Of a stretch of 64,000 bases of DNA, positions 1-64,000 are shown one piece after another. The number at the start of each line of letters is the position of its first letter. Positions within the stretch are counted from its first letter, which is position 1. Source of the stretch: Candidatus Magasanikbacteria bacterium GW2011_GWA2_37_8. GTDB lineage: Bacteria > Patescibacteriota > Patescibacteriia > Magasanikbacterales > GWA2-37-8. The notes below the pieces were generated by a model. That model made no database searches, was not told the DNA's origin, and was given only the letters and a program-made list of their open reading frames with translations. The stretch spans positions 1,498 to 65,497 of the forward strand of contig LBTN01000012.1 in NCBI GenBank assembly GCA_000992085.1. Reading direction: 5' to 3'. The position numbers and the translations under genes are program-made.

Positions 1-768
1 GCCAATTTCATCGGTAGAACCAAAACGATTTTTAGCCGCACGCAAGATTCGATATTGATGATATTTGTCGCCTTCTAAATACAAAACCACATCTACTAAA
101 TGTTCTAAAGTTTTGGGCCCAGCCACAGCACCGTCTTTAGTTACCTGGCCAATTAAAACAATAACTGCACCAGTGGTTTTGGCTAGTGCCATTAATTTGG
201 TGGTGCAAGCGCGAATTTGAGTGATATTGCCCGCTTCACCTTCGGCTTCGGATGAAGAAACGGTTTGGACAGAATCGATAATAGCCAAACTTGGATTTTT
301 TTGAATGGTAGCAATAATATTTTCGATGTTGGTAGTGTTGGCTAATTGAAGAGTGGGGGATTTTAATGCCAAGCGTTCGGCGCGAAGTTTTATTTGTTCG
401 ATAGATTCTTCGCCAGAAAGATAAAGTGCATTTGGTAATAGCGCAGCTAGTTGTAGTGCTAGAGTGGATTTACCCACACCTGGTTCGCCACCGAGTAGTA
501 TTAAACTACCTGGCACCAATCCGCCACCCAACACACGGTCTAATTCTTCCACACCAGTTTTTAGGCGTTTAAAATTTTTGCCCTGGATTTCGTCTAGGGT
601 TGTTGTTTTAATTGCGTCGTATTCATTTTCGATATTTAAATTTTTTTGTGTGTTTGCTTGTGCTTTCTCAATTGTTCCCCATTTTCCACATTCCAAACAC
701 CGTCCAATCCATTTTTGAAATTGGGCGTTACAGTTGGAACAAGAGAAAATAATGTTATTTTTATTCAT
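1..768 (-). CDS. radA: DNA repair protein RadA/Sms, N-terminal part (3' end runs off the window)
   Basis: Absent from the ORF track because it is open at the window edge. My minus-strand translation from the ATG (complement of 766-768) gives MNKNNIIFSCSNCNAQFQKWIGRCLECGKWGT (C4 zinc ribbon), Walker A GGEPGVGKSTL and RILRAAKNRFGSTDEIG (RadA KNRFG motif). Confidence 0.85.
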   Translation of the reverse strand, partial: MNKNNIIFSCSNCNAQFQKWIGRCLECGKWGTIEKAQANTQKNLNIENEYDAIKTTTLDEIQGKNFKRLKTGVEELDRVLGGGLVPGSLILLGGEPGVGKSTLALQLAALLPNALYLSGEESIEQIKLRAERLALKSPTLQLANTTNIENIIATIQKNPSLAIIDSVQTVSSSEAEGEAGNITQIRACTTKLMALAKTTGAVIVLIGQVTKDGAVAGPKTLEHLVDVVLYLEGDKYHQYRILRAAKNRFGSTDEIG

Positions 769-771
769 AAC

Positions 772-1899
772 CTAGGGGGTAACAGTAGTAGTAAATCTTA
801 AACTGGGTGTGTCTAGCGGGCATTTATCCTTATTGATAGTGGTTAAGATGTTTTCTACTCCCATCCCTTTAACTAGCCCAATCATTTTTCTAGCGCCTTT
901 GTCGGCTTCGGCTGCAATTACCCTAGCTGTTCTTTTACCACCAGTAGAATCAGCATATTTGCCACCACTTTGTTGCTCCCATGATGCGTGAATAAAGTTA
1001 TAAGCAGTGGTGTAGTTGCATGTTTTTGTAATAACATTGTTTAAAGTTCCTTGCCCACTTTGATGGCCGAGATAAATAAAATATGTTAATGAGTCGCCAT
1101 CAATGGCTGGGCAATTTTTTTTGATTTGAGTAATGGAATCACGTATCATGCTGGTGCCTACCGCTGTACTTAATTCTGGATTAGTAAGTTGGTTACATTT
1201 GTCGTCTAAACCATATCTTTTTAATGAACTTTGGCAATAAACATTTTTAGTTTGAAAAAGCCCTGCAAAACCTAAGCTGTTTACCACGTTAGCGTCTAAA
1301 GATGACTCTACATAAGCCATAGCTTTAATTATGTGCCAGTCAGTTGGGATACAGTTACCATATGTTTGGAATAATAAATCAAAGCCAGTAAAATTTAAGG
1401 CTTTAGGATGAAGCGGGGTAGGTGTTTCGCCTTTATCATAAACGTCCAAGGGTATCGGTTCGATATATTTTACCTTTAACGTCTTAAATTCTACCAGTGC
1501 TGGATTAACTGTATAAAGAATTGCGTAAGAGCCCCAGGCAATAAACAGGCCAATTATTGCTTGAAATATTTTTTTGTAACCTGAATTTTTGTTTTCGCCA
1601 CCACCAGAAGTAATAATACGTAAACCTTGGATAATAATCATTACTACAGCAATTATGCTAATTATTCCCAAACCAAATTTATAGACAGCAGCGATATATT
1701 CGCCAATCCAAGGCAGATGAAGATAGCCTTCGGCATCGACATTTTTTTCTACGTCGCTAAAAGTAAGCTGGGGGATGTTAACTTCTATAACTGGTTTGCT
1801 AATTTTTAAATCATCTGCAACGTTTGTAGTTTCGGCTGCACTTGCGTTGCCAACCAAAATTAATCCGCTAAGAATAATTAATAAAAAATATTTTCGCAT
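772..1899 (-). CDS. Secreted/membrane protein: N-terminal signal, pilin-like double-TM segment, C-terminal lytic transglycosylase (SLT) domain
   Basis: 375 aa ORF. Signal-like MRKYFLLIILSGLILVGNASA. Two hydrophobic helices (GLGIISIIAVVMIIIQG, IIGLFIAWGSYAILY) resemble VirB2/TrbC-type pilins. AMAYVESSLDANVVNSLGFAGLFQ matches the SLT catalytic E-S ... GLMQ-type motif. Confidence 0.6.
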   Translation of the reverse strand: MRKYFLLIILSGLILVGNASAAETTNVADDLKISKPVIEVNIPQLTFSDVEKNVDAEGYLHLPWIGEYIAAVYKFGLGIISIIAVVMIIIQGLRIITSGGGENKNSGYKKIFQAIIGLFIAWGSYAILYTVNPALVEFKTLKVKYIEPIPLDVYDKGETPTPLHPKALNFTGFDLLFQTYGNCIPTDWHIIKAMAYVESSLDANVVNSLGFAGLFQTKNVYCQSSLKRYGLDDKCNQLTNPELSTAVGTSMIRDSITQIKKNCPAIDGDSLTYFIYLGHQSGQGTLNNVITKTCNYTTAYNFIHASWEQQSGGKYADSTGGKRTARVIAAEADKGARKMIGLVKGMGVENILTTINKDKCPLDTPSLRFTTTVTP

Positions 1900-1936
1900 A
1901 AGTGTAGTTAGTGAGAGAAATGAATTTATTTAAAAA

Positions 1937-2596
1937 TTATTCTTTAGTAATAAATTTATTTAACATTTCAGCTAGATCAATATCGCTAGTTAAATTTATT
2001 TTTTTATTGTTGATAAAGAGGGCGGGGATAGTTTTTATTCCCAAAGCTTGAGCTAAGGATGCGTTGTCGGCGACATAATTTTTGGCTTCTTCCGAACTAG
2101 CGCACTGCCACCAGGCGCCGGTATTTAATTGTAATGCCTCAGCAGTTTTTTTCAGTCCTGCTTCTTTTAGATTAGTTTTTTCCTTCATTACTAAATCGAT
2201 AAATTGCCAAAATTTATTTTGTTTGCCTGCGCAATAGGCGGCTTGATGGGCAAGAATATTTCCGTCAGAAAACCAACCTGTGCTAGGAGCGTCTTTAAAA
2301 AATAGTCGCGCTTCTTGGGGATGGCTAGTGATGAATTTAGAAATAGAGTAATAAACAGTTTGGCATTCGGCACAACCTAAATCGGCAAATAAAACCAAAG
2401 TAAGTGGCGATCCGGGGTTGCCTAAAATTTGGTCGGTGGCACCAAGAGGGATGTCGGTTAAATTGGTATTGATAATTGGTTCTTTGGTGGGGTTGATTAC
2501 AATATTTCTGGCTTGTTTAATTTGGGTTGCAAATAAAAGGCCTGCGGTTAGCACTATGCCAATTAATAAAACAAATAATTTTTTTTGTTGAGGCAT
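1937..2596 (-). CDS. DsbA-family thiol:disulfide oxidoreductase, membrane anchored
   Basis: 219 aa. N-terminal TM helix, CxxC active site in FADLGCAECQTVY, thioredoxin-fold length and C-terminal TIPALFINNKK typical of the DsbA family. Confidence 0.7.
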   Translation of the reverse strand: MPQQKKLFVLLIGIVLTAGLLFATQIKQARNIVINPTKEPIINTNLTDIPLGATDQILGNPGSPLTLVLFADLGCAECQTVYYSISKFITSHPQEARLFFKDAPSTGWFSDGNILAHQAAYCAGKQNKFWQFIDLVMKEKTNLKEAGLKKTAEALQLNTGAWWQCASSEEAKNYVADNASLAQALGIKTIPALFINNKKINLTSDIDLAEMLNKFITKE

Positions 2597-2600
2597 AAAT

Positions 2601-3833
2601 TTAAATTTTTACATTAAATACCCCAGTTTTATTGGTATCAGTAAAATATAGTTTATTATTAATACTATCAAAATTAATATTTTTTATAGAGTATTCGTCG
2701 CCCAACGGAACATTAGTTTTGAGCCCGGTTTGTAAATCTATTTTATACAGATCGTCTTTTAAGCCAAGAGCTAATTCGGGAAGCATGCCAGCACCTTGAG
2801 GAAGATTGCGTGGTACAGCACAATACAAAACTTTATCACCGGCAAACGTACATTTATCCGCCCATGTATTAATTGCTAGAGATTGACGGGCAGAACCGAT
2901 ATCATCGCCATAGGCATTTACTACCCAAAGTTCTGGTTTGTAGTCACTTCTGGTGCTAAATACACTATAAAGTAATTTTTGACCAGTAGGTGACCATTGT
3001 GGTTCGAAACCAGCCCCCTCTACAATAGTAGATTTAAAATTTTCACCATTTAAACCAATAAATAAAACTTCACGACGGTCGGCGCCCAAAGCCTGGCCGG
3101 TCATAGAAAAAGCAGCGGTTTGGCGACTAGGCGACCAATCAATAATTACTTTGTCGGCGTTGTTGCCCATTGGTTCGATTAATTTGCTGCCAGTACCGTC
3201 GTCGTTAACAGTAATTAACCAACGACTTTCGGGGGATAGCCCCATGCTTTTGGCTGCGATTTGACTACTGTCGTTTGAGAAGGAAAATTCTTCCCAGTGC
3301 TTAGGTAAAGTTATTTGTTTTTTAGTTTCAAAATTATAAACAATTTTATTGCCATCAGGGTATTCTACAACTGCTTCATCTTTGGTTGGCGCCCAAGTAA
3401 CTTTATCGGCGTTGTAAAAAATTTGATCGGACATTTCTGTTATTGTGCCGTCGCCTGTAACGCGATAAAATTTTCCGTCGGCGGCGTTGTGATACCGCAA
3501 TCCACCGTTTTTATTGGTAGAAGTAAATAGAGCATAGTCGGTAGTAACTTGAGTAACTGGTTTGGCTTGGTAGTAGCTAGGGGTAACTTGAGGTATAGCA
3601 CCAGTTGGGGCGGCTTGTCCACGGACAAGTTCGCCAGCACCAGTGGTGGTGACGATAGGTGCAACCCTTTCACCAGCAGTTGGCAAAGCCCCAGGTGTGG
3701 TGGTTGCTACTGGGCGTGGTTTAAACGCTGTTGGTGTTGTTTTTTGGAATAAATAATACAGCCCAATACCAATTAGGGCAGCGGTGGCGAGTAGCGCACC
3801 GGCGAAAAGATTTTTTTTGAGAGTGGGAGACAT
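2601..3833 (-). CDS. TolB-like beta-propeller (PD40 repeat) protein, membrane anchored
   Basis: 410 aa. N-terminal TM, Pro/Thr-rich linker, repeated PD40-like motifs DWSPSRQTAAF and PQWSPTGQKLLY. Confidence 0.55.
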   Translation of the reverse strand: MSPTLKKNLFAGALLATAALIGIGLYYLFQKTTPTAFKPRPVATTTPGALPTAGERVAPIVTTTGAGELVRGQAAPTGAIPQVTPSYYQAKPVTQVTTDYALFTSTNKNGGLRYHNAADGKFYRVTGDGTITEMSDQIFYNADKVTWAPTKDEAVVEYPDGNKIVYNFETKKQITLPKHWEEFSFSNDSSQIAAKSMGLSPESRWLITVNDDGTGSKLIEPMGNNADKVIIDWSPSRQTAAFSMTGQALGADRREVLFIGLNGENFKSTIVEGAGFEPQWSPTGQKLLYSVFSTRSDYKPELWVVNAYGDDIGSARQSLAINTWADKCTFAGDKVLYCAVPRNLPQGAGMLPELALGLKDDLYKIDLQTGLKTNVPLGDEYSIKNINFDSINNKLYFTDTNKTGVFNVKI

Positions 3834-3872
3834 ACGGTGAATTTTTAATTTTTAATTTTGTAATTTTTGAAA

Positions 3873-5141
3873 TTATAGGGCTTCAGCCATTTGTGCTTGT
3901 TCTGCCTGTTGCTGTTCGCGTTGGGCCTCTAGTTGAAAAACATTTTGGAGATTATAAATTCTTAACTCCGTTTTTACATATTTTTTAGACAAATCTTTTT
4001 TGTTATCTTCTAATTTTTTTATTTTGCCTTTAGTATCGCTCATTATTAATTCTAGTGCTTTAAATAATCCATAGACTAAACCAATGCCAGTAAAGGCCGC
4101 AATTGTAGCTTTGATAATTTCTCGACGATGAGCTTTTTTTATTTTTTTTATCTCTTTATCAATATCGCCCATCTTCTTTTTTAAATCTTTTGCTTCTTTT
4201 TTTAAAGTTAAAATTTGCCGACGATTTCTTACTGATTTAATTTTACTAAACGGTTTACCAACTGTACGATTAAGGCCTGCTTTTGTTTGATTTTTATCTT
4301 GACGACGTTGTTCATCTTTGTTATTTGCCTGTTCTTGGGCTAATCGTTTTTTCTTTTCTTCAGGGGTTTCTTCTGGTTCGGTAGTATCGCCGCCCGTTGG
4401 TTTTTCGGTTGGAGTTAGACCTTGTTTTTCTTCTGGTTTAGCTTTAGCATCTTTAGCACGGTTAGAAGACAAATCGTTAGCTGCCCCCTGTTCAGCGTCG
4501 GGGTTTATTTTTGGAGTTTGACTAGCGTCAGGAGTAGATATTGGCTGGTCGCCAGGTAATTTTGGTTTTGTCTCTATCTTTTTATTGATTCTATTTTCGT
4601 GATTGTCGGGTTTTATTGGTTTTGGAGTAGGAGCTGGAATATCAGAAGATGGCGTTGCTGCCGGTTCGGTTGTCTGTCCTTTTGCTTGGGTGTCTACTGG
4701 TGTTGGTTTGGTCGGAATATTGCTGGCTGGTGTTTCTTTTGATGCTGTTTCAACAGGAGCTCCTGCGACTAATTCGTTAGCATCTGGTTTATTTAAATCG
4801 GGTTCTTTATTTTCGCCATCAACTTCTTCATTTTCACCTGCAACATCAGTTTTAGGGGTATTATCTGGTGCGGGTGCGGCAGCAGGTATAGCTTTTGGGC
4901 TAATGTCATCTGGTGTTTGTTCGGTTTTTGTATCGGTTGTGGTGGGCGCAGTAGCAGTTGGTATTTCTACCTTTATTTTTAAAGAATTTGGCGTGTCACC
5001 CTTTTCTACCAATACACCATCGCCTTGGGCTGTAGCGTCAGAAACAACAACACCATCACCACTGGCGTCGTTATTATTTGGGGCAGCTTTTACAGAATCG
5101 TCGCCCTCAATCTTGATTTGTGGTTCGGCTTCATCAGGCAT
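3873..5141 (-). CDS. Low-complexity Pro/Thr/Ala/Lys-rich protein with one TM helix near the C-terminus and coiled-coil segments; function unknown
   Basis: 422 aa ORF. Long disordered N-terminal half, Lys-rich region, TM IIKATIAAFTGIGLVYGLF. No recognisable catalytic motif. Confidence 0.45.
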   Translation of the reverse strand: MPDEAEPQIKIEGDDSVKAAPNNNDASGDGVVVSDATAQGDGVLVEKGDTPNSLKIKVEIPTATAPTTTDTKTEQTPDDISPKAIPAAAPAPDNTPKTDVAGENEEVDGENKEPDLNKPDANELVAGAPVETASKETPASNIPTKPTPVDTQAKGQTTEPAATPSSDIPAPTPKPIKPDNHENRINKKIETKPKLPGDQPISTPDASQTPKINPDAEQGAANDLSSNRAKDAKAKPEEKQGLTPTEKPTGGDTTEPEETPEEKKKRLAQEQANNKDEQRRQDKNQTKAGLNRTVGKPFSKIKSVRNRRQILTLKKEAKDLKKKMGDIDKEIKKIKKAHRREIIKATIAAFTGIGLVYGLFKALELIMSDTKGKIKKLEDNKKDLSKKYVKTELRIYNLQNVFQLEAQREQQQAEQAQMAEAL

Positions 5142-5242
5142 TTGATAATATTATACCAGTTTTAACAAAATTTAGCCATTTGTATTTTTATGTAAGGTAT
5201 TATATAATTATTCTACCTTTAATTCAAGTTAAAAAATGATGT

Positions 5243-6604
5243 ATGTTTCCGGAAAATATTTTTAAAGCCTATGATATTCGCGGGATCTATCCCGATGAAT
5301 TAAATGAAGATTTGGCCTATAAGATTGGGCGAGCCTATATAATATTAAGACAAACAGAACTTGGTAGAAAAAATATGAAAATTGCGATAGGCCACGATAT
5401 GCGCTTGTCTTCGCCGTCGTTATTTGCAGAATTAAAAAGAGGTCTTAAAGAGCAGGGCGCAGACGTTGTAGATATTGGTTTGGTTTCTACTCCAACTTAT
5501 TATTTTGCTGTTTCTTTTTATAATTATGATGGCGGCTTATTAATTTCCGCTTCTCATAATCCTAAGGAATATAATGGTATAAAGATTGTCCGAGAAAAAG
5601 CCAAGCCTTTGGGTAACGGCACTGGTATGGAGGAATTAAAAGAGATAGTTAAGAAGGGCGAATTTTTAGAATCTGATTATCTTGGTACAGAAGAAACTAA
5701 CGAGAATGTTTTAGAAGATGAAACCGTTTTATGCGAAAAGTATTCTGATTTAATAAAAATTAAACCCATGAAAATTGTGATAGATACTGCTAATTCTATG
5801 GGTATAGTTTATTTAGAGCGTTTGTTTAAAGATTTACCACAACTTACAATTATAAAAATGAACGATAAATTAGACGGGACTTTTCCTGCGCATCAGGCCG
5901 ATCCTCTACAAGAGAAAAATATAAAAGATTTGGAGGAAAGAGTAATAACAGAAAAAGCTGATTTAGGTATAGCCACCGATGGTGATGGGGACAGAATTTT
6001 TTTCGTTGATAACTTAGGCAAAAGAATTAGACCGGAGATAATGCGCGGTATTTTGGCGCAGACGTTTTTAAAAGATAATCCAGGTGCAACTATTTGTTAT
6101 GATATACGGCCGGGAAAGATTACCGAAGATATGATTTTAGAAGCTGGTGGCAAACCATCGGTTACTAAAGTGGGGCATTCGCTTATAAAAAGGCAAATGA
6201 TAGAAACCGGTGCGGTTTTTGGCGGTGAATCTTCTGGACATTTTTTTGTACAATTTCCCCACGGTACATATGAGGCGCCAATGATTGCGACCCTGAGATT
6301 TTTGCAAGTAATTTCAGAAAGTAATTTATCATCAGCGGATTATGTTAAACCGTTAGATAAATATTTTCATTCTGGCGAAATAAATTTTACAGTTAGCGAC
6401 AAAGAAAGAGTTTTAGAAGCATTAAAAATAAAATACGCTGATGCTAAAATCAATTCTTTGGATGGTCTAACTTTTACTTATCCGGATTTTTGGTTTAACG
6501 TTCGCGCGAGCAACACCGAACCGTTGTTGCGTTTAAATCTAGAATCCACATCTAAAGAGTTGATGGAAGAGAAATTAATTGAAATTAAAAATATAATTTT
6601 ATAA
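5243..6604 (+). CDS. Phosphomannomutase/phosphoglucomutase (alpha-D-phosphohexomutase family)
   Basis: 453 aa. Active-site serine loop SASHNPKEYNGIK, metal-binding loop ATDGDGDRIFFVD, sugar-binding GGESSGH. Confidence 0.85.
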   Translation: MFPENIFKAYDIRGIYPDELNEDLAYKIGRAYIILRQTELGRKNMKIAIGHDMRLSSPSLFAELKRGLKEQGADVVDIGLVSTPTYYFAVSFYNYDGGLLISASHNPKEYNGIKIVREKAKPLGNGTGMEELKEIVKKGEFLESDYLGTEETNENVLEDETVLCEKYSDLIKIKPMKIVIDTANSMGIVYLERLFKDLPQLTIIKMNDKLDGTFPAHQADPLQEKNIKDLEERVITEKADLGIATDGDGDRIFFVDNLGKRIRPEIMRGILAQTFLKDNPGATICYDIRPGKITEDMILEAGGKPSVTKVGHSLIKRQMIETGAVFGGESSGHFFVQFPHGTYEAPMIATLRFLQVISESNLSSADYVKPLDKYFHSGEINFTVSDKERVLEALKIKYADAKINSLDGLTFTYPDFWFNVRASNTEPLLRLNLESTSKELMEEKLIEIKNIIL

Positions 6605-6608
6605 TAAT

Positions 6609-7031
6609 ATGGTTGAAGGTAAAAAGGGGTTAGAAATGATGCGCCAAGGTGTTGGTCCGAGGCGTTTTACACAAAGCCAGCGCGCGGCGATGGTTGAGGC
6701 TAGAGATTCTTATTCAGTTTATAGAGCGGTAGACCAAATAAGAAGTGATTATGCCAATGCGGAGAGAGGAGATCTAGAGCGAGCTCAGGAATTGATGAAA
6801 GAAATGGGGGTAAGATTTGGTATTGTTATTGGCGAAGATGGTAAGGTAATTCATCCGCCTTTAGAAATAGAAACAAACGCCGGAATGTTTCGAGAAATTA
6901 GAATCCTTTCAATTGATTACAAGGGTCGTTGTGATTGGCAGTTTGTAAAAGCGAAAGAGCCAAAGATTGGTCATACGGTTATTCAAAATTTAATATCAGC
7001 AATGAATTTAAGAAGAAAAGAAGTTAAATAG
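6609..7031 (+). CDS. Hypothetical protein
   Basis: 140 aa ORF tightly following the mutase gene. No motif recognised. Confidence 0.4.
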   Translation: MVEGKKGLEMMRQGVGPRRFTQSQRAAMVEARDSYSVYRAVDQIRSDYANAERGDLERAQELMKEMGVRFGIVIGEDGKVIHPPLEIETNAGMFREIRILSIDYKGRCDWQFVKAKEPKIGHTVIQNLISAMNLRRKEVK

Positions 7032-7049
7032 TTGATCAAATTAAATTTA

Positions 7050-7077
7050 AAAATACCTGCCAATTGGCAGGTATTTT
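7050..7077. terminator. Bidirectional intrinsic terminator between convergent genes
   Basis: Perfect hairpin aaaatacctgcc-aatt-ggcaggtatttt, with an A-run on the 5' side and a T-run on the 3' side. It lies between the stops at 7031 (+) and 7081 (-). Confidence 0.6.
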
Positions 7078-7080
7078 TGT

Positions 7081-7980
7081 TTAAATCATCCCTCGTAACT
7101 TATTTATTCTGTCTTCGATCGGTGGATGGGTAGAAAACAATCCGGTAAAACTTTTGGCTTTTAGTGGGTTTGAAATAAAAAGATGAGCGGTGGCAGCTGA
7201 AGCATTAGCCATCGGTATGTTTGAAGAAGAAATTTTTTCAAGAGCACTAGCCAAGCCTTCGGGGTAGCGGGTAAGTAGCACTCCATCGGCATCAGCCAAA
7301 TATTCACGTTTGCGGGAGATTGCGAGTTTTATGAGCTCGGCAATAATAGGGGATAAAATTAATAAAATCAAACCAACTATCATTATTATTCCGCCTAATT
7401 GTCCGCCACCATTATCATTATTACGTTTGCCACCAAACATTCTGATTCTAAAAAACCAATTAGAAAGTAAAGCAATTGTTCCAACCAGAACTACCACTAC
7501 TGTCATCAAGCGAATATCGTAATTTTTTACGTGGGACATTTCGTGGGCGATCACACCCTCTAATTCTTGATCGGTTAGGGCATTGATAATCCCAGTGGTT
7601 AAGGCAATGGAAGCATGCTCTGGGTCGCGTCCACAAGCAAAAGCGTTTAACGCCGGTGAATTAATAAGATAGATTTTTGGCATTGGTACACCAGCGGTAA
7701 TGCTTAAATTTTCTATCAAATGAAATACGCGCTGGTTTTCTTCTTCGGTAATTTGTTTTGCTCCAGTAGACACTAGCGCAATCGCATCACCTTTGTAATA
7801 ACTTACTAAAGTCATTATAGCTGAAATAATAATCGCAAAAATAACTAATTCGTAGTTATAACCTAAATATTGATCTGCAAACCAAGCGATACTAATTATA
7901 AAAGCTAAGAATATTGCCATTAAAATTCCGGTTTTGCGTTTGTTAGAGTCGATTTGAGAGTACATAGTTTTTAATGGCAA
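7081..7980 (-). CDS. htpX: Zinc metalloprotease HtpX (M48 family)
   Basis: 299 aa, four TM segments, HEMSH zinc motif in GVIAHEMSHVKNYD, C-terminal STHPPIEDRI. Confidence 0.9.
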   Translation of the reverse strand: MPLKTMYSQIDSNKRKTGILMAIFLAFIISIAWFADQYLGYNYELVIFAIIISAIMTLVSYYKGDAIALVSTGAKQITEEENQRVFHLIENLSITAGVPMPKIYLINSPALNAFACGRDPEHASIALTTGIINALTDQELEGVIAHEMSHVKNYDIRLMTVVVVLVGTIALLSNWFFRIRMFGGKRNNDNGGGQLGGIIMIVGLILLILSPIIAELIKLAISRKREYLADADGVLLTRYPEGLASALEKISSSNIPMANASAATAHLFISNPLKAKSFTGLFSTHPPIEDRINKLRGMI

Positions 7981-8068
7981 ATTTTTAATTTTAAATTTCT
8001 AATAAAATGCCTAATTCTAAAATTTGACATTATGATTTTATCATTAATGTGATATTAGAAATTAATAA

Positions 8069-8656
8069 TTAGAATTTTACTTGGACGTTTTGTTTTTCAC
8101 CGTCGGCGGCTTGGAAGAATTCGTAGGCTTTAAAGTTTAACATGCCAGCGATAAGGTTGGTAGGGAAGACTTGAATTTTGGTGTTGAAGTCGCGAACATT
8201 ACCGTTGTAAAAACGGCGAGAAGCTTGGATTTTATTTTCCGTGTCGGATAGTTCGCTTTGTAGTTGTAAGAAATTTTGACTAGCTTTTAGATCTGGATAA
8301 TTTTCGGACAAAGCAAACAAGCTTTTTAGAGTACCAGATAAGGCGTTTTCGGCTTGTTCTTTTTCTGCTAAAGTAGCATTTTTATCATCGTGGACATTCA
8401 TAGCGGCGGTGCGGGCTTCGGTTAATTTTACCAAAGTATCTTGTTCGTGAGTCATGTAGCCTTTTACAGTTTCCATTAAGTTTGGGATCAAATCATAACG
8501 GCGTTTAAGTTGCACGTCAATATCGCTAGCTGCTTCGTTGGCGCGATTACGACTTTTGATTAATCCATTAAAAGTTCCGACTAGCCATAGTACCAAAACG
8601 GCGACTACAGCCAAAATAACGTAGGTTGCTGTCATATATATTAAATTATCAGCCAA
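8069..8656 (-). CDS. lemA: LemA family protein
   Basis: 195 aa. N-terminal TM plus the conserved LemA pattern (YNGLIKSRN-like FNGLIKSRNR, RRYDLIPNL, ENYPDLKA, RRFYNGNVRDFNT). Confidence 0.85.
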   Translation of the reverse strand: MADNLIYMTATYVILAVVAVLVLWLVGTFNGLIKSRNRANEAASDIDVQLKRRYDLIPNLMETVKGYMTHEQDTLVKLTEARTAAMNVHDDKNATLAEKEQAENALSGTLKSLFALSENYPDLKASQNFLQLQSELSDTENKIQASRRFYNGNVRDFNTKIQVFPTNLIAGMLNFKAYEFFQAADGEKQNVQVKF

Positions 8657-8742
8657 TTTAAAGGTATTGGCTTTTTATATCTATTAGTATATAATACTAG
8701 CCAGTATCTGGCAAGAGATTCGGATAATTTTAATTTTTTATT

Positions 8743-9909
8743 ATGTTCACTTTGATTACTTTTATTATCGTTTTGGCTTTGTTAGTTTTTTCTCACGAGT
8801 TTGGTCATTTTATCGTTGCGCGTAAAAATGGAATCAAAGTAGAGGAATTCGGTTTTGGTTTTCCACCTCGATTATTTGGGGTGCAATATAAGCCAGAACA
8901 AAAGAAGTTTATTTGGATATTTGGTAACCGCGATTTAACCGAAGAAGAAAAAGCTGACGACACAGTCTATTCTTTTAATTTGGTACCACTAGGTGGTTTT
9001 GTAAAAATTAAAGGTGAAGATGGCGAAGCGCCGCTCGCTCCTGATAGTTTTGGAAGCAAACCAGCTTGGCGTAGAGCGTCTGTGTTGGCTGCTGGAGTAG
9101 CAATGAATATAATTTTGGCTGCTGTTTTATTATCTGTTGGTTTTATAATAGGAATGCCACAGGTTGTAGACGACGGCGCTGTGGTAGCAGTGCGTGATCG
9201 CCATTTAACTATTATTCAAGTTTTGCCAGACACTCCAGCCAAAGTAGCTGGTTTAGAAAGCGGTGATAAAATTATCCAAATTGGCGAGTTGAATAATCCA
9301 GAGGTAACAGCCATGCAAGATTATATTAATAGTAATAAAGATCAAACTTTATCAATTACCGTTAAGCGTGGCGAAGAAGAAATTAAGAAAGAAATCAAAC
9401 CAGTTATTTACCCTGATACTGGTAAAGCAGGCATCGGAGTAGCAATTGCAACGGTTGGTTTGGTTAAATATCCTTGGTATCAAGCTATTTACGAAGGTAT
9501 AAAAGCTACCGGCTGGTATTTGAAAGAAATTATTGTGGCTTTTTATGGGTTAATCTCTGCTCTAGTGGTAGGCAAAGGTGTGTCTTCTGCTGTTTCTGGG
9601 CCAGTAGGTATAGCCACCATGACGGGTGAAGTAGCCAGATTAGGTTGGTCTTATCTATTGCAATTTACGGCGATGTTATCTTTAAATTTGGCAGTACTAA
9701 ATATTTTGCCAATTCCAGCTTTAGACGGTGGACGTTTGTTGTTTTTAGTCATTGGTAAAATTAGGCGTCGGCCAATTTCTACTAAAGTTGAACAAGTAAT
9801 TCACTCGGTTGGTTTTATGCTGTTAATGTTATTAGTAGTAATTATTACAGTTAAAGATTTGCGTGTTTTTGAAGGCGCTTTTTTTCATTTTATTAATCGT
9901 TTATTTTAA
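8743..9909 (+). CDS. rseP: RIP metalloprotease RseP (site-2 protease, M50) with PDZ domain
   Basis: 388 aa. HEFGHF zinc motif at the N-terminus, central PDZ-like segment (GLESGDKIIQIG), C-terminal NILPIPALDGG motif. Confidence 0.85.
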   Translation: MFTLITFIIVLALLVFSHEFGHFIVARKNGIKVEEFGFGFPPRLFGVQYKPEQKKFIWIFGNRDLTEEEKADDTVYSFNLVPLGGFVKIKGEDGEAPLAPDSFGSKPAWRRASVLAAGVAMNIILAAVLLSVGFIIGMPQVVDDGAVVAVRDRHLTIIQVLPDTPAKVAGLESGDKIIQIGELNNPEVTAMQDYINSNKDQTLSITVKRGEEEIKKEIKPVIYPDTGKAGIGVAIATVGLVKYPWYQAIYEGIKATGWYLKEIIVAFYGLISALVVGKGVSSAVSGPVGIATMTGEVARLGWSYLLQFTAMLSLNLAVLNILPIPALDGGRLLFLVIGKIRRRPISTKVEQVIHSVGFMLLMLLVVIITVKDLRVFEGAFFHFINRLF

Positions 9910-9912
9910 TAT

Positions 9913-10500
9913 ATGCATACTAATCGCGGGGCACTGGGATTAGAGGGGAGACCGGTTTTTGATCAAGAAAAATGTGTAGAAAATGATTTAACAGAACAGC
10001 AGTTAGAGATTTTGAAGCAAGTTAGGCCACGGTTAGATTTAGTGTTAAACACTAAAATGGCTATAAAAGAATTTCCTGAGGATAATTTAGAAGAAAACGG
10101 AGTTTTAAATGGTTTTTCTAATCCAGAAATGCAAGCCAAGGCGGCGGGAGATTTGCCAGGTTTTTTTGACGAACAATTAGAATCTAGATTTTTTGATTTA
10201 GATAGTTATGTTAAAAATTTGGGTAGTAGAGACAGTTTAGATAAAATAAGACAGTTTTTTAGCCAGTTTGATAGAGAGGGATCGGTAGTAAAGGAGGATG
10301 AGTTGGAAGAAAAATACAGAGATTTAGAAATTATTTATTTATCTTTACGTAACCGAATTTTATTATTAAAAGAAGTTATTTTACAAATCGAAAATAAAGT
10401 TAGTGATTATTTAAGACTCGAGATTACTATGCCTAAACATGGTAGTACGCAGCTTGTTTATAATGCTGGTAATGTTTGGAATAATTTAGTAAAACACTAA
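9913..10500 (+). CDS. Hypothetical protein
   Basis: 195 aa acidic ORF between rseP and pheS. No motif recognised. Confidence 0.4.
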   Translation: MHTNRGALGLEGRPVFDQEKCVENDLTEQQLEILKQVRPRLDLVLNTKMAIKEFPEDNLEENGVLNGFSNPEMQAKAAGDLPGFFDEQLESRFFDLDSYVKNLGSRDSLDKIRQFFSQFDREGSVVKEDELEEKYRDLEIIYLSLRNRILLLKEVILQIENKVSDYLRLEITMPKHGSTQLVYNAGNVWNNLVKH

Positions 10501-10503
10501 AAT

Positions 10504-11550
10504 ATGCAAGATAAATTATTACAATTAAAAACTAATGCTTTAGCTGCGATTAAATTGGTTAAAGATAAAGCCCGGCTAGAAGAAATTGAAAATAAATTAT
10601 TAGGGCGAAAGAGTGGAGAATTAACCGAGTTATTAAAAGGTTTAAAAGAATTAGCAGCCGATACTCGTAAAGTTGTTGGTCAAATTGCTAATGAAGTAAA
10701 AACTGAAATTGAATCGGCTTTACAAGAAAAACAACAAGAATTATCCACCAGTAGTTGGGCAGACGCTTTAGAAAAAGAGCGGGTAGATATTACCCAGCCA
10801 GCATTGCCGGCGGCAGAATATGGCCACTATCATCCCAACACTATTGTTCAACGTGATTTGGAGGATCTTTTTACGGCAATGGGTTTTATGGTACTAGACG
10901 GTCCAGAATTAGAAAGTGATTATTATAATTTTACCGCAGTAAATATCCCTGCTACTCATCCAGCTAGGGATATGCAAGATACTTTTTATATCAAGGGTCA
11001 TGGCCAAAATTCGGATTCGCCTTGGGTGATGCGCACGCATACTTCTACTATGCAAGTACGTTCGCTTCAGAAGTATGGTACCCCGCTTAAAATGATTGTG
11101 CCAGGAAAATGTTATCGTAACGAAGCCACTGATCCAAGGCATGAACATACCTTTTATCAGCTAGAGGGCATGGTGATTGACAAAGGAATTACTTTTTCTC
11201 ATTTAAAGGGTGTATTAGAGGCGGTAGCCAAACATTTATACGGCGAAGAGACTGAAGTTCGTTTAATGCCTAAATTTTATCCATTTGTAGAACCGGGTGT
11301 ACGTGGTGAAGTAACTTGTTTTTTGTGTAAGGGTAAGGGCTGTCGTTTGTGTAAAAATAGTGGCTGGTTAGAAATCTTTGGTGCTGGTATGACCCATCCT
11401 AATGTTTTAAAAGAAGGTGGTATAGACCCGAATGTTTATCAGGGTTTTGCTTTTGGTTTTGGATTGACCAGACTAGTAATGCTAAAATACGGTATTAGTG
11501 ATGTTCGTCTTTTAGAAAGTGGGGATTTAAGATTTTTAGAACAATTTTAA
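10504..11550 (+). CDS. pheS: Phenylalanine--tRNA ligase alpha subunit
   Basis: 348 aa. Class II motifs (HPARDMQDTFY, FRNE-like CYRNEATDPRHEHTFYQLEG, GFAFGFGLTRL), immediately followed by pheT. Confidence 0.95.
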   Translation: MQDKLLQLKTNALAAIKLVKDKARLEEIENKLLGRKSGELTELLKGLKELAADTRKVVGQIANEVKTEIESALQEKQQELSTSSWADALEKERVDITQPALPAAEYGHYHPNTIVQRDLEDLFTAMGFMVLDGPELESDYYNFTAVNIPATHPARDMQDTFYIKGHGQNSDSPWVMRTHTSTMQVRSLQKYGTPLKMIVPGKCYRNEATDPRHEHTFYQLEGMVIDKGITFSHLKGVLEAVAKHLYGEETEVRLMPKFYPFVEPGVRGEVTCFLCKGKGCRLCKNSGWLEIFGAGMTHPNVLKEGGIDPNVYQGFAFGFGLTRLVMLKYGISDVRLLESGDLRFLEQF

Positions 11551-11551
11551 T

Positions 11552-13999
11552 ATGTTATTAAGTTATAATTGGTTAAAACAATATTTAAATTTACCTAGTG
11601 CAGTTACCGTCTTTGACGTAGGAGAGAAATTAAAAATTTCTACAGTAGAGGTAGAAGCTATTAAAAAAATGGGAGAGAACTTAGAAAATATTGTAGTGGG
11701 GAAAGTGATGTCGGCCGATAAACACCCAGACGCAGATAAATTGAAATTATGTAAAGTTGATATTGGCCATGAACAAGTGAAAATTGTTTGTGGTGGATCA
11801 AATGTTGTCGAAGGCATGTTAGTGGCCTTAGCTAAAATCGGAGCAAAAGTGCGGTGGCATGGAGAGGGAGATTTGATTGAGCTGGCGGCAACTAAAATTC
11901 GTGGTATTGAATCATCTGGTATGATTTGCGCTTCAGCCGAAATTGGTTTGGGCGACATGTTCCCAATAAAAGATGAGAAAGAAATTTTAGATTTAACCAA
12001 TTATAATTTTAAAGTAGGCGAACCATTAACCAAAGCTTTAGGTTTGGACGATATTGTTTTAGAAATTGACAATAAATCACTTTCTAATCGTCCAGATTTA
12101 TGGGGACATTACGGTATTGCCCGTGAAGTGGCGGTTTTATTTAATAAAGATTTAGCTGATTATAAGACAGAAGAAATTAAAACAGGTAAAGAATTAAAAG
12201 TAACAGTAGAAGTTTTGGATAAAAAATTATGCCCGCGCTACATGGCCGTGGCGGTAGGTGGGATAAAAGTAGGGCCATCACCAGATTGGTTAAAAAAGAA
12301 GCTGTTAACCGTTGGTATTAACCCAATTAATAATATTGTGGATATTACCAATTATGTAATGTTGGATATTGGGCAACCAATGCACGCTTTTGACGCTGAG
12401 TTAGTTGGTAATGATACAAACACAAAAATTATTACAATTCGTTTAGCGGAAGACAAAGAAAAATTTAAAGCTTTAGATGACAACGAGTACGAATTAACAG
12501 AAAATGATTTGGTAATAGCTGATTCTGAAAAAGTTTTGGCGGTTGCTGGTGTAATCGGCGGGGTATCAAGTGCTATTACCAATAACACCAAGGCGATTAT
12601 TTTTGAATCTGCCAATTTTTTGGCTACCAATATTCGCAAAACCTCAACTAGGCTAGATGTGCGCACCGACTCGGCACAAAGATTTGAAAAAAGTTTAGAT
12701 CCAAATTTATGCGAGCTGGCTTTAAAAAAGGCTGTCGAATTGGTTTGCCAAATTTGTCCAGAGGCAAAAGCAATTAGTAAGGTGGTAGATGAATCCGATT
12801 TTGTTTTGCCGGTTGGACCAATCGAAATTGCTAAAAATTTGTTTGAAAAGAAAATTGGAGCTGTTATTCCAGAAAAAGAAATTGTAAGAATTTTAGAAAA
12901 ATTAGGTTTTGAATTAAAAGATAAAAAAGATGCGTGGTCAGTTAAAATTCCTACTTGGCGTGCCACCAAAGATATTTCTTTAGCCGAAGATTTGGTAGAA
13001 GAAGTCTTGCGAATTTATGGTTATGATAAAATAGTAAGTAGTTTACCTAATTTCCCGATTAACCCGCCGGTGGTTAATAAGTTGCGAAAATTAGAACACC
13101 AGGTAGTAGATATTTTGGTGCAGAAATTTTCTTATAACGAAGTGTATAATTATTCTTTTATTAGCGGTGAACAGATTAAAAATTTGGCCGATGATCCAGC
13201 TTTTTATATCGAATTAGATAATCCGCTAGCCAAAGATAGACCATATTTACGTCGTCAATTGTTGCCTAATTTATTAGCCAATGTCGCTGGTAATATTAGT
13301 CATAGATCCGAAGTAAAGATTTTTGAAATTGGCAAAGTGTTTCGAAATAATAAATCTGGTTTAAGAACAGCAGAAAATAGCGACGAATTACTACCAAATC
13401 AGGACGTGTGGTTTACAGCCGTGTATGTAAGCAAAAAAGAGCAAAATCCATTTTGGGAGGTGCGACGGTTGTTGGAAGCTTTGGGCCAAGAATTAAAATT
13501 TGATTGGGAAACTGTTTTAGAAGAAAAAGTTCCAGTTCGTGAGCACGCGACTCGGACAGCTTTGATTAGGTCAAATATTCCAGTCGGTGTAGTTGGAGAA
13601 GTGGCACCAAAAATATCAGAAAATTTTGGTGTGGATTATCGAGTGGGATTTTTACAATTAAATTTAAGCGATTTGCAGGAATCCGGTAAGTTTAAAGAAA
13701 TTAATTATGTACCCGCTTCTAACTATCCAGAGGTAGAACGCGATGTAGCAATAGTAGTAAATAAAAAATTTACTCATCAAGAAATAGTAAACGAACTTCA
13801 AAAAATTGATCCATTATTAATCAAAGTAGAGTTGTTTGATGTTTATACTGGCGAACATGTCGCCATAGATAAAAAGAGTATGGCTTATCGTCTAACTTAT
13901 TATCACCCCGATCATACTTTAGTTAGTGTCGAAGTAGATACTATTCACAATAAAGTTTTATCTCTGTTGCAAAAAAAGTTTAGCGCCGAGATTCGTTAG
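11552..13999 (+). CDS. pheT: Phenylalanine--tRNA ligase beta subunit
   Basis: 815 aa. N-terminal MLLSYNWLKQYL, tRNA-binding domain (HPDADKLKLCKVD), B3/4, B5 and FDX-ACB-like C-terminus. Confidence 0.95.
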   Translation: MLLSYNWLKQYLNLPSAVTVFDVGEKLKISTVEVEAIKKMGENLENIVVGKVMSADKHPDADKLKLCKVDIGHEQVKIVCGGSNVVEGMLVALAKIGAKVRWHGEGDLIELAATKIRGIESSGMICASAEIGLGDMFPIKDEKEILDLTNYNFKVGEPLTKALGLDDIVLEIDNKSLSNRPDLWGHYGIAREVAVLFNKDLADYKTEEIKTGKELKVTVEVLDKKLCPRYMAVAVGGIKVGPSPDWLKKKLLTVGINPINNIVDITNYVMLDIGQPMHAFDAELVGNDTNTKIITIRLAEDKEKFKALDDNEYELTENDLVIADSEKVLAVAGVIGGVSSAITNNTKAIIFESANFLATNIRKTSTRLDVRTDSAQRFEKSLDPNLCELALKKAVELVCQICPEAKAISKVVDESDFVLPVGPIEIAKNLFEKKIGAVIPEKEIVRILEKLGFELKDKKDAWSVKIPTWRATKDISLAEDLVEEVLRIYGYDKIVSSLPNFPINPPVVNKLRKLEHQVVDILVQKFSYNEVYNYSFISGEQIKNLADDPAFYIELDNPLAKDRPYLRRQLLPNLLANVAGNISHRSEVKIFEIGKVFRNNKSGLRTAENSDELLPNQDVWFTAVYVSKKEQNPFWEVRRLLEALGQELKFDWETVLEEKVPVREHATRTALIRSNIPVGVVGEVAPKISENFGVDYRVGFLQLNLSDLQESGKFKEINYVPASNYPEVERDVAIVVNKKFTHQEIVNELQKIDPLLIKVELFDVYTGEHVAIDKKSMAYRLTYYHPDHTLVSVEVDTIHNKVLSLLQKKFSAEIR

Positions 14000-14004
14000 T
14001 AATT

Positions 14005-14040
14005 ATCCCCAGCTTAAAAAGTTGGGGATTTTATTTTTTT
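14005..14040 (+). terminator. Intrinsic terminator after pheT
   Basis: Stem atcccca / tggggat (14005-14011 / 14023-14029) followed by tttatttttttt. Confidence 0.55.
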
Positions 14041-14115
14041 ATGGTATAATGTATTCATAAATTTTAATTTATTTTTCGACTCCATGCTTGGCGAAAAATA
14101 TTAAAGAGGGGAAAT

Positions 14116-14502
14116 ATGTTTGAAACTTCAAAAGATATTTTGTATCTTGTAATAGCTTTCTGCGTTGTGTGGACTACAGTATTTTTGTGTTGGATGTTTT
14201 ATTATGTAATGCGACTATTGCGCAACACCAACGAAATTGTAGAAGAGTTCCGAAGCCGATTAGAAACTTTAATGGAAATAGTTCACAACATTCATGGCAA
14301 GGTAGAAAAAATTTCTAGTTTAATTACTTTGGCCACCGAAGGCGCTGGTGGATTAGTTAAAAAAATGATTGTTAAAAAAACATCCGATTGGTTGGGTAAA
14401 ACCGAGAACAATTTTAATGGCGCAGCCAAAGATGCAGTAAGTAAAGCAGTATCGGCCACTACCAAAAAAATGAAAAAAGTAACCAAGAAAATAAAGAAAT
14501 AA
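14116..14502 (+). CDS. Small membrane protein with Lys-rich tail, unknown function
   Basis: 128 aa. One TM (ILYLVIAFCVVWTTVFLCWMFYYV). RBS-like agagggg upstream. Confidence 0.45.
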   Translation: MFETSKDILYLVIAFCVVWTTVFLCWMFYYVMRLLRNTNEIVEEFRSRLETLMEIVHNIHGKVEKISSLITLATEGAGGLVKKMIVKKTSDWLGKTENNFNGAAKDAVSKAVSATTKKMKKVTKKIKK

Positions 14503-14531
14503 AATTGGTTTAAAATATCGAATTTATTATT

Positions 14532-14565
14532 AAAATCTGCCTTTAAAAAGGGCAGATTTTTGTTA
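14532..14565 (+). terminator. Intrinsic terminator
   Basis: aaaatctgcc-tttaaaaag-ggcagatttt (10-bp stem) running into a T-run. Confidence 0.6.
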
Positions 14566-14593
14566 ACCAGCTCAGTTGTTGTTCAGTTGTTGT

Positions 14594-14622
14594 TTGACAG
14601 AAATGTAAATTTGTGCTATAAT
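14594..14622 (+). promoter_or_regulatory. Consensus sigma70-type promoter for the DGR target gene
   Basis: TTGACA (14594-14599), 17-nt spacer, TGc-TATAAT (TATAAT at 14617-14622, extended -10 TG at 14614-14615). Two perfect tandem 11-mers tcagttgttgt (14572-14582, 14583-14593) directly abut the -35. Confidence 0.6.
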
Positions 14623-14655
14623 ACCACGTTCTTTTAAAATTTGGCTAAATTACGA

Positions 14656-14743
14656 GGCAAGCGCTATGAATGTGCTAGTTTTAGTGTGTTTATAGCGCTT
14701 GCCTTACGTAAGGCAGACTGTAACCCGAGCAGTATAAATCGGG
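14656..14743 (+). promoter_or_regulatory. Structured 5' leader of the DGR target mRNA (three hairpins, two mutually exclusive)
   Basis: 12-bp stem ggcaagcgctat/atagcgcttgcc (14656-14667/14692-14703). Perfect 14-nt palindrome gccttacgtaaggc (14701-14714) shares gcc with the first stem. Third stem cccga/tcggg (14724-14728/14739-14743) lies just before the RBS GGAGG (14752-14756). Confidence 0.4.
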
Positions 14744-14762
14744 AGGATTGTGGAGGTGGACG

Positions 14763-15644
14763 ATGACGACTCGAGGGTCGATCACATCCGGTCAGAGTAG
14801 GCGGATTGCGCAGTTCGGTTCCGACGCGGTTGAGGTCGTGCTCGCGGAGCTCGATCTCAGCCAGGATGGTGCGCAGTGCGTAATAGAGCAGAACGGGGAG
14901 GAGTTCTGCGAGGCCATGCGCAACGCCGCACGCGTCGCGCTACGGGTCATGTCCATGCCCAACCAGTTCGCGGACGAGGAGGTCGACTCCAACTTCACCT
15001 ACCCGCCCGAGTACAAGGGCGTGAAGGGGGTCGCGGAGCAGACCAACATCCTGCGGGGGTTATTTCCGGGTCTCGGGTTCGCCGACGAGAAGGTCGTGGC
15101 GCTCCCGCTGCCCAAGCACGCCGAGGGTTGGTTCGCCATCCCGCGGTGGCAGAACATCGCCCCGACCTACGGCGAGGCGGTGGAGAAGGTGTCGGCTCTG
15201 ATCGTGTCCAGGCGGACGTTCTACAACTACCGCCAGGGCAAGCTTGCGGCCAGATACTTGCGCCAGCACGCGCGGACCGAGAAGTTCCTCCGCCAGGTCG
15301 GTGACCAGCAGAAGGATTTTGATATCCTCGTGGTTGCGGCCCAGTTCGGCCTGCGTTTCCGTGGCAAGTCGGTTCGGCGTTCCAGGGTGCTGTTCGAGAA
15401 GAACGAGTACGGTTTGGGTGCATTCGCCATCGGCATCATGCTGTTGACGCACCCCGAGCGACTCGTTCGTTGGGAGCAGCTCCACGTGGACTGCGCGGGC
15501 GACGAGTATTCGGCCGACGGCGATGGCGTCTTCTCCGAGGCGCCCTATTTCTACTTCGACGACGACGAGCTGAGGTTCGGCACGCGCGACTGTTCCAGCT
15601 ACAGCGGCCCTTTCGGGTCGGCGTCCGGCTTCCTCGCGCAGTAG
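14763..15644 (+). CDS. DGR target (variable) protein; unknown N-terminal domain, C-terminal 43 codons are the VR
   Basis: ORF track gives 14748-15644 from a TTG. ATG at 14763 sits 6 nt after GGAGG and is the likelier start. The frame is supported by the TR comparison: all 14 VR/TR differences fall on codon positions 1 or 2 of this frame. GC-rich (58-68% on lines I counted), with GC3-rich codons unlike every neighbour. Confidence 0.8.
   Translation: MTTRGSITSGQSRRIAQFGSDAVEVVLAELDLSQDGAQCVIEQNGEEFCEAMRNAARVALRVMSMPNQFADEEVDSNFTYPPEYKGVKGVAEQTNILRGLFPGLGFADEKVVALPLPKHAEGWFAIPRWQNIAPTYGEAVEKVSALIVSRRTFYNYRQGKLAARYLRQHARTEKFLRQVGDQQKDFDILVVAAQFGLRFRGKSVRRSRVLFEKNEYGLGAFAIGIMLLTHPERLVRWEQLHVDCAGDEYSADGDGVFSEAPYFYFDDDELRFGTRDCSSYSGPFGSASGFLAQ
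15513..15642 (+). repeat. DGR variable region (VR)
   Basis: 130 nt, 116/130 identical to 16231-16360. All 14 mismatches occur where the other copy has A. It ends 2 nt before the end of the target stop codon (TAG 15642-15644). Confidence 0.9.
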
Positions 15645-15849
15645 CCCCTTGGCCACTTGAACACTTGGATCTTTTGACATCTTGTCGCTGGATATTTGAG
15701 TTCATTTCTGCCGTCAGGCAGTCGCCGGCTCTGGGGTATCTGCACGCGTCACGTCTTGCCAGCCAATTCAACAAGGAGGGGTTTCCGGTTCAACCGGAGA
15801 TTCGGCGCCATGCCGAATCAAGGGGTGCGTTTGTTCCTACAAGTGCACC

Positions 15850-15903
15850 TACCCCGTTCAGTTTTCATCTAAAGTAGGTGGAAGTTGAACGGGGTATTTT
15901 TTT
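15850..15903 (+). terminator. Intrinsic terminator of the target transcript
   Basis: 11-bp stem taccccgttca / tgaacggggta (15850-15860 / 15886-15896) followed by T7 (15897-15903). Confidence 0.65.
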
Positions 15904-15911
15904 AACAAAAT

Positions 15912-15941
15912 TATTGCAAACTATTGCAAACTATTGCAATT
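15912..15941 (+). repeat. Three tandem 10-bp repeats tattgcaa(ac/tt), each carrying a TTGCAA -35-like hexamer
   Basis: tattgcaaac (15912-15921), tattgcaaac (15922-15931), tattgcaatt (15932-15941), read directly. Confidence 0.8.
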
Positions 15942-15961
15942 TATTTTATTCCAGATATAAT
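15934..15961 (+). promoter_or_regulatory. Putative promoter of the TR-containing RNA
   Basis: TTGCAA (15934-15939), 16-nt spacer, TATAAT (15956-15961). It lies just after the target terminator and about 270 nt upstream of the TR. Confidence 0.45.
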
Positions 15962-16230
15962 ATTATTCAGTAAGGCTAATGTACGGCAGTCTACTGATCG
16001 CCGTCGCCAAACTTCTCAATCAACCGAGAAAAACAACCAGAGTCTTGGCGATTATTATTTCCAAGAGCGTGTTGTGTTGAGGGGATACTGCTTGTCTTTG
16101 TCTGGTACAGGTCTCCGACGTTTTGTCGTGGGTGCTGTCAAATAAAATTCAGAGCTAAGAGCATATATTTTTGCAGCCAGCGGAAGGTAAAGCTCGAGGT
16201 TTGGTGATAATAGATGGGCAAAGATAATTA

Positions 16231-16360
16231 GCCGACGGCGATGGCGTCTTCTCCAAGGCGCCCTATTTCAACTTCAACGACGACAAGCTGAAGTTCGACA
16301 CGAACGACTGTTCCAACTACAACGACAATTTCGGGTCGGCGTCCGGCTTCCTCGCGAAGT
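16231..16360 (+). repeat. DGR template repeat (TR)
   Basis: Non-coding copy of the VR. It has 30 adenines, including 5 AAC, 1 AAT and 4 AAG codons in the target frame. The 3' 28 nt (tttcgggtcggcgtccggcttcctcgcg) contain no A, are G/C-rich and are identical to the VR, so they are IMH-like. Confidence 0.9.
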
Positions 16361-16375
16361 CTCTCCCCAAATAAC

Positions 16376-16404
16376 AAAGGGTGTTCCGTAATGGAACACC
16401 CTTT
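16376..16404. terminator. 12-bp hairpin 3' of TR; possible bidirectional terminator (TR RNA on +, avd on -) or TR-RNA structural element
   Basis: aaagggtgttcc-gtaat-ggaacacccttt. U-rich sequence follows on both strands. The avd stop codon is at 16422-16424. Confidence 0.5.
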
Positions 16405-16421
16405 CTGTTATCGTTGTTTTT

Positions 16422-16772
16422 TTACGTTGTTTTGCAGGATTTTATCCAACCACCTAGCATGCGGCCGATCTCGTCCACAATATTCTCTAAGGTCACATAC
16501 TTTTTGTTGTCTATAGTCTTAACATCTTTTAGTAATCGAATAAAGACACGCAACATATTTAGTTTTAAACTAACATGTTCCAATGTTGCTACTTTATTTA
16601 ACTTAGATTCAGTGCCAGCTTGGATAACGCCTTCGGTTACGGCCATGACAAAAATTTCACAACGTTCAAAAACAGTATAGCGGTCTTGTTTTGGTACACT
16701 TTTGCGGTATTCGTGTAGAAGCTTATACAATTCGTATGTCTTTTTAAAGATGGGTATATCTAAATCATTCAT
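16422..16772 (-). CDS. avd: DGR accessory variability determinant (Avd-like four-helix-bundle protein)
   Basis: 116 aa, basic, helical. It has SVPKQDRYTVFERCE and the C-terminal EIGRMLGGWIKS motif, which parallels EVGRILGSWI of Bordetella phage bAvd as I recall it. It lies next to the TR and RT. Confidence 0.85.
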   Translation of the reverse strand: MNDLDIPIFKKTYELYKLLHEYRKSVPKQDRYTVFERCEIFVMAVTEGVIQAGTESKLNKVATLEHVSLKLNMLRVFIRLLKDVKTIDNKKYVTLENIVDEIGRMLGGWIKSCKTT

Positions 16773-16777
16773 ATGAT

Positions 16778-17029
16778 ATGAAAGTTATTAATAATATATA
16801 TGGCAGGATCGTTTCTCTGGAAAATTTGGTAATGGCTTGGGATGAATTTAAGGTTGGCAAAACTCAAAAGGAGGATGTGACGGAATTTGAATTTTTCTTG
16901 GAGCAAAATTTATTTGCTTTGCATGAAGAATTAAAAACCAAAAAATATCGCCATGGGCTATATACCTCATTTTACATTCGCGATCCAAAGGTTCGCCATA
17001 TTCATAAAGCCACAGTGAAGGAATTTTAG
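16778..17029 (+). CDS. DGR reverse transcriptase, N-terminal fragment (ends at an in-frame TAG)
   Basis: 83 aa. SLENLVMAWDEF...LHEELKTKKYRHGLYTSFYIRDPKVRHIHKATVKEF aligns with the Brt N-terminus (WENLLDAY...YEPKPRLISALEFKDR, from memory). The frame stops where motif 1 (K-D-R) is expected. Confidence 0.8.
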   Translation: MKVINNIYGRIVSLENLVMAWDEFKVGKTQKEDVTEFEFFLEQNLFALHEELKTKKYRHGLYTSFYIRDPKVRHIHKATVKEF

Positions 17030-17040
17030 CCTTAGAGACA

Positions 17041-17721
17041 ATGATCCGCCAAGTTAGCCATAACTATACCAAGCAGTGTTATGTCTTAAAATGTGATGTG
17101 CGCAAATTTTTTGATTCCATTGACCACGGCGTATTATTAGAAATGCTCTCCAAAAAAATTATTGATCGGAATACCAATTGGTTGTTGGAGCGAATAATCC
17201 AAAGTTTTGCCGTTGGCTACACAACTTTGTTTGAACGGCAGGGTGTGCCTATTGGTAATCTTACCTCCCAATTATTCGCTAATGTTTATATGAATGAATT
17301 TGACCAATATGTGAAGCATAAATTAAAAGTTAAACATTACGCGCGCTACACCGACGACTTTATGATTGTGGCAAACGACAGACAATATTTAGTTGATTTA
17401 CTTTTTCCTATCCGCGAATTTTTACAGAATCGTCTGAAGTTGATTTTGCATCCCAAAAAAGTATCTTTGCGTAAATATCGCCAAGGTGCAGATTTTTTAG
17501 GGTCTGTGATTTTACCACAATATCGGCTTTTGCGAAACAAAACAAAACGTCGTATTTTTCGTAAATTACAGTGTCGAGTAAAAGAATTTAAAGAGAATAA
17601 AATTGATGAAATACGGTTAGAACAATCCTTACAATCTTATTTGGGTGTATTATCGCATACTAATGCCTATCATTTGAGTGACGAGATAAAGAACCAGTTT
17701 TGGTTTTGGTTGGGAGAGTAA
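17041..17721 (+). CDS. DGR reverse transcriptase, C-terminal fragment (palm/thumb motifs 3-7), in a different frame from the N-terminal fragment
   Basis: 226 aa. YVLKCDVRKFFDSIDH (motif 3/A), GVPIGNLTSQLFANVYMNEFD (DGR-specific xGxxxSQ motif 4), YARYTDDFMIV (YxDD, motif 5/C), LHPKKVSL...ADFLGSVI (motifs 6-7). Confidence 0.9.
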   Translation: MIRQVSHNYTKQCYVLKCDVRKFFDSIDHGVLLEMLSKKIIDRNTNWLLERIIQSFAVGYTTLFERQGVPIGNLTSQLFANVYMNEFDQYVKHKLKVKHYARYTDDFMIVANDRQYLVDLLFPIREFLQNRLKLILHPKKVSLRKYRQGADFLGSVILPQYRLLRNKTKRRIFRKLQCRVKEFKENKIDEIRLEQSLQSYLGVLSHTNAYHLSDEIKNQFWFWLGE

Positions 17722-17804
17722 TTAGATAGGGTTTTTTACCTGTTTTTTCTATTATTTTTGTTATTGCCTTTATTTACTTTTTGCGTTAAAATACCCCCAC
17801 TAAA

Positions 17805-19064
17805 ATGATTATGATTATAGTTGATTTACATATCCATTCGCGGTTTTCTCGGGCTTGTTCGCCTGAATTAAATTTGCCTAATATTGCGGAGTGGTGCGGT
17901 ATTAAAGGTATAAATTTGGTGGCAACGGGCGATTTTACCCATCCAGCTTGGTTTGAAGAAATTAAAGATAATTTAATTGAGGAAGGTAATGGACTACTGC
18001 ACCTAAAGAACGGTAATTCAGAAATTAAGTTTATTTTAGGTACCGAAGTGTCTTGTATTTATTCACAAGGCGGAAAAACCAGACGGGTGCATTTGTGTTT
18101 GTTTTTTCCTAATTTGGCAGATGTAGAGAAATTTAATAATACCCTTACTGATCGTGGCTGTAATATTCATTCTGATGGCCGGCCAATTTTGGGGTTATCC
18201 TCAATTGAGGTTTTAAAAATAATGAAAAGTATTAACGAAAGATCGGTAATGATTCCGGCGCATGCTTGGACGCCTTGGTTTGCGGTGTTTGGTTCAAAAT
18301 CTGGTTTTGATTCGCTAGAAGAATGTTTTGGTGATTTAAGTTCAGAAATTTTTGCAATTGAAACTGGGTTATCAAGCGACCCGGCTATGAACTGGATGTT
18401 GTCGGCGTTAGACAAAGTAACATTAGTATCTAGTTCCGATGCACACAGTTTGCCTAATTTAGGGCGTGAAGCCAATGTATTTAATTTGGATATTGCTAAA
18501 GCCAGTTATGATGATTTGTTTTTAGCAATCAAAAACAAGGATCCAAAAATATTTTTAAACACAGTCGAATTTTATCCAGAAGAAGGGATGTATCATTTTG
18601 ATGGCCACCGTGATTGTGATGTTTGTTTTGCTCCAGCCGATACCAAGAAAAACAAAAATATTTGTCCAAAGTGTAAAAAACCAGTGGTAGTGGGCGTGCT
18701 AAACAGGGTAGAGGTGTTAGCCGATCGGGCCGAAGGTTTTGTGCCGTCAAACAGTATTCCATTTGTTAGTTTGGTGGGGTTAGATAAAATTATTTGTGAA
18801 GCGTTGGGCATTAAATCCAGATCTAGTAACAAAGTACAAAAAAAATATAACGAATTAATTAAAAAAGGAGATAACGAATTTAATATTTTATTAAATTTGT
18901 CTTATCCCGAATTAGCTAAAATTACTTTACCAGAAATTGTAGAAGGTATTCGCCGTGTGCGTGAGAAAAAACTATCAATTAGCCCTGGATTTGATGGGCA
19001 ATATGGTAAAGTAACTATTTTTAGTAGTGAAGAAAGAAAAGTTTTTCAAGAAAAATTGTTTTAA
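17805..19064 (+). CDS. PHP-domain protein of the endonuclease Q-like (TIGR00375-type) family
   Basis: 419 aa. N-terminal VDLHIHSRFSRACS...ATGDFTHPAW PHP metal motifs. Cys cluster HRDCDVCF...CPKCKK (zinc finger). The family call is from memory of EndoQ sequences. Confidence 0.55.
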   Translation: MIMIIVDLHIHSRFSRACSPELNLPNIAEWCGIKGINLVATGDFTHPAWFEEIKDNLIEEGNGLLHLKNGNSEIKFILGTEVSCIYSQGGKTRRVHLCLFFPNLADVEKFNNTLTDRGCNIHSDGRPILGLSSIEVLKIMKSINERSVMIPAHAWTPWFAVFGSKSGFDSLEECFGDLSSEIFAIETGLSSDPAMNWMLSALDKVTLVSSSDAHSLPNLGREANVFNLDIAKASYDDLFLAIKNKDPKIFLNTVEFYPEEGMYHFDGHRDCDVCFAPADTKKNKNICPKCKKPVVVGVLNRVEVLADRAEGFVPSNSIPFVSLVGLDKIICEALGIKSRSSNKVQKKYNELIKKGDNEFNILLNLSYPELAKITLPEIVEGIRRVREKKLSISPGFDGQYGKVTIFSSEERKVFQEKLF

Positions 19065-19067
19065 GTT

Positions 19068-22000
19068 ATGTCTGAATTTGTCCACTTACACGTTCATAGC
19101 CACTATTCTTTGTTGGATGGTTTGCCAAAAATTGACGAATTGGTGGCTACTGCCAAAAAGCGCGGTTTTTCGGCGTTGGCATTAACCGATCATGGTAACA
19201 TGTATGGTGCTATTGAGTTTTATGAAGCCTGCAAGAAACAAGAAATCAAACCAATTATTGGGGTGGAAGCCTATGTCGCGCCAGTTAGTCGGTTTGAGAA
19301 AAATTCGAGTGAACGTTATCATCATTTAGTTCTGTTGGCTTTAAATTATACTGGTTATAAAAATTTATTAAAATTAGTTTCTTTAGCATCCACCGAAGGT
19401 TTTTATTATAAACCAAGAATGGACAAAGAATTATTGCGTCAGTATCACGAAGGGCTGGTTGCTTCAACTGCTTGTTTTGGTGGAGAAATCCCTCGATTAT
19501 TACGCGCGGGTAATTATGAACAAGCAAAAATTGTTGCTTTAGAATATCAAGAAATTTTTGGGGTAGATAATTTTTATTTAGAACTAATGGATCTGCCTGC
19601 GCTAGAAGGTCAGATGGCATTAAATGATCAATTAATTGCTTTATCAAAAGATACAGGGATACCAGTAATTGTTACGCGTGATGTACACTATCTTGATCCG
19701 GAAGATTCGGAAGCCCAAGATATTTTAACTTGTATTCGTGATGGGCGAACTTTGGATGATGCCGACAGAGAAACATTAGTTGGTATTGATTGTTCGTTTG
19801 CCAAAGCCAACGATATTGCTAGCCGATTTAAACATATTCCAGAAGCATTAAGCAATACTGTTAAAATTGCTGAGCGAGTTGATTTGCAATTAGAACTTAA
19901 CAAATGGCATTTCCCATCACTTAATTTGCCAGTTGGCCAAACCGCTGATGATTATTTGCGTGAATTGGTATACAACCAATTACCTGTTTTAATGGAAGTA
20001 ACTGATGAAGTAAAAAAGCGGGCAGATTACGAATTAGATATTATTGCTAAAAAAGGTTATTCGCCATATTTTTTGGTAGTAGCCGATTATGTAAAATATG
20101 CTCGTGAGCATGACATTATCGAAACCACTCGTGGTTCGGGTGCTGGTTCTTTGGTTTCTTATGCTATGGATATTACTACAGTTAATCCATTGTCTTTTAA
20201 ACTACCATTCGAACGTTTTCTTAATCCATTTCGTCCATCACCACCCGATATTGATGCGGATTTTGCCGACGACAGACGTGATGATATGATTGCCTATGTA
20301 ACCGAAAAATATGGCGCAGACAAAGTTGCCCAGATTATTACATTCGGTACGATGGCGGCGCGTGGGGCAGTGCGTGATGTAGCGCGCGCTTTGGGATATT
20401 CGTATTCACTGGGTGATCAAGTTTCTAAATTAATCCCGTTTGGTGCGCAAGGTTTTCAAATGACAATTGCCAAAGCACTTAATTTGGAGCCAGAATTGAA
20501 AAAGATTTATAACGAAAATCCACAGGTACATCGTTTGTTAGATTTGGCCCAAAAAATCGAAGGTTGCGCGCGTCATACTTCGATGCACGCGGCTGGTGTG
20601 GTAATTTCGCCAACACCATTAACCGATTTTACCCCAATACAATATGAAACTGGTGGTGAAAGAATTGTAACCCAATATGAAATGCATGCTGTAGAAGCTG
20701 CCGGTTTATTAAAAATGGACTTTTTGGGTATTCGCAATTTATCTATTTTGGGCCATGCTGTCGAAATTGTGGCCAAAACCACCGGACAAAAAATTAATAT
20801 TTTTAAATTGCCACTTGATGATAAAAAAACTTATGAAATGCTAGCTCGGGGTGAAACTATGGGTGTATTCCAGCTTTCTGGTTCGGGCATGACCAGATAT
20901 TTAAAAGAATTAAAACCAACCACTATTTTTGATATCATGGCGATGGTGGCGCTTTTCCGTCCGGGTCCAATGGATCAAATTCCCGAATATATTCGTCGCA
21001 AAAATCATGCTGATTTAATTGAGTATCTTGATCCGCGCATGAAAGATTATTTGGATCAATCCCTTGGCTTGATTGTTTATCAGGACGATGTTTTATTAAC
21101 CGCCATTAATTTGGGTGGTTACAATTGGGAAGAAGCCGACAAGTTTCGTAAAGCCATGGGTAAAAAAATTCCCGAAGAAATGGCCAAACAAAAAGATAAA
21201 TTTTTTAAAGGTTGCAAAGAATTTGGTAAATTACCAGAAATAAAAATTCATCGGTTGTGGGAAATGATCGAACCGTTTGCGGCGTATGGATTTAATAAGG
21301 CACATGCAGCAAGTTATGGTATGGTGGCTTACCAAACTGCTTATATGAAAGCTAATTATCCGGTGCAGTATATGACCGCGGTTTTGATTGCCGAATCGGG
21401 GGATATGGATAAGGTGCCTGAAATTATTCACGAGTGTGAGAAAATGGGAGTAAAGGTAATGCCGCCAGATATTAATGAAAGTTTTAAAAATTTTGCGATG
21501 GTGGGTTGGGAAGATAATGGTCAAGCCCATATCCGGTTTGGTTTAAGTGGTATTAAAAATTTGGGCGAACATATTGCCGACGTAATTTATCGTGAACGAA
21601 AAACCAATGGTCGTTATACTTCGCTTGAAGATTTGTTGCGTCGCGTGCAAGATAGAGATTTAAATAAAAAATCACTAGAAAGTTTGACAAAGTGTGGTGC
21701 CTTGGATAGCTTTGGCTCTGATCGGGGGCTACTTTTAAGTAATATGGATAATTTACTGTCTTTTGCCAAACAAATAGAAGAACAAGGCAAATCTAACCAA
21801 AATTCTTTATTTACTAATACTGCTATTGATATAATTTCTAAATTACGTTTGGAAGCTGGCCCAGAGGCCACGGAACAAGAAAAATTAACTTGGGAAAAAG
21901 AATTACTAGGCTTATATATTACCGCTCATCCTTTTGCAAAATATCAAACTGCTATGCAGGGCGTGTTAACTGATATTAAAGATTTAAAAAATCAGCCGTG

Positions 22001-22535
22001 TCATTCTTGGGTGGTGGTGGGCGGGGTGATTGATACTGCTAAAAAGAAAATAACGCGTAGCGGTCAGGCAATGATGTTTGTTACTTTGCTTGATACTACG
22101 GATAGTATGGAATTATTAGTTTTTCCAAGAACTTATGAAACTACCAAAGATGTTTGGGTGGAAGGTAAAATGGTGTGTGTGGTAGGGCGTACTTCCGATG
22201 ATGAAGAAGACGATAAATTGTTTGTAGAAAAAGCCTATGAAATATCGGAAGAAAATGTAGCCTATTTAAGGCAACAATTAAATGTAAAAAATTCGGTAAC
22301 CACACCGGTTCGCCAAGAAGTACGAGTTAGTAAATTAACAGTTTTTTCTGATTATATAGAAATTAATTTAACAGCCGCCGAAGTGAAAGCCAAAGCTGAA
22401 GCCATAAAATTGATTTTAGGAAAATATAAAGGAGAGCAGGCGGTTTATTTGATTGTAGGCGATAAAAAAATAAAAACCTCCTTTTTAGTGGAGGCTAGCA
22501 ATGGATTAATAGACGAATTAAATCAAGTTTTATAA
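19068..22535 (+). CDS. dnaE: DNA polymerase III alpha subunit
   Basis: 1155 aa. PHP N-terminus FVHLHVHSHYSLLDG, polymerase core (GSGAGSLVSY, PDIDADF), HhH and OB-fold regions. Confidence 0.95.
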   Translation: MSEFVHLHVHSHYSLLDGLPKIDELVATAKKRGFSALALTDHGNMYGAIEFYEACKKQEIKPIIGVEAYVAPVSRFEKNSSERYHHLVLLALNYTGYKNLLKLVSLASTEGFYYKPRMDKELLRQYHEGLVASTACFGGEIPRLLRAGNYEQAKIVALEYQEIFGVDNFYLELMDLPALEGQMALNDQLIALSKDTGIPVIVTRDVHYLDPEDSEAQDILTCIRDGRTLDDADRETLVGIDCSFAKANDIASRFKHIPEALSNTVKIAERVDLQLELNKWHFPSLNLPVGQTADDYLRELVYNQLPVLMEVTDEVKKRADYELDIIAKKGYSPYFLVVADYVKYAREHDIIETTRGSGAGSLVSYAMDITTVNPLSFKLPFERFLNPFRPSPPDIDADFADDRRDDMIAYVTEKYGADKVAQIITFGTMAARGAVRDVARALGYSYSLGDQVSKLIPFGAQGFQMTIAKALNLEPELKKIYNENPQVHRLLDLAQKIEGCARHTSMHAAGVVISPTPLTDFTPIQYETGGERIVTQYEMHAVEAAGLLKMDFLGIRNLSILGHAVEIVAKTTGQKINIFKLPLDDKKTYEMLARGETMGVFQLSGSGMTRYLKELKPTTIFDIMAMVALFRPGPMDQIPEYIRRKNHADLIEYLDPRMKDYLDQSLGLIVYQDDVLLTAINLGGYNWEEADKFRKAMGKKIPEEMAKQKDKFFKGCKEFGKLPEIKIHRLWEMIEPFAAYGFNKAHAASYGMVAYQTAYMKANYPVQYMTAVLIAESGDMDKVPEIIHECEKMGVKVMPPDINESFKNFAMVGWEDNGQAHIRFGLSGIKNLGEHIADVIYRERKTNGRYTSLEDLLRRVQDRDLNKKSLESLTKCGALDSFGSDRGLLLSNMDNLLSFAKQIEEQGKSNQNSLFTNTAIDIISKLRLEAGPEATEQEKLTWEKELLGLYITAHPFAKYQTAMQGVLTDIKDLKNQPCHSWVVVGGVIDTAKKKITRSGQAMMFVTLLDTTDSMELLVFPRTYETTKDVWVEGKMVCVVGRTSDDEEDDKLFVEKAYEISEENVAYLRQQLNVKNSVTTPVRQEVRVSKLTVFSDYIEINLTAAEVKAKAEAIKLILGKYKGEQAVYLIVGDKKIKTSFLVEASNGLIDELNQVL

Positions 22536-22548
22536 TATCAAACCTTCA

Positions 22549-23613
22549 TTATCTTCCTAATTCCCAATTTGGATCAGCAGTAAGATTTTGCCAGTCGGTA
22601 AAATCTTTTTTTATTGCCTGTTTATACCCAGCTACCGCAATCATAGCAGCGTTATCCATACAATATTTTAGCGAAGGAACAAGGAATAAAGAATAAGGAA
22701 TAAATTGTTTTATAGCGCCAGACAGTTCTTCGCGTAATTTTTTATTGGCAGCCACACCACCACCGAGAATAATTGTTTTAAGCTTGTATTCCTCTGCAGC
22801 TTTGATGGTCTTTTTTACCAATACATCAACAATAGCTTGTTCGAAAGAAGCGCAAAAATCGTTTGTAGTTGGTTCGCTATTTGATTGTCCGTAAATTCCT
22901 GTCGGCAGTTCGTAGGGAATAATTTTTTCCGCTGTTAATTTATTGTCTCGCAGCCAATAAAGAGCCGAGGTTTTAAGTCCAGAAAAAGAAAAATTTAAAT
23001 TATCACTATCAAGCATTGGACGAGGAAAAGAAATCGTTTTAGTATTTCCAGTTTCAGCCAGTTTAGAAATCTGGGGGCCACCAGGGTAGGGAAGACCAAG
23101 TAGTTTGGCTACTTTATCAAAACATTCGCCAGCAGCATCATCCAAAGTCGCTCCTAAAATTTTATAATCACCCGGTTCTGTTATATAAATTAATTCGGTA
23201 TGTCCGCCGCTAACAATTAAAGCCAGTGCTGGATATTGAATTTTATATTCACCAATTTCTACAGCATGTATATGGCCAGAAATATGATTTACTGAAACCG
23301 TAGGAATATTTTTTGTCCAAGCCAAAGTGCGGGCGGCTTCGGTGCCAACAATTAAACCAGTAATTAAACCTGGGCCAGTAGTTACCGCAATTATATCTGG
23401 TTTTGATTGACCGGTTAAAACCTGTTCAATTAGTGGCACAATTTTTTCGGCATGCATCCGTCCAGCAATTTCTGGTACTACGCCGCCATATTTTTGATGA
23501 ATTTCAATTTGAGAAGCAGTTGATTCTTTAATAACAAAACAGCCCTGTTCGGAACAATCCAAAAGGGCTACAGAAGTATCGTCGCAAGATGATTCAATTC
23601 CTAGTATTAACAT
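22549..23613 (-). CDS. tsaD: tRNA N6-adenosine threonylcarbamoyltransferase TsaD (Kae1/Gcp family)
   Basis: 354 aa. MLILGIESSCDDTSVAL, HxxGH motif NHISGHIHA, VSGGHTEL, GGGVAAN. Confidence 0.9.
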   Translation of the reverse strand: MLILGIESSCDDTSVALLDCSEQGCFVIKESTASQIEIHQKYGGVVPEIAGRMHAEKIVPLIEQVLTGQSKPDIIAVTTGPGLITGLIVGTEAARTLAWTKNIPTVSVNHISGHIHAVEIGEYKIQYPALALIVSGGHTELIYITEPGDYKILGATLDDAAGECFDKVAKLLGLPYPGGPQISKLAETGNTKTISFPRPMLDSDNLNFSFSGLKTSALYWLRDNKLTAEKIIPYELPTGIYGQSNSEPTTNDFCASFEQAIVDVLVKKTIKAAEEYKLKTIILGGGVAANKKLREELSGAIKQFIPYSLFLVPSLKYCMDNAAMIAVAGYKQAIKKDFTDWQNLTADPNWELGR

Positions 23614-23630
23614 ATAGGTTTAATTGCAGA

Positions 23631-23707
23631 CTGGTGACAGGGGGGAGAGTCGAACTCCCGACCTGAGGGTTATGAATCCTCCGCTCTTACCAACTGAGCT
23701 ACCCTGC
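23631..23707 (-). tRNA. tRNA with CAU anticodon (elongator Met; Ile2/lysidine type not excluded), CCA encoded
   Basis: Reverse complement folds as a cloverleaf: acceptor GGCAGGG/CCCTGTC, D arm GCTC-AGTTGGTAA-GAGC, anticodon loop TTCATAA, T arm GGGAG-TTCGACT-CTCCC, then ACCA. Positions 1-72 are paired, so it is not an initiator. Confidence 0.85.
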
Positions 23708-23869
23708 CGTAAAAACATGAGTATTTTATATGAAAAACGTGCAAAAGTCAACTTTGTTAATTATTTTGTTAATTATTTATGTTATTTATGCTATAATTAA
23801 GCAAGTTAGTATAATTTGTTTAATTATCAAATTTTAGATAGAATTAGCTTATTCTTAACTTATCAAATT

Positions 23870-24658
23870 ATGTCTAAAACTATCGGTTTGGCTTTGGGTA
23901 GTGGCGGTTTAAAAGGTTTAGCTCATGTAGGTGTGATAAAAGTATTAGAAAAAAATAAAATAAAAATTAGCCATATTGCTGGCACTAGTATGGGGGCGTT
24001 AGTTGGTGCTTATTATGCGTTATATCAAAATGCCGTCGATTTAGAGATGGTTGCTTTGGGTGGTAAATGGGATAAATTTTTATCTTTGCTTGCGCCAACT
24101 TTTAAACTGGGTTTTGTTAAAGGAGAGAAGGTTGAAAAATTATTAAATATTTGGTTTGGCAATAAAGAATTTAAGGACACTAAAATTCCTTTACGAATTA
24201 TTGCTACTGATTTAGTTACTGGTAAAGAAGTTGTTTTTTCGAAAGGTAAAATTGCCGATGCAGTTCGGGCCAGTGTTTCTATCCCAATGTTTTTTCAGCC
24301 GGTTAAAAACTCTACACAATTATTAGTTGATGGTGGATTGTGCCAACCAGTACCGGTTAAAGCAGTACGTGATGCTGGTGCAAAATTTGTGGTAGCGGTC
24401 AATCTAGATAACTATCAAGTTAATAAGTGGTTTAAACCAAATCAAGCTTCGCTCGCTAGTATTACTATTCGTAGTTTTGATATAGTCCGTCATTACCTAG
24501 GACATTGTTCTTCAGCAGCTGCAGATATGATAGTTGAGCCTCGTTTTAATGATAACGACCTAACCGTATGGAAGAAGTATTTTATTAGTAATACCGGTAA
24601 AGATTCTGTTCTAGAAGGGGAGCGGGCGATGAAAAAACAAATTAAAAAGTTATTGTAG
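23870..24658 (+). CDS. Patatin-like phospholipase
   Basis: ORF track starts at 23816. The ATG at 23870 (MSKTIGLALGSGGLKG) is the likelier start. Oxyanion GSGGLKG, nucleophile elbow GTSMGA, catalytic Asp in LVDGGL. Confidence 0.8.
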   Translation: MSKTIGLALGSGGLKGLAHVGVIKVLEKNKIKISHIAGTSMGALVGAYYALYQNAVDLEMVALGGKWDKFLSLLAPTFKLGFVKGEKVEKLLNIWFGNKEFKDTKIPLRIIATDLVTGKEVVFSKGKIADAVRASVSIPMFFQPVKNSTQLLVDGGLCQPVPVKAVRDAGAKFVVAVNLDNYQVNKWFKPNQASLASITIRSFDIVRHYLGHCSSAAADMIVEPRFNDNDLTVWKKYFISNTGKDSVLEGERAMKKQIKKLL

Positions 24659-24662
24659 TTTT

Positions 24663-26288
24663 ATGTTGCGTAGGTTTGTAGATTATTTAAAAATTAATAA
24701 AACTTATTTTGGTTTATTAATATTTTTTATTTTAATAATAGTTTTGGTTAACCCAATTGGAGAATTTGCTTTAAATGACGATTGGTTTTATGCGGTAGCA
24801 GTACGAGATTTTGGTTGGAATTTTAGATTTGATCCTTTAATCACACCAGCACTTATTGGGCAGATATTATACGGAACAGTTTTAATAAAATTATTTGGTT
24901 TTAGTTTTACTATTTTACGCCTGTCTACTTTGGTGTTGGCGGTAGTGACAATGTTAGTATTATTTAAATTATTAAAAATAAAAGGCTGGTCAATCGGCGG
25001 GGCGTTACTTGGGGTGGGGTTAATATTTTTTAATCCCATTTTTTTTAATCTCAGCTTTACTTTTATGACGGACGTGCCAGCGCTGTCTTTAGTTATTGTT
25101 AGTTTGTATTATTTTTATCAGTTTAATCAAACTGGGAAAAGTAGATTTTTTATTTTTGCTCAGTTGCTAGCTTTTGGCGCTGGTTTTATTCGACAAAATT
25201 ATTTAATTTTACCATTATTATCTTTAGTTTTAATTTTAACTAATACTAGAAAAAAAGATTTTAAACTTTGGTTAATATATGGCGTAAGTTTGCTGGCAGG
25301 TGTTTTATTATATTATTTTTTCCAATCGCATGGTTGGTGGCCGCAAGGGGCGGTAACTATGCACAGTTTTAATAACGGGCGGGCGTTACTAAACAATGCC
25401 TTATGGCAGGGTTATTATTTGGTTGGTTATCTGGCTCTATTTTTATCACCAATAATTATTGGTGGGTTTTTAGCTGTTGGTAATCGTACCCGTCTATATT
25501 TAGCTGGTGCAGGGTTATTAGGGATAGGACTGTCTTTAGTTTTGTATTTTACAAAGCATTTAACTTTTCCGTATTTCCGTAATATTATTAATATTTATGG
25601 TTTAGGAGCAAGAGGGGCGAATGAAGTTTTAACTGGTACGCCAACAATCACTATTAATTCTAGTGTCCAATTGTGGTTAACAATCTTGGTTGGTTTTTTG
25701 GTTGGTTTGGCAATAGGGTTTTTAATTAAACAGATAATTGATAATCGGAATATAAAGTTTAGAGAAATTGATTGGGTAACTATATTTTTAGGTTTAAATT
25801 TGTTAGCCCAAATAGCGGCGATAATGTATTTGGTTAGTTTTGACAGGTATTATTTAGCGCCGCTAGTGTTTATACTTTTGTTAATACCCGCAATCAAATT
25901 TTCCAGAAGGATAGTTTATGCTAGCGGGATATTATTATTTTTAATGGCTATTTATGCTGTTGTGGGCACCTATAATTATTTGGCCGAAAATAAGATAAAA
26001 TGGGCTGTGGCCAATACTTTGGTTGCACAAGGTGCTCTGCCTGCCGAAATTGATGCTGGATACGAATGGTTGGGTTGGAATACAAGACAATTGGTTCAAA
26101 AAAAATTACCTACGTTTACCAACGAAAAACCTTGGTATATGGCACGAATTTTTACAGACAACACCCGCCAATATGTGGTAAATTACAATTCAGTTTTAAC
26201 AGGTTATAATTTAGTGTCTAGTTATAGTTATAATAAGTTTTTATTTGGAACAGGGAGTTTATATTTATTGAAAAAGATAGAATTATGA
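24663..26288 (+). CDS. Polytopic membrane glycosyltransferase (GT39/ArnT/PMT-like)
   Basis: 541 aa with more than 10 predicted TM helices. N-terminal D-x-W/F loop (NDDWFY). It is translationally coupled (ATGA overlap) to the GT2 polyprenol-phosphate glycosyltransferase-like gene downstream. Confidence 0.5.
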   Translation: MLRRFVDYLKINKTYFGLLIFFILIIVLVNPIGEFALNDDWFYAVAVRDFGWNFRFDPLITPALIGQILYGTVLIKLFGFSFTILRLSTLVLAVVTMLVLFKLLKIKGWSIGGALLGVGLIFFNPIFFNLSFTFMTDVPALSLVIVSLYYFYQFNQTGKSRFFIFAQLLAFGAGFIRQNYLILPLLSLVLILTNTRKKDFKLWLIYGVSLLAGVLLYYFFQSHGWWPQGAVTMHSFNNGRALLNNALWQGYYLVGYLALFLSPIIIGGFLAVGNRTRLYLAGAGLLGIGLSLVLYFTKHLTFPYFRNIINIYGLGARGANEVLTGTPTITINSSVQLWLTILVGFLVGLAIGFLIKQIIDNRNIKFREIDWVTIFLGLNLLAQIAAIMYLVSFDRYYLAPLVFILLLIPAIKFSRRIVYASGILLFLMAIYAVVGTYNYLAENKIKWAVANTLVAQGALPAEIDAGYEWLGWNTRQLVQKKLPTFTNEKPWYMARIFTDNTRQYVVNYNSVLTGYNLVSSYSYNKFLFGTGSLYLLKKIEL

Positions 26289-27001
26289 AGGTAGAATTTT
26301 GTTTGCCGGTTTATAATGAGGCCGCAATTTTAAAAGATAATGTTTTGCGTTTATTAGGTTTTGTTAAACAGCAAAATTTTTCTTTTGATTGGCAAATAGT
26401 TTTGATTGTTAATGGATCTAGTAAAGAATTTGAAGATTTAGCGAAGGGTATTTCGAATGATTTTGATAGCTTAATTAAAACAGTAATATATGCCGAGAAA
26501 GGTAAAGGGCGAGCAATAAAAAATTATGCTTTAGTATCGACAGCTGACGTTTTTGTTTATATGGACGCAGATTTGGCTGTGGCCTTAACTGATTTGCCTA
26601 GTTTGGTTACGCCGTTATTAAATAACGAAGCCGATTTAGTAATGGGGTCGCGGTTATTAAAAGGATCAAAAAAAGAGCGATCATTTTTTCGAGAGTTTAG
26701 TTCTTTAATATATATCTGGCTTTCTAAAATTATCCTTCGTCATAGTTTCTCCGATTTACAGTGTGGTTTTAAGGCAATTAATTTACAAAAATTCAAACAA
26801 ATAGTTCCTTTAATAAAAGATAATCAATGGTTTTTTGATACAGAATTGATTTATTTGTTTCAAAAAAATAATTGGCGAATTAAAGAAATACCAGTAGATT
26901 GGTCGGAAAATCGCTATCAAGCGCGAAGAAGTAAAATAAAAGTATTTAAAGATGGGTGGAGTTTTTTGAAGAAATTAGTTGAGTTAAGAGTGAGAAAATA
27001 A
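26285..27001 (+). CDS. Family 2 glycosyltransferase (polyprenol-phosphate sugar synthase-like)
   Basis: 238 aa. CLPVYNEA, DxD in YMDADLAV, QCGFKA motif. Confidence 0.8.
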   Translation: MKVEFCLPVYNEAAILKDNVLRLLGFVKQQNFSFDWQIVLIVNGSSKEFEDLAKGISNDFDSLIKTVIYAEKGKGRAIKNYALVSTADVFVYMDADLAVALTDLPSLVTPLLNNEADLVMGSRLLKGSKKERSFFREFSSLIYIWLSKIILRHSFSDLQCGFKAINLQKFKQIVPLIKDNQWFFDTELIYLFQKNNWRIKEIPVDWSENRYQARRSKIKVFKDGWSFLKKLVELRVRK

Positions 27002-27052
27002 ACTAAGTAGACCGGTTGACATCTGCTTAAAATCCAGTTACTCTATGTATCT

Positions 27053-28297
27053 ATGAATAAAATAGAAATAATGTCTCCAGCGGGGTCGTTTGCCTCGCTT
27101 AACGCTGCTATTAAAGCCGGTGCCAATTCCGTGTATTTTGGTATTTTACAGCTTAATATGCGCGCTCGTTCGGCCAATAATTTTAAAATAACCGATTTAT
27201 CAAAGATTGTTCGTATTTGTAAAAAGAATAATGTTAAAACGTATCTTACGGTTAATACTATTCTTTATGATAGTGATTTGGCGCTGATGAAAAAGATTTG
27301 TAAGGCAGCCAAGAAAAATGGCATAACGGCTATTATTGCTTCCGATATAGCTGCTTTGCAATATGCCAGCTCGATCGGTTTGGAAGTTCATATTTCCACC
27401 CAACAAAATGTAAGCAATATCGAGGCTGTTCGTTTTTTTTCTAAATTTGCCGATGTAGTTGTGTTGGCTCGTGAACTTAGTTTAAAACAAATAGAAAAAA
27501 TAATTGAACAAATAAAAAAAGAAAAAATTGTGGGGCCCAGTGGAAAGTTGATTAGAATCGAATTATTTGCCCACGGTGCGCTGTGCGTATCTATTTCTGG
27601 CAAATGTTATATGAGTTTAACCACGCAAAATGCTTCGGCTAATCGAGGAATTTGCAGGCAAAATTGTCGTCGAACTTATCGAGTAATTGATGAAGAAAAT
27701 GGAGACGAGTTGGTGTTGGATAATAAGTATATTATGTCGCCAAAAGATTTGTGTACGATTGGCTTTTTAGACAAATTGGTAAAAGCCGGTGTAAGCGTAT
27801 TTAAATTAGAAGGCCGAGGTCGTGCACCAGATTATGTTTATACTGTAACCAAATGTTATCACGAAGCGGTGGAGGCGGTAGAAAATAATGTATATACTAA
27901 AGAAAAAATTAGAGCTTGGACCGAACAATTAGAAAAAGTTTACAATCGTGGTTTGTGGCATGGTGGATACTATTTAGGTAAAAAACTTGGCGAGTGGAGC
28001 GGAGAGTATGGTTCTCATACTACTACTCAAAATGATTATATAGGGCGTGTTACTAATTTTTTTCGTAAAGCTGGCGTAGGGGAATTTGTTCTTGAAGCAG
28101 GTAATCTTAAACTCGGTGAAGAAATTTTAATTACCGGTGATACTACTGGCGCAGTAAAATGCAAAGTCGATGAAATGTTTGTAAACGACAAGCCAGCAAA
28201 GATAGCCAAGAAAGGTGATTTAATAACTTTCAAAACTCCCGATCGCATTCGTTTTAATGACAGGTTGTTTGTAATTCGGAATCGCAGTAAAAAGTAA
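27053..28297 (+). CDS. Peptidase U32 family protein
   Basis: 414 aa. N-terminal IEIMSPAGSFASLNAAIKAGANSVYFG, Cys-rich centre (CYMS...CRQNCRR), EGRGRAPDY. Confidence 0.8.
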   Translation: MNKIEIMSPAGSFASLNAAIKAGANSVYFGILQLNMRARSANNFKITDLSKIVRICKKNNVKTYLTVNTILYDSDLALMKKICKAAKKNGITAIIASDIAALQYASSIGLEVHISTQQNVSNIEAVRFFSKFADVVVLARELSLKQIEKIIEQIKKEKIVGPSGKLIRIELFAHGALCVSISGKCYMSLTTQNASANRGICRQNCRRTYRVIDEENGDELVLDNKYIMSPKDLCTIGFLDKLVKAGVSVFKLEGRGRAPDYVYTVTKCYHEAVEAVENNVYTKEKIRAWTEQLEKVYNRGLWHGGYYLGKKLGEWSGEYGSHTTTQNDYIGRVTNFFRKAGVGEFVLEAGNLKLGEEILITGDTTGAVKCKVDEMFVNDKPAKIAKKGDLITFKTPDRIRFNDRLFVIRNRSKK

Positions 28298-28373
28298 TAT
28301 TAAAAAACACCGTGTAATGGCCCGTACCCTGTATACTAGACACATTGTCTCATCTCGGGCAAAATAAAATCAT

Positions 28374-28634
28374 ATGTATAAACGCCACGACCAATCGTTC
28401 AAGGACGAGATCCTTGCAATAATAAAAAACGGCACAAAAGTGCCTGACGTTTGTGCTCAATATAATATGAGCACAAAAACAGTGTATGCCTGGCTTCGGG
28501 CTCAGGCGGATAATACTGGTACGAGTTCATTAGAGCTCGCTCGTCTTAGACGGGAAAACCAGGAATTAAAAGAAATTATCGGTATGTTCGCTCTTGAAAA
28601 AAAGCGAACGGAAAAAAATACGAAGAGCGCGTGA
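28374..28634 (+). CDS. IS3-family transposase OrfA (HTH)
   Basis: 86 aa. SFKDEILAIIKNGTKVPDVCAQYNMSTKTVYAWL followed by a leucine-zipper-like LARLRRENQELKE. Ends in the A-rich slippery region (A7G at 28597-28604). Confidence 0.75.
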   Translation: MYKRHDQSFKDEILAIIKNGTKVPDVCAQYNMSTKTVYAWLRAQADNTGTSSLELARLRRENQELKEIIGMFALEKKRTEKNTKSA

Positions 28635-29353
28635 ATATATGGCCAAAGTTAAAACCAAAACAGCATTGGCCAAAGAACTTGGTATTGCTCGCTCTTCTCT
28701 TTACTATCAACCCAAAAAGCCTGTTTCAGACGAAGAATTAAAAAAACAAATTATTGCTGTCATGACGGAACACCCAGCTTACGGCCACCGGCGGGTAGCT
28801 CTGGCACTAGGAAAAAACAAAAAACCAATTATTCGGGTAATGAAGGTTAATCACTTAAAACCAAAAATTCGTCGTGGCTGGAAGCCAACTAAGTCAGAAG
28901 ATTTAAACCGGCCAGAGACACGGGTAGAAAATGTTTTAAAAGTAGTTTATCCGGTTCGTCCGAATGTAATTTGGGCCGGAGATTTCACTTACCTCTGGTT
29001 TGTTGATCGATTCTGGTATGTAGCAACAGTAATTGATATTTACACGAGAGAAATTGTCGGTTGGCATATTGCCAACCATCACACGACCACGCTCACACCA
29101 AGTCACACCATCGCATAGTCGTAAATCCAGTCCTTGGCAGAACGGTTTCCAAGAATCTTTTTATTCACAGTTTAAATTGGAATTAGGTAATCTTAATCGT
29201 TTTAATCACATTGGCGAACTAATTGAGGCTGTGCATCAACAAATTGCTTACTACAATTTTCGTCGTATCCACTCGGTTCTAAAAATGCCGCCAGTACTTT
29301 TCAAAGAAAAATATTTACAAAAAAATACCACTTACATGGTATTAACAACTTAA
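28594..29353 (+). pseudogene. IS3-family transposase OrfB (DDE integrase core), disrupted
   Basis: Two overlapping fragments in different frames (28594-29118, 29033-29353). N-fragment has HPAYGHRRV...WAGDFTYL...YVATVIDIYTREIVGW (first D region). C-fragment has SPWQNGFQESFYSQFKLE...YYNFRRIHS (E region). The middle HSD(R/Q)G-type segment is missing. Confidence 0.7.
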
Positions 29354-29464
29354 TTTATTTACTCATCCGAATGAGAAAGAGTGTCTAAAATTTGGGGTAC
29401 TTGCCACGAGGGTTCGCGCAATTTCCTTGGTCGTTATTGTCCGAAAAAAGCTCTTGTGTTAACT

Positions 29465-29539
29465 TGGTAGCCCCAACGGGAATCGAACCCGTGTTTTCTC
29501 ATTGAAAGCGAGATATCCTAACCATTAGATGATGGGGCC
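29465..29539 (-). tRNA. tRNA-Glu (UUC), CCA encoded
   Basis: Reverse complement GGCCCCATCATCTAATGGTTAGGATATCTCGCTTTCAATGAGAAAACACGGGTTCGATTCCCGTTGGGGCTACCA. Anticodon loop CTTTCAA, T arm ACGGG-TTCGATT-CCCGT. Confidence 0.9.
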
Positions 29540-29606
29540 TTTAATTATGTTGATCATTATAAAACATTTTTTTAATTAAGTCAATGCCCTTTATTTTTTT
29601 AAATAA

Positions 29607-29637
29607 AAAATCCCCAAAGTATTCTTGTGGGGATTTT
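29607..29637 (-). terminator. Intrinsic terminator downstream of hup
   Basis: aaaatcccca / tggggatttt stem. On the minus strand it is followed by a T-run. Confidence 0.55.
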
Positions 29638-29643
29638 TGTTAT

Positions 29644-29922
29644 TTATGCTTTTAGAGCATCTTTTAAAGCCTTTCCAGCCTTGAATTTTGGTACAGTTAC
29701 AGCTGGGATTTGGATTTTTTGAGAAGGATTTTGTGGGTTGACGCCAACGCGGCCAGCACGTTTCTTGGCACTAAAAGCGCCGAAACCAGTTAATACTACT
29801 TCTCCACCCTTTTTTAATTCAGCAGTTACTACATCAGTAAAAGTGTTTAACATTTCTTCAGCTTCACGCTTGGAAACATTTAATTTTTCTGCCAAAACTT
29901 GGGATAATTCAGCTTTGTTCAT
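29644..29922 (-). CDS. hup: DNA-binding protein HU
   Basis: 92 aa. MNKAEL...GFGAFSAKKRAGRVGVNPQNP...IPAVTVPKFKAGKALKDA, the canonical HU/IHF fold signature. Confidence 0.9.
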   Translation of the reverse strand: MNKAELSQVLAEKLNVSKREAEEMLNTFTDVVTAELKKGGEVVLTGFGAFSAKKRAGRVGVNPQNPSQKIQIPAVTVPKFKAGKALKDALKA

Positions 29923-30078
29923 AGTGTCACCCCCTTCCGATTGGAGTTTGTCATATATTTTTGTTTATGTTTAACTATTTTTAGTATATCACAATCAGAT
30001 TTTTTTGGCTAGGTTGACAAAAAGTTTATCCACAGTGTACCACGTTGGGTACACTGCAAGCAGTAAGAGGGTGGAAGG

Positions 30079-31608
30079 TTATCTAGCGTATTCTACCACG
30101 CGAGTTTCGCGAATAATAGTAACGCGAATTTCACCTGGATATTGTAATTCTTCTTCAATCTTGTGTGCAATATCTTTGGCTAGTTGGAAGGCATTGTAGT
30201 CGTCTACTTCGTTTGGTTTTACAAACACGCGTACTTCTCGTCCAGCTTGAATAGCATAAACTTTTTCAATGCCAGGGAAGCCACTAGCAGTTTTTTCTAA
30301 TTCTTCTAAACGAGCTACAAAGTGTTCGAAGGTGTCTTTGCGAGCACCCATTCTGGCGCCAGAGATTGCATCAGCCGCTTTAACTACAGTAGCATAAATG
30401 CTTTGTGGGTGGTCAAGGTGGTGGTCACGAGCAGCTTGGGCAACGTCTTCGTCCATATTGAATTTTTTGAGAATGGTATAGCCAATTTCTGGGTGAGAGC
30501 CTTGGGTTTCTTGATCAACGGCTTTACCAATATCATGGAAGAAACCGCATTTGCGAGCTTTGGCTTCTTCGAGTCCAAGTTCAGCAGCAATAATACCAGA
30601 AAGGTAAGCCACTTCCATAGAATGGTTGATAATATTTTGGCCATAGCTGGTGCGATATTTTAATCGGCCAACAATGTTTACTAATTTTGGATCAATGCCA
30701 GTAATCCCAATTTTGTACAAAGCTTCTTCGCCAGCTTTTTTAATATCCAAAGATAAATCTTGTTTAGCTTTGTCAACAAATTCTTCAATACGAGCAGGTT
30801 GAATACGGCCATCGGCCATTAATTTTTCTAATGCCAATCTGGCTACCTCACGACGAATAGGCGAGAAGCTAGAAATCATAATTGATTCTGGAGTATCGTC
30901 GATAACCAATTCGCAACCAGTTAATTTTTCGATCGTTTTAATGTTGCGACCTTCTTTCCCAATAATACGCCCCTTCATTTCTTCGCTTGGCAAATTAACA
31001 ATAGACGAAGTGGTTTCGGCAGCATGAGAAGAAGCAGTGCGTTGGATGGCGTCGATAACAATCTCTCGAGCTTTGTCTTCAAATTTGTCGGAAGACTCTC
31101 GTTCTAATTTCATTATTCTTGCCATCAAGTCGGTTTTGCTTTCTTCTTCTACCATTCCCAAAAGTTCGATTTTGGCTTCTTCTTTAGAAAGGTTGGCGAT
31201 AGCTTGTAATTTTTCGCCTTCTTGAATTTTGATTTGTTCGATTTCTAGTTTGATTTGTTTTACGCGATCTACTTTTTCTTGTAGTTTGGTTTGGTTTTCT
31301 TGAAATTCTATTAATTTTTGATCAAACATGCTTTCGCGACGCTCTAAACGTTGTTGGGCGGCATGAGCTTCTTGGCGAAGTTGTTTTTCTTCACGTTTAG
31401 CTTCGTCGATAATTTTTACGGCTTTTTCTTTGGCGTCTAAAACATACTCTTGTTGTTTGGTTTTGGCTTCGGCTAAAATACGGTCGGCCTTAGCTTCGAT
31501 TGAATTGGCTTGGGCCTGGGCAAGTTTTTTTCGTAAAAAATAGCCAGCCACAAAGCCAAGTGGTAAAGCAATAACGCCAGTAATTGCTAGGTAGATAATG
31601 TTGTCCAT
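30079..31608 (-). CDS. rny: Ribonuclease Y
   Basis: 509 aa. N-terminal TM, long coiled coil, KH domain (IGKEGRNIKT), HD domain (GFFHDIGKA...HH). Confidence 0.9.
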   Translation of the reverse strand: MDNIIYLAITGVIALPLGFVAGYFLRKKLAQAQANSIEAKADRILAEAKTKQQEYVLDAKEKAVKIIDEAKREEKQLRQEAHAAQQRLERRESMFDQKLIEFQENQTKLQEKVDRVKQIKLEIEQIKIQEGEKLQAIANLSKEEAKIELLGMVEEESKTDLMARIMKLERESSDKFEDKAREIVIDAIQRTASSHAAETTSSIVNLPSEEMKGRIIGKEGRNIKTIEKLTGCELVIDDTPESIMISSFSPIRREVARLALEKLMADGRIQPARIEEFVDKAKQDLSLDIKKAGEEALYKIGITGIDPKLVNIVGRLKYRTSYGQNIINHSMEVAYLSGIIAAELGLEEAKARKCGFFHDIGKAVDQETQGSHPEIGYTILKKFNMDEDVAQAARDHHLDHPQSIYATVVKAADAISGARMGARKDTFEHFVARLEELEKTASGFPGIEKVYAIQAGREVRVFVKPNEVDDYNAFQLAKDIAHKIEEELQYPGEIRVTIIRETRVVEYAR

Positions 31609-31931
31609 AAAAAAATACCATCGGAATCATCCGGGTATTGTTATTTGATTGAATTAGGGCGAAGAAGCAAAAAATTAGGCGAAGATCTTTTCTAATGACA
31701 AAATTAGCGCGGTTTTGGCGTTAAAGATGTTGTTTTTTAGAGAAAGAAAAGCCATATTTTAGAGTAATTTTGCGTCTTTCGAATCCTAGTCAATCAGAGT
31801 GCTGGGCAGGTCTAGAAATAGTTATGCCGAGCTAACAAAACCGGTGGAATCCGTTAAATGTTAATTGCCTTAACTTGAGGATTAAGGTGAATATATAATA
31901 GCACAAAATGGTTTGGGTGTCAAGGATCTGT

Positions 31932-31960
31932 CTTGACAAAATCCGTACATTCATATATAA
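31932..31960 (+). promoter_or_regulatory. Putative rpsB-tsf promoter
   Basis: TTGACA (31932-31937), 17-nt spacer, TATAAT (31955-31960), about 100 nt upstream of the rpsB ATG. Confidence 0.5.
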
Positions 31961-32061
31961 TTTCAACACTTTAATCACTCACTCGCCATTTTTTTCCTCC
32001 CTAGGACCACTCTTGGGGTGAGGCGAGGAGGCAATAAACCCGAAAGGGTTATAAGGAAAAT

Positions 32062-32919
32062 ATGACTGAGTTACCTACACTCATGGAAATGCTGAAGGCC
32101 GGTGTTCATTTTGGCCATCAGAATTCTCGTTGGCACCCAAAAATGCAACCATATTTATTTGGTTTGCGCAATGGTGTGCATATTATTAATTTGGAAAGCA
32201 CCCAAGAACAATTGGCAAAGGCTTTGGAATATGTAAAAACCCTGTCCAGCAAAGGCAAGGTTATTTTATTTGTTGGTATTAAGCGTCAAGCTCAACCAGT
32301 TATCAAGGCTGCCGCCGAAAGTTGTGGTATGCCATATTCTACAGAACGTTGGATTGGTGGATTACTTACTAACTTTAGCGAAGTAAAACAACGTCTAAAA
32401 AAATACAACACTTTAAAACAAGAAGTGGCTAGTGGTGAGGTAGAAAAATATACCAAAAAAGAACAATTAGATATTAAAAAAGATATTGCCAACATGGATA
32501 GATATTTGGGTGGTTTGGCCAATATCGATCGTTTGCCTGATGCTATGTTTGTGGCCGATATGCGTATATCTAAAACTGCAGTAGCCGAGGCTGAACGTAT
32601 GGGTGTGCCAATTGTGGGCGTGTGCGATAGTAATGTTAACCCAGAAAAAGCCGATTATGTTATTCCTGCCAACGACGACGCTGTAAACTCTATTAAATTA
32701 ATTGCTGATTTATTAGCCGAAGCTGTTAACGAAGGAAAAGCTATTTGGGAAAAGAATAAATTAGCGATTGATAAAGAAGTTAAAAAAGCAGCTGTTGCTC
32801 GTCCAGAAATTAGTGAAGAAAAAATGGCCGGCAAATCTTCTTTGGTAAAAGCAGTAGCTAAAAAAGCTGCGCCAAAAACTGCCGAACGTCGTCCAATGAA
32901 AGTTTCTGAATCAATTTAA
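32062..32919 (+). CDS. rpsB: 30S ribosomal protein S2 (with Lys/Ala-rich C-terminal extension)
   Basis: 285 aa. MLKAGVHFGHQNSRWHPKM, FVGIKRQA, ERWIGGLLTN. Confidence 0.95.
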   Translation: MTELPTLMEMLKAGVHFGHQNSRWHPKMQPYLFGLRNGVHIINLESTQEQLAKALEYVKTLSSKGKVILFVGIKRQAQPVIKAAAESCGMPYSTERWIGGLLTNFSEVKQRLKKYNTLKQEVASGEVEKYTKKEQLDIKKDIANMDRYLGGLANIDRLPDAMFVADMRISKTAVAEAERMGVPIVGVCDSNVNPEKADYVIPANDDAVNSIKLIADLLAEAVNEGKAIWEKNKLAIDKEVKKAAVARPEISEEKMAGKSSLVKAVAKKAAPKTAERRPMKVSESI

Positions 32920-32951
32920 TATCTTCAAATAATTTATTTATCTTCAAAAAT

Positions 32952-33824
32952 ATGTCTATCACAACAGCGGATATATCAAAACTTAGAACTTCTACTGGTG
33001 CTGGTATGATGGATTGCAAGAATGCTTTGGAGGAAGCGGGTGGCGATATGGAAAAAGCCGCAGATATTCTGCGCAAAAAAGGAATTGTTAAAGCAGCTAA
33101 ACGAGCCGACAAAGTTGCTTCTGAAGGCAAGGTGGCAAGTTACATTACCCCTGATGCTAAAATCGGAGCCATTGTCGAAATTAATTCCGAAACCGATTTT
33201 GCGTCTAAAAGCGAAGATTTTGTTACTTTTGCTAGTGCTGTAGCCGAAACTATTGTAAAAGATAATCCAACTGATGTAGTTGCTTTATCTACATTAATGT
33301 TAAGTACTGGTAAAACTGTAGCTGATGCCATTAGCGACTTAACCATTAAAATTGGTGAAAAAATTAGTATTCGTCGATTTGTCCGATACGAATCTACTGG
33401 CACAGTAGTATCATATTTGCATGGTGCCAAAATTGGTATCTTGGTAGATATGGAAGGTGGCGACAAAGAATTAGGAATGGACGTGGCTATGCAAATTGCA
33501 GCTGCTAATCCAAAATCGGTTGGTCGCGAAGGAGTAGATGCTACTTTAATCGAAAAAGAACGTGAAATTTTTGCCGAACAACTTCGCCAACAAGGCAAAC
33601 CAGAAAATATTATCGAAAATATCTTAAAAGGTAAGATGGATAAATTTTATGGTGAAGTTTGTTTGCTTGAGCAGCCTTTTATCAAGAATGAAGAAATTAC
33701 TATTCAAAAGTTGGTAGAAGATAAGGGGGCAAAAGTAAACCGTTTTGTTCGTTACGAATTAGGTGAGGGAATCGAAAAACAAGAAAAAGATTTTGCTGCC
33801 GAAGTGGCCGAACAAATGCAATAA
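32952..33824 (+). CDS. tsf: Elongation factor Ts
   Basis: 290 aa. LRTSTGAGMMDCKNALEEAGGDMEKAADILRKKG (UBA-like N-terminus), INSETDFASK. Confidence 0.95.
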   Translation: MSITTADISKLRTSTGAGMMDCKNALEEAGGDMEKAADILRKKGIVKAAKRADKVASEGKVASYITPDAKIGAIVEINSETDFASKSEDFVTFASAVAETIVKDNPTDVVALSTLMLSTGKTVADAISDLTIKIGEKISIRRFVRYESTGTVVSYLHGAKIGILVDMEGGDKELGMDVAMQIAAANPKSVGREGVDATLIEKEREIFAEQLRQQGKPENIIENILKGKMDKFYGEVCLLEQPFIKNEEITIQKLVEDKGAKVNRFVRYELGEGIEKQEKDFAAEVAEQMQ

Positions 33825-33838
33825 AAATTGAATATACA

Positions 33839-33877
33839 AATACCCCCGACATTTATATGTTGGGGGTATTGTTTTTT
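33839..33877 (+). terminator. Intrinsic terminator after tsf
   Basis: aataccccc / gggggtatt 9-bp stem followed by gtttttt. Confidence 0.65.
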
Positions 33878-33906
33878 ATGGTTATTTACGTTAAAATATA
33901 TGCACT

Positions 33907-35121
33907 ATGATTAAATTAACTGTATTAAATAAAAGAGTTGGCCCCATTCGTGGTCGACATCCGTGGGTGTTTTCGGGGGCTTTAAAAAGTATTCCCGAAG
34001 GATTAGAAAGTGGTATGCCAGTTCATTTGGTAGATGAACAGGGTAAATTTTTAGCACAAGGATATTTTAATTCGTATTCACAGATTGCGGTGCGACTTTG
34101 GAGTTGGGAAGAATCCGAAGAAGTAAACCCAAGTTTTTTTGAAAACAGAATAAAAGCTGCTTGGGAGTTGCGACATAGTTTGGTAGAAAACAAAAAAACC
34201 AATGCCTTCCGAGTGATAAATAGTGAAAATGATTTGTTGCCAGGATTGGTAGTAGACAAATATGCTAATTATTTATCGGTGCAATTTCATACAGTAGGTT
34301 TAGAATTTTGGCGAGAACAAATTGTGGATGCTTTGGTTGGTATTGTTAAGCCAAAGGGAATTTTTGAACGTACTGATAACAAGAAAAATATCCGAGAAAA
34401 ATCTACAAATAATTTAGAAGATGATGCGGCACGATTATTGTATGGGAAAATGCCAGAAAAAATTGAAATTTTAGAAAATGGTTACAAATTTTTAGTAGAT
34501 ATTAAAGGTGGTCAAAAAACTGGTTTCTTTTTAGATCAACGCGACAAGCGCTCTGCTTTAGAAAAATATGTTAAAGGTAAAAGCGTTTTAAATTGTTATT
34601 CTTATACGGGTGGTTTTAGTGTTTATGCCTTGGGTGCCGGAGCAAAAAGAGTAGTAAGTGTAGATGTATCCGAAAAGGCATTAGAACTCGCCGAGGAAAA
34701 TATTAAATTAAATAAATCAGAAGAAAACAAAGCCGAATTTATTGGTGCTGATGTAAAAGCGTATTTAACTGGTTTAAGCGAAAATGACCCAGAATTAGGG
34801 AAAAATGATTTCTCAGTAATAATTTTGGATCCACCAGCCTTTGTTAAAGATCGACACAAAATTCGTGAAGGTTTGCAAGGTTACCGCAATATTAACGAAT
34901 TAGCTTTACGACTTTTGCCGCCAAATGGAATTTTGGTTACCGCTTCTTGTTCGGCTCATGTGTCGTTGGCAGATTTTAGATATATGTTATCGGAAGCTGC
35001 TGGTAGGGCAGGGCGAACAGTACAAATTTTAGAAACTTATACACACGGGATTGATCACCCAGAATTAGTAGCGTTTACTGAGGGAGAGTATTTAAAGTGT
35101 TTGTTTGCCTTAGTAAAGTAA
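33907..35121 (+). CDS. Class I SAM-dependent rRNA methyltransferase (RlmI/RlmK-like, PUA + MTase)
   Basis: 404 aa. N-terminal GRHPWVFSGAL (PUA-like), QKTGFFLDQR, SAM motif VLNCYSYTGGFS, IILDPPAF. Confidence 0.7.
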   Translation: MIKLTVLNKRVGPIRGRHPWVFSGALKSIPEGLESGMPVHLVDEQGKFLAQGYFNSYSQIAVRLWSWEESEEVNPSFFENRIKAAWELRHSLVENKKTNAFRVINSENDLLPGLVVDKYANYLSVQFHTVGLEFWREQIVDALVGIVKPKGIFERTDNKKNIREKSTNNLEDDAARLLYGKMPEKIEILENGYKFLVDIKGGQKTGFFLDQRDKRSALEKYVKGKSVLNCYSYTGGFSVYALGAGAKRVVSVDVSEKALELAEENIKLNKSEENKAEFIGADVKAYLTGLSENDPELGKNDFSVIILDPPAFVKDRHKIREGLQGYRNINELALRLLPPNGILVTASCSAHVSLADFRYMLSEAAGRAGRTVQILETYTHGIDHPELVAFTEGEYLKCLFALVK

Positions 35122-35271
35122 ATTGGATATACTAGTATAGCAACTTATATGTTTAATTATTTTTTTGCTTTTCTCGGCTGCGAAGCCTCGGGGATGAAAC
35201 CTGTGGGTTTCATAACCCGCTAAAAAATAATTAAACGTATAAATTAAAACTTAAATTTTAAATTTATTTTT

Positions 35272-36270
35272 ATGACAAATATCGCAATTAATGGTTTCGG
35301 CCGTATTGGCCGGCAGGCTTTTAAAGCTGCTTTTAAGAACAAAAGAATTAAAATTGTTGGCATTAACGATTTAACCGACACCAAAACTTTGGCACATCTT
35401 TTGCAATATGATACCGCCTATGGTAAATATGAATTGCCAGTAACATATGATGAAAAAAATATTATTGTTAAAGGCAAAAAGTTTCCAGTATTTGCCGAAA
35501 AAGATCCAAGTTTCTTGCCTTGGAAAAAATTAAAAGTAGATGTGGTTTTGGAATGTACTGGCCGATTTACCAATAAAGCCGGCGCAGAATTGCATGTAAA
35601 AGCTGGGGCGAATAAAGTAATTATTTCTGCTCCATCAAAAGGTCCTGAAATTCCAACTTATGTGCGATCGGTTAATTGTGGTAAAGTAGGAAAAGAAAAA
35701 TCATTAGTTATTAATAATGCTTCTTGTACCACCAATTGTATTGCCCCAGTAATGGCAATTTTGGATGAAAAATTTGGTATTGAAAAAGCTATGATGAGTA
35801 CAGTACATGGATATACTGCCGATCAAAATTTACAAGATGGCCCACACAAAGATTTGCGTCGGGCACGGGCAGCTGCAGAAAATATTGTGCCCACCACTAC
35901 CGGAGCTGCTAAAGCAGTGGGGGAGGTAAAAACAAATTTACAAGGTATCTTTGATGGTGTAGCTTTTCGCGTGCCAGTGCCTACTTGTTCATTATCAGAT
36001 ATTACCGCAGTTTTAAAAAAGAATGTTACTAAAGAAGAAATTAACAAAGCTTTAATCGATGCCGCCAAAACTGCTCGTTTCGCCGGAGTACTAGATGTAA
36101 CTTTTGAACCACTGGTTTCTTCAGATTTTGTAGGTAATAGTTATTCTTCGATTGTTGATGCCAGCCTAACTAACGTAGTGGGTGGAAATTTGATAAAGGT
36201 AGTTGCTTGGTATGATAACGAATATGGCTATGCCCATCGTTTAATAGAAATGGCAGAATTATTTGCTTAA
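35272..36270 (+). CDS. gap: Glyceraldehyde-3-phosphate dehydrogenase
   Basis: 332 aa. INGFGRIGR, active site ASCTTNC, WYDNEYGY. Confidence 0.95.
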   Translation: MTNIAINGFGRIGRQAFKAAFKNKRIKIVGINDLTDTKTLAHLLQYDTAYGKYELPVTYDEKNIIVKGKKFPVFAEKDPSFLPWKKLKVDVVLECTGRFTNKAGAELHVKAGANKVIISAPSKGPEIPTYVRSVNCGKVGKEKSLVINNASCTTNCIAPVMAILDEKFGIEKAMMSTVHGYTADQNLQDGPHKDLRRARAAAENIVPTTTGAAKAVGEVKTNLQGIFDGVAFRVPVPTCSLSDITAVLKKNVTKEEINKALIDAAKTARFAGVLDVTFEPLVSSDFVGNSYSSIVDASLTNVVGGNLIKVVAWYDNEYGYAHRLIEMAELFA

Positions 36271-36279
36271 TAGTTTATT

Positions 36280-36618
36280 GTGTTAGAATATATCCATCAA
36301 AATTTGGTCGCTGGATGGTGGTTTGAATTAACTTTGGCAGAACAACTAGGGAATGTTGGAAGTGAGGTTGGTAGAGCGGTAAAATGGCATAATAAAAATA
36401 ATTTTAAAAACCGCAATTATGCATTAGACAGAGCGTTTGAATTACTTGATTTGACGATTTTGGATGAACGTTGGCGCGGTGTTAAGTTAAAAGAATTGTG
36501 TCGTGTGCGCGAGTTGTTGGCTGATACTTTTTATGGCGACAGAGAATATCACGACACGCCAGAGAATTTAGAAAAATATTTTTATCAATTTGCTTTGGCG
36601 GCGAGAATAAGTATTTAA
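36280..36618 (+). CDS. Hypothetical helical protein (first gene of a 3-gene cassette)
   Basis: 112 aa, GTG start. Vague resemblance to all-alpha MazG-like NTP pyrophosphohydrolases (LAEQLGNVGSEVGRAV ... LDRAFELLDL), but the acidic metal ligands are not conserved, so no call is made. Confidence 0.35.
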   Translation: MLEYIHQNLVAGWWFELTLAEQLGNVGSEVGRAVKWHNKNNFKNRNYALDRAFELLDLTILDERWRGVKLKELCRVRELLADTFYGDREYHDTPENLEKYFYQFALAARISI

Positions 36619-36620
36619 TT

Positions 36621-37580
36621 ATGTTCAAAACAGTCATCTTAAAATTAATTAACATTAAATATTCTGGCAATTCAATTGGCAACGATGTTCGTGTAGAAAT
36701 TAATGCGCTAAATAATTTTATCAGTGTTGACAAAAAAATTAAGAAAGGACAAAGTGTCGCGTGTCAAGAAACAGTTGGACAATTTTTTGTGGATGGTAAG
36801 TTTTTTAATCCGGAGATAAAAATTACTGTTATTGAAAAAGATTTGTTTTTTAATGATGTTGGAAGTATTTCGGTAAAATTAAAAATAGATTTGGAAAAAA
36901 ATACTACTCAAATTAATAAATGTCAGGTGGAAGTTTATGAAAAGCGTGGAAGAAAAAAAACAAAGAGTAAGCGTGGAGTGTTTGATTTAACATTGGAACC
37001 GACCGTTAAGACGCCTTTCGTTTATGTTCCGGAAACAAAAGATGGTTGGCTAGTTGTTCTGGATAGAAATGGTGAAGAAGTTTCGTTGCCGTCGTATCTC
37101 AAAGTGGAAGTGAAACGTCGAGAGTTAGGGCGCGAATATTTTACGATTTTAGAAGGTGCATTGCGTGGAGGAGAATATTCAGTTAAGTGTCCAGATGATA
37201 TTTCAGTTTTTATGATTAACGACAATCATCACACCAAGCTGGTGCAGGTTACTTACTCAATATCAAATAAAATTTTATGTTTGTCCGATAAGAAATATCA
37301 AACTACTGATTATGAAGGCGCGCCTTGGGTTAAAGGTTTGTATGATATAGAGATCCCAGATTTTCCTCATCCGGGAGGTTTGTATTATGATAATGCCAAA
37401 AATCCGACAGTATGGTTTCGTGTCGGCCATAGCGGTGAGCGTTATATCCATACCGGTCGTCATTCTTTAGGTTGTATTACTGTATTAGACCAAAAGAAAT
37501 GGGGAGAAATTTATAATATATTGATTAGAGCACGCAAAGGTGACGGCCAAAGCATCGGAGTATTAGAAGTTATTGAATAA
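36621..37580 (+). CDS. Protein with C-terminal L,D-transpeptidase-like (YkuD/DUF2778-like) His...Gly-Cys motif; no signal peptide
   Basis: 319 aa. The C-terminal GLYDIEIPDFPHPGG...WFRVGHSGERYIHTGRHSLGCITVLDQKKWGEIYNIL resembles the IH...S-x-GC(I/V) catalytic signature. The N-terminal 230 aa are unrecognised. Confidence 0.45.
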   Translation: MFKTVILKLINIKYSGNSIGNDVRVEINALNNFISVDKKIKKGQSVACQETVGQFFVDGKFFNPEIKITVIEKDLFFNDVGSISVKLKIDLEKNTTQINKCQVEVYEKRGRKKTKSKRGVFDLTLEPTVKTPFVYVPETKDGWLVVLDRNGEEVSLPSYLKVEVKRRELGREYFTILEGALRGGEYSVKCPDDISVFMINDNHHTKLVQVTYSISNKILCLSDKKYQTTDYEGAPWVKGLYDIEIPDFPHPGGLYYDNAKNPTVWFRVGHSGERYIHTGRHSLGCITVLDQKKWGEIYNILIRARKGDGQSIGVLEVIE

Positions 37581-37581
37581 T

Positions 37582-38097
37582 ATGAAAGTAATTTACATTA
37601 AAATTGTTATAATATTAGCAATGACAATCGCGATAGCAACATTTGTGACGTGGCATTATCCATTTGGCGTAAAAAGCTACAAAGGTATAACGTTTGGTAT
37701 GGATACATTTGAAAAAGCTGGAGAATCCACCGGCTGGGCTTCGCCTGATGATCGTGTTCCAACCTCTAGTTTTTATGTACGCGCTTTCGGAGATGAATCT
37801 TTTTGTATTGGCTCGATGTGTGGTATAGGTGGATATTTTGTTGATTGTCTAGGTGGTTGGATTTCGGCTTATAGACAAGCGCAAATGTTAGATGATAGTA
37901 TTGATTTATCAATAGAAGATGTTGCTTCTGGGAAAGAGCTGGTGGTTACAGTTGCCAACGCCAACGGTAAAATTGTTGGCATTTATCCAGGCGCTCGAGT
38001 TAGAAATTTGCCATATATTTTGCGCAATCACCGTGATTTAATAGACGTGGAGAAATGGCAAATGTGTTCTAATATTTTGCCACGATGGTGGAAATAA
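37582..38097 (+). CDS. Membrane-anchored hypothetical protein (candidate cognate partner of the preceding gene)
   Basis: ORF track starts at TTG 37573. The ATG at 37582 (MKVIYIKIVIILAMTIAIATFV = signal anchor) comes 2 nt after the upstream stop. Confidence 0.4.
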   Translation: MKVIYIKIVIILAMTIAIATFVTWHYPFGVKSYKGITFGMDTFEKAGESTGWASPDDRVPTSSFYVRAFGDESFCIGSMCGIGGYFVDCLGGWISAYRQAQMLDDSIDLSIEDVASGKELVVTVANANGKIVGIYPGARVRNLPYILRNHRDLIDVEKWQMCSNILPRWWK

Positions 38098-38115
38098 TTT
38101 ATTTAATTTAATATT

Positions 38116-39504
38116 ATGCGTATTCCAATAATCGAAACAGTCGGTAAGGTGGGTGTTGAGGTAATTTTAAAAGGATGGGTGAATGCCAGACGTGATATGG
38201 GCAAGATTGTATTTTTGGATTTGCGCGATCGTTCGGCGGTGGCGCAAATTGTTGGCGTGCCAGCCGAAATGGATGAAAAATCTTTGGAAGAAATAAAACG
38301 TGTGCGTTTAGAATACTTGGTGGAATTACGTGGTATTGTGCAGGCTCGTAGTGAGAAACAAAAAAATCTCGAGATGCCAACTGGTACAATAGAAATTTTA
38401 GTTAAAGAAATAAAAATTATTTCTGAATCACAAGCCATGCCATTTGATGTTAGTCAAGATACACGCATAATTAGTGAGGAACTTCGTCTTAAATATCGTT
38501 ATTTAGATATTCGCAGTGAGCGTCTAAAAAAGAATTTGGAAATGCGCCACAAGATGAACCAGTTTTTACGTAATTATTTAACTGAGAAAAATTTTTGGGA
38601 GATTGAAACCCCGTATATTACCAAAGGCACGCCCGAAGGTGCGCGTGAGTTTTTGGTACCATCCAGATTACATCCCGGTAATTTTTATGTGTTACCGCAA
38701 TCGCCACAACAATTTAAACAGTTATTAATGGTAGCAGGAGTAGAAAAATATTTCCAAATTGCCAGATGTTTTCGTGATGAAGACAATCGTGGCGATCGTC
38801 AGCCAGAGTTTACTCAACTTGATATGGAAATGTCGTTTTTAGAAGAAAAAGATATAAGAAGTTTGATCGAAGAAATGACAATCGAATTAGTAGAAAAAGT
38901 TTTTCCACATTTACATATTTCACAAATACCTTTTCCAGTTTTAACTTATGCTGAAGCAATGGAAAAATATGGTAACGATAAACCAGATTTAAGAAAGGAC
39001 AAAAAAGATAAAACTGAATTAGCTTTTGGTTGGATAGTAGATTTTCCTTTGTTTGTAAAAAGTGAGACCGATGATTGTTTGGTGGCGTCCCACCATCCTT
39101 TTACACGACCACAAGATAGTGATTTAGAATTGCTTGATACTGCACCAGAAAAAGTAAAAGCCTGTGCTTATGATCTTGCTTTAAATGGTTTTGAAATTGC
39201 TGGTGGGAGTCTTCGTATTTTTGATCACGCTTTGCAAAAAAAGATTTTCCAAATTTTGGGTGTATCTGAAGAAGATATTAATATTCGCTTTGGTCATATA
39301 CTTGAAGCTTTTACCTTTGGTGTACCTCCACATGGTGGTATTGCTTTTGGTTTAGATAGATTAATCGCCATACTTCAAGGTGAAGAAAATATCCGCGAAG
39401 TAATTGCTTTCCCCAAAACCGGCGATGCTAGAGATCTAATGATGGGTGCACCAAGCACATTGCCAGAGCAAGCTTTAAAAGATGTGCATATTAAGTCAAT
39501 TTAG
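38116..39504 (+). CDS. aspS: Aspartate--tRNA ligase, bacterial-type core lacking the GAD insertion domain
   Basis: 462 aa. OB-fold N-terminus, motif 2 FRDEDNRGDRQPEFTQLDMEMSF, motif 3 GGIAFGLDRL. The sequence goes from YGNDKPDLRKDKKDKTELAFGWIVDFPLF directly, where E. coli AspRS has about 130 extra residues. Confidence 0.9.
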   Translation: MRIPIIETVGKVGVEVILKGWVNARRDMGKIVFLDLRDRSAVAQIVGVPAEMDEKSLEEIKRVRLEYLVELRGIVQARSEKQKNLEMPTGTIEILVKEIKIISESQAMPFDVSQDTRIISEELRLKYRYLDIRSERLKKNLEMRHKMNQFLRNYLTEKNFWEIETPYITKGTPEGAREFLVPSRLHPGNFYVLPQSPQQFKQLLMVAGVEKYFQIARCFRDEDNRGDRQPEFTQLDMEMSFLEEKDIRSLIEEMTIELVEKVFPHLHISQIPFPVLTYAEAMEKYGNDKPDLRKDKKDKTELAFGWIVDFPLFVKSETDDCLVASHHPFTRPQDSDLELLDTAPEKVKACAYDLALNGFEIAGGSLRIFDHALQKKIFQILGVSEEDINIRFGHILEAFTFGVPPHGGIAFGLDRLIAILQGEENIREVIAFPKTGDARDLMMGAPSTLPEQALKDVHIKSI

Positions 39505-39522
39505 GAATTAGAAATTTTTATC

Positions 39523-39807
39523 ATGTTATCTGCCCTGCAAATAAACATTTTAAAGGAGTGTTATGAAAACAGGGGAAAAATTAATCGTCGTATATTTTTA
39601 CGGTTATACAAAGACAAAAAAACCAAAACCACACCTGTAAAAATTATTACCCAAAGTTTAGAACGCTTGATTCGTCGGGGGTATATTATTGGTTATTGTG
39701 TACACAAATCGGACAAGTGTTTTATAAGCGATATTAAAATTACCGCTCTTGGCAAACATACCTATGAAGATTGGTGGGAGAAGAGGCAAGCAAAATTACC
39801 ATTTTAA
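39523..39807 (+). CDS. Small hypothetical protein (possible winged-helix)
   Basis: 94 aa basic ORF. No motif recognised. Confidence 0.35.
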   Translation: MLSALQINILKECYENRGKINRRIFLRLYKDKKTKTTPVKIITQSLERLIRRGYIIGYCVHKSDKCFISDIKITALGKHTYEDWWEKRQAKLPF

Positions 39808-39809
39808 AA

Positions 39810-40502
39810 ATGAAACAAGAAATTAAGTTAGAGAAATTTGAAGGACCGCTAGATTTACTTTTGCAATTAATTGAATTAGAAAAAGTAAATATTAGCGAGG
39901 TGGCTTTGTCGGACGTGACTGAGCAATTTTTAAATTTTTTAGATAAGATGGGTGAAGAGCGTTCGGATGAGTTGGCAGATTTTTTAGTAATTGCTACCAA
40001 ACTAGTTTATTTAAAATCAAAAAACCTATTACCCTATTTATATCCCGAAGAAGACGAAGGGCCAAGCTTGGCCGACCAGCTGAAGATGTATCAACAATAT
40101 GTGGAAGCGAGTAAAAAGATTAATATTTTGTGGGAACAAAATCGAGTGGCCTATGGGCGTGTTGAACCGCCAGTTAAACAAGCAGGTTTTGTTTTGCCAG
40201 CCAATGCTCAGATTACCGATTTGCAGCGTTCGATAGAATATTTGGTTATTCGGTTGCGTCCAGTTAACCCATTACCACAAGTTAATATTGATCATTCTAT
40301 TTCTGTTAAACAAAGGGTAGAATCAATTTTTAATTTGTTAAAAACACACAAGCAGATGAGTTTTGGTAATTTGTTGTCTTCGGTCAGCAACAAAACAGAT
40401 GTAATTGTAAGTTTTTTGGCCTTATTAGAATTAATGCGTGAAGCGAAAGCGGCCGTAAAACAGGGCGATGCATTTGGAGAACTGGAAGTTAGTTTGGTTT
40501 AA
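39810..40502 (+). CDS. scpA: Segregation and condensation protein A (kleisin)
   Basis: ORF track starts at 39771. The ATG at 39810 gives MKQEIKLEKFEGPLDLLLQLIE, the canonical ScpA N-terminus. Confidence 0.85.
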   Translation: MKQEIKLEKFEGPLDLLLQLIELEKVNISEVALSDVTEQFLNFLDKMGEERSDELADFLVIATKLVYLKSKNLLPYLYPEEDEGPSLADQLKMYQQYVEASKKINILWEQNRVAYGRVEPPVKQAGFVLPANAQITDLQRSIEYLVIRLRPVNPLPQVNIDHSISVKQRVESIFNLLKTHKQMSFGNLLSSVSNKTDVIVSFLALLELMREAKAAVKQGDAFGELEVSLV

Positions 40503-40562
40503 ATTGTTAAACTATTAAATTGCTAAATTGTTAGAATTGGTATTTTAGAATAATAATATTTT

Positions 40563-41102
40563 ATGTTAACCTCAAAATTAGAATCAATTTTATTCGTCGC
40601 TTCTAAACCATTGGCGGTAAAGAAGTTGGTTAAGGTTTTAAATATAGATGATAAGGCAGTGGTTGTAGCGCTTGAAGAATTACGGACAAAATATAACCAT
40701 GCAGATTCCGGTATTATCTTATTACAAAATAATGATGAATGGCAAATGGTGTCAAATCCTGATAATCGTGAAGCGGCTGAAAATTTTTTAAAGGCAGAAG
40801 TCTCTGGCGAATTAACCCGACCGCAATTAGAAACTTTAACGGTTGTTTCTTATTGTGGCCCAATAACCAAGCCAGAGTTAGAGCAAATTCGTGGTGTAAA
40901 TTGTAGTTTGATTTTACGCAATCTTATGATGCGTGGGCTTGTGAAAGAAGTGGAAGACCCAGCCAACTTATTGCCTACTTTTGAGGCGACTATGGATTAT
41001 TTGCGTCATTTGGGGTTGAATAGTTTGAGTGAGTTGCCAGATTATGATAAACTGCACCAGCACGAAAATATTGTTAATATGTTAAACTCGTCGCCGGTTT
41101 AA
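40563..41102 (+). CDS. scpB: Segregation and condensation protein B
   Basis: 179 aa. LESILFVASKPL, two winged-helix repeats, follows scpA. Confidence 0.85.
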   Translation: MLTSKLESILFVASKPLAVKKLVKVLNIDDKAVVVALEELRTKYNHADSGIILLQNNDEWQMVSNPDNREAAENFLKAEVSGELTRPQLETLTVVSYCGPITKPELEQIRGVNCSLILRNLMMRGLVKEVEDPANLLPTFEATMDYLRHLGLNSLSELPDYDKLHQHENIVNMLNSSPV

Positions 41103-41137
41103 TTTAAATAAAGGGTAGCGAATGAATTTGATTAATT

Positions 41138-42079
41138 ATGTCAAAAAAATTATTTGATTTTATTTCTTCTTTTGGGATGATGCTGGTCGGCGTTTTTTTA
41201 TTATTCGCGAACACAGTTTCTTTTTCTCCGACTGGTCGACAGTGGTTAAAATTACCAGTGTCTAATCCCCGACAATTGATAGGTGGTGATGCGATCGCCG
41301 AAAATTTGCCGGTTTTGCGTCCTACTGTTCCTTTGCAGAAAAATAAAAATAATTTTGTCGGAGTGTTAACTGCTCAATCGGTTATAGTGGTAGATAACAA
41401 GACAGAAGCAGTTTTGTTCGAGAAAAATAGCGACGCAATTCGACCTCTAGCCAGTGTAACCAAATTGATGAGTGCTTTGGTACTATTAGATTTACCAATA
41501 CAATGGTCTACTACCACAGAAATTTTTGAGACTGATGATGTTGGTAGTAGCCATATTATTAATGCAGGAGAAAAATTTACTGCTGATGATTTATGGCATG
41601 TAGGTTTAATTGGCTCATCTAATAGTGCTATTAATGCCTTGGTAAGAATTAGCGGTTTAACTCCTACTCAATTTGCAGCACGAATGAATCGAAAAGCACG
41701 TGATTTACAATTAACTTCTGCTCATTTTGTAGAGGCTACTGGTTTAGATGCAGATAATATTGCCAGTGTACGTGATGTTGCCAAACTTTTAAAAATTGCT
41801 TTACAAAAAGACAAAATATTACAAACAGTGCAAATTGGTGAATATTATATACATCCTTTAGGTAAAGATAAGCCACGACGAGTATGGAGTACCGATTGGC
41901 TTTTAACTAAGTGGGTTCCGAGTAATTTTACTGTATCTCAGATTGCTGGTAAAACGGGTTTTATTAATGAGTCTGGTTATAATTTTGCGGTACATTTAAG
42001 TGATAATAATGGTCATGCGGTGCGTGTTATAGTTTTTGGTGCGTCTACCAACGAAAATCGTTTTATCTATGAATATTAG
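41138..42079 (+). CDS. D-alanyl-D-alanine carboxypeptidase (serine peptidase S11, PBP5-like)
   Basis: 313 aa. SxxK (ASVTKLM), SxN (SSNS), KTG (GKTGFI). N-terminal TM. Confidence 0.75.
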   Translation: MSKKLFDFISSFGMMLVGVFLLFANTVSFSPTGRQWLKLPVSNPRQLIGGDAIAENLPVLRPTVPLQKNKNNFVGVLTAQSVIVVDNKTEAVLFEKNSDAIRPLASVTKLMSALVLLDLPIQWSTTTEIFETDDVGSSHIINAGEKFTADDLWHVGLIGSSNSAINALVRISGLTPTQFAARMNRKARDLQLTSAHFVEATGLDADNIASVRDVAKLLKIALQKDKILQTVQIGEYYIHPLGKDKPRRVWSTDWLLTKWVPSNFTVSQIAGKTGFINESGYNFAVHLSDNNGHAVRVIVFGASTNENRFIYEY

Positions 42080-43304
42080 AACGATTAAACAAATTAAAAA
42101 TTTAAATAACCAGCGAGTTTTAGTACGGGTAGACTTTAATGTGCCTATTAAGAATGGCAAGGTAATTGATGATAATAGAATTAAATTATCTGTGCCAACG
42201 ATTGAATATTTGCTCAAGAAAAAAGCTAAAGTAATTTTGCTTACACATCTTGGGCGTCCAATCGGATATGACGGAAAAGGTAAAAGCGGTTATGATAATA
42301 GTTTTAGTTTAAAACCAGTAGTAAAAAGAGCTGGCGAATTATTGGGAAGGCCAATAAAATTTATAGCCGACCAAAAAATTGGGAGACCAGATGATCAACA
42401 AATTTATTTTGCTAATGCAAAAAGTGAAATTGAAAAAATGAAGGCAGGCGAAATTGTTATGTTAGAAAACATGAGATTTTTCCCTGAAGAGGCAAAAGAA
42501 ATTAGTAGATTAAGTAAAAAAATTGCTGAATTAGGAGAAGTTGTTGTTTTAGACTGTTTTGCAGTTGCTCATCGGGAAGCAGCTTCAGTATCGGGAGTAA
42601 CCAAATATCTGCCAACTTATGCTGGGTTTTTGTTAGAAAAAGAAATCGTTAATCTAGGTAAGGCAACAGAAGATCCAAAAAAACCTCTAGTGGTTGTATT
42701 GGGTGGCGTAAAGATGGAAACTAAAATTCCAGTTTTAAAGCAGTTGTTATCTAAAGCTGATTATATATTAATAGGAGGAGGATTAGCGAATACATATTTT
42801 TGGGCCAAGGGGTATAAAGTTGGTAATTCGGTAATTGATAAAGGATATAAAAAAGAAGCTCTAAAATTATTTAAAAATAAAAAAGTGATTTTACCAGTTG
42901 ATTTAGTAGTGGGGGATGAAAATGGTTTAAAAATTGAAGTTTTAAAAATTGATTCAAAATTCAAAATTCAAAATTCAAAACTATCAATATATGATATTGG
43001 CCCAGAGACGATTGGTTTGTTTGCAGAATGTCTCAAGCACGCTAAAACCATAATTTGGAATGGGGCGATGGGTTATTTTGAGAAGCACCCATATGAATAT
43101 GGTACTTATGCAGTGGCAAATTTGGTAGCCGATCAATCTAGTGGTAAGACTTTTGGTGTTTGCGGTGGTGGCGAGACGGTAGAAGTGTTAAAAAAGGTAA
43201 ATTTGTTAAATGATATTGATTTGGTTTCGACTGGCGGCGGTGCGATGTTAGAGTTTTTAAGTGGAAAAAAATTACCCGGTGTTCGGGCAGTACAAATTAA
43301 ATAA
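42069..43304 (+). CDS. pgk: Phosphoglycerate kinase
   Basis: ORF track starts at 42036. The ATG at 42069 gives MNIRTIKQIKNLNNQRVLVRVDFNVP. It overlaps the 3' end of the preceding gene by 11 nt. GGGLANTY, GGGETV and STGGGA motifs. Confidence 0.95.
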   Translation: MNIRTIKQIKNLNNQRVLVRVDFNVPIKNGKVIDDNRIKLSVPTIEYLLKKKAKVILLTHLGRPIGYDGKGKSGYDNSFSLKPVVKRAGELLGRPIKFIADQKIGRPDDQQIYFANAKSEIEKMKAGEIVMLENMRFFPEEAKEISRLSKKIAELGEVVVLDCFAVAHREAASVSGVTKYLPTYAGFLLEKEIVNLGKATEDPKKPLVVVLGGVKMETKIPVLKQLLSKADYILIGGGLANTYFWAKGYKVGNSVIDKGYKKEALKLFKNKKVILPVDLVVGDENGLKIEVLKIDSKFKIQNSKLSIYDIGPETIGLFAECLKHAKTIIWNGAMGYFEKHPYEYGTYAVANLVADQSSGKTFGVCGGGETVEVLKKVNLLNDIDLVSTGGGAMLEFLSGKKLPGVRAVQIK

Positions 43305-43363
43305 TTTAGTTATTATTAATTGAATTAATCAGCATACGCTTATTAATTCGGAGGAAACTATTT

Positions 43364-44227
43364 ATGTCAATACAAAATAGTGCCAAAACCTCGCTCTCTG
43401 CTAAAAAAGAATGTTGCGGAGAAGGTGGTTGCGGTACGGGTTGTAGTTGTAATCATTGTTGGGGCAGTGATTTTGTTAAAAAGCTTGTAATTACCTTGGC
43501 CACGGTGTTTTTGGTTTACATGATATTTTTTGTGGGTACTTTAATGCGTAATAATCTAAAAAAATTCAATTATATTGGCATGGCCGACAAAATGGAAAGA
43601 ACCATTATGGTATCTGGTTATGGTAAAATTTCGGGCAACAACGATATCGCCATGACAACCATTGGTTATTCTAATACAGATAAAGATGTCGCCAAGGCTC
43701 AGGAGAACAATAAAAAAGTAATGGACCAAGTTATGTCCGAATTAAAGAAGATGGGTATTGCGGAGAAAGATCTGCAAAGCAACTATACCATTTATCCAGA
43801 TTATAGTTATACCCCAGATAAAGGCCAAGAGCTAAAAGGTTATCGTGTTTCTAATCAGTTAACTATCAAGATTAGAGATTTAAGTAAAATTACCACTATA
43901 TTAGGTTTGGCTGGAAAGTATGGCGCAACTGAAATTGGTGGTTTAAATTTTACGATTGATGATCCAGAGAATTTAAAATCAGAATCACGTGTCAAAGCTT
44001 TAGCAGATGCTAAAACTAAAGCATTGTTTTTAGCAAATTCTTTAGGCGTGCGTTTGGGCGGGGTAGTATCTTATAACGAATATGAATCAACCGGAGATTT
44101 TTATAATATGAAAGTAATGTCTGCGGCTGAAGGTGGTGGTATGGGGGGTGCTCCAGAAGCCGTAGCTGCCGGCAGTAAAGATGGGGTAATGAATGTAAAT
44201 GTAACTTACGAGATTTTATCACGTTAA
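43364..44227 (+). CDS. SIMPL (DUF541) domain protein with Cys-rich N-terminal tail and TM anchor
   Basis: 287 aa. KKECCGEGGCGTGCSCNHCWG (8 Cys in 18 aa), then a TM, then a SIMPL-like body (GYRVSNQLTIKIRDL...). Confidence 0.7.
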   Translation: MSIQNSAKTSLSAKKECCGEGGCGTGCSCNHCWGSDFVKKLVITLATVFLVYMIFFVGTLMRNNLKKFNYIGMADKMERTIMVSGYGKISGNNDIAMTTIGYSNTDKDVAKAQENNKKVMDQVMSELKKMGIAEKDLQSNYTIYPDYSYTPDKGQELKGYRVSNQLTIKIRDLSKITTILGLAGKYGATEIGGLNFTIDDPENLKSESRVKALADAKTKALFLANSLGVRLGGVVSYNEYESTGDFYNMKVMSAAEGGGMGGAPEAVAAGSKDGVMNVNVTYEILSR

Positions 44228-44241
44228 TTTATCCAATTTTT

Positions 44242-44276
44242 AGCCCTGCTTCACTAAAGAAGTGGGGCTTTTTTTA
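44242..44276 (+). terminator. Intrinsic terminator
   Basis: Imperfect stem agccctgcttc / gaagtggggct followed by T7. Confidence 0.5.
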
Positions 44277-44305
44277 CTTTTACGGCTGTGATATAATATA
44301 AGGCG

Positions 44306-44380
44306 TAAGGATTAAGGAGAAAGGAATAAAATAGTTAATTTTATTTTTTCTTAATCCTTAATCCTTATTCTTTATTCCTT
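44306..44380 (+). promoter_or_regulatory. Long AT-rich hairpin with alternative pairing in the eno 5' UTR
   Basis: taaggattaagg (44306-44317) pairs perfectly with ccttaatcctta (44356-44367). Inner helices are agaaa/tttct and aataaaat/attttatt. aaggaataaa (44322-44331) can instead pair with tttattcctt (44371-44380), 5 nt before the ATG. Extended -10 TGaTATAAT at 44289-44297. Confidence 0.4.
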
Positions 44381-44385
44381 AATTT

Positions 44386-45633
44386 ATGAAAATCAAAAGA
44401 ATTGTCGGGAGGGAAGTACTAGATTCTCGTGGTAACCCAACTGTAGAAGCCAAGGTTTATTTAGAAAATGGTTTGATAGGAGTAGCTAAAGTGCCATCGG
44501 GTGCGTCTACTGGTAGCCATGAGGCTTTAGAATTACGTGATGGCGGGAAGCGATATGGCGGTAAAGGGGTTTTGCGAGCGGTAAAAAATGTTAACACTGT
44601 AATTGCTAAAGCATTGGTGGGGATGGAAATAACTAAGCCAATAGAAATTGATCAAAAAATGATTAATTTGGATGGCACAAAAAATAAAGCCGTGTTAGGC
44701 GCAAATGCGATTTTGGCAGTATCGTTGGCAGTGGCTCGAGCAGGAGCCCTGGCCATGAATTTACCATTGTATCAATATATTCGTCATATTTATAAAATTC
44801 CAGAAAAAGGTTATCGTTTGCCAGTACTTACTATAAATATCTTAAATGGGGGTCGTCATGCGGATAATGGTTTATCAGTTCAAGAGTTTATGATTATTCC
44901 GCGTCATAAATTATTACGCGAAAGAATTCGAATGGGTTCTCAGATTTTTCACTCTTTGGCAAATTTATTAAGTCAAAAGGGTTATGCTACTAGCGTGGGC
45001 GATGAAGGTGGTTTCGCGCCAGAATTATTAAACAACGAACGTGGGCTTCAATTAATTATTGAGGCAATAAAATTAACCGGTTGGGAACCGGGCAAGAATG
45101 TTTTTTTGGGTTTAGACGTGGCTTCTTCCGAATTTTATCATCATGGTAATTATTATTTTGTTAGCAAAAAACAAGGTTGGCGTCCAGAAAAAATGATTGC
45201 TACCTTGGCTCAGTGGGTAAAAAAATATCCAATTATTTCGATTGAAGACGGGCTAGCCGAAGATGATTGGGATAATTGGAAATTATTAACCAAAGAGCTT
45301 GGTAAAAAAGTTACGCTTGTGGGTGATGATTTGTTTGTTACTAATGTCGAAAGATTAGAACGGGGAGTTAACGAAAAAGTAGCTAATGCAATTTTAATTA
45401 AATTAAATCAGATTGGTACTCTTACCGAAACTATTGCTACTGTTTTGTTGGCGCGAAAATATAATTATGCAATTAGCGTTTCTCATCGCAGTGGCGAAAC
45501 TGCCGATACTTTTATCGCCGACTTATCTGTAGCAGTAAATGCCGAGTTTATTAAAACTGGGTCTATGTCGCGTTCGGAGAGGGTAGAAAAATATAATCGA
45601 TTAATGGAAATAGAAGAGGAAATTGGTGGTTAG
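44386..45633 (+). CDS. eno: Enolase
   Basis: 415 aa. GREVLDSRGNPTVEA, SHRSGETAD, IKLNQIGTLTE. Confidence 0.95.
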   Translation: MKIKRIVGREVLDSRGNPTVEAKVYLENGLIGVAKVPSGASTGSHEALELRDGGKRYGGKGVLRAVKNVNTVIAKALVGMEITKPIEIDQKMINLDGTKNKAVLGANAILAVSLAVARAGALAMNLPLYQYIRHIYKIPEKGYRLPVLTINILNGGRHADNGLSVQEFMIIPRHKLLRERIRMGSQIFHSLANLLSQKGYATSVGDEGGFAPELLNNERGLQLIIEAIKLTGWEPGKNVFLGLDVASSEFYHHGNYYFVSKKQGWRPEKMIATLAQWVKKYPIISIEDGLAEDDWDNWKLLTKELGKKVTLVGDDLFVTNVERLERGVNEKVANAILIKLNQIGTLTETIATVLLARKYNYAISVSHRSGETADTFIADLSVAVNAEFIKTGSMSRSERVEKYNRLMEIEEEIGG

Positions 45634-45650
45634 TATTACGTAATATTATT

Positions 45651-47207
45651 ATGGTAAATAAAAAGATAAAAACCAAACCAACAGTTTTAATGATTTTAGA
45701 TGGTTTTGGGTTGGGGAATATAAAAAATAAAGGTAACGCCATCACACCGGTAACAGCGCCGAATATTTTTGGTTATTTAAAAAAATGTCCTCATTCTACT
45801 ATAAAAACTTGGGGCCAATATGTTGGGCTTCCGTCTGGCCAACAAGGTAATTCTGAAGCTGGGCATATGAATATTGGTGCTGGCAGAATTGTAAAGCAAG
45901 ATTTGTTGGTTATTTCAGAAGCGATTCATGATGGTACATTTTTTAAAAACGAAGCTTTTAAACAAGCCGTTTTTCATCTTAAAAAGTATAATACAGCCGC
46001 TCATGTGGTAGGACTTCTTACCGATGGTAATAGTGCGCATGCTTTGCCCGAACATATGTATGCAATGTTGGATTTATTGCGTAATGAAGGTATAAAGGAA
46101 GTTTGTTTGCATTTATTTACTGATGGCCGTGACTCTTCTCCTCATGGTGCAACTGGATTTTTGCACGAACTACGAAATCATATGATGGGTAGAGAAAAAA
46201 TTGCTACAATTGCAGGTAGATTTTATGCGATGGATCGTAATAAAATTTGGGATAGAACCAAACAGGCTTATAATGCTATGGTTTTGGGCAAGGGTTGTGT
46301 AGCCAGTAGTGCCGAAGAAGCGTTGGCCCAATCTTATAATCGCGGTGAGACTGATGAATATATTTGTCCTACGGTAATTATCGAAAATAATAAGCCAGTA
46401 GCCACTATTCAAGATAATGATGTGATTTTTTTTACCAACGCCAGAAGTGATCGTGCTAGGCAGATAACCAAGGCGTTTGTGCAAAAAGATTTTAACAAAA
46501 AATCTAGAGCATTTAGACGAGAAAAATTTCCTAGAAATATTCGTTTTGTGGCTATGACAGATTTTGGCCCAGATTTGAATCATATCATGACCGCCTTTCC
46601 ATCAGTAGATTTGCATGGCACTTTGCCTATGGCTTTGCGTGGTAAAAAGCAACTTTATTTAGCCGAATCAGAGAAGTACGCTCATGTTACATACTTTATT
46701 AATGGCGGCTATGCTGATCATGTGGCAGGAGAAATCAGAATGAAAATAGAGTCACCACATATAAAAAGTTATGATAAACAGCCCGCTATGGCGGCCGAAG
46801 CTATTACCGAAGAAGTTTTACGTTATTTAAAAATGAACGTTTTAGATTTTTATTGTATTAATTTTGCCAATGCCGATATGGTTGGTCATACTGGTAATTT
46901 TGAAGCTACAAAAAAGGCAATTAAAATTTTGGATAGTTGTGTGGCCAAGGTAGTGGATATGGTATTAAAAAAGGATGGGCAAATTTTGATTACTGCCGAT
47001 CATGGTAATGCCGATGAAATGGTTGATTTAAAAACTAATGAAATTATAACAGAACATTCGCTTAATCCTGTGCCTTGTATTTTAATCAGCAAAGATCTTT
47101 GTCATATTAAATTAAAAAATGGGATACTGGCTGATATTGCCCCTACACTGTTAAAATTAATGGATGCCAGTAAGCCAAAAGAAATGACAGGTAAATCATT
47201 ATTTTGA
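45651..47207 (+). CDS. gpmI: 2,3-bisphosphoglycerate-independent phosphoglycerate mutase, copy 1
   Basis: 518 aa. ILDGFG, GNSEAGHMNIGAGR (catalytic Ser loop), GRFYAMDRNKIWDR, NFANADMVGHTG, TADHGNA. Confidence 0.9.
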   Translation: MVNKKIKTKPTVLMILDGFGLGNIKNKGNAITPVTAPNIFGYLKKCPHSTIKTWGQYVGLPSGQQGNSEAGHMNIGAGRIVKQDLLVISEAIHDGTFFKNEAFKQAVFHLKKYNTAAHVVGLLTDGNSAHALPEHMYAMLDLLRNEGIKEVCLHLFTDGRDSSPHGATGFLHELRNHMMGREKIATIAGRFYAMDRNKIWDRTKQAYNAMVLGKGCVASSAEEALAQSYNRGETDEYICPTVIIENNKPVATIQDNDVIFFTNARSDRARQITKAFVQKDFNKKSRAFRREKFPRNIRFVAMTDFGPDLNHIMTAFPSVDLHGTLPMALRGKKQLYLAESEKYAHVTYFINGGYADHVAGEIRMKIESPHIKSYDKQPAMAAEAITEEVLRYLKMNVLDFYCINFANADMVGHTGNFEATKKAIKILDSCVAKVVDMVLKKDGQILITADHGNADEMVDLKTNEIITEHSLNPVPCILISKDLCHIKLKNGILADIAPTLLKLMDASKPKEMTGKSLF

Positions 47208-47218
47208 AATTAATTATT

Positions 47219-48799
47219 ATGTCTAAATATCGTCCCGTTGTTCTTGTTATTTTAGATGGTTTTGGTATCGCACCAGATTCTGATGGTAATGCAGTTACTC
47301 GTGCTAAAATGCCTAACTATTTAAATTATTTAAAAAATTATCCAGCGATGCCGCTGTATGCTTCGGGCAATGAGGTGGGCCTGATGTTTGGTGAAATGGG
47401 AAATTCTGAAGTAGGGCATCTTAATATTGGTGCTGGTAGAGTTTATTATCAGTCTTGCCCGCGTATTGATCAGGCGATAACAACGGGAGAATTTTTTGAA
47501 AATAAGGCATTATTACAAGCAATCGAGCAAGTTAAAAAGAATAAATCAAAATTACATTTAATTGGTTTAGTAAGCGGCGGACACGTTCATTCTAGTGACA
47601 GCCATTTATTTAGTTTATTAGAATTATGTAAAAGAAATAAATTAAATAACGATGTTTTTGTTCACGCAATTTTAGACGGACGAGATTGTGTTTATGATTC
47701 GGGAAAGGATTTTATTAGTACTTTGTTGCAACAAATGAAAGAAAAAAAAGTTGGTAAACTCGCTTCTTTGGCTGGGCGTTTTTATGCGATGGATCGTGAT
47801 AATCGTTGGGATAGATGCGAAAAGGCTTATCGGGCGATAGCCGAAGGTAAGGCAGAAAATACTACGGACGATCCGTTAAGAGCGATTGAAGAATCATACA
47901 CTAAAAAAGTTTATGATGAAGAATTTACGCCAACAGTTATTACTCAAAATAACAAACCAGTAACTACAGTTAGTGAAGGAGATGCTGTAATATTTTTTAA
48001 TTTTCGTCCTGATCGGGCACGAGAATTAACTAAGGCTTTTATTTTGCCAGGTTTTGATAAATTTGAAAGACATTCTATTAAAAATTTGTTATTTGTAACA
48101 ATGACAGAATATGACAAAGATTTGCCTACTGTTGTGGTTTTTCCTCCGCTAGTAGTACATAATTGTTTGGCAGAAGTAATAAGTAAGGCTAAATTAACCC
48201 AGTTTCATATTGCCGAAACTACAAAATATGCCCATGTTACTTTTTTTCTGAACGGGACAATAGAAAAACCATTTTCTGGTGAAGATCGTAAAATTATTCC
48301 TTCACTTAAAGTTTCTAATTTTGTTGATGCCCCGGAGATGTCGGCATCCGCAATAGCTAAAGAAACCGCAAAAGCGATTGATGGTGGAAAGTATGATTTT
48401 GTTGTAGTTAATTTTGCCAACCCAGATATGGTGGGGCACACAGGCGACATCAAGGCTACAATTAAAGGTTGTGAAGTAACCGACAAAGCTTTGGGTGATG
48501 TAGTAGAGCACACATTAGCTCAAAATGGAGTAGTCGTTTTAACTGCCGATCATGGCAATGCCGAAGAAGTATCGAATTTGCAAACTGGAGATATTGATAA
48601 AGAGCATTCCACTAATCCAGTACCGCTACTTATAATTGGTAAAGATTTTGCTGGTCAAGCTGGCCCAGGCGGCGATGCTCCTGAAGGTGATTTGAGTTTA
48701 CTTAATCCAGTAGGCATGTTGGCAGATGTGGCGCCAACTGTTCTTAAATTATTAGGAGTCGACCAACCACCGGAAATGACCGGAAGACCGTTAGTGTAA
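47219..48799 (+). CDS. gpmI: 2,3-bisphosphoglycerate-independent phosphoglycerate mutase, copy 2
   Basis: ORF track starts at TTG 47204. The ATG at 47219 gives MSKYRPVVLVILDGFG. GNSEVGHLNIGAGR, GRFYAMDRDNRWDR, NFANPDMVGHTG, TADHGNAE. Confidence 0.9.
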   Translation: MSKYRPVVLVILDGFGIAPDSDGNAVTRAKMPNYLNYLKNYPAMPLYASGNEVGLMFGEMGNSEVGHLNIGAGRVYYQSCPRIDQAITTGEFFENKALLQAIEQVKKNKSKLHLIGLVSGGHVHSSDSHLFSLLELCKRNKLNNDVFVHAILDGRDCVYDSGKDFISTLLQQMKEKKVGKLASLAGRFYAMDRDNRWDRCEKAYRAIAEGKAENTTDDPLRAIEESYTKKVYDEEFTPTVITQNNKPVTTVSEGDAVIFFNFRPDRARELTKAFILPGFDKFERHSIKNLLFVTMTEYDKDLPTVVVFPPLVVHNCLAEVISKAKLTQFHIAETTKYAHVTFFLNGTIEKPFSGEDRKIIPSLKVSNFVDAPEMSASAIAKETAKAIDGGKYDFVVVNFANPDMVGHTGDIKATIKGCEVTDKALGDVVEHTLAQNGVVVLTADHGNAEEVSNLQTGDIDKEHSTNPVPLLIIGKDFAGQAGPGGDAPEGDLSLLNPVGMLADVAPTVLKLLGVDQPPEMTGRPLV

Positions 48800-48824
48800 T
48801 GTTAAATTATTAGAGATTATTAAT

Positions 48825-48857
48825 AAAAAACTGCGATTATTAAATCGCAGTTTTTTT
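48825..48857. terminator. Bidirectional terminator between convergent genes
   Basis: aaaaaactgcgatt-atta-aatcgcagttttttt. The stop codon of the minus-strand gene (48840-48842) lies in the loop. Confidence 0.6.
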
Positions 48858-49982
48858 GATATATTCAACAATCGCTCTTTCTGTTTCTGCTAGTGTTTTA
48901 TCAGTGATGGTGAAAGTTGCTTGTTTTTTATTACCTTCCCCGTGCCATGGTGCCAACAGACTGCGCATATCTTTGCCAGTTTCAGAATACAATGTACCTT
49001 TAACAGCCGGCAGGTTATTTATTTTTGTTTCATATATAAGCAAAATCATTTCTGCCTCGGGAGCAGAATTGATTAATTCAAAAATAATATCTTTTAATTC
49101 GTCTTCGTTAGCTCCAGCGCGGGCGATTTGGTTGCTGTCGATTGTTACCCAAGATAATTTTGCAGTTTGATCGTGGTTGAGATTAGTGAGTGCTTCTCCC
49201 CAAAGCTTTAAAGTACTAAGAGTGCGAGTACGGTATAAATTGTGGACAATTTCTTCTCGCTTAGCGCCTAAATTAATTAATTCGGAAGCGTAATTTAGGG
49301 TATCGGGATTAACATTTGGTGTTTTAAAACTTTGGGTAGCTACAATCATACCAGTTAAAATGGCAGTGGCGATCGGTGTATCAATTAAAGATTTGTTTAA
49401 TTGTTTTAATGTTTTAAGAACAATTTCTGCGGTAGCAGTTGCGGTAATTTCTACTAAATTAATTTGGCCAAAATGTTCGTTGTTTGGCTGATGATCAATG
49501 TTGATAATTGGTGTGCGATAAAATAAGTCGGTGTTATTTAAAAATACCCCACCTAAAGATTCTAAGTCGGAGACACCAAAAGTGATAATTAAATCGTATT
49601 TATAAGTAGATTGGGCAGTGCGTAGCTCATCTTTTGTGATATGACCTTGGCGCGGAGTAAGGTAAATGGACAGCCAGCCATCTTTAACATCATAACTTAA
49701 AGTTTCAACAGGTGCCTTTGAAACATCAACTTTGATAATGAATTTTTGTAAATGAGTTAATACTGGTTGGATTTTTTCTGCTCCAGACAGGAAAGAGAAA
49801 TTTTTAGATAATACAAAATCATCGGCTACAATATCCGCTTGTTTGTGTTGTTTTTCTAAGAATGTTTTACAGGCTAACGCGCTGGCCAAGGCGTCGCCTC
49901 GGTCGCTACGATTAAAGACTAGTAAAACATGTTTGCTTTCAGTAAACAAATGTTGTAGTTGTTGAATTTCGTCTAAAGCCAT
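48840..49982 (-). CDS. DHH-family phosphoesterase-like protein (NrnA-like) with degenerate motifs
   Basis: 380 aa. Layout and INIDHQPNNEHFG (DHH replaced by DHQ), and RGDALASALA in place of DGDalGS. C-terminal DHHA1-like region. Confidence 0.5.
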   Translation of the reverse strand: MALDEIQQLQHLFTESKHVLLVFNRSDRGDALASALACKTFLEKQHKQADIVADDFVLSKNFSFLSGAEKIQPVLTHLQKFIIKVDVSKAPVETLSYDVKDGWLSIYLTPRQGHITKDELRTAQSTYKYDLIITFGVSDLESLGGVFLNNTDLFYRTPIINIDHQPNNEHFGQINLVEITATATAEIVLKTLKQLNKSLIDTPIATAILTGMIVATQSFKTPNVNPDTLNYASELINLGAKREEIVHNLYRTRTLSTLKLWGEALTNLNHDQTAKLSWVTIDSNQIARAGANEDELKDIIFELINSAPEAEMILLIYETKINNLPAVKGTLYSETGKDMRSLLAPWHGEGNKKQATFTITDKTLAETERAIVEYIKKTAI

Positions 49983-50072
49983 AGTGGCAAATTTTCGCTA
50001 AAAATACAGGTAACAGGGAAGTATACCTATTATTTTGGTTTCTGTCAACCCCCGAACTGGGGGTAAGTTTTA

Positions 50073-50101
50073 TTGCACTTTTTTGCTAAATCTAGTAAAA
50101 T
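50073..50101 (+). promoter_or_regulatory. Putative valS promoter
   Basis: TTGCAC (50073-50078), 17-nt spacer, TAAAAT (50096-50101). Confidence 0.35.
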
Positions 50102-50177
50102 ATTAAGTAATGATATTAAATATTAAAAAGCTAGTTTAAATACCGTTAAATTTTAATTTCAACCTATTTTTTGTTTT

Positions 50178-52844
50178 ATGAAGGAATTGCCTAAGGCCTA
50201 CGAGCCAGAACAATATGAAGATAAAATTTACACACGTTGGGAAGAAAGTGGCTTTTTTAATCCGGATAAATGTGATAAAGAAGGAAAATGTACAACTGGC
50301 AAAAGTTTTTCTATTGTTCTTCCGCCACCAAATGTGACAGGCACACTTCATATCGGGCATGCCTCAATGCTGGCTATTCAAGACTTGATGATAAGATATC
50401 ATAGAATGAAAGGTGATAGGACTCTTTGGGTGCCTGGGACTGATCACGCGGCCATTGCCACACAAACAAAAGTAGAAAAATTATTAATGGAGCGTGGTAT
50501 TAAGGAGCCAAAAAAGGAATTAGGTAGAGAAAAGTTTTTGGAAGAGGTAAATAAATTCGCCAAAGAATCTCACGATACAATTGTCAATCAATCCAAAAAA
50601 ATGGGATCTAGTTTGGATTGGAGTCGCGAAGCTTTTACTTTGGATGAACCGAGAAATTTGGCAGTGAAAACTGTTTTTAAAAAAATGTATGATGATGGTT
50701 TGATTTATCGTGGCTATAGGATTGTAAATTGGTGTCCAAGATGTCATTCTACTTTGGCGGATGACGAAGTAGAACATAAAACTTCACAAGGAAAAATGTA
50801 TTGGATAAAATATGGTCCTTTTATTTTGGCTACAACTCGTCCAGAAACAAAATTGGGCGACACTGCGGTAGCTGTCAATCCTAATGACAACAGATATAAA
50901 GACATGGTCGGTAAAAAATATATGATACCAGGAGTTTTGGGTGAATTTGAAATTATTGTAGTAGCTGATGATGCTGTGGATATAGAATTTGGTTCTGGAG
51001 CAGTGAAGGTGACCCCATATCATAGTTTTACAGATTATGAAATTGCGCAGCGCCATGGTATTGTTGGTAAACAAATTATTGATGAAGACGGTAAAATGAT
51101 GGCTAACTGTGGTAAATATGCCGGTATGACAACTTTAGAGGCACGTACTGCTATTGTAAAAGATATGGAAAAGATGGGATTGATTGACCATGTGGAAGAT
51201 TATGAAAATAACTTATCTATTTGTTATCGTTGTGGGCATGCGATCGAACCAATACCTTCTAAGCAGTGGTTTATTGACGTAAACAAGAGATTTAAATTAG
51301 AAAAATCAAAATTAAAAAATATCAAAGACGGGCAAGAAGTGAGTTTGAAAGAATTGATGCAGACAGTTGTAAAATCAGAACAGATCGAAATTGTTCCAGA
51401 GAGGTTTGATAAAATATATTTTCATTGGATAGATAATTTGCGTGATTGGTGTATTAGTCGTCAGATTTGGTATGGGCACCAGATTCCTGTTTGGTACAAG
51501 GGCGATGAAATTTTTGTTGGTATAGAGGCCCCAGATGAAGATGGTTGGTTGCAAGATCCAGATACACTTGATACCTGGTTTTCTTCAGGGCTTTGGACGT
51601 TCTCAACTTTGGGCTGGCCTAACGAGACAGAGGATTTGAAAAATTTTCATCCGACAACTGTTATGGAAACTGGCTATGATATTTTGTTTTTCTGGGTGGC
51701 ACGTATGATTCTTATGACCACCTATACTTTAGGTGACATTCCATTTGAAAAAGTTTATTTGCACGGGCTTGTGCGTGACGAACAAGGGAGAAAGATGAGT
51801 AAGAGTTTAGGGAACGTAATTGATCCGTTGGACGTTTGTAAAGAATATGGAACAGATGCTGTGAGACTGTCTCTTCTTATAGGTAATACCCCAGGGAATG
51901 ATTGTAAATTATCCGAAGAGAAAATAGCTGGGTTTAGAAATTTTTCTAACAAGCTTTGGAATATTAGTCGGTTTATATTGACACAGATAGAAGATAATAA
52001 ATATCAAATAATAGATAAGCCAACTCCGAAAACATTGGCTGATAAGTGGATTTTGGTTAATTTAGGCATTGTGATCTATGAAGTTAGTAAAAATATTGAA
52101 AAATTTCAGTTTTCTCAAGCCGGAGAATTATTGCGCGATTTTACCTGGAATGAATTGGCTGACTGGTATTTGGAAATTGCTAAAATCGAAGGTGATAAAT
52201 CAGAAATTTTAAATTATATTTTAAGCGTGATTTTGAAATTATGGCATCCTTTTATGCCTTTTGTAACAGAACAAATTTGGACAGAAATTTATGGAGAAGA
52301 AAGAATGCTAATTGTTGAGAAATGGCCAACCATTCAAAAGACCTCATTGCAAGAAGAAGCGGTTGATTTTGGTTGCACTAGTATTGATTTTCAATTAATT
52401 CAGGATATTATCGCCGGCATTCGTTCGCTTCGTGCGGAAAATAAAATTGAACCAGTTAAGAAATTAAATGTAGTTATTTCCGCTGGAGGCAAGAAAGATT
52501 TGTTAGAGGAAAATTCAGAAATTATTAAAACCTTAGCAAGATTAGAAAATTTACAAATTGAGGAATCAGCCACTAAACCTGCTGGTAGTATTGGTTTTGT
52601 AAAAAGTGGAGTAGAAATTTTTGTAGATTTATCTGGAGCAATAGATGTAGAAAAGGAAAAAATTAGATTAGAAAAAGAGAAACAAGAGCTAGGTATATAC
52701 ATAAAAGGTTTGGGAGGCAAATTAGATAATAAAGAGTTTGTAAATAACGCGCCACCAGCTGTAGTAGAAAAAGAGCAACAAAAATTAAACGAAGCCAAGG
52801 ATAAACTAATCAAATTAAATAGCCAATTAGAGGGGTTAAATTAA
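50178..52844 (+). CDS. valS: Valine--tRNA ligase
   Basis: 888 aa. PPPNVTGTLHIGHA (HIGH), KMSKSLGN, editing domain, C-terminal coiled coil. Confidence 0.95.
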   Translation: MKELPKAYEPEQYEDKIYTRWEESGFFNPDKCDKEGKCTTGKSFSIVLPPPNVTGTLHIGHASMLAIQDLMIRYHRMKGDRTLWVPGTDHAAIATQTKVEKLLMERGIKEPKKELGREKFLEEVNKFAKESHDTIVNQSKKMGSSLDWSREAFTLDEPRNLAVKTVFKKMYDDGLIYRGYRIVNWCPRCHSTLADDEVEHKTSQGKMYWIKYGPFILATTRPETKLGDTAVAVNPNDNRYKDMVGKKYMIPGVLGEFEIIVVADDAVDIEFGSGAVKVTPYHSFTDYEIAQRHGIVGKQIIDEDGKMMANCGKYAGMTTLEARTAIVKDMEKMGLIDHVEDYENNLSICYRCGHAIEPIPSKQWFIDVNKRFKLEKSKLKNIKDGQEVSLKELMQTVVKSEQIEIVPERFDKIYFHWIDNLRDWCISRQIWYGHQIPVWYKGDEIFVGIEAPDEDGWLQDPDTLDTWFSSGLWTFSTLGWPNETEDLKNFHPTTVMETGYDILFFWVARMILMTTYTLGDIPFEKVYLHGLVRDEQGRKMSKSLGNVIDPLDVCKEYGTDAVRLSLLIGNTPGNDCKLSEEKIAGFRNFSNKLWNISRFILTQIEDNKYQIIDKPTPKTLADKWILVNLGIVIYEVSKNIEKFQFSQAGELLRDFTWNELADWYLEIAKIEGDKSEILNYILSVILKLWHPFMPFVTEQIWTEIYGEERMLIVEKWPTIQKTSLQEEAVDFGCTSIDFQLIQDIIAGIRSLRAENKIEPVKKLNVVISAGGKKDLLEENSEIIKTLARLENLQIEESATKPAGSIGFVKSGVEIFVDLSGAIDVEKEKIRLEKEKQELGIYIKGLGGKLDNKEFVNNAPPAVVEKEQQKLNEAKDKLIKLNSQLEGLN

Positions 52845-52849
52845 TTTTT

Positions 52850-53956
52850 ATGCACGAAGAAAATTTTCCAATGATTAAGATGAGCGATAGTAAAGATATA
52901 ATGCGAAAGGCAGGGGCTAGTGTCGGTTTGATAAAAGATGCAGCGATAAAAGAATCTGCTTTGGTAAATCGTAGAAATGAAGTACAAAAAAATCCAGAAT
53001 TACCGTTTGCTTTGTTAGATTTGTTTGATGACCATTTTAAAAAGATAGATGAAATTTTTTGTAATTTAGGTAAGATTGATAATAAACGTGAGGCGTTATT
53101 AGCTGTTAAAGATTTATCGGCAGAAATAGTAGAGACTCCTGATTTAGAAAAATATTTACCTAAAGATGTGTTGCCTTATTTTGAACATGACGCGTCAGTT
53201 TTTAAGAGGTCGGTAATTGTAATGTTTAAAAACGGTTTGTTGGAAGAAATTGACAGCTTGTTAGATCAACAAGATTTTGATGATGAAGACGTAAGAGGTT
53301 TGCAAGATATTTGGGCGGGAATTATAAAAATGTGGGACGCGTATCGTTTGATTATGGAGGATTTATTTTTACGTTTAAAAGGCCCCGATGATGTATTTGA
53401 CCCAACTATTGATCGAGAAAAACCAGTTGGTCGGTTATTTAATACATTGCATTGGCTTATGAATGGTCATAATAATAAAAAAACTGGGGGTATATTAACA
53501 GGTGAGCGTCATAATGGTTATGCTTTAAGCGGTCCAGATTATACAGAAAAAAGCGAGTTTAAAATCGACCCAGAACTTAGATCCAAAGCCGATGAATTAA
53601 AGATTGCTGTGCCGCATGGTATGGTTTTAAGTTCGTCAAGCAATTTTCTTTCTAATGCTGTCCGAAAAGGGATAAGATCGGAGAGTGGTTGTGTTGTGAG
53701 TCTGGAGATTACGCATGATAATAAGAATTTAGTCGTAAGTTTTTCAGACAATGGTAAGGGGATACCTGATGAAGAAAAGACAAAAATATTTTTACCAACT
53801 TTTACAACCAAAAAAAATGAGCCAGGCGGTAAGGGGTTGGCTTTTGCGGATACACGTTTTGAAAAAGCCGGTGGTAAGATTGAAGTGATTTCACCAGACG
53901 AAGAGAGGGGTTGGAGCACTACGTTTAAAATTACCATCCCTTTTGTTAATAATTAG
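52850..53956 (+). CDS. Protein with C-terminal GHKL (histidine-kinase-like) ATPase domain, no recognisable HisKA or sensor domain
   Basis: 368 aa. N box FLSNAVRKG, G1 DNGKGIP, F/G2 FLPTFTTKK...GGKGLAF. Confidence 0.55.
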   Translation: MHEENFPMIKMSDSKDIMRKAGASVGLIKDAAIKESALVNRRNEVQKNPELPFALLDLFDDHFKKIDEIFCNLGKIDNKREALLAVKDLSAEIVETPDLEKYLPKDVLPYFEHDASVFKRSVIVMFKNGLLEEIDSLLDQQDFDDEDVRGLQDIWAGIIKMWDAYRLIMEDLFLRLKGPDDVFDPTIDREKPVGRLFNTLHWLMNGHNNKKTGGILTGERHNGYALSGPDYTEKSEFKIDPELRSKADELKIAVPHGMVLSSSSNFLSNAVRKGIRSESGCVVSLEITHDNKNLVVSFSDNGKGIPDEEKTKIFLPTFTTKKNEPGGKGLAFADTRFEKAGGKIEVISPDEERGWSTTFKITIPFVNN

Positions 53957-53967
53957 ATAAAGTTTAT

Positions 53968-55149
53968 ATGTCAATCAATACGGATCAAATAAAAATTCAG
54001 GAATTATTAACACGTGGGGTAGATGAAGTAATTGATCGTGTTAATTTAGAAAAGAAATTAAAAAGTGGCAAACAATTGCGTATTAAATTAGGAATTGATC
54101 CTACTAGCCCAAACATTCATATTGGTCGCTCTATTCCACTTTTAAAATTACGCGATTTTCAAGAACTAGGGCATCAAGTTGTTTTTATAATTGGTGATTT
54201 TACTGGTGTAATCGGCGATACCTCAGACAAAGATTCGGAACGTCCGATGTTAGAAAAGAAAATGGTACAGGAGAATATGAAAAATTACGTAAAGCAGGCT
54301 GGTAAAATTTTGGATATGAAAAAATGCGAAGTGCATTTTAATAGCGAGTGGCTAAAGAAACTTGGTTATAACGAAATTTGTGATCAGGCTGATCAGTTTT
54401 CTTTGGCAGAGTTTAGTGCACGGGAAAATATTCGTCGTCGGTTAGATGCTGGTACGCGAGTGTCTTTACGTGAACTTATGTATCCTTTAATGCAAGGTTA
54501 TGATTCTGTGGCTATCAAAGCCGATGTAGAATTAGGTGGTACAGACCAGCGGTTTAATTTATTGGCTGGCAGAACTCTGCAATCACATTATGGCCAAGAG
54601 CCACAAGATATTGTAATGGGACCACTACTCGAGGGTACAGACGGGCGCAAGATGAGCTCTTCCTGGGGTAATACAATAAATTTGATGGCCGAACCTAATG
54701 ATATGTTTGGCAAGGTTATGTCTATTGGCGATGAGTTAATTGTTAAATATTTTAATCTGGCCACGCGGGTGCCGATGGACGAAGTTAAGAAATATGAATC
54801 AGAATTAAAATCTGGTGCTAATCCGCGTGATTTAAAAGTACGTTTGGCTTTTGAAATTGTTAAAATGTATTATTCAGAAAAAGAAGCCCAAGAAGCAGAA
54901 GGCTATTTTATTGCTACTTTTAGCAATAAGCAGACACCAGATGAGGTGCCAGAAATTAAACCAAGCGTTTATGATATAATTACAGTTTTGGTAGAGGCGA
55001 AAATTTGTGCTAGCAAGGGTGATGCGCGTAGACAAATTGAGCAAGGTGGGGTAAAAGTAAACGAAACTAAAGTTGATGATTTTAATTTTGTAATTAAATC
55101 TGGAGATGTAGTGCAAAAAGGAAGCAGGTTTTTTGTAAAAGTTAAGTGA
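53968..55149 (+). CDS. tyrS: Tyrosine--tRNA ligase
   Basis: 393 aa. GIDPTSPNIHIGR (HIGH-like), KMSSS, C-terminal S4 domain (KGDARRQIEQGGVKVN). Confidence 0.9.
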   Translation: MSINTDQIKIQELLTRGVDEVIDRVNLEKKLKSGKQLRIKLGIDPTSPNIHIGRSIPLLKLRDFQELGHQVVFIIGDFTGVIGDTSDKDSERPMLEKKMVQENMKNYVKQAGKILDMKKCEVHFNSEWLKKLGYNEICDQADQFSLAEFSARENIRRRLDAGTRVSLRELMYPLMQGYDSVAIKADVELGGTDQRFNLLAGRTLQSHYGQEPQDIVMGPLLEGTDGRKMSSSWGNTINLMAEPNDMFGKVMSIGDELIVKYFNLATRVPMDEVKKYESELKSGANPRDLKVRLAFEIVKMYYSEKEAQEAEGYFIATFSNKQTPDEVPEIKPSVYDIITVLVEAKICASKGDARRQIEQGGVKVNETKVDDFNFVIKSGDVVQKGSRFFVKVK

Positions 55150-55181
55150 TAGGTAGTTTATAATTTGTAGTTAATAGTTTT

Positions 55182-56909
55182 ATGGATATTTTAAAAAAAC
55201 AAATTATTGAATTGTTAATATCTGTCGGAGTATCTGGTAATATTGATTTAACAAGCCCCCCAAAAGCAGAAATGGGGGATTTGGCGTTTGGTTGTTTTGG
55301 GATTGCTAAAGAATGGAGCGTGAGTCCAAACGAAGCCGCCGAAAAAATTGTATCTGAATTTTTAAATTTAAAATCTGAGGTTATTAAAGATGTTAAAGTG
55401 TTTGGTCCATATGTAAATTTTTATTTAAATACCAGTGTTGTAGCCAAGATAGTTTTGACAGAGGTAGCTAAAAAGAATTTTGGCGCTAATAACCTCGGTC
55501 ATGAAAAAAAAGTTTTGATTGAGTATCCATCGCAGAATACTCATAAAGAATTCCATATTGGCCATTTGCGTATTGTTGCTATTGGTAATACCTTAGTTAA
55601 CCTTTATAACAAAAGTGGTTTTAAGATGATCCCGATAAATTATGTAAACGATTTCGGTTCTCATGTAGTCAAATGTTTGTGGGGGGTGCTAAAAAGGAAT
55701 AAAGAACAAGGAATAATGAGTAAGTTGCCAGAAAATAAACAGAGGTGGTTGGGTGAAGTTTATGCCGAAGCCAGTAATTATATCAAAGAATATGAATTAG
55801 AAGTCAGGTCAGAATTAGATGATTTGCAGAAAAAATTAGAAGCAAAGGACAAATCAATAATAAAATTGTTTAAACAGACAAGGGGTTGGAGTATTGATGG
55901 TTTTGCTAGGTTGAGCCAAGAATTGGGAATAAAACATGACAAAATATTTTATGAAAGTGATGTAAAAGAAAAAGGGCAAAAAATTGTCGATCAGTTATTA
56001 CAAGCGGGTATCGCCGAAGTGGGCGAACGAGGTGCGATAATTATTAATTTAGAAAAATTTGGGTTGGATATTGCATTGCTTCGTAAATCTACTGGCGCTG
56101 GGGTATATTTAACTAGCGATTTGGCTTTGGCGGTTGAGAAATTTAAGAAATATAAAGTAGAAGAGAGTATAAATATTACTGGTTCAGAACAGGAATTTTA
56201 TTTTAAACAGCTGTTTAAAATTTTGGAGTTGAATGGTTTTAAAAATAAAATGACACATATCGGTTGTGGTTTAGTTAATTTACCGAGTGGTAAAATGTCT
56301 TCTCGGACCGGGTCGGTAATTTTGTATGAAGATTTGCGTGATGAAATTTATGCAAAAATGTACGAAGAAACCAAGAGCCGTCATGTAGATTGGAAGGAAA
56401 ATAAAATTAAGAAGATCGTGGGTGTTTTAACTATGGCAGTTTTGAAATTTACCATGCAGAAACATGAAGCAGCCAAATTAATAACTTTTGACATGAAAGA
56501 GGCTACCAGTTTTGAAGGTTTTTCTGCGCCGTATATTTTATATGTTGTTGCGCGTATTAATAGTTTGCTTCGAAAATCTAAAATTAATTTACAACCACGC
56601 TTTCTTGTTAGCGAACCTAAAATTAATTATAGTTTATTAACAAATGGGGCAGAAAAGAAATTGTTAATGTTGATGGGTGACTATAACGAAATAGTTATTA
56701 AGGCTCTAAAAAATTATAATCCTTCTGTAATCACAAAATATTGTTTTGATTTAGCGCAGGCATTTAATGATTATTATAACAAAGTTTCTATTCTTAATTT
56801 AGACGATAAGGAGGTAATTAAAGCTCGTCTAGTATTATGTAGAGCAGTTAAATTAGTATTAACTGATGCTTTGGGTCTATTAACCATCGCCACCGTTCAA
56901 GAAATGTAG
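55182..56909 (+). CDS. argS: Arginine--tRNA ligase
   Basis: 575 aa. SQNTHKEFHIGHLR, DALR anticodon-binding C-terminus ending ...QEM. Confidence 0.9.
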   Translation: MDILKKQIIELLISVGVSGNIDLTSPPKAEMGDLAFGCFGIAKEWSVSPNEAAEKIVSEFLNLKSEVIKDVKVFGPYVNFYLNTSVVAKIVLTEVAKKNFGANNLGHEKKVLIEYPSQNTHKEFHIGHLRIVAIGNTLVNLYNKSGFKMIPINYVNDFGSHVVKCLWGVLKRNKEQGIMSKLPENKQRWLGEVYAEASNYIKEYELEVRSELDDLQKKLEAKDKSIIKLFKQTRGWSIDGFARLSQELGIKHDKIFYESDVKEKGQKIVDQLLQAGIAEVGERGAIIINLEKFGLDIALLRKSTGAGVYLTSDLALAVEKFKKYKVEESINITGSEQEFYFKQLFKILELNGFKNKMTHIGCGLVNLPSGKMSSRTGSVILYEDLRDEIYAKMYEETKSRHVDWKENKIKKIVGVLTMAVLKFTMQKHEAAKLITFDMKEATSFEGFSAPYILYVVARINSLLRKSKINLQPRFLVSEPKINYSLLTNGAEKKLLMLMGDYNEIVIKALKNYNPSVITKYCFDLAQAFNDYYNKVSILNLDDKEVIKARLVLCRAVKLVLTDALGLLTIATVQEM

Positions 56910-56915
56910 TAATAT

Positions 56916-57317
56916 ATGGTAACTATGAATAAAAAAATAAGTGTAGTTGGTATTTTTTTTGTAACCGTAGTTATGATATCGGCGGGTTTAGTATTTTATC
57001 ATTGTTTTGTTTTAGAAGATTATTATGTACGTAACACAGTCGAGTGTGATCCTTTAACAGAAAGTTGTTTTGTAAATGCGTGCAATCCAGTTGATGATGC
57101 TGTTTGCCCCAAAGATGAGCAAGAGAGAATCAATTACTATAAGTTTATAGAAAAAAAAGCAAAGGAGATTTCTTCTTGTCAGACCGATGGGTCGAGTTGT
57201 TTAGATCTTGCTTGTAATCCAGGAGACAGTTGTCGTGTTATTTTGTGTGATTATACTAATATTACAACAGGTGATGAGTGTGCGTACCCAGAAGTATACA
57301 CCAAAAATTTAAAATAG
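56916..57317 (+). CDS. Membrane-anchored Cys-rich hypothetical protein
   Basis: 133 aa. One TM, then 13 Cys in the extracytoplasmic part. Confidence 0.4.
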   Translation: MVTMNKKISVVGIFFVTVVMISAGLVFYHCFVLEDYYVRNTVECDPLTESCFVNACNPVDDAVCPKDEQERINYYKFIEKKAKEISSCQTDGSSCLDLACNPGDSCRVILCDYTNITTGDECAYPEVYTKNLK

Positions 57318-57333
57318 AGTTTAATCTTTTATC

Positions 57334-58223
57334 ATGGGTTTAATTAGTTCTGTATCAGATTTTTTTAGAGTACATTGGTTGTTACTGTCTTTTTGTGCGC
57401 CAATGCTTTGGGCGATTGTTAATATTATTGATGTATACTTTGTTAAAGAAGTATATGATGACGAAATGGATGGAACTATAATGTCGGGTTTGTTTCAAAT
57501 TATTCCATGGTTCGCTTTAATATTTTTTTTACCGTGGGGTAATTTTAAGGTGTTGTGGACAAATTTCTATGGTTACAGCATAATCCCTAACTTTTTAATG
57601 GTCTACGGGCAATTTCTTTTTTTATTGGTGCTGAGCAATTACCGATGATTAAATATATTGGTATGGGCGTGGTTTTGTTGGGTGCTATATTATTATCTTT
57701 AAGTAATAAAATTAGAAATAAATTTTCTGTGCGCTATATGTCGATTATGTTAGCGGCGGTATTTTTACTTTCTTTAAGTATGATATTTGAGGGCGAAGCT
57801 TATACTAGAATTTTAGATTATAATTTTGGTGATCAGGGATTTTTGTTTATTTTTGCATTATTTTCTTTAGGAGCATTTTTGGCTGGTGTTTTTTTTACCA
57901 TTTTAGTTAAGCGTAATCCAATAATTTTAATAAAAAAATATTGGAAGGTATTCTTTGTAGCCGAAGGCATTTCTTTCGTTGGCACACTAGCATCACAAAG
58001 GTCAATTGACGTTGCCCCATCAGTATCATATGTGGCTACAGTAGAAACTTTTGTGCCCGTTTTTATTATATTTTTTAGTTTAATTATTTTGGTGTATCTT
58101 TCCAAAATTGCAAAAGTTGGGAATGGTGTTATTGAAGCTATTTATCGGGAGCAGCTTGATGGTGTTTGGATAAAAATTATCGCCACTGTAGTGATGGGGG
58201 TTGGCGTTTATCTTATCAGTTAA
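57334..58223 (+). pseudogene. Polytopic membrane transporter-like gene (EamA/DMT-like) split by a frameshift at a T7 run
   Basis: ORFs 57334-57648 and 57645-58223. The downstream frame is open back to 57591. Shifting frame inside ttttttt (57617-57623) gives the continuous ...MVYGQFLFFIGAEQLPMIKYIGMGVVLLGAILLS. Confidence 0.5.
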
Positions 58224-58224
58224 T

Positions 58225-59532
58225 ATGAAAATTTTATTTATTTCTGGCGAACTTATCGCGGCAGATTTAGCCTATCGTTTACAAGCGGAGGGTTGCGAAG
58301 TAAAAATGTATATAGAAGACGAGCAGAGAAAGGATTGTTTTGAAAATATAGTAGAGAAGACTACAAATTGGCAAAAAGAGTTAACCTGGGTTGGCAAGGA
58401 TGGTTTGATCGTATTTGATGATATTGGTTTTGGTAAAGAACAAGATAACTTAAGAAAAAAAGGTTATCTAGTTGTAGGCGGAAGCGCGGGCGGTGATGAT
58501 TTGGAAAAAGATCGAGTTTTTGGACAAAAAGTATGTTCCGAATGTGGTTTAAGTGGCGTGATTAAAACTTTTAATTTTAATACAATTAGTTCGGCGATAG
58601 AGTATGTTAGACAGCACCCTAATTTTTGGGTAATAAAACAAAATAGTCACTTTAGTGTTTTTAATTATATTGGTGAAAAGGCTGATGGTAGTGATGTGAT
58701 TAAGGTTTTAGAAAATTATCAAGCGCAAGGTTTGGATAAGTTTTTAGCCATTAGTTTGCAAGAAAAAGTTGCAGGTATAGAAATAAGTGTAGCTAGATAT
58801 TTTAATGGTTTAGACTGGTTAGGTCCGATAGAATATAGTATTGAGCATAAAAGGCTTTTAAATAATGATTTGGGCCCATTTACTCCTGAGATGGGCACGG
58901 TAATGTGGTATAATGAAGATGAAGGAAAAAAACTCTATCAAGAGACTTTGGCAAAAATTAAGCCTTTTTTACAGAGGGTGAATTTTAAAGGAGATGTTGC
59001 AGTGAATTGTTTGGTAGATAAAGATAATTTTTTTATTTTGGAGTTAACCACCAGATTTGGTAGCCCAGAAGTACATTTGCAGATGGAAATTCATAATACT
59101 CCTTGGAAAGATTTTTTGTTGGCTGTAGCTAAAGGAGAAAAAATTGATTTGGATTATAAAAAAGGTTATGGTTTAGTGGTTAGTTTAGTAACTCCCCCTT
59201 TTCCTTATTTTGCTGAGAGCGACCCTATAAATAATAAATCTTGTAAAGGTGCTAAGATTATATTTAAAGAAAAATTGACTGAAGAAGAATGGAGCAGAGT
59301 TCATTTTGAAGAAGTATCAAAAAATAAAAAAGTCGGTTCATTTTTTGTCGCTGGTGGTTATGGCAGTATTATGCATGTTACTGGTTTTGGTAAATCTGTA
59401 GTAGAGGCTAGAACGCAGGTTTATGATTTGATAGACAAAATAGAAATTCCTCAAATGATGTATCGTACTGATATTGGTGAAAATTTTTTAAATAATGACG
59501 AGCGTCTTTTGCAAGATTGGGGATGGGTATAA
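58225..59532 (+). CDS. ATP-grasp protein resembling phosphoribosylamine--glycine ligase (PurD-like)
   Basis: ORF track starts at 58201. The ATG at 58225 gives MKILFISGELIA. PurD-like A/B/C domain spacing but no GGREHA motif. Confidence 0.55.
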   Translation: MKILFISGELIAADLAYRLQAEGCEVKMYIEDEQRKDCFENIVEKTTNWQKELTWVGKDGLIVFDDIGFGKEQDNLRKKGYLVVGGSAGGDDLEKDRVFGQKVCSECGLSGVIKTFNFNTISSAIEYVRQHPNFWVIKQNSHFSVFNYIGEKADGSDVIKVLENYQAQGLDKFLAISLQEKVAGIEISVARYFNGLDWLGPIEYSIEHKRLLNNDLGPFTPEMGTVMWYNEDEGKKLYQETLAKIKPFLQRVNFKGDVAVNCLVDKDNFFILELTTRFGSPEVHLQMEIHNTPWKDFLLAVAKGEKIDLDYKKGYGLVVSLVTPPFPYFAESDPINNKSCKGAKIIFKEKLTEEEWSRVHFEEVSKNKKVGSFFVAGGYGSIMHVTGFGKSVVEARTQVYDLIDKIEIPQMMYRTDIGENFLNNDERLLQDWGWV

Positions 59533-59553
59533 TAATATTTATGTATTGAATTT

Positions 59554-61236
59554 ATGTTTTTTAACTGTTTAGATTCGTTTCCTACATTTTTAGGTCTTTT
59601 TGATCCTAGTATCGCACCAATTTTGCTTTATTATTCTTATATTCCGATTATTTTGGTATCTTTATTTTTTGGTTTTTATGTATATTTTAAAAGCAAGCAA
59701 TCACTTTTAGCGAAATATTTATTTGCTATTGCAATAAGTTTTTCGTTATTTATTTTGAATGAAATAATACAGTGGATTGCGGTGCCGATTGCCCTAGTTA
59801 ATTTTGGTTGGGCAATGGCTCCATTGTTTCAAGCGTTAGTATGGATTTTTACTATTTATTTTTTCTATTATTTTTTAGAAAAAAAGTCAATGCCATGGCG
59901 TGGGCAGATACTATTATTGATTGCATTTTTGCCGATTATAATATTTTTACCATCGCGGTTTAATATCGTATATTTTGATATTCAAAATTGTGAAGCTGGC
60001 CAAATAGGGCCGCTATGGTATTATTTGTATGCTTTGCAAATAATATCCACAATTTGGTTACTTGTTTGGGGTATAGTTAAATATCGGCACACTGCTGTTC
60101 GCAAAGTAAAAGATCAAATTATTTTGTTGGCAGTTGGAGTATCGTTTTTTTTGTTTACGTTTTCCCTGTCTAATATTTTAGGTGAGATTTTTCAGACTTA
60201 CGAAATAAATTTGGTGGGGCCAATTGGGATGGTATTGTTTATTGGTTTATTGGCCTACCTGATTATTGAATATAAAATTTTTAACATAAAACTTTTTGCT
60301 GCCCAAGCTTTATTGGTAGGAATGGTGGTGTTGGTTGGTTCGCAGTTCTTTTTTATTAAAACTGTTGCTAATCAGATTTTAACAGCTATTACTTTGGTAT
60401 TAGTGACTGTTTTCGGCTGGCGGTTAGCACGATCGGTAAAAAAGGAAATTGCCAGTAAGGAGCGTTTTGAAAGATTAACGGTTGAATTAAAGACTGCTAA
60501 TCTGCAATTAAAAGAAGTTGATCAACAAAAAACTGAATTTTTATCTATTGCTTCGCATCAGTTACGCACACCACTTTCTATCCTTAAAGGTTATATTGAA
60601 TTGATTCAAGACGGTGCTTATGGTAAGACAACCAAAGCCATGTATGAGACTTTAGGGCAAATGGATGAAAGTAATGAACGCTTAATTAAATTAGTTGATG
60701 AATTTTTAGATATTACTCGTATTGAACAAGGGCGCACAAAATTTGTTTTTGCGTCACATAATTTGAATGATTTGTTAACAAGTGTAGTAAAGGAATTAAC
60801 TGATCGGGCTGGTGATAAAAGTATTTCAATATCACTTAAAATTTTAGAAGGTAAAAATTCTGAATTAATAATGGATGACGAGAAGATTAGGCACGTGGTG
60901 TTTAATTTTATCGATAATGCAATTAAATATAGTGAAACTGGTGTAATTAAGGTGGCGGCGAGACTAGATGGTAACGGGGTGGAGGTTACAGTAAAAGATA
61001 GTGGCTTAGGTTTTGACAAAGAAGACGAAGCTAATTTCTTTCAAAAATTTTATCGCGGTAAAAATGTTAAAGGTACCAATGTTACTGGTACCGGTTTAGG
61101 ATTGTATGTATGCCGTAAATTTATAGAAACTCACGGTGGCAAGGTTTGGGCACATAGTTTTGGTCTTGGCAAAGGCAGTGAATTCGGTTTTTGGATACCT
61201 GTTCAACAACTTGTTGATGATAAGGGGAAAGCCTAG
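59554..61236 (+). CDS. Sensor histidine kinase with multi-TM N-terminal domain
   Basis: 560 aa. About 8 TM helices, H box FLSIASHQLRTPLS, N box FIDNAIKYS, G1 DSGLGF, G2 GTGLGLY. Confidence 0.85.
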   Translation: MFFNCLDSFPTFLGLFDPSIAPILLYYSYIPIILVSLFFGFYVYFKSKQSLLAKYLFAIAISFSLFILNEIIQWIAVPIALVNFGWAMAPLFQALVWIFTIYFFYYFLEKKSMPWRGQILLLIAFLPIIIFLPSRFNIVYFDIQNCEAGQIGPLWYYLYALQIISTIWLLVWGIVKYRHTAVRKVKDQIILLAVGVSFFLFTFSLSNILGEIFQTYEINLVGPIGMVLFIGLLAYLIIEYKIFNIKLFAAQALLVGMVVLVGSQFFFIKTVANQILTAITLVLVTVFGWRLARSVKKEIASKERFERLTVELKTANLQLKEVDQQKTEFLSIASHQLRTPLSILKGYIELIQDGAYGKTTKAMYETLGQMDESNERLIKLVDEFLDITRIEQGRTKFVFASHNLNDLLTSVVKELTDRAGDKSISISLKILEGKNSELIMDDEKIRHVVFNFIDNAIKYSETGVIKVAARLDGNGVEVTVKDSGLGFDKEDEANFFQKFYRGKNVKGTNVTGTGLGLYVCRKFIETHGGKVWAHSFGLGKGSEFGFWIPVQQLVDDKGKA

Positions 61237-61299
61237 CCCTTTTCAGATTATTAAAAATGTTGTAAAATAGTGGTGTAGTTATTATTAATTTTTTAATTT

Positions 61300-61767
61300 A
61301 TGATTTTTCAAAAACCAACAGCCAAAATCGCTTTAGAAAATAACGAAGAGTTGGCAGATAATTATGCTCCAGTAAACGATGAAGTAGAAACCGTAGTAGG
61401 GCCATCAGTAAATGTAGAAGGTGATTTTGCGTCGGAAGGCAATATTATTGTTAAAGGATCGGTAGCTGGTAGTGTCCATACTAGTAAATTTTTATCAGTA
61501 GAAGTTGGTGCTAAAATTTTGGCTAATGTACGTGCGGGGAGCGCCAAGGTGGCTGGTGAAGTAAAAGGTAACATGAAAATAAAAGAAGTTTTAGAGTTAG
61601 ATAGTACAGCACGAGTTATGGGTGATATTGAAGCCAAAACATTAATTATTGAAGCTGGGGCATTATTATTTGGTAAAGTAAGTATGCCTGGTTTAGAAGC
61701 GGGAGAAAAAGTAACTAGGTCCAGAGGATTTGGAAAAAAAACAGAGGAGGTTGAACCATCTGTCTGA
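61300..61767 (+). CDS. Bactofilin (polymer-forming cytoskeletal protein)
   Basis: 155 aa. Repetitive beta-helix pattern VEGDFASEGNIIVKGSVAGSV...AKVAGEVKGNM...VMGDIEAKTLIIEAGALLFGKV. Confidence 0.8.
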   Translation: MIFQKPTAKIALENNEELADNYAPVNDEVETVVGPSVNVEGDFASEGNIIVKGSVAGSVHTSKFLSVEVGAKILANVRAGSAKVAGEVKGNMKIKEVLELDSTARVMGDIEAKTLIIEAGALLFGKVSMPGLEAGEKVTRSRGFGKKTEEVEPSV

Positions 61768-61802
61768 TTTAATTTTAGGCATTAATTACTAGTTATTCGG
61801 GT

Positions 61803-62567
61803 ATGTATGTTTATTTATATGACAATTTTCTCCGTCAGAAAAAGTTTGAATCAATAGTTAAAGCCCTAGAAGTAAGGTTGACCGATTATGGCATTGCTGG
61901 AAAGATTTTACGGTTAGCAAATTATACCGATGCAAAACAAGTAATAGACGAAGAGTTAAAACGTGGCGCAAAAACCATTGTTATTGTAGGAAATGACCAT
62001 ACTTTTGGTCATGTTTTATCTCGAGCTGCCACTTGTGACTGCACATTTGGTTTTTTGCCAGTTGGGCCAGAGAATACAATTGCCGGGGTATTAGGAATAC
62101 CAGTAGGGGTGGATGCTTGTGATATTTTATCACGTCGACTTAAAGAGAGGCTAGATATAGGTTGGATGAATAATCGTTATTTTGTTTCGCAATTGCATGT
62201 TTTGCCAGCTAAAGTAAAAGTAATTTATGATGAAAGATTTGCAGTTAGTGCCAATGACAAAATGGAAGTGGTAGTTTGTAATTTACAACCATTTTTTTGG
62301 AAGAAAAATCAGAAAGATAGAGAAGATAATGTAGTTCATCCTCAAGATGGTAAACTTGAAGCATTTTTACGGCCATTGACAAAAAAGGGGTGGTGGGGGT
62401 ATAAATATGAGGAGCCAAGCATCTTTCCTTTTGAGGAAATGGAAATTGTTGGTGCTGAACCTTTTACAGTCGAGGCAGACGGGAAAGTTTCAAAGGAGTT
62501 AAAAGTAAAAATTAAATTGGCGCACGGTAAAATTGATATGGTGATAGGCAGGAATAGAAAGTTTTAA
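61803..62567 (+). CDS. Diacylglycerol/lipid kinase catalytic-domain-like protein, degenerate GGDGT motif
   Basis: 254 aa. TIVIVGNDHTFGHVL in place of GGDGT, then LPVGPENT. Confidence 0.45.
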   Translation: MYVYLYDNFLRQKKFESIVKALEVRLTDYGIAGKILRLANYTDAKQVIDEELKRGAKTIVIVGNDHTFGHVLSRAATCDCTFGFLPVGPENTIAGVLGIPVGVDACDILSRRLKERLDIGWMNNRYFVSQLHVLPAKVKVIYDERFAVSANDKMEVVVCNLQPFFWKKNQKDREDNVVHPQDGKLEAFLRPLTKKGWWGYKYEEPSIFPFEEMEIVGAEPFTVEADGKVSKELKVKIKLAHGKIDMVIGRNRKF

Positions 62568-62575
62568 ATTCTTAG

Positions 62576-62656
62576 GCCCAGGTGGCGAAATGGTAGACGC
62601 ACTACCTTGAGGTGGTAGCGCCGCAAGGCATGGAGGTTCAAATCCTCTCCTGGGCA
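62576..62656 (+). tRNA. tRNA-Leu (GAG), long variable arm, CCA not encoded
   Basis: GCCCAGG-TG-GCGAAATGGTAGACGC-A-CTACC-TTGAGGT-GGTAG-CGCCGCAAGGCAT-GGAGG-TTCAAAT-CCTCT-CCTGGGC-A. Confidence 0.9.
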
Positions 62657-62675
62657 CTGTAATTAAAAAGATTTT

Positions 62676-62921
62676 ATGGGTTATATTGTCGGAGCAGCTT
62701 TTCTATTATTAGGTGTGGTGCTAGTTATTAAAACAGAATGGTTTTTAGAGAATTTTGGTACGATTGCTTGGGCAGAAGAAAACTTAGGAACTTCTGGCGG
62801 TAGTCGGTTGTTGTATAAGTTAATTGGTTTAGTATTGATTTTTGTTGGTTTTTTGTTGGTGACTAATTTAATGCAGGGGTTTTTAATGGCCACCATTGGC
62901 AAATTGTTTATTCGTTCGTAA
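62676..62921 (+). CDS. Small two-TM membrane protein
   Basis: 81 aa hydrophobic ORF. Confidence 0.35.
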   Translation: MGYIVGAAFLLLGVVLVIKTEWFLENFGTIAWAEENLGTSGGSRLLYKLIGLVLIFVGFLLVTNLMQGFLMATIGKLFIRS

Positions 62922-62928
62922 AAATTAT

Positions 62929-63477
62929 ATGGAGCATGCTGGCGTTGCTTTAGTTGACCCTTATAAAATTTTTGAAAAAATTGGTTTATCTACTGGTATG
63001 CGAGTGGCAGATTTGGGTTGTGGTCGTACCGGACATTTTGTGTTTCCAGCAGCGCGGATAATAAATGATGGTGGAGTGGTTTATGCAGTAGATATTTTAA
63101 AAGAAGTTTTAGAAAATATTAAAAGTCGTAGTCGAACTGAAGGTTATGATAATGTGCAAATTATTTGGTCGAATATTGAATTAGTTGGAAAAACTCCAGT
63201 TCCGCCGCAAAGTTTAGATGTTTGTTTTTTTGTAAATGTGATGTTTCAAGTAAAAGAGAAGTTGGCTGCCTTGCAGGAGGCAACACGATTGCTTAAAACT
63301 GGTGGTAAAGTGGTAGTGGTAGATTGGCAGAAAAAAGTTGGTACCCTAGGTCCAGACGTAGAAGCGTTAATAGATCATACAAAATTAACTAGTTTAGGAG
63401 AAAGTTGTGGCTTACAATTAGCCGAAGATTTTTCGGCAGGTGATTATCATTTTTGTTTAATTTTTAATAAATTATAG
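62929..63477 (+). CDS. Class I SAM-dependent methyltransferase
   Basis: ORF track starts at TTG 62896. The ATG at 62929 (MEHAGVAL) avoids overlap with the upstream gene. SAM motif I VADLGCGRTGHF. Confidence 0.75.
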   Translation: MEHAGVALVDPYKIFEKIGLSTGMRVADLGCGRTGHFVFPAARIINDGGVVYAVDILKEVLENIKSRSRTEGYDNVQIIWSNIELVGKTPVPPQSLDVCFFVNVMFQVKEKLAALQEATRLLKTGGKVVVVDWQKKVGTLGPDVEALIDHTKLTSLGESCGLQLAEDFSAGDYHFCLIFNKL

Positions 63478-63485
63478 ATTATCTT

Positions 63486-63893
63486 ATGAGTTTTGCTAAT
63501 ATTTTGACGTGGTCTTACTGGTTTTATCAACCATATATTGCTCGAGGTGGGGTGATGTGGATTTGGGTAGGAGGTTTTTTAGCCTTAGTATTGGCTGGTT
63601 TATTAATTAAAATTTTTCGTAATTATCAACAAGAAACTATTATTAAAGAAGCTTATCGTCGTGGTAGCAACTTATTGTTGTCTATGGGTTTAGCTGGTTT
63701 GTTGTGGATGTTTTTTAGGCAAGAAAGGGTATCTTTTTTAGCTTGGCGTTTTTGGCTATTACTATGGCTAGTAATTTTTATTTGGTGGGGAGTAAAAGTA
63801 ATAATTTATTTTATAAAACGTTTGCCAAAAATTAAAGAAGAAAAGATTAAAATACAAGAAGTTAAAAAATATTTGCCAGGTAAGAAAAGATAG
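63486..63893 (+). CDS. Membrane protein, unknown function
   Basis: 135 aa, three or four TM helices, Lys-rich tail. Confidence 0.35.
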   Translation: MSFANILTWSYWFYQPYIARGGVMWIWVGGFLALVLAGLLIKIFRNYQQETIIKEAYRRGSNLLLSMGLAGLLWMFFRQERVSFLAWRFWLLLWLVIFIWWGVKVIIYFIKRLPKIKEEKIKIQEVKKYLPGKKR

Positions 63894-63905
63894 AGCGGGT
63901 AAATT

Positions 63906-64000
63906 ATGACAAGGAGGAATAAAAATTTGGGGGATTGGGGTGAAATTAAGGCTTGCGGTTTTTTAGAGCGCCACGGATTTGTGGTGTTAGATAGAAATTA
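63906..64000 (+). CDS. YraN-family (UPF0102) endonuclease-like protein, N-terminal fragment (runs off the window)
   Basis: My translation gives MTRRNKNLGDWGEIKACGFLERHGFVVLDRN, which matches the G-x-x-GE...A...L...G-(Y/F)-x-(I/V)-L-x-RN start of YraN proteins. Confidence 0.6.
   Translation, partial: MTRRNKNLGDWGEIKACGFLERHGFVVLDRN

Follow-up and report, generated by a model that had tools for sequence, protein, structure and literature searches.

The window analysed in this work is a stretch of 64,000 nucleotides from Candidatus Magasanikbacteria bacterium GW2011_GWA2_37_8, a Patescibacterium. It contains a target gene ending in a variable repeat (VR), a template repeat (TR), an avd gene on the minus strand and a reverse transcriptase (RT) gene, together with the promoter-like sites, hairpins and RNA elements collected in Table 1. 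All of the sequence features listed in the initial annotation of this region were found in the window. That annotation regarded their arrangement as a non-canonical wiring of a DGR. According to Wu et al. 2018 (NAR 46:11, PMC5758913), however, TR-(avd)-RT is "Architecture B3", which accounts for 90% of CPR DGRs. In the classification by Roux et al. 2021 (PMC8144416), the CPR DGRs form clade 2. The window shows the B3 elements, namely a TR, a reverse-strand avd and an RT, without any further accessory gene. In our species-level survey, avd was on the minus strand and adjoined the RT head-to-head in at least 72 of 81 loci. The gap between the avd and RT start codons had a median of 3 nt (range -15 to +17, n = 39 loci), and the distance from the TR end to the avd stop had a median of 48 nt across loci (61 nt in the window). 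The wiring is thus not unusual, because B3 was described as the CPR norm and the same arrangement dominated the survey. The annotation had itself allowed that the architecture might turn out to be common and already characterised, which is what both the catalogue and the survey showed. The order target/VR, TR, inverted avd, RT is the standard layout of the clade rather than an oddity; it has already been catalogued, carries no weight alone and offers no novelty at the level of gene order.

Table 1. Features of the DGR locus, with positions counted from the first nucleotide of the window.
Feature	Position	Strand	Evidence or remark
Promoter-like site, TTGACA-17-TATAAT with TG	14594..14622	+	12/12 consensus matches; upstream of target gene
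DGR target gene, 293 aa, ATG after GGAGG	14763..15644	+	ORF list
VR, C-terminal end of target gene	15513..15642	+	130-nt TR match, 14 mismatches
VR 3' boundary, IMH-like, GCAGTAGCCCC	15638..15648	+	Complementary to leader 16081-16091 at 10/11 positions
Post-VR array, five YTTG motifs, 8-9 nt spacing (sixth at 15695)	15648..15685	+	Not present after TR
Intrinsic-terminator-like hairpin + T7	15850..15903	+	Terminator scan; closes target transcription unit
10-nt tandem repeat AAACTATTGC, 3.2 copies	15908..15939	+	Tandem Repeats Finder score 57; overlaps -35 box of TR promoter
TR RNA promoter, TTGCAA-16-TATAAT	15934..15961	+	Consensus scan, 10/12 matches
Conserved structured 5' domain of DGR RNA, helices H1-H9	15967..16229	+	Covariance model R1, 202.9 bits, E = 5e-66
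Guide/primer-strand candidate: strand a (16077-16085) and pentamer ACUGC (16087-16091)	16077..16091	+	Covariation, complementarity
3' sub-domain closed by 12-bp H5 (16092-16103 with 16216-16227)	16092..16227	+	Candidate cPRT-Stop duplex and RT-binding analogue
TR (template repeat)	16231..16360	+	130-nt repeat pair with VR
TR 3' flank, IMH*-like: GAAGU and strand a' (16362-16370)	16356..16370	+	Pairs with 16077-16091
12-bp hairpin (16376-16404) with T-rich tail	16376..16421	.	Likely shared terminator of TR RNA (+) and avd (-)
avd, 116 aa	16422..16772	-	Pfam PF22296 bAvd, E = 9e-18, 65.2 bits (cut-off 40)
DGR reverse transcriptase gene, disrupted	16778..17721	+	RVT_1 match; 106-nt deletion between 17017 and 17018, frameshift

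The target gene lies inside an island of 58-67% GC (GC profile), and its promoter-like site is followed by a 5' UTR of about 135 nt with a long hairpin. Profile search found no Pfam domain in the target protein. An AlphaFold2 model was too poor for a fold search on the C-type-lectin question, with a mean pLDDT of 53 and values below 40 in most of the VR region. Its family comprises more than 2500 homologs of about 290 aa, and the named ones are all from Patescibacteria. Recent horizontal transfer as the source of the GC-rich target was disfavoured by this Patescibacterial family and by its family-wide GC excess. A homolog search with the additional GC-rich spacer (15700-15849) found none. The terminator that had been placed behind the target gene was recovered by the terminator scan, and many other loci likewise have an equivalent hairpin and T-run just 5' of their TR promoter.

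TR and VR, 130 nt each, differ at 14 positions. All 14 differences fall at TR adenines and at codon positions 1 or 2, which is the adenine-only pattern of a DGR. An IMH/IMH* pair was also found: the GC-rich GGGTCGGCGTCCGGCTTCCTCGCG is the same in both repeats and is followed by GAAGU in the TR and GCAGU in the VR, after which the sequences diverge. Across loci, YTTG motifs had a mean of 4.0 per 70 nt after 72 VRs versus 1.1 after TRs and 1.1 in shuffles, and a modal spacing of 8 nt.

The Avd protein required by a DGR is encoded by the minus-strand gene, as confirmed by the bAvd profile match, and the product in the window is identical to KKQ40808.1. The RT ATG at 16778 was also confirmed, so that only 5 nt (16773-16777) separate the two start codons. 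To the question whether the avd orientation could be an assembly artefact, the answer was negative: the same avd(-)/RT(+) junction was present in the ENA, JGI and Logan assemblies. An assembly inversion of avd was ruled out by these three independent assemblies and by the same junction in at least 72 other species.

The RT gene of this record is disrupted, which the initial annotation overlooked. It reads as two products of 83 aa (16778-17029) and 226 aa (17041-17721), deposited as KKQ40809.1 and KKQ40810.1. Compared with the sibling assemblies, a clean deletion of 106 nt after 17017 removes RDRVLHHA...GKGTHK, i.e. RT motifs 1-2, and the RVT_1 match (E = 1.6e-18) starts at profile position 55. 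In three other assemblies the RT is intact at 349 aa, and hundreds of homologs, themselves 349 aa long and from Patescibacteria, were found. Apart from the deletion, the shared region (up to 9 kb) was 100% identical in the compared assemblies or differed at a single base. These three near-identical assemblies with an intact RT suggested that the deletion arose very recently, occurs as a minority variant, or was introduced by an error in assembly or curation. No VR polymorphism was found among the window and the assemblies L001 and L002 (L003 covers only the TR onward), and the sole difference over the compared region was at 13553, in pheT. Because the VR is identical between assemblies, it gives no direct sign of current activity.

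These observations bear on the idea that the element is a decaying remnant, whose RT is a true pseudogene and whose features reflect ancestry without present function in this organism. The frameshifting loss of RT motifs 1-2 in the public record and the unchanged VR in the assemblies covering it speak for it. We nevertheless consider it rather unlikely, given the intact RT in the three near-identical assemblies. None of the remaining parts is damaged, and TR and VR differ at TR adenines only. Decay would moreover concern the activity of one strain and does not compete with the identity of the system.

The promoter proposed upstream of the TR was confirmed by the consensus scan. Across loci, the position of its -10 box was fixed relative to the RNA in 34 of 46 cases, and TATAAT was matched at five or more of six positions in 42 of 46, while the -35 box was weak in most loci. 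The 10-nt tandem repeat that overlaps the -35 box in the window was not seen in the promoter regions compared from other loci. The fixed -10 box, together with a strong hairpin after the TR in most loci, supported an independent TR transcription unit. The leader of about 270 nt described by the initial annotation thus held in its length and in its place within this unit, but not as a passive leader. This leader of about 260 nt is a conserved, folded RNA.

Several measures pointed to this folded RNA. In a plain MAFFT alignment, the 5' domain has 57 base pairs, 51 of which show compensatory changes on both sides. In its consensus, 93.9% of the cells were paired, versus 39-50% in slid controls, and the covariation score was 0.751 versus 0.11-0.17 in slid controls, a value reached by none of 500 shuffles. 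A single leader sequence found about 40 loci with nhmmer, and iterated search gave 64 matches. With the covariance model R1, 73 of 80 loci showed a single copy, in every case on the TR strand and immediately 5' of the TR; this held for the rearranged L056 and L065 as well. Helix H5 carries compensatory changes in 10 of its 12 pairs and abuts the TR 5' boundary, since TR/VR homology begins at a median of 0 nt past the end of the R1 model.

The leader also pairs with sequences at the other end of the repeats. Segment 16076-16089 pairs with the TR flank at -10.8 kcal/mol for cognate versus -7.9 kcal/mol for non-cognate combinations (p < 1e-4), and of the 36 leader windows compared no other had a permutation p < 0.01. 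The mismatches in the pairing of the TR flank with 16077-16091 include G16090/A16357, at a fixed TR/VR difference. The pentamer within this strand was an exact complement of the VR boundary in 47 of 73 TR/VR pairs, and of the TR in 8 of 73. Among the 47 VR-perfect cases, the TR was off by exactly one nucleotide in 38. The pentamer co-varies with the VR boundary, with nine types across loci, and in one locus (L024) an insertion in this pairing is compensated.

A structured and conserved leader that lies between a promoter and a functional RNA could also be a cis-regulatory 5' UTR, a riboswitch or attenuator that tunes the abundance of the TR RNA and stays outside the RT ribonucleoprotein. The mechanistic work would then be done by Bordetella-like elements near the TR, within 40 nt upstream and in the hairpin downstream. 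Such elements have been described for CPR DGRs, with stem-loops and upstream/downstream duplexes located at most 40 nt upstream and at most 100 nt downstream of the TR (Handa et al., bioRxiv 10.1101/2023.10.23.563531), and these TR-proximal elements could suffice without the 5' domain. We regard this explanation as improbable. The roughly 48 nt from the TR to the avd stop are mostly hairpin, which leaves no space for a primer, a thumb ring and an RT-binding stem. Covariation of the leader with both the TR 3' flank and the VR boundary would be superfluous in a ligand sensor; H5 adjoins the TR boundary, and an expression platform was not found.

The 12-bp hairpin behind the TR was confirmed, and it probably terminates both the TR RNA and avd. 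By analogy it is also a possible counterpart of the Avd-binding stem-loop. Comparable hairpins, with a median dG of -19.6 kcal/mol and no conserved sequence, follow the TR in most of 53 loci; they reach -14 kcal/mol or stronger in about 40 of the 53, and in most loci an A-tract lies 5' and a U-tract 3' of them, between the TR and avd. In the window the hairpin was scored as a terminator only on the minus strand, and its plus-strand T-run begins a few nt past the extended stem. When the segment from TR to avd was folded, five or more T within 10 nt past the outermost pair were found in only 17 of 53 loci. Given these few T-tracts and the minus-only score, some read-through may occur.

The initial annotation had suggested, as one of two options, that the RT is expressed by such read-through from the TR promoter, as an RNA antisense to the whole avd mRNA which would set the Avd:RT ratio or provide a spacer function. 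The small distance between the avd and RT start codons speaks for it, as do the lack of a plus-strand terminator call and the location of TR and RT on one strand in most loci. A dedicated promoter search, in addition, gave no result: across loci no fixed -10 peak rose above the AT-rich background for avd or RT, the leaderless model included, and the synonymous sites showed no more than mild AT enrichment, in the first 8 or so codons. The internal promoter TTGCGG-18-TACAAT proposed within avd (16702-16731) failed the consensus scan, and its underlying codons showed no synonymous constraint in 38 loci. The argument from missing Shine-Dalgarno sequences is moot, because their absence is the norm in this genome (present in only 5 of the 50 window ORFs of at least 120 aa).

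Against read-through as the source of RT stand the strong post-TR hairpins and two loci that uncouple the TR from the RT. L056 carries the leader-TR/avd module in inverted orientation, 2.6 kb from the RT, and in L065 the TR unit and the RT are on opposite strands; both loci keep the RNA. Antisense control of avd found no support, since RNAalifold gave 0 conserved pairs in the antisense-avd strand over 27 loci, by which a structured RNA there was also rejected, and avd shows no synonymous constraint beyond its first 8 or so codons. We consider read-through with such a role quite improbable. A Bordetella-type functional spacer 3' of the TR was likewise not found, with only 61 nt up to the avd stop, no consensus pairs over those 27 loci in the antisense-avd strand beyond it and no RT-10 match. 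The view that the RNA organisation departs from the Bordetella phage paradigm was supported.

That the leader encodes a small protein, a 73-aa plus-strand ORF at 15924-16145 whose coding conservation would mimic that of an RNA, is hardly credible, since the substitutions are paired compensatory changes in helices without codon periodicity, the alignment is rich in indels that are not multiples of three, and the TTG start lies upstream of the predicted transcription start site.

Our results suggested that the window element is probably a chromosomal DGR of the Patescibacteria (CPR) type with B3 layout and four units, in which the leader is the 5' counterpart of the phage Sp RNA. The first unit would be the target mRNA with a promoter and terminator of its own. 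The second would be a non-coding gene for the DGR RNA, autonomous and about 450 nt long, composed of the TR promoter, the 5' domain, the TR, its 3' flank and the hairpin/terminator. The third unit would be the minus-strand avd, converging on this hairpin, and the fourth the RT, divergent from avd.

In this RNA the counterpart of the phage spacer would lie 5' of the TR, where the leader would supply the priming and stop functions. The guide/primer strand would pair with the TR 3' flank, and H5, whose 3' strand adjoins the TR 5' boundary, is similar to the stop duplex of the phage. Helix H6, a conserved A-rich single strand and the interrupted stem H7-H9 would take the positions of the stop stem-loop, the thumb ring and the RT-binding stem. 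The post-TR hairpin would stand at the position of the Avd-binding stem-loop and also end the RNA. The whole RNA would be a circular permutation of the phage DGR RNA. We infer the transcript start and ends, the priming site, the stop function and the protein contacts from this anatomy and from the observed conservation, covariation and complementarities.

A further model may be put forward tentatively, as plausible but somewhat doubtful: the CPR DGR RNA is a permuted phage RNA whose guide registers the cDNA on the VR and makes transfer one-way from TR to VR, with the YTTG array as a second mark. In this model the guide would pair perfectly with the VR 3' boundary (IMH) and with one mismatch to the TR 3' end (IMH*). 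RNA-DNA base-pairing would place the cDNA on the target, which would account for the one-way flow of information from TR to VR. The YTTG array with its 8-nt period after each VR would mark the recipient site a second time.

CPR bacteria are the largest natural reservoir of DGRs, and their RNA for reverse transcription appears to be built unlike that of the only mechanistically studied element. The covariation leads to predictions testable at base-pair level, on the priming and stop sites of the cDNA, on the definition of the TR boundaries and on the choice of the VR as recipient while the TR is spared (IMH versus IMH*). If true, this compact, autonomous RNA gene, in which RNA specifies the target boundary, would be a useful tool for engineered DGR mutagenesis. 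In the papers covered, this RNA is not tied to a TR, and its nearest Rfam relatives are the sub-threshold RT-7 and RT-16.

RT-7 (RF03028) and RT-16 (RF03019) are candidate structured RNAs near RT genes, and in the passages covered of their description only RT-10 was tied to a DGR, while RT-7 and RT-16 had no proposed function (Weinberg et al. 2017, PMC5737381). Positions 1-43 of RT-7 align to the H3-H4 module (CCAGAGU-hairpin-AGnGUG), and the full length of RT-16 aligns to the leader of locus L017, with a long-range helix, AUAAAAUnCAG and GGUGA in common. Membership in either family was rejected, as the scores were far below the gathering scores (23.1 versus 116.8 bits for RT-7 in the window, 21.7 versus 50 bits for RT-16 in L017). 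Matches at gathering level were absent both from the window and from the 18 loci scanned.

Retron ncRNAs are composed of msr and msd with the inverted repeats a1/a2, and their structured RNA lies 5' of the template. The DGR RNA resembles them by analogy, in that an inverted repeat would pair a 5' segment with the template 3' end and place a potential priming nucleotide beside it. The resemblance is an analogy only, since the RT belongs to another clade, Avd is required, and adenine mutagenesis and homing to a VR occur in DGRs. Unlike for retrons, we know of no msDNA for DGRs.

Compared with B3 or clade 2 DGRs, the window agrees in order and orientation, in its Patescibacterium host and in a target without recognisable domain, and its gene order shows no difference at all. 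The gene-order surveys covered (Wu 2018; Roux 2021) describe neither the promoter and the structured 5' RNA domain nor the shared hairpin and start-codon gaps of at most 21 nt.

The DGR RNA of BPP-1 consists of the avd 3' end, the TR and Sp (Handa et al. 2018, PMC6182149; bioRxiv 10.1101/2023.10.23.563531), and the element order used for the comparison was taken from the latter work. No similarity in sequence or covariance model was detected between the two RNAs (no Rfam RT-10 match), and our mapping follows order and topology. The non-template elements lie 5' of the TR here and 3' in the phage, the extra 5' sub-domain H1-H4 has no phage counterpart, and avd is neither upstream nor colinear here. 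In both RNAs, however, the TR is bracketed by RNA structure. Both have a strand complementary to the TR 3' end, directly followed by one that pairs just 5' of the TR; next come a stem-loop, a single strand rich in A and a long interrupted stem, and in both a stem-loop stands directly 3' of the TR.

The window contig is US58_C0012 of Candidatus Magasanikbacteria bacterium GW2011_GWA2_37_8, and exact matches were obtained for Avd (KKQ40808.1) and for two RT fragments (KKQ40809.1 and KKQ40810.1). Every sequence feature listed in the initial annotation is present in the window (see the table). TR and VR differ at 14 of 130 nt, and all 14 mismatches fall on TR adenines, at codon position 1 or 2 only. 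The avd/RT junction is not an assembly inversion, since the same junction was found in the ENA, JGI and Logan assemblies of the locus (L001, L002 and L003, respectively).

Coordinates of features at the DGR locus (window positions)
Feature	Position	Strand	Remark
142-aa other-frame ORF	14876-15304		L001/L002 2099-2527
Hairpin + T7	15850-15903	+	end of target unit
TR promoter TTGCAA-16-TATAAT	15934-15961	+	
Helix H5	16092-16103 with 16216-16227		closes 3' sub-domain
Pentamer ACUGC	16087-16091	+	follows the 16077-16085 segment
TR	16231-16360	+	130-nt match to VR 15513-15642
12-bp hairpin	16376-16404		between TR and avd
avd	16772 down to 16422	-	PF22296, E = 9e-18
RT start ATG	16778	+	five nucleotides from avd ATG

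One genome per species was scanned with an RT alignment, and 81 non-redundant loci were analysed. In at least 72 of them avd was on the minus strand directly upstream of RT. The start-to-start gap between the two genes had a median of 3 nt (range -15 to +17) in the 39 loci with reliable starts, with an overlapping CATG in six and a gap of 0 in nine. TR lay on the RT strand and ended a median of 48 nt before the avd stop; VR end and TR start were a median of 372 nt apart, versus 588 nt in the window. Wu et al. 2018 (PMC5758913) define this order, TR-(avd)-RT with a reverse-strand avd, as Architecture B3. The wiring of the window, which the initial annotation had called non-canonical, is thus the ordinary and already catalogued CPR layout. 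The argument drawn there from absent Shine-Dalgarno sequences carries no weight, because any such motif was present in only 5 of the 50 window ORFs of at least 120 aa. Two or three VRs, hence multiple target genes, per TR were seen in L007, L023, L024, L027, L034, L037, L047 and L077. The target was on the opposite strand in L004, L005, L006, L013, L028 and L058, and downstream of RT in L046, L051 and L061.

The RT gene (16778-17721) is disrupted in the window record, which had been overlooked. Its Pfam RVT_1 match starts only at profile position 55, and the closest homolog, the intact 349-aa RT of the sibling assemblies (P0001), is 100% identical across the C-terminal part. Alignment with L001-L003 showed 100% identity (one base different in L001) over a shared region of up to 9 kb, except for a clean 106-nt deletion after position 17017 of the window, by which RDRVLHHA...GKGTHK is lost and the frame is shifted. 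The RT is thereby cut into ORFs of 83 and 226 aa, RT motifs 1-2 are gone, and the public record annotates both pieces as separate proteins. The sole other difference was position 13553, in pheT. VR was identical across the window, L001 and L002; L003 ends short of it. No obvious microhomology was found at the 17017/17018 junction, and the deletion may be either genuine variation or an artefact of assembly.

When 15904-16230 was used as a single-sequence nhmmer query, about 40 loci were matched, with RTs sharing only 50-65% identity with that of the window; iteration gave 64 matches. Save for a few rearranged or partial ones, these sit directly 5' of TR on the RT strand. RNAalifold gave 57 pairs in nine helices (H1-H9) for the leader alignment. 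The pairing was tested on that alignment, a plain MAFFT alignment of 38 loci not fitted to any structure. Paired cells made up 93.9%, versus 39-50% when the partners were slid by 1-3 columns, and changes on both sides were found in 51 of the 57 pairs. The covariation score was 0.751 versus 0.11-0.17 in the slid controls, a value reached by none of 500 shuffles. With the covariance model of the leader (R1), the window gave a single copy, at 15967-16229 with 202.9 bits, and there was one copy per locus in 73 of 80 loci, including loci outside the model-building set; a second match, weak and partial, was seen in L056. These results show that the leader is a structured RNA.

Rfam scans of the window and of 18 loci returned nothing at gathering level. 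In small-window scans, RT-7 matched the H3-H4 module (16036-16102) at 23.1 bits, below its gathering score of 116.8, and RT-16 matched the whole 3' domain of the related locus L017 (3284-3477) at 21.7 bits versus 50. Both are candidate RT-associated motifs of Weinberg et al. 2017 (PMC5737381); in the passages searched, a DGR link is given for RT-10 only, and a function is proposed for neither RT-7 nor RT-16. The sub-threshold matches suggest that RT-7 and RT-16 may be DGR RNAs of related clades.

The initial annotation had proposed an independent TR transcription unit, and this is supported by the promoter and by two rearranged loci. The 38-locus MAFFT alignment showed a conserved extended -10 box immediately upstream of the conserved RNA. 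Its position was fixed in 34 of 46 loci, and TATAAT was matched at five or more of its six positions in 42 of 46; the -35 box was weak across loci. In L056 (1018-1810) an inverted leader-TR/avd module lies 2.6 kb away from RT, and in L065 (3282-4015) the colinear avd, leader and TR occupy the opposite strand to RT. The leader stays with TR in both, so transcription of the TR unit is independent of RT, and RT cannot be a read-through product of it in these two loci. Upstream of the -10 box, a 10-nt unit, AAACTATTGC, is repeated 3.2 times in tandem at 15908-15939. Three TTGCAA hexamers are thereby spaced at intervals of one helical turn, and the third of them is the -35 box. The repeat did not appear in the promoter regions compared from other loci; it may represent an operator or a duplicated promoter.

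Expression of RT by read-through from TR, excluded in L056 and L065, is also disfavoured by a strong hairpin downstream of TR, with a dG of -14 kcal/mol or stronger, in about 40 of 53 loci (median over all 53, -19.6 kcal/mol). The hairpin sequences are unrelated between loci, and many are flanked by an A-tract on the 5' side and a U-tract on the 3' side; the hairpin of the window scored as a terminator on the minus strand only. We infer that the hairpin probably terminates both converging transcripts, the TR RNA and the avd mRNA. Antisense control of avd is unsupported, as the plus strand antisense to avd showed 0 consensus pairs in 27 loci.

The target gene of the window lies in a 58-67% GC island (14740-15850); the genome has about 35% GC. 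Outside VR, the target genes of 50 loci had a mean of 52% GC versus 39% for the adjacent RT; the excess had a median of 13.5 points and was largest in this window (27 points). The gene has a strong GGAGG Shine-Dalgarno sequence (14742-14762). Its 5' UTR (14629-14762) forms a long hairpin, the stem of which (around 14650-14710) is near-perfect and exceeds 20 pairs, and weak nhmmer similarity to this UTR (E about 1e-3) was found upstream of the L004 and L009 target genes. The stored gene calls of L001 and L002 have a 142-aa ORF in another frame in place of the 293-aa target gene, an exact match to which (P0244) was returned from a JGI source only. Between the post-VR array and the terminator, the window has some 150 nt of additional GC-rich spacer (15700-15849), for which neither a counterpart in other loci nor a homolog was detected.

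The median start of TR/VR homology was 0 nt past the end of the leader model, with 42 of 53 loci falling between -2 and +3 nt. The leader segment 16077-16085, just 5' of H5, pairs with the TR 3' flank 16362-16370. Such duplexes were stronger for cognate (mean -10.8 kcal/mol) than for non-cognate combinations (-7.9 kcal/mol; 29 loci, p < 1e-4), and none of the other leader windows, 36 being scanned in all, reached a permutation p < 0.01. Of 73 TR/VR pairs, the pentamer that follows was perfectly complementary to the VR 3' boundary in 47, versus 8 for TR. It occurs in nine co-varying types, L024 carries a compensated insertion, and complementary runs are up to 11 nt long. TR was off by exactly one nucleotide in 38 of the 47 cases of perfect VR match. 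In the window, leader GGGGAUACUGC (16081-16091) and VR GCAGTAGCCCC (15638-15648) match at 10 of 11 positions, and the mismatch corresponds to the fixed difference between TR and VR at 16357. Directly after VR there is an array of YTTG motifs, at 15648-15695 in the window and after 72 VRs of related loci. The spacing is 7-9 nt (mode 8), with a mean of 4.0 motifs per 70 nt versus 1.1 after TRs and 1.1 in shuffles. By analogy with the hairpin downstream of IMH in Bordetella phage, this array may mark the recipient site.

The suggestion of a different RNA organisation proved correct, with the structured RNA placed 5' of TR; it is this, and not the ordinary wiring, that makes the locus interesting. 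No description of a permuted DGR RNA was found in the literature searched, and Handa et al. (bioRxiv 10.1101/2023.10.23.563531) confined their analysis to the 40 nt before and the 100 nt after TR. In the Bordetella phage RNA described there, the order is a stop strand upstream of TR, TR, the primer-binding site, an Avd-binding stem-loop, the primer (Sp53-56), the stop strand (Sp59-70), a small stem-loop then adenosines, the thumb ring, and a long RT-binding stem with two interior loops. The window RNA would run H1-H4, guide/primer strand, H5 5' strand, H6 stem-loop, a conserved A-rich single strand (AAAUAAAAUUCAG), the interrupted stem H7-H8-H9, H5 3' strand, TR, primer-binding flank and hairpin. 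Such a permuted order would account for the tolerance of an inverted avd, and for a TR without need of contiguity with RT. The RNA anatomy is secure, and the chances that its elements correspond in function to those of the phage are about evenly balanced. On this reading, the window RNA and the Bordetella phage DGR RNA would be the same circle, opened at different places.

Follow-up and report, generated by a model that had tools for sequence, protein, structure and literature searches.

A reverse transcriptase gene interrupted in one genome record: a probable assembly artefact within a diversity-generating retroelement of a Magasanikbacteria bacterium

Background

In diversity-generating retroelements (DGRs), a reverse transcriptase (RT) and its partner, the accessory variability determinant (Avd), reverse-transcribe the RNA of a template repeat (TR) with adenine-specific misincorporation, and the resulting cDNA replaces the variable repeat (VR) of a target gene. 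In the DGR of the Bordetella phage BPP-1 these roles are taken by bRT, bAvd, the TR and the VR of mtd. The RTs of DGRs contain motifs 1 to 7, together with motif 2a (PMC5758913).

Here we analyse a DGR in a stretch of 64,000 nucleotides (hereafter the window) taken from a contig of Candidatus Magasanikbacteria bacterium GW2011_GWA2_37_8, a genome under whose name our search found no literature. The locus is a complete, standard DGR of a Patescibacteria (CPR) genome, in which the integrity of the RT fails only in the GenBank deposit. An earlier note on the same DNA had described the RT as interrupted and had left three readings side by side: a very recent inactivating deletion, an error of assembly, or a population in which functional and deleted alleles coexist.

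Results

The cassette is laid out as a promoter, a target gene with a 3' VR, a terminator, the TR, bAvd on the minus strand, and the RT. The target gene, which encodes the variable protein, lies at 14763..15644 on the plus strand and specifies 293 aa from its ATG (the mechanical ORF start is a TTG at 14748). Its VR (15513..15642, plus strand) is a 130-nt direct repeat, with 89% identity, of the TR (16231..16360, plus strand, likewise 130 nt), and bAvd, of 116 aa, occupies 16422..16772 on the minus strand. Four further elements are consensus matches only: a sigma-70-like promoter before the target gene (14594-14622), with a perfect TTGACA-17-TATAAT and a TG extension; a strong hairpin of the terminator type, with a T-run after it, behind the target gene (15850..15896, plus strand); a promoter-like site upstream of the TR (15934-15961); and a 12-bp hairpin downstream of the TR (16376-16404). 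Taken together, these consensus matches point to a transcript of its own for the TR, about 440 nt long. An Rfam scan of positions 14400-17900 returned no RNA family.

The features that define a DGR are present, the integrity of the RT apart. TR and VR differ at 14 positions, the number given in the earlier note, and all 14 are adenines in the TR; the VR runs up to the target gene's stop codon, and the AAC, AAG and AAT codons of the TR are in frame. The RT is of the DGR clade, with IGNLTSQ as motif 4 ([I/L/V]GxxxSQ) and YTDD as the YxDD motif. The Avd scores 85.8 bits (E = 2.2e-24) with the NCBIfam model NF033474 (DivGenRetAVD), whose cut-off is 80, and matches the Pfam bAvd family with E = 8.8e-18, and the target protein has no match in Pfam or NCBIfam. 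In the population from which the genome was assembled, the DGR presumably functions by the standard mechanism.

The RT of the window is divided between two ORFs on the plus strand. The N-terminal fragment (ORF A, 16778..17029, 83 aa) is identical to the GenBank protein KKQ40809.1, and the C-terminal fragment (ORF B, 17041..17721, 226 aa as called), which carries motifs 2a-7 plus the thumb, is identical to KKQ40810.1. ORF A ends with RHIHKATVKEF before a TAG at 17027-17029, its final two codons and the stop being out-of-frame read-through beyond the junction. ORF B starts at the ATG at 17041, in a frame different from that of ORF A, with MIRQVSHNYTKQCYVLKCDVRKFFDSIDH, and the residues upstream of it in the same frame are GILALET. 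The earlier note had read correctly both this ending and the resumption of the catalytic part after LALET in another frame, but had taken the second frame to be open back to at least 16981. The homologous reading frame of ORF B begins at 17018 and is open back to 17008 only, with a TAA at 17005-17007; the frames of ORF A and ORF B thus share 19 nt (17008-17026).

Comparison of the DNA with the intact allele places a clean loss of 106 nt, that is 35 codons plus 1 nt, between 17017 and 17018, where the earlier estimate had been about 33 codons (35 1/3 as measured). The lost segment is present in all sibling assemblies, and there is no microhomology at the junction. In the numbering of the intact allele, P0001, the missing residues are 81-115, RDRVLHHAIFRILNPIFESTFISSSFSCRVGKGTH, which are the finger motifs 1 and 2 of the standard RT nomenclature. 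These residues align with residues 82-116 of the Bordetella bRT, KDRLVQHALCNIVAPIFEAGLLPYTYACRPDKGTH (PDB 8ub7, E = 6e-48), and hence the alignment to Brt in the earlier note, with motif 1 due exactly at the break, was right. The absence of motifs 1-2 is likewise seen in the profile comparison: the match of ORF B to RVT_1 (Pfam, E = 1.6e-18) starts at profile position 55 of 205, so that the first quarter of the domain is absent, and ORF A by itself matches no RT model in Pfam or NCBIfam. When aligned with P0001 and six other homologues of 348-349 aa, the window RT shows a hole of 35 columns, which together with the 106-nt gap bears out the frame break and the loss of codons over motifs 1-2. 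The later motifs, KCDVRKFFDSIDH, IGNLTSQ and YTDD, are preserved, as had also been claimed. An RT with uninterrupted motifs 1-7 is therefore absent from the window as deposited and present in the sibling assemblies, in the 349 aa of P0001.

The overlap of the two frames raises a reading in which the split is functional, with either a programmed -1 frameshift or an RT made in two pieces giving an active enzyme, since a -1 shift within 17008-17026 would fuse the frames. The fused product would nevertheless still be without motifs 1-2, and no slippery heptamer of the form X XXY YYZ is seen when the overlap is read by eye. A query of ORF A joined to ORF B retrieved 7617 homologues, and each of the 120 listed among them is a single ORF, with lengths of 336-360 aa and in nearly every case 349 aa; no split RT was seen in related genomes. 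The best homologue, P0001 (349 aa), shows no substitution relative to the window in the alignment and differs only by 35 additional residues between KATV and KGILALET; the identical genome elsewhere has a single RT ORF. This intact allele effectively refutes a programmed frameshift or a split RT, and we consider that the chance of either is close to nil.

P0001 is encoded at the same locus on at least six contigs of up to 114 kb in ENA, JGI and Logan assemblies, and these contigs share the gene order pheS-pheT-target-bAvd-RT-MJ0043_C-dnaE-tsaD. Against the sibling locus L001, the window aligns over 6240 nt on one side of the 106-nt gap, where pheT holds the only 2 SNPs, and over 6704 nt with 100% identity on the other; against a second locus, L002, both flanks of the gap are 100% identical. 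BioProject PRJNA268031 is presumably the project behind the GW2011 genomes. Several of the sibling contigs are re-assemblies of runs of this BioProject, which come from groundwater filtrates (PMC6251912). All of the other assemblies, from at least five samples or runs, encode an RT of 349 aa, either P0001 (six contigs) or its variant P0122 (two short contigs).

The broken form is confined to one record. KKQ40809.1 and KKQ40810.1, to which a cluster look-up led, lie on a single contig of 67,352 nt, US58_C0012 (locus tags US58_C0012G....), of Candidatus Magasanikbacteria bacterium GW2011_GWA2_37_8, and because ORF A and ORF B are these GenBank proteins, the break already stands in the public record and did not arise at a later stage. 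Exact look-up of the broken ORFs in a position index of 153 billion genes (ENA, JGI, NCBI and Logan assemblies) found neither of them, and the same exact look-up with the pheT of the window gave nothing. A scan of genome-contig and metagenome-contig collections with the exact pattern of the left flank of the RT gap had no match, so that no further alleles came from these collections.

If the loss were a real and very recent deletion of 106 bp, the RT of this strain would be a pseudogene and its VR frozen. Such a deletion would explain why the break, with its frameshift and the loss of motifs 1-2, stands in the deposited genome, and the two SNPs in pheT, which are private to the window in comparison with most sibling assemblies, indicate a slightly different consensus or strain and so leave formal room for strain-specific deletions. 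However, the VR is the same where the RT is intact. The consensus VR is identical in five assemblies, and the identity of consensus VR and TR in L001 and L024, both with an intact RT, and in three others means that nothing ties the break to a frozen VR; the proposal in the earlier note that a recent inactivating deletion had frozen the VR is therefore unsupported. The lack of microhomology also speaks against a deletion, and replication slippage between direct repeats was rejected because microhomology at the RT junction is zero.

More weight on this question falls to a comparison in which 21 loci of sibling assemblies, covering 63.7 of the 64 kb, were set against the full window. Outside five holes, identity to the sibling assemblies is 99.97-100%. 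The five holes lie at about 10101 (111 nt), 17017 (106 nt), 29095 (113 nt), about 42065 (119 nt) and 57607 (118 nt), and every other assembly compared (ENA, JGI and Logan) is free of them. At the first (10101..10102) the 111 nt are missing in frame, leaving an ORF of 195 aa instead of 232 aa; the second (17017..17018) is that of the RT; the third (29095..29096) lies within an IS transposase (rve). The fourth (42064..42066), which amounts to 92 nt when measured against the strain variant L005, removed the end of a Peptidase_S11 gene, whose product is described as a PBP-like peptidase, and the region upstream of pgk. The fifth (57607..57608) divides a 335-aa ORF into 104 + 192 aa. The truncated products are found solely as GenBank proteins of the same contig, with full-length forms on four to six contigs from other sources; those of the four holes outside the RT stand as truncated proteins in both GenBank and UniProt. 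Microhomology at the five junctions ranges from 0 to 3 nt. Except for a single chance match of 17 nt, the rest of the window contains no copy of any of the five missing segments, and the idea that the 106 nt had moved to another place in the window was accordingly rejected. There are no Ns at the junctions, nor anywhere in the window.

The positions of the holes also coincide with places where assembly is difficult in other data sets. Three of the junctions coincide with an end of an independent MEGAHIT contig: the last positions of L018 and L011 are exactly 10101 and 57607, respectively, and L007 starts 1 nt before the piece that is missing at 29095. Four junctions have sites of strain variation at a distance of 13-92 nt on their upstream side, namely position 10057 (44 nt upstream of the junction at about 10101), six SNPs at 16948-16990 (27-69 nt upstream of 17017), position 29082 (13 nt upstream of 29095) and position 57515 (92 nt upstream of 57607), and at the remaining junction, the fourth (about 42065), a variant with a 27-nt indel adjoins it. 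The binomial probability that 4 of the roughly 14 variant clusters in the 64 kb fall within the total of 500 nt upstream of the junctions is about 3.5e-6.

This neighbourhood of strain heterogeneity could be taken to favour the coexistence of functional and deleted RT alleles in the population, with the assembler having picked the deleted one, since the variation adjoins the junction: the strain encoding P0122 carries the six SNPs at 16948-16990, two of which are non-synonymous (L61P and T63A). Against this, every other assembly has the full 349 aa, the RT of the variant strain included, and the five uniform holes count against coexistence as well. A deletion, whether alone or coexisting with an intact allele, would require five independent events of nearly equal size, all of them private to one assembly, in unrelated genes and at polymorphic or contig-break positions; we know of no deletion process that yields such a uniform size class. 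Taken together, a strain whose RT was inactivated by a real, recent deletion seems very unlikely to us, and we judge a mixture of functional and deleted alleles to be equally improbable. There is also only a slim chance that a minority strain truly lacks the 106 bp, so that an RT-null lineage with a frozen VR lives alongside DGR-active siblings in the aquifer. If it existed, such a lineage would offer a natural experiment on what an episymbiotic CPR bacterium gains and loses by hypermutation.

Over 3 kb, L024 differs from the window only in the six SNPs at 16948-16990, a 43-nt stretch in the 5' region of the RT gene, and L025 differs only in the first four of these; this looks like a short patch of recombination or conversion. 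A similar patch, of seven SNPs at 35841-35919, separates the window from L008. Elsewhere in the window, between the Peptidase_U32 and HU genes, there is an IS element with HTH_Tnp_1 and rve transposase ORFs (about 28375-29400, corresponding to 4355-5447 of L003); the contigs L004, L005 and L007 start or end in this region, and the IS copy is thus probably repeated or polymorphic in the population.

The target protein belongs to a family with at least 2506 homologues of about 290 aa, the best of which is a 293-aa protein with 100% identity. None of the listed members has a Pfam domain, and the few members whose source is named are mostly from Patescibacteria. The GC content of the target gene is 63.7%, compared with 36.6% for the window as a whole; RT (35%) and Avd (36%) are host-like, and the TR has 56%. 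The same excess over the surroundings is repeated in three unrelated loci of the family, in each of which the target gene lies in the region 6001-6888: the target has 64% in L020 (locus 49%), 63% in L022 (locus 48%) and 57% in L023 (locus 38%). The high GC content seems to belong to the target family itself and does not look like the trace of a recent transfer of the entire cassette. In the public gene calls for a sibling locus, an ORF of 142 aa in the wrong frame (window 14876-15304, corresponding to L001 4099-4527) was called in place of the real, VR-bearing ORF of 293 aa, which was missed. Because of such wrong-frame calls, members of this family that serve as DGR targets may be under-annotated.

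Discussion

The frame break in the RT is, in all likelihood, a local artefact of assembly or scaffolding in contig US58_C0012 of GW2011_GWA2_37_8, and the DGR is otherwise ordinary and intact. Of the readings put forward in the earlier note, an error of assembly or collapse is the one favoured by the intact alleles elsewhere, by the restriction of the broken ORFs to one GenBank contig and by the five similar holes. The lesion is uniform and recurrent, it is absent from independent assemblies, and its junctions fall at polymorphisms and contig ends; five holes that are private to one assembly, near-equal in size and located at variable sites or contig ends point to collapsed gaps of a scaffold and not to biology. 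We suggest that the original assembler broke the contig at strain-variable sites, and that a later join, through scaffolding, gap handling or automated repair of errors, may have abutted the ends while leaving out both the intervening sequence and the Ns. The stretch lost each time would be about the length of one read or one k-mer. Because the junctions carry no Ns, the step that removed sequence is an inferred one. The laboratory behind these genomes describes an automated script, ra2.py, by which local errors of scaffolding are either corrected or turned into Ns (PMC5220378), and automated edits at such sites were thus part of the making of these genomes. In the real population, the RT would be a continuous protein of 349 aa with motifs 1-7.

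The main value of this finding is cautionary, as the interrupted RT is very probably not a real feature of the organism. In the deposited genome, and in the entries that UniProt and NCBI took from it (KKQ40809.1 and KKQ40810.1), the DGR has a split RT, and surveys that demand an intact RT would overlook the element or put it in the wrong class. Since the holes are not flagged by Ns, any inference of gene loss or of pseudogenes from this assembly, and probably from its sister assemblies too, needs to be checked against independent assemblies.

The five holes resemble the local errors known from metagenome assembly, which likewise occur as multiple uniform holes, in one assembly only, co-located with polymorphisms and with the contig breaks of other assemblies. 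They differ in that such errors may be filled with Ns, for example by ra2.py, whereas the junctions of the window carry none.

Compared with the DGR of BPP-1, the locus is alike in its essential parts: bRT (8ub7) is the closest solved structure to the RT of the intact allele, with the E-value given above, and both systems combine an RT with IGNLTSQ and YTDD, an Avd homologue, adenine-specific differences between TR and VR, and a target gene whose 3' end carries the VR. Unlike in BPP-1, Avd and RT are encoded divergently, on opposite strands; neither CLec nor any other Pfam domain can be recognised in the target, which belongs to a large family of about 290 aa; and the DGR is chromosomal, between pheT and dnaE, instead of being borne by a phage.

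The closest likeness is to the DGRs of groundwater CPR/Patescibacteria, which have the same class of 349-aa RT, the named matches being from Magasanikbacteria, Paceibacterota, Parcubacteria and Spechtbacteria. In L020, L022 and L023 the same target family adjoins an RT of the DGR type. L023 has the layout of the window, with target, bAvd on the minus strand and RT, whereas the RTs of L020 and L022 lie on the strand opposite to the target, and no bAvd was called there. Neighbours of a defence type were observed in L020 (7625-12888), which has a restriction-modification pair with an RE_AlwI domain and a SduA (Shedu) domain, and in L023 (1-5737 and 9177-10559), which has HNH, DUF2326 and SLFN_AlbA_2 proteins; the neighbours of the DGR in the window are housekeeping genes instead. 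Between the DGRs of groundwater CPR bacteria and that of the window we find no substantive difference except for the 106-nt gap, which we regard as an artefact with high probability.

Follow-up and report, generated by a model that had tools for sequence, protein, structure and literature searches.

Our results suggest that two adjacent genes, B and C, lying between gap and aspS in a contig of Candidatus Magasanikbacteria, most likely encode a cell-wall-cutting enzyme and a membrane-anchored protein that protects the producer. We judge it probable that the two genes together constitute a toxin-immunity module like those of polymorphic toxins or bacteriocins. B-C is a mobile pair, and within a known toxin family it represents a branch that has no annotation. 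The features of the locus, numbered on the window (the whole stretch of 64,000 nucleotides of DNA that was analysed), are as follows.

36280-36618: gene A, GTG start, 112 aa, from the ORF list
36621..37580, + strand: gene B, 319 aa, leaderless, with three domains; predicted peptidoglycan-targeting effector (ORF, homologues and AlphaFold model)
36621..37010, + strand: N-domain of B (residues 1 to about 130), a C2-like beta-sandwich, a module also found fused to an SLT lytic transglycosylase
37011..37235, + strand: middle domain of B (residues about 131-205), a small beta domain travelling with the catalytic domain
37236..37577, + strand: catalytic domain of B (residues about 206-319), a predicted YkuD-fold, Tlde1-like cysteine peptidase domain
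37449..37475, + strand: predicted active-site segment of B, H277-T-G-R-H-S282-L-G284-C285 (translation and conservation)
37582..38097, + strand: gene C, 171 aa from the ATG; signal-anchored, Cys-containing and extracytoplasmic; predicted cognate immunity protein
37591..37647, + strand: membrane anchor of C (residues 4-22), from hydropathy, preceded by Lys residues

The locus carries three real ORFs, A, B and C, between the end of gap (36270) and the start of aspS (38116). Only 2 nt separate A from B and 1 nt separates B from C, in agreement with the sequence-only reading, which had described three packed genes with gaps of at most 2 nt when the ATG at 37582 is used. Note that C can also be read from a TTG at 37573, giving a protein of 174 aa. 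Since each gene has a large family of full-length homologues (634 for A, 168 for C and 275, with identities of 44-69%, for B), these are not chance ORFs. The exact B protein is already on file, labelled hypothetical, under Candidatus Magasanikbacteria GW2011_GWA2, which fits the earlier remark that the host is a reduced, probably episymbiotic bacterium. Searches of Pfam, NCBIfam, PADLOC and PHROGs with A, B and C gave nothing usable: B and C had no model at threshold in any of the four, and no PADLOC family matched the three proteins at E<=10. The weak profile matches that did appear (Phage_1_1, DUF3139, QhpG, DnaJ) were treated as noise. The same applies to the zinc finger, uL15 and caspase-6 found in the PDB sequence searches, which were made with B and with the profiles of its catalytic domain, C, A and the N-domain, and which otherwise returned nothing.

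The composition profile revealed no compositional island at the locus. Moreover, a promoter and terminator scan from gap to aspS gave counts equal to those of shuffles, so no operon boundary lies inside this interval. By this prediction, the B-C module appears to be co-transcribed with the housekeeping genes, without a terminator or a distinct promoter. The sequence-only reading had proposed a cassette of three genes, and this was ruled out. The linkage of gene A to B-C is confined to Magasanikbacteria, and in the relatives A sits on the opposite side of the module, downstream of C, or is missing; B and C are the only genes that recur across 34 loci. The functional unit is thus made of two genes, B and C, and gene A is a separate, lineage-resident gene.

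Next, we analysed the fold of B using its AlphaFold model (pLDDT 89.8). In a Foldseek search with the whole chain, the C2-like N-domain dominated the matches and the catalytic domain was not resolved, while LdtMt2 was also matched. The catalytic domain was consequently cut out as residues 200-319 for a model (pLDDT 88.1) and a search of its own, which resolved the fold: all 50 PDB matches listed were YkuD-fold proteins (E 1e-5 to 2e-3, TMq about 0.6), including LdtMt1/2/3, YkuD (1y7m) and DpaA. Tlde1a was absent among these 50 structural matches. A search of a viral structure library was uninformative, with three uncharacterised phage proteins as the only matches.

Profile comparisons pointed in the same direction. 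The profile of the catalytic domain recovers 460 cluster representatives, and the closest Pfam family for the relatives of the domain is Tlde1_dom: among 70 isolated relatives, 42 match it at E<=1 (best 4.2e-7), compared with 11 that match YkuD (best 1.3e-4). Among full-length representatives, Tlde1_dom is found at E<=1e-3 in 4/148. The window protein itself has no match to Pfam PF03734 (YkuD) at E<=10, and its match to Tlde1_dom (E 0.23), which aligns residues 276-305 with profile positions 79-113 of 120, reaches 12.3 bits, far below the gathering score of 30.1. Moreover, hhalign against five E. coli YkuD proteins aligned 11 columns at 9.5% probability, covering the Cys motif alone; since this alignment is too weak, canonical YkuD membership is not claimed. 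Taken together, the model-based structural matches and the family-level profile matches of the relatives support the assignment of the C-terminal part of B as a YkuD-fold domain nearest to the Tlde1/DUF2778 family, as the sequence-only reading had proposed from a motif, although the profiles argue for it through the relatives and not through the window protein.

The C-terminal motif of B reads ...GLYDIEIPDFPHPGG...WFRVGHSGERYIHTGRHSLGCITV..., and the translation of positions 37368-37475 is HPGGLYYDNAKNPTVWFRVGHSGERYIHTGRHSLGC. The stretch S282-L-G284-C285-I fits the (S/T)-x-G-C-hydrophobic motif of the superfamily, and the conserved His that precedes this motif is also present. In the hhalign alignment, RHSLGCITVLD of B lies on RVSHGCVRLRN of E. 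coli LdtB, which places C285 at the catalytic Cys of the Ldt. H277, S282, G284 and C285 are invariant in the B proteins of all partner classes, and in the wider family C285 and G284 remain invariant and H277 is at least 90% conserved. H270 was ruled out as the catalytic His, being F or Y in many members. Of the residues flagged in the earlier reading, C285 and one His, H277, are thus conserved, and the other His, H270, is not. The distance from H277 to C285 is 8 residues, which is shorter than in the canonical motif. Canonical Ldts have the spacing H-x-x(14-17)-(S/T)-H-G-C (PMC9638812), and this spacing is not present in B, where H277 lies 4 residues and H270 11 residues before S282.

The sequence-only reading had left the N-terminal 230 aa of B unrecognised; this region can now be divided into a C2-like module (residues 1 to about 130), common to SLT proteins, and the middle domain (about 131-205). 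By sequence, neither Pfam nor PDB contains a match to the N-domain; by structure, Foldseek relates it to C2 domains (E 2e-5 to 1e-3, with a target TM of about 0.5). It is 54% identical (E 9e-50) to the N-terminus of a 556-aa SLT protein in locus L040, and a second fusion of the N-domain to SLT is found in L042; these SLT proteins are encoded beside B-C modules. A cluster of acidic residues, D22, E72, D74, N78 and D79, is conserved in the N-domain. The middle domain is the most variable part of B, and the region from residue 133-142 or so to the end is matched by proteins of a Bacillus plasmid, of two viral contigs and of an eCIS locus. Hydropathy (maximum Kyte-Doolittle 19-residue mean 0.62) shows neither a hydrophobic segment in B nor a hydrophobic N-terminus, confirming the earlier view that it lacks a signal peptide. 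Pfam, NCBIfam, PHROGs and hydropathy revealed no determinant of secretion or trafficking in B, be it a signal peptide, LXG, PAAR, VgrG, CdiA or eCIS_core.

Gene C is predicted from its hydropathy to encode an extracytoplasmic protein with a single anchor. Its sole hydrophobic segment comprises residues 4-22 (Kyte-Doolittle 19-residue mean 2.48), which bears out the earlier description of the downstream ORF (37582-38097) as a signal-anchored protein of 171 aa. C matches nothing in Pfam, PDB or PADLOC. C lies directly 3' of B in 23/30 genome loci, and in every B-anchored look-up, with a distance of -1 to +9 nt from the stop of B to the ATG of C in nearly all loci; the pair is linked, and the co-occurrence asked of it in the sequence-only reading is found. 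None of the refuting outcomes that this reading had set out was seen. In the other 7/30 genome loci, C stands alone or beside remnants of B: in L007, L019 and L021 an intact C adjoins what is left of B, and in L022, L024, L031 and L035 C occurs without any B. In metagenome loci, B is followed by C in 33/73 and by another membrane-anchored partner in 29/73. These 29 non-C loci keep the same spacing and encode three unrelated types of protein, each with one N-terminal membrane helix. Since these unrelated membrane-anchored genes occupy the position of C, the idea that B can occur without a partner was ruled out. The tight coupling, the orphan copies and the substitution by proteins that lack homology to C but share its topology support that C behaves like an immunity gene, in line with the position and topology that the sequence-only reading had taken as those of an immunity protein.

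Features of polymorphic toxins are found in the pair. The N-domain occurs with either a Tlde1-like or an SLT C-terminus, and the catalytic domain occurs behind varied N-termini; the small adjacent 3' gene co-varies, and both orphan immunity genes and toxin remnants exist. Moreover, the pair moves. Hundreds of B-C homologues are distributed across many CPR classes, in varied gene contexts; the gap-aspS interval of related genomes holds a remnant, one module or two modules, and one deltaproteobacterium carries at least 4 paralogous B-C copies.

This behaviour bears on the rival explanation that survives best, which we consider improbable: that B remodels the cell's own peptidoglycan as an atypical housekeeping enzyme of the L,D-transpeptidase or carboxypeptidase kind, and that C and its analogues, anchored in the membrane, recruit, export or regulate it at the outer membrane face. 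The YkuD fold, with a three-domain layout reminiscent of LdtMt2, is consistent with such an enzyme, and so are the location of the module inside a housekeeping run without promoter or terminator signals of its own and the wide presence of B-C in CPR bacteria, whose annotated wall enzymes are few. In addition, the Pfam families listed for the window (25 of 87) are housekeeping only, and no nearby delivery machinery was seen: T6SS, T7SS, eCIS and phage genes appeared neither among these families nor in the CPR contexts. However, the distribution is patchy, with 0 to 2 copies in the same interval and at least 4 in the deltaproteobacterium, and it is B that degenerates and C that is kept, whereas a C that did no more than serve B should show the reverse pattern. 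Unrelated proteins replace the partner, the nearest sequence family and the fusion partners are toxins, and B lacks the signal peptide normally present in resident extracytoplasmic enzymes.

A phage-derived lysis cassette would also combine a leaderless (predicted) peptidoglycan hydrolase with a single-helix membrane protein. B would then be a leaderless endolysin and C a class-III-type holin giving it access to the wall, for instance so that particles or DNA are released; we regard this as quite unlikely. The swapping of partners would be accounted for, because holins are well known to lack common ancestry and to replace one another, and the T4 holin T, with one N-terminal helix and a large external domain, offers a class-III-type likeness. 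The occurrence of short enzyme forms on a plasmid and in two viral contigs also fits. Nevertheless, tblastn found no match to B in 50,697 phage genomes, and in IMG/VR the catalytic domain is present in 2 of 2.9 million viral contigs, both partial and without the N-domain, with no match to C in any of them. None of the contexts examined showed phage genes close to B-C, a holin would hardly be expected to persist as an orphan gene as C does, and the apparent constitutive co-transcription with gap and aspS would kill the cell.

The least likely explanation, by a small step, is an intracellular toxin-antitoxin or abortive-infection module, in which B, once released from control, hits wall precursors in the cytoplasm or some other substrate, with C acting as antitoxin or as a sensor in the membrane: its multi-copy, mobile behaviour, the absence of an export signal in B and the location of the two deltaproteobacterial copies examined, among toxin-antitoxin genes (PIN/Phd, PemK, HEPN/MNT) with one adjoining a transposase, agree with it, but there is no PADLOC match, the relatives of the enzyme act on the assembled wall, and the bulk of C and of all the alternative partners is predicted outside the membrane and therefore could not neutralise a cytoplasmic toxin.

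For the toxin-immunity reading, the closest precedent is Tlde1, which is established as an effector against peptidoglycan and has an immunity protein in the periplasm; Tlde1/Tldi1 pairs are T6SS L,D-carboxypeptidase/transpeptidase effectors, with their immunity proteins, of Salmonella and other Gram-negatives (PMC9638812). Tlde1 (PF10908, formerly DUF2778) and B share a YkuD-derived fold, the His...S-x-G-C motif and a short His-Cys spacing, and in both cases an extracytoplasmic protein, as predicted for C, is encoded directly downstream; the predicted target of B, the peptidoglycan peptide stem, is also alike. Unlike Tlde1, the window B scores below the family threshold, as described above, and carries an extra 200 aa (the C2-like N-domain and the middle domain). 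No T6SS genes were seen in any B-C context looked at, the hosts of B-C are CPR bacteria, and for the partner family C the databases searched contain no recognisable relative.

A second link leads to the toxins associated with contractile injection systems. EAT6 of Parafilimonas terrae, a DUF4157 and L,D-transpeptidase protein, is antibacterial in E. coli (PMC8213781). By its described architecture it resembles relatives found with the profile of the catalytic domain of B (E about 1e-20 to 1e-26), which are fused to eCIS_core. Among the full-length relatives of the catalytic domain, eCIS_core/DUF4157 fusions account for 20/148, and others are fused to Amidase_3, OmpA or SLT. One relative, P0439, sits within a contractile-injection locus, with no dedicated immunity gene seen beside it. 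In contrast to these toxins, B has no eCIS_core and no eCIS genes nearby.

Canonical YkuD Ldts (PF03734; LdtMt2, B. subtilis YkuD, E. coli LdtA-E and DpaA) share with B the fold and the catalytic Cys in an S-x-G-C-hydrophobic motif, and LdtMt2 has two beta-sandwich domains ahead of its catalytic domain. They differ from B in profile, with no PF03734 match and the 11 aligned columns, and in the His-Cys spacing, which is much shorter in B; in addition, B has neither signal peptide nor lipobox, is mobile and variably present, and adjoins an immunity-like gene. Colicin M (with Cmi) and pesticin (with Pim) are leaderless multi-domain toxins with a C-terminal wall-targeting domain and an adjacent immunity gene, and their immunity proteins are anchored in the cytoplasmic membrane with the bulk outside. 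These toxins enter Gram-negatives through outer-membrane receptors and Ton/Tol import. Their likeness to B-C is a functional analogy only, with no relationship of sequence or fold.

In the mechanism that we propose for the toxin-immunity module, the N-domain (1-130) would serve in targeting or trafficking and would be joined, in CPR bacteria, to various warheads that cleave peptidoglycan, and residues from about 131 to 319 would form a Tlde1-like cysteine peptidase, with C285 as the putative nucleophile, H277 as the putative general base and S282 and G284 as parts of the S-x-G-C motif. We infer that B leaves the cell despite being leaderless and that it is toxic; by analogy with Tlde1, its substrate would be the peptide stem of peptidoglycan. 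Its activity could be that of an L,D-carboxypeptidase or an L,D-transpeptidase-type exchange of the terminal D-amino acid, which would block cross-linking and weaken the wall of a neighbour or host cell. C would share a transcript with B, its translation probably being coupled to that of B, and would be held in the membrane of the producer, with its conserved four-cysteine domain outside, at the wall, where it may bind and block B or otherwise shield the wall. Several observations speak against this reading: B lacks a signal peptide and a recognised trafficking domain, no secretion-system genes were seen in the contexts covered, the Tlde1_dom score of the window protein is low, the His-Cys spacing is short, the module appears to be co-transcribed with housekeeping genes, and the catalytic domain differs little between B proteins with different partners.

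More tentatively, the N-domain may be an unrecognised leaderless delivery or targeting module for interchangeable warheads, either a Tlde1-like peptidase or an SLT transglycosylase, a possibility to which we give clearly less weight than to the toxin-immunity reading. CPR cells would then aim such warheads at the walls of hosts or competitors without T6SS, T7SS, eCIS or Sec signals, and protection from each lineage of warheads would come from one among several membrane-anchored immunity proteins that are unrelated to each other. This would represent a new route of effector export or targeting and a candidate tool of the episymbiotic lifestyle.

Much of the diversity of bacteria lies in the CPR/Patescibacteria, many of which attach to other cells and live there. 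To our knowledge, almost nothing is known of the proteins with which they breach, or compete for, cell walls. The module described here is common yet entirely unannotated, and it ties CPR bacteria to the Tlde1 and eCIS toxins via a divergent YkuD-fold domain. It also provides three objects for experiment: a new subfamily of catalytic domains whose His/Cys site is compact, a set of four or more candidate immunity families unrelated to one another, and a new N-terminal module common to two kinds of wall-cleaving enzyme, in which no export signal is recognised. Should the toxin reading be true, the logic of wall-targeting effectors and immunity proteins works in reduced genomes without classical injection machines, and annotation gains new handles, including four new protein families.

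Finally, we compared B and its partners across loci. The divergences of B and C are correlated in a mirror-tree comparison (r 0.66), a value that does not discriminate between readings because co-inheritance alone explains it. The identity of the catalytic domain differs little across partner types (0.59 vs 0.62), so partner specificity is not obviously encoded in this domain. Note that one deltaproteobacterial C homologue carries a lipobox-like FLSIGC signal in place of the anchor.

The three flagged genes are on the same strand between gap and aspS, arranged as follows.

35272-36270: gap, flanking gene A upstream
36280-36618, + strand: gene A, 112 aa, GTG start
36621-37580: gene B, 319 aa
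37582-38097: gene C, 171 aa counted from the ATG
38116-39504: aspS, flanking gene C downstream

As the sequence-only reading had noted, the genes are tightly packed (2 nt between A and B, 1 nt between B and C), and the C-terminal motif it quoted for B is present. The three-gene cassette it proposed was not borne out, because A separates from B-C in relatives. Searches returned 275 homologues of B (all about 320 aa, identity 44-69%), 168 of C (about 175 aa) and 634 of A (identity 55-79%). B and C, suggested as partners by that reading, were the only pair recurring in a set of 34 genomic and metagenomic loci, any other flanking family being present in at most six; in nearly all loci the first ATG of C lies -1 to +9 nt from the B stop. 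At these loci A homologues were seen only in Magasanikbacteria, either downstream of C with a DUF5674 gene between, or absent. Since only B and C recur together and A is confined to Magasanikbacteria loci, B-C constitutes the unit, with A a gene resident in that lineage. Gene A belongs to a large, highly conserved family of CPR bacteria (Patescibacteria), with invariant residues including W14, Q22, G24, N25, G27, S28, E29 and R32 and no relatives in Pfam, NCBIfam or PDB; in related Magasanikbacteria it adjoins the DUF5674 gene and is not upstream of B.

The exact B protein already has a database record, from Candidatus Magasanikbacteria, where it is called hypothetical. It matched none of the Pfam, NCBIfam, PADLOC and PHROGs models or PDB sequences, and hydrophobic segments are absent altogether, in keeping with the earlier call that it has no signal peptide. 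The AlphaFold model of B (40-sequence alignment, pLDDT 89.8) is all-beta as far as about residue 230, with alpha and beta elements mixed in the C-terminus beyond. With the whole chain, Foldseek found C2 domains over about 130-140 aligned columns (E 2e-5 to 1e-3) and LdtMt2 at rank 7. When residues 200-319 were modelled alone (pLDDT 88.1), all 50 of the 50 PDB matches listed were YkuD-fold proteins (E 1.3e-5 to 2e-3, TMq about 0.6), including LdtMt1, LdtMt2, LdtMt3, B. subtilis YkuD and E. coli DpaA, as expected from the L,D-transpeptidase-like C-terminus proposed earlier.

The proposed similarity to the YkuD and DUF2778 profiles held for the family, not for the window's own domain. An exhaustive HMMER search with the catalytic-domain profile gave 460 cluster representatives; for 294 the E-value was under 1e-10. 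Among 70 diverse isolated relatives, Tlde1_dom (PF10908, formerly DUF2778) was detected in 42 (best E 4.2e-7) and YkuD in 11 (best E 1.3e-4); the window's domain reached only E 0.23 with Tlde1_dom, over residues 276-305, the active-site segment. When the profile was aligned with profiles for five YkuD proteins of E. coli, only RHSLGCITVLD found a counterpart, RVSHGCVRLRN. In the wider family W265, F266, G279, G284, C285, W294 and R305 are invariant and H250 and H277 at least 90% conserved, and the active-site residues are invariant across every partner class. Many members have F or Y in place of H270, which rules it out as the catalytic His; the His/Cys arrangement flagged earlier therefore stands for C285 and H277 but not for H270. 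Given this pattern of conservation, C285 is read as the putative nucleophile and H277 as its partner. We read the domain as a YkuD-superfamily member, sister to Tlde1 but divergent, that stays under every curated threshold. Together, the searches establish the fold, the conserved Cys/His motif and a family-level link to Tlde1, an effector with L,D-carboxypeptidase/transpeptidase activity, whose catalytic residues are H121 and C131 and which has an S-H-G-C motif (PMC9638812).

Relatives of this domain are fused to toxin-delivery and wall-binding domains. An N-terminal eCIS_core (DUF4157), a marker of eCIS toxins (PMC8213781), is present in 20 of 148 family representatives, and single fusions to Amidase_3, OmpA, SLT, Peptidase_C70, HepT-like and DUF5675 were found. 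One eCIS_core fusion sits within a complete contractile-injection locus (Pvc16_N, AAA ATPase, CIS_tube, Phage_GPD, Phage_base_V, DUF4280 and gp25). EAT6, which combines DUF4157 with a predicted L,D-transpeptidase domain and was antibacterial in E. coli (PMC8213781), may belong to this domain family. Stand-alone forms of about 200 aa (middle plus catalytic domains) occur on Bacillus wiedmannii plasmid pFCC41-4-144K (CT694_34615, L039:5974-6567), where a type IA topoisomerase lies downstream; two viral contigs have them as well, and in one of these (L123:7968-8579) the gene is beside a serine recombinase. At these two coordinates both the N-domain and a C-like gene are absent. The B-C module is essentially absent from phages.

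The N-domain (residues 1 to about 130), which has no relatives in Pfam or among PDB sequences, also carries another warhead. In L040, a relative of the window's genome, the interval from gap to aspS reads gap-B1-C1-X-B2-C2, and the first ~130 residues of X (556 aa) are 54% identical to the B N-domain (E 9e-50); an SLT lytic transglycosylase domain (Pfam E 3.7e-16) makes up its central part. A second such fusion was found in locus L042.

L040:9530-11200 and L042:3501-5162: N-domain plus SLT fusions, 555-556 aa; L042 also has a weak SH3_3 hint

Since the N-domain is also joined to SLT at these loci, B consists of a common N-terminal module and a peptidoglycan-cleaving warhead, of which there are at least two kinds, swapped on that module. 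After the L040 fusion comes no obvious immunity gene, the next gene being B2. Other N-domain proteins are a 270-aa protein with a different 136-aa C-terminus (L069:522-1331) and ORFs of ~125 aa with the N-domain alone (L099:2045-2422 and L115:1909-2283). The C2-like N-domain has a conserved acidic cluster (D22, E72, D74, N78 and D79), which, speculatively, hints at Ca2+-dependent surface binding.

C has a single hydrophobic helix, at its N-terminus, confirming the signal-anchored protein described earlier, and no relatives could be detected beyond its own family. The anchor precedes a well-conserved external domain with invariant C75, C80, C89 and C162; a deltaproteobacterial homologue has a lipobox-like signal in its place. 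C was downstream in every B-anchored look-up. Conversely, in a C-anchored survey (one genome per species, 30 loci), B was directly upstream in 23, only a 3' B remnant was left in three, and four had no B, with C set among housekeeping genes. Between gap and aspS in the closest relative (L007), a 55-aa B remnant is fused after gap, next to an intact C (79% identical). An N-domain-anchored metagenome survey gave 73 B-type genes, with C adjacent in 33, a contig end cutting 11, and unrelated proteins at the same spacing in 29. These proteins, each with one N-terminal membrane helix, are of three types.

~245 aa: 25 loci, e.g. L085:1014-1754; one member with a weak, sub-threshold PdaC/DUF4163 match (E 0.005)
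~216 aa: 3 loci, e.g. L071:996-1643; no profile matches
72 aa: 1 locus, L121:4459-4674; no profile matches

The surveys establish that B and C are tightly linked, that orphan copies of C and decayed copies of B exist, and that non-homologous proteins of like topology can stand in the partner's place. In place of the usual anchor, one orphan C homologue (L031:3881-4456) has at its beginning a zinc-ribbon-like extension (CxxC...CxxC); this may point to a cytoplasmic variant, to a fusion or to a start called at the wrong codon.

The best-supported reading of these results is that B is a peptidoglycan-targeting effector and C its cognate extracytoplasmic immunity protein, the pair being organised in the manner of a polymorphic toxin or colicin-M-type bacteriocin. 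B would be toxic, with the substrate and reaction of Tlde1, would be exported by some route, and would be bound or blocked by C. Export is the chief weakness of this reading, since B lacks both a signal peptide and any known trafficking domain, and injection machinery is not in evidence. Some features are also accounted for if B is a housekeeping wall enzyme with C as its anchoring partner, or if B-C is an endolysin-holin-type lysis cassette; both fit less well, being poorer on the orphan C genes, the partners' external topology, the missing phage context or the toxin affiliations. The same applies to an intracellular toxin-antitoxin or defence module, which likewise explains part of the data.

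An effector-immunity pair of this kind would best be seen as working in the manner of Tlde1/Tldi1 and of DUF4157-linked L,D-transpeptidase-type eCIS toxins. Membership in either is not demonstrable, since B falls under Pfam thresholds, B-C has neither the T6SS association of Tlde1 nor the eCIS association of the DUF4157 toxins, and it differs from both in architecture and in having a new partner family. No earlier description of the module was found in the literature searched; new here are a divergent catalytic subfamily, its N-terminal module and several candidate immunity families, concentrated in CPR bacteria.

B-C neighbourhoods contain different housekeeping genes in different CPR classes, and the number of modules between gap and aspS varies in related genomes from zero (a remnant) through one to two. 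'Deltaproteobacteria bacterium TL4' has at least four B paralogues (identity 71-83%), and its B-C modules are evidence of transfer outside CPR bacteria.

L001:4960-7856 and L041:1343-5236: TL4 B-C modules in toxin-antitoxin-rich stretches (PIN/Phd, PemK, HEPN/MNT)

One of these two loci is beside a DDE transposase fragment, and its contig also carries large PKS genes. In the window, base composition marks no island at A-B-C, and the remainder is, among the families listed, housekeeping (tRNA synthetases, glycolysis, DNA polymerase III, S2 and EF-Ts). No promoter or terminator signals above chance separate gap, A, B, C and aspS. The sole strong intrinsic-terminator-like hairpin of the region (33839-33870, + strand; 14-bp stem and T tract) lies right after tsf, so all genes from 33907 to the end of aspS, with gap, A, B and C among them, may form a single transcription unit.

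Between aspS and scpA there is a 94-aa ORF (39523-39807, + strand), whose end overlaps the scpA start; L040 (96 aa) and L005 (82 aa) have ORFs alike in size and position. A membrane-anchored protein of 313 aa (41138-42079, + strand), in which S-V-T-K occurs as a motif, resembles by eye a D-alanyl-D-alanine carboxypeptidase, which suggests peptidoglycan synthesis in this organism. In L035 a gene of similar appearance (L035:2735-3727) comes just before an orphan C.
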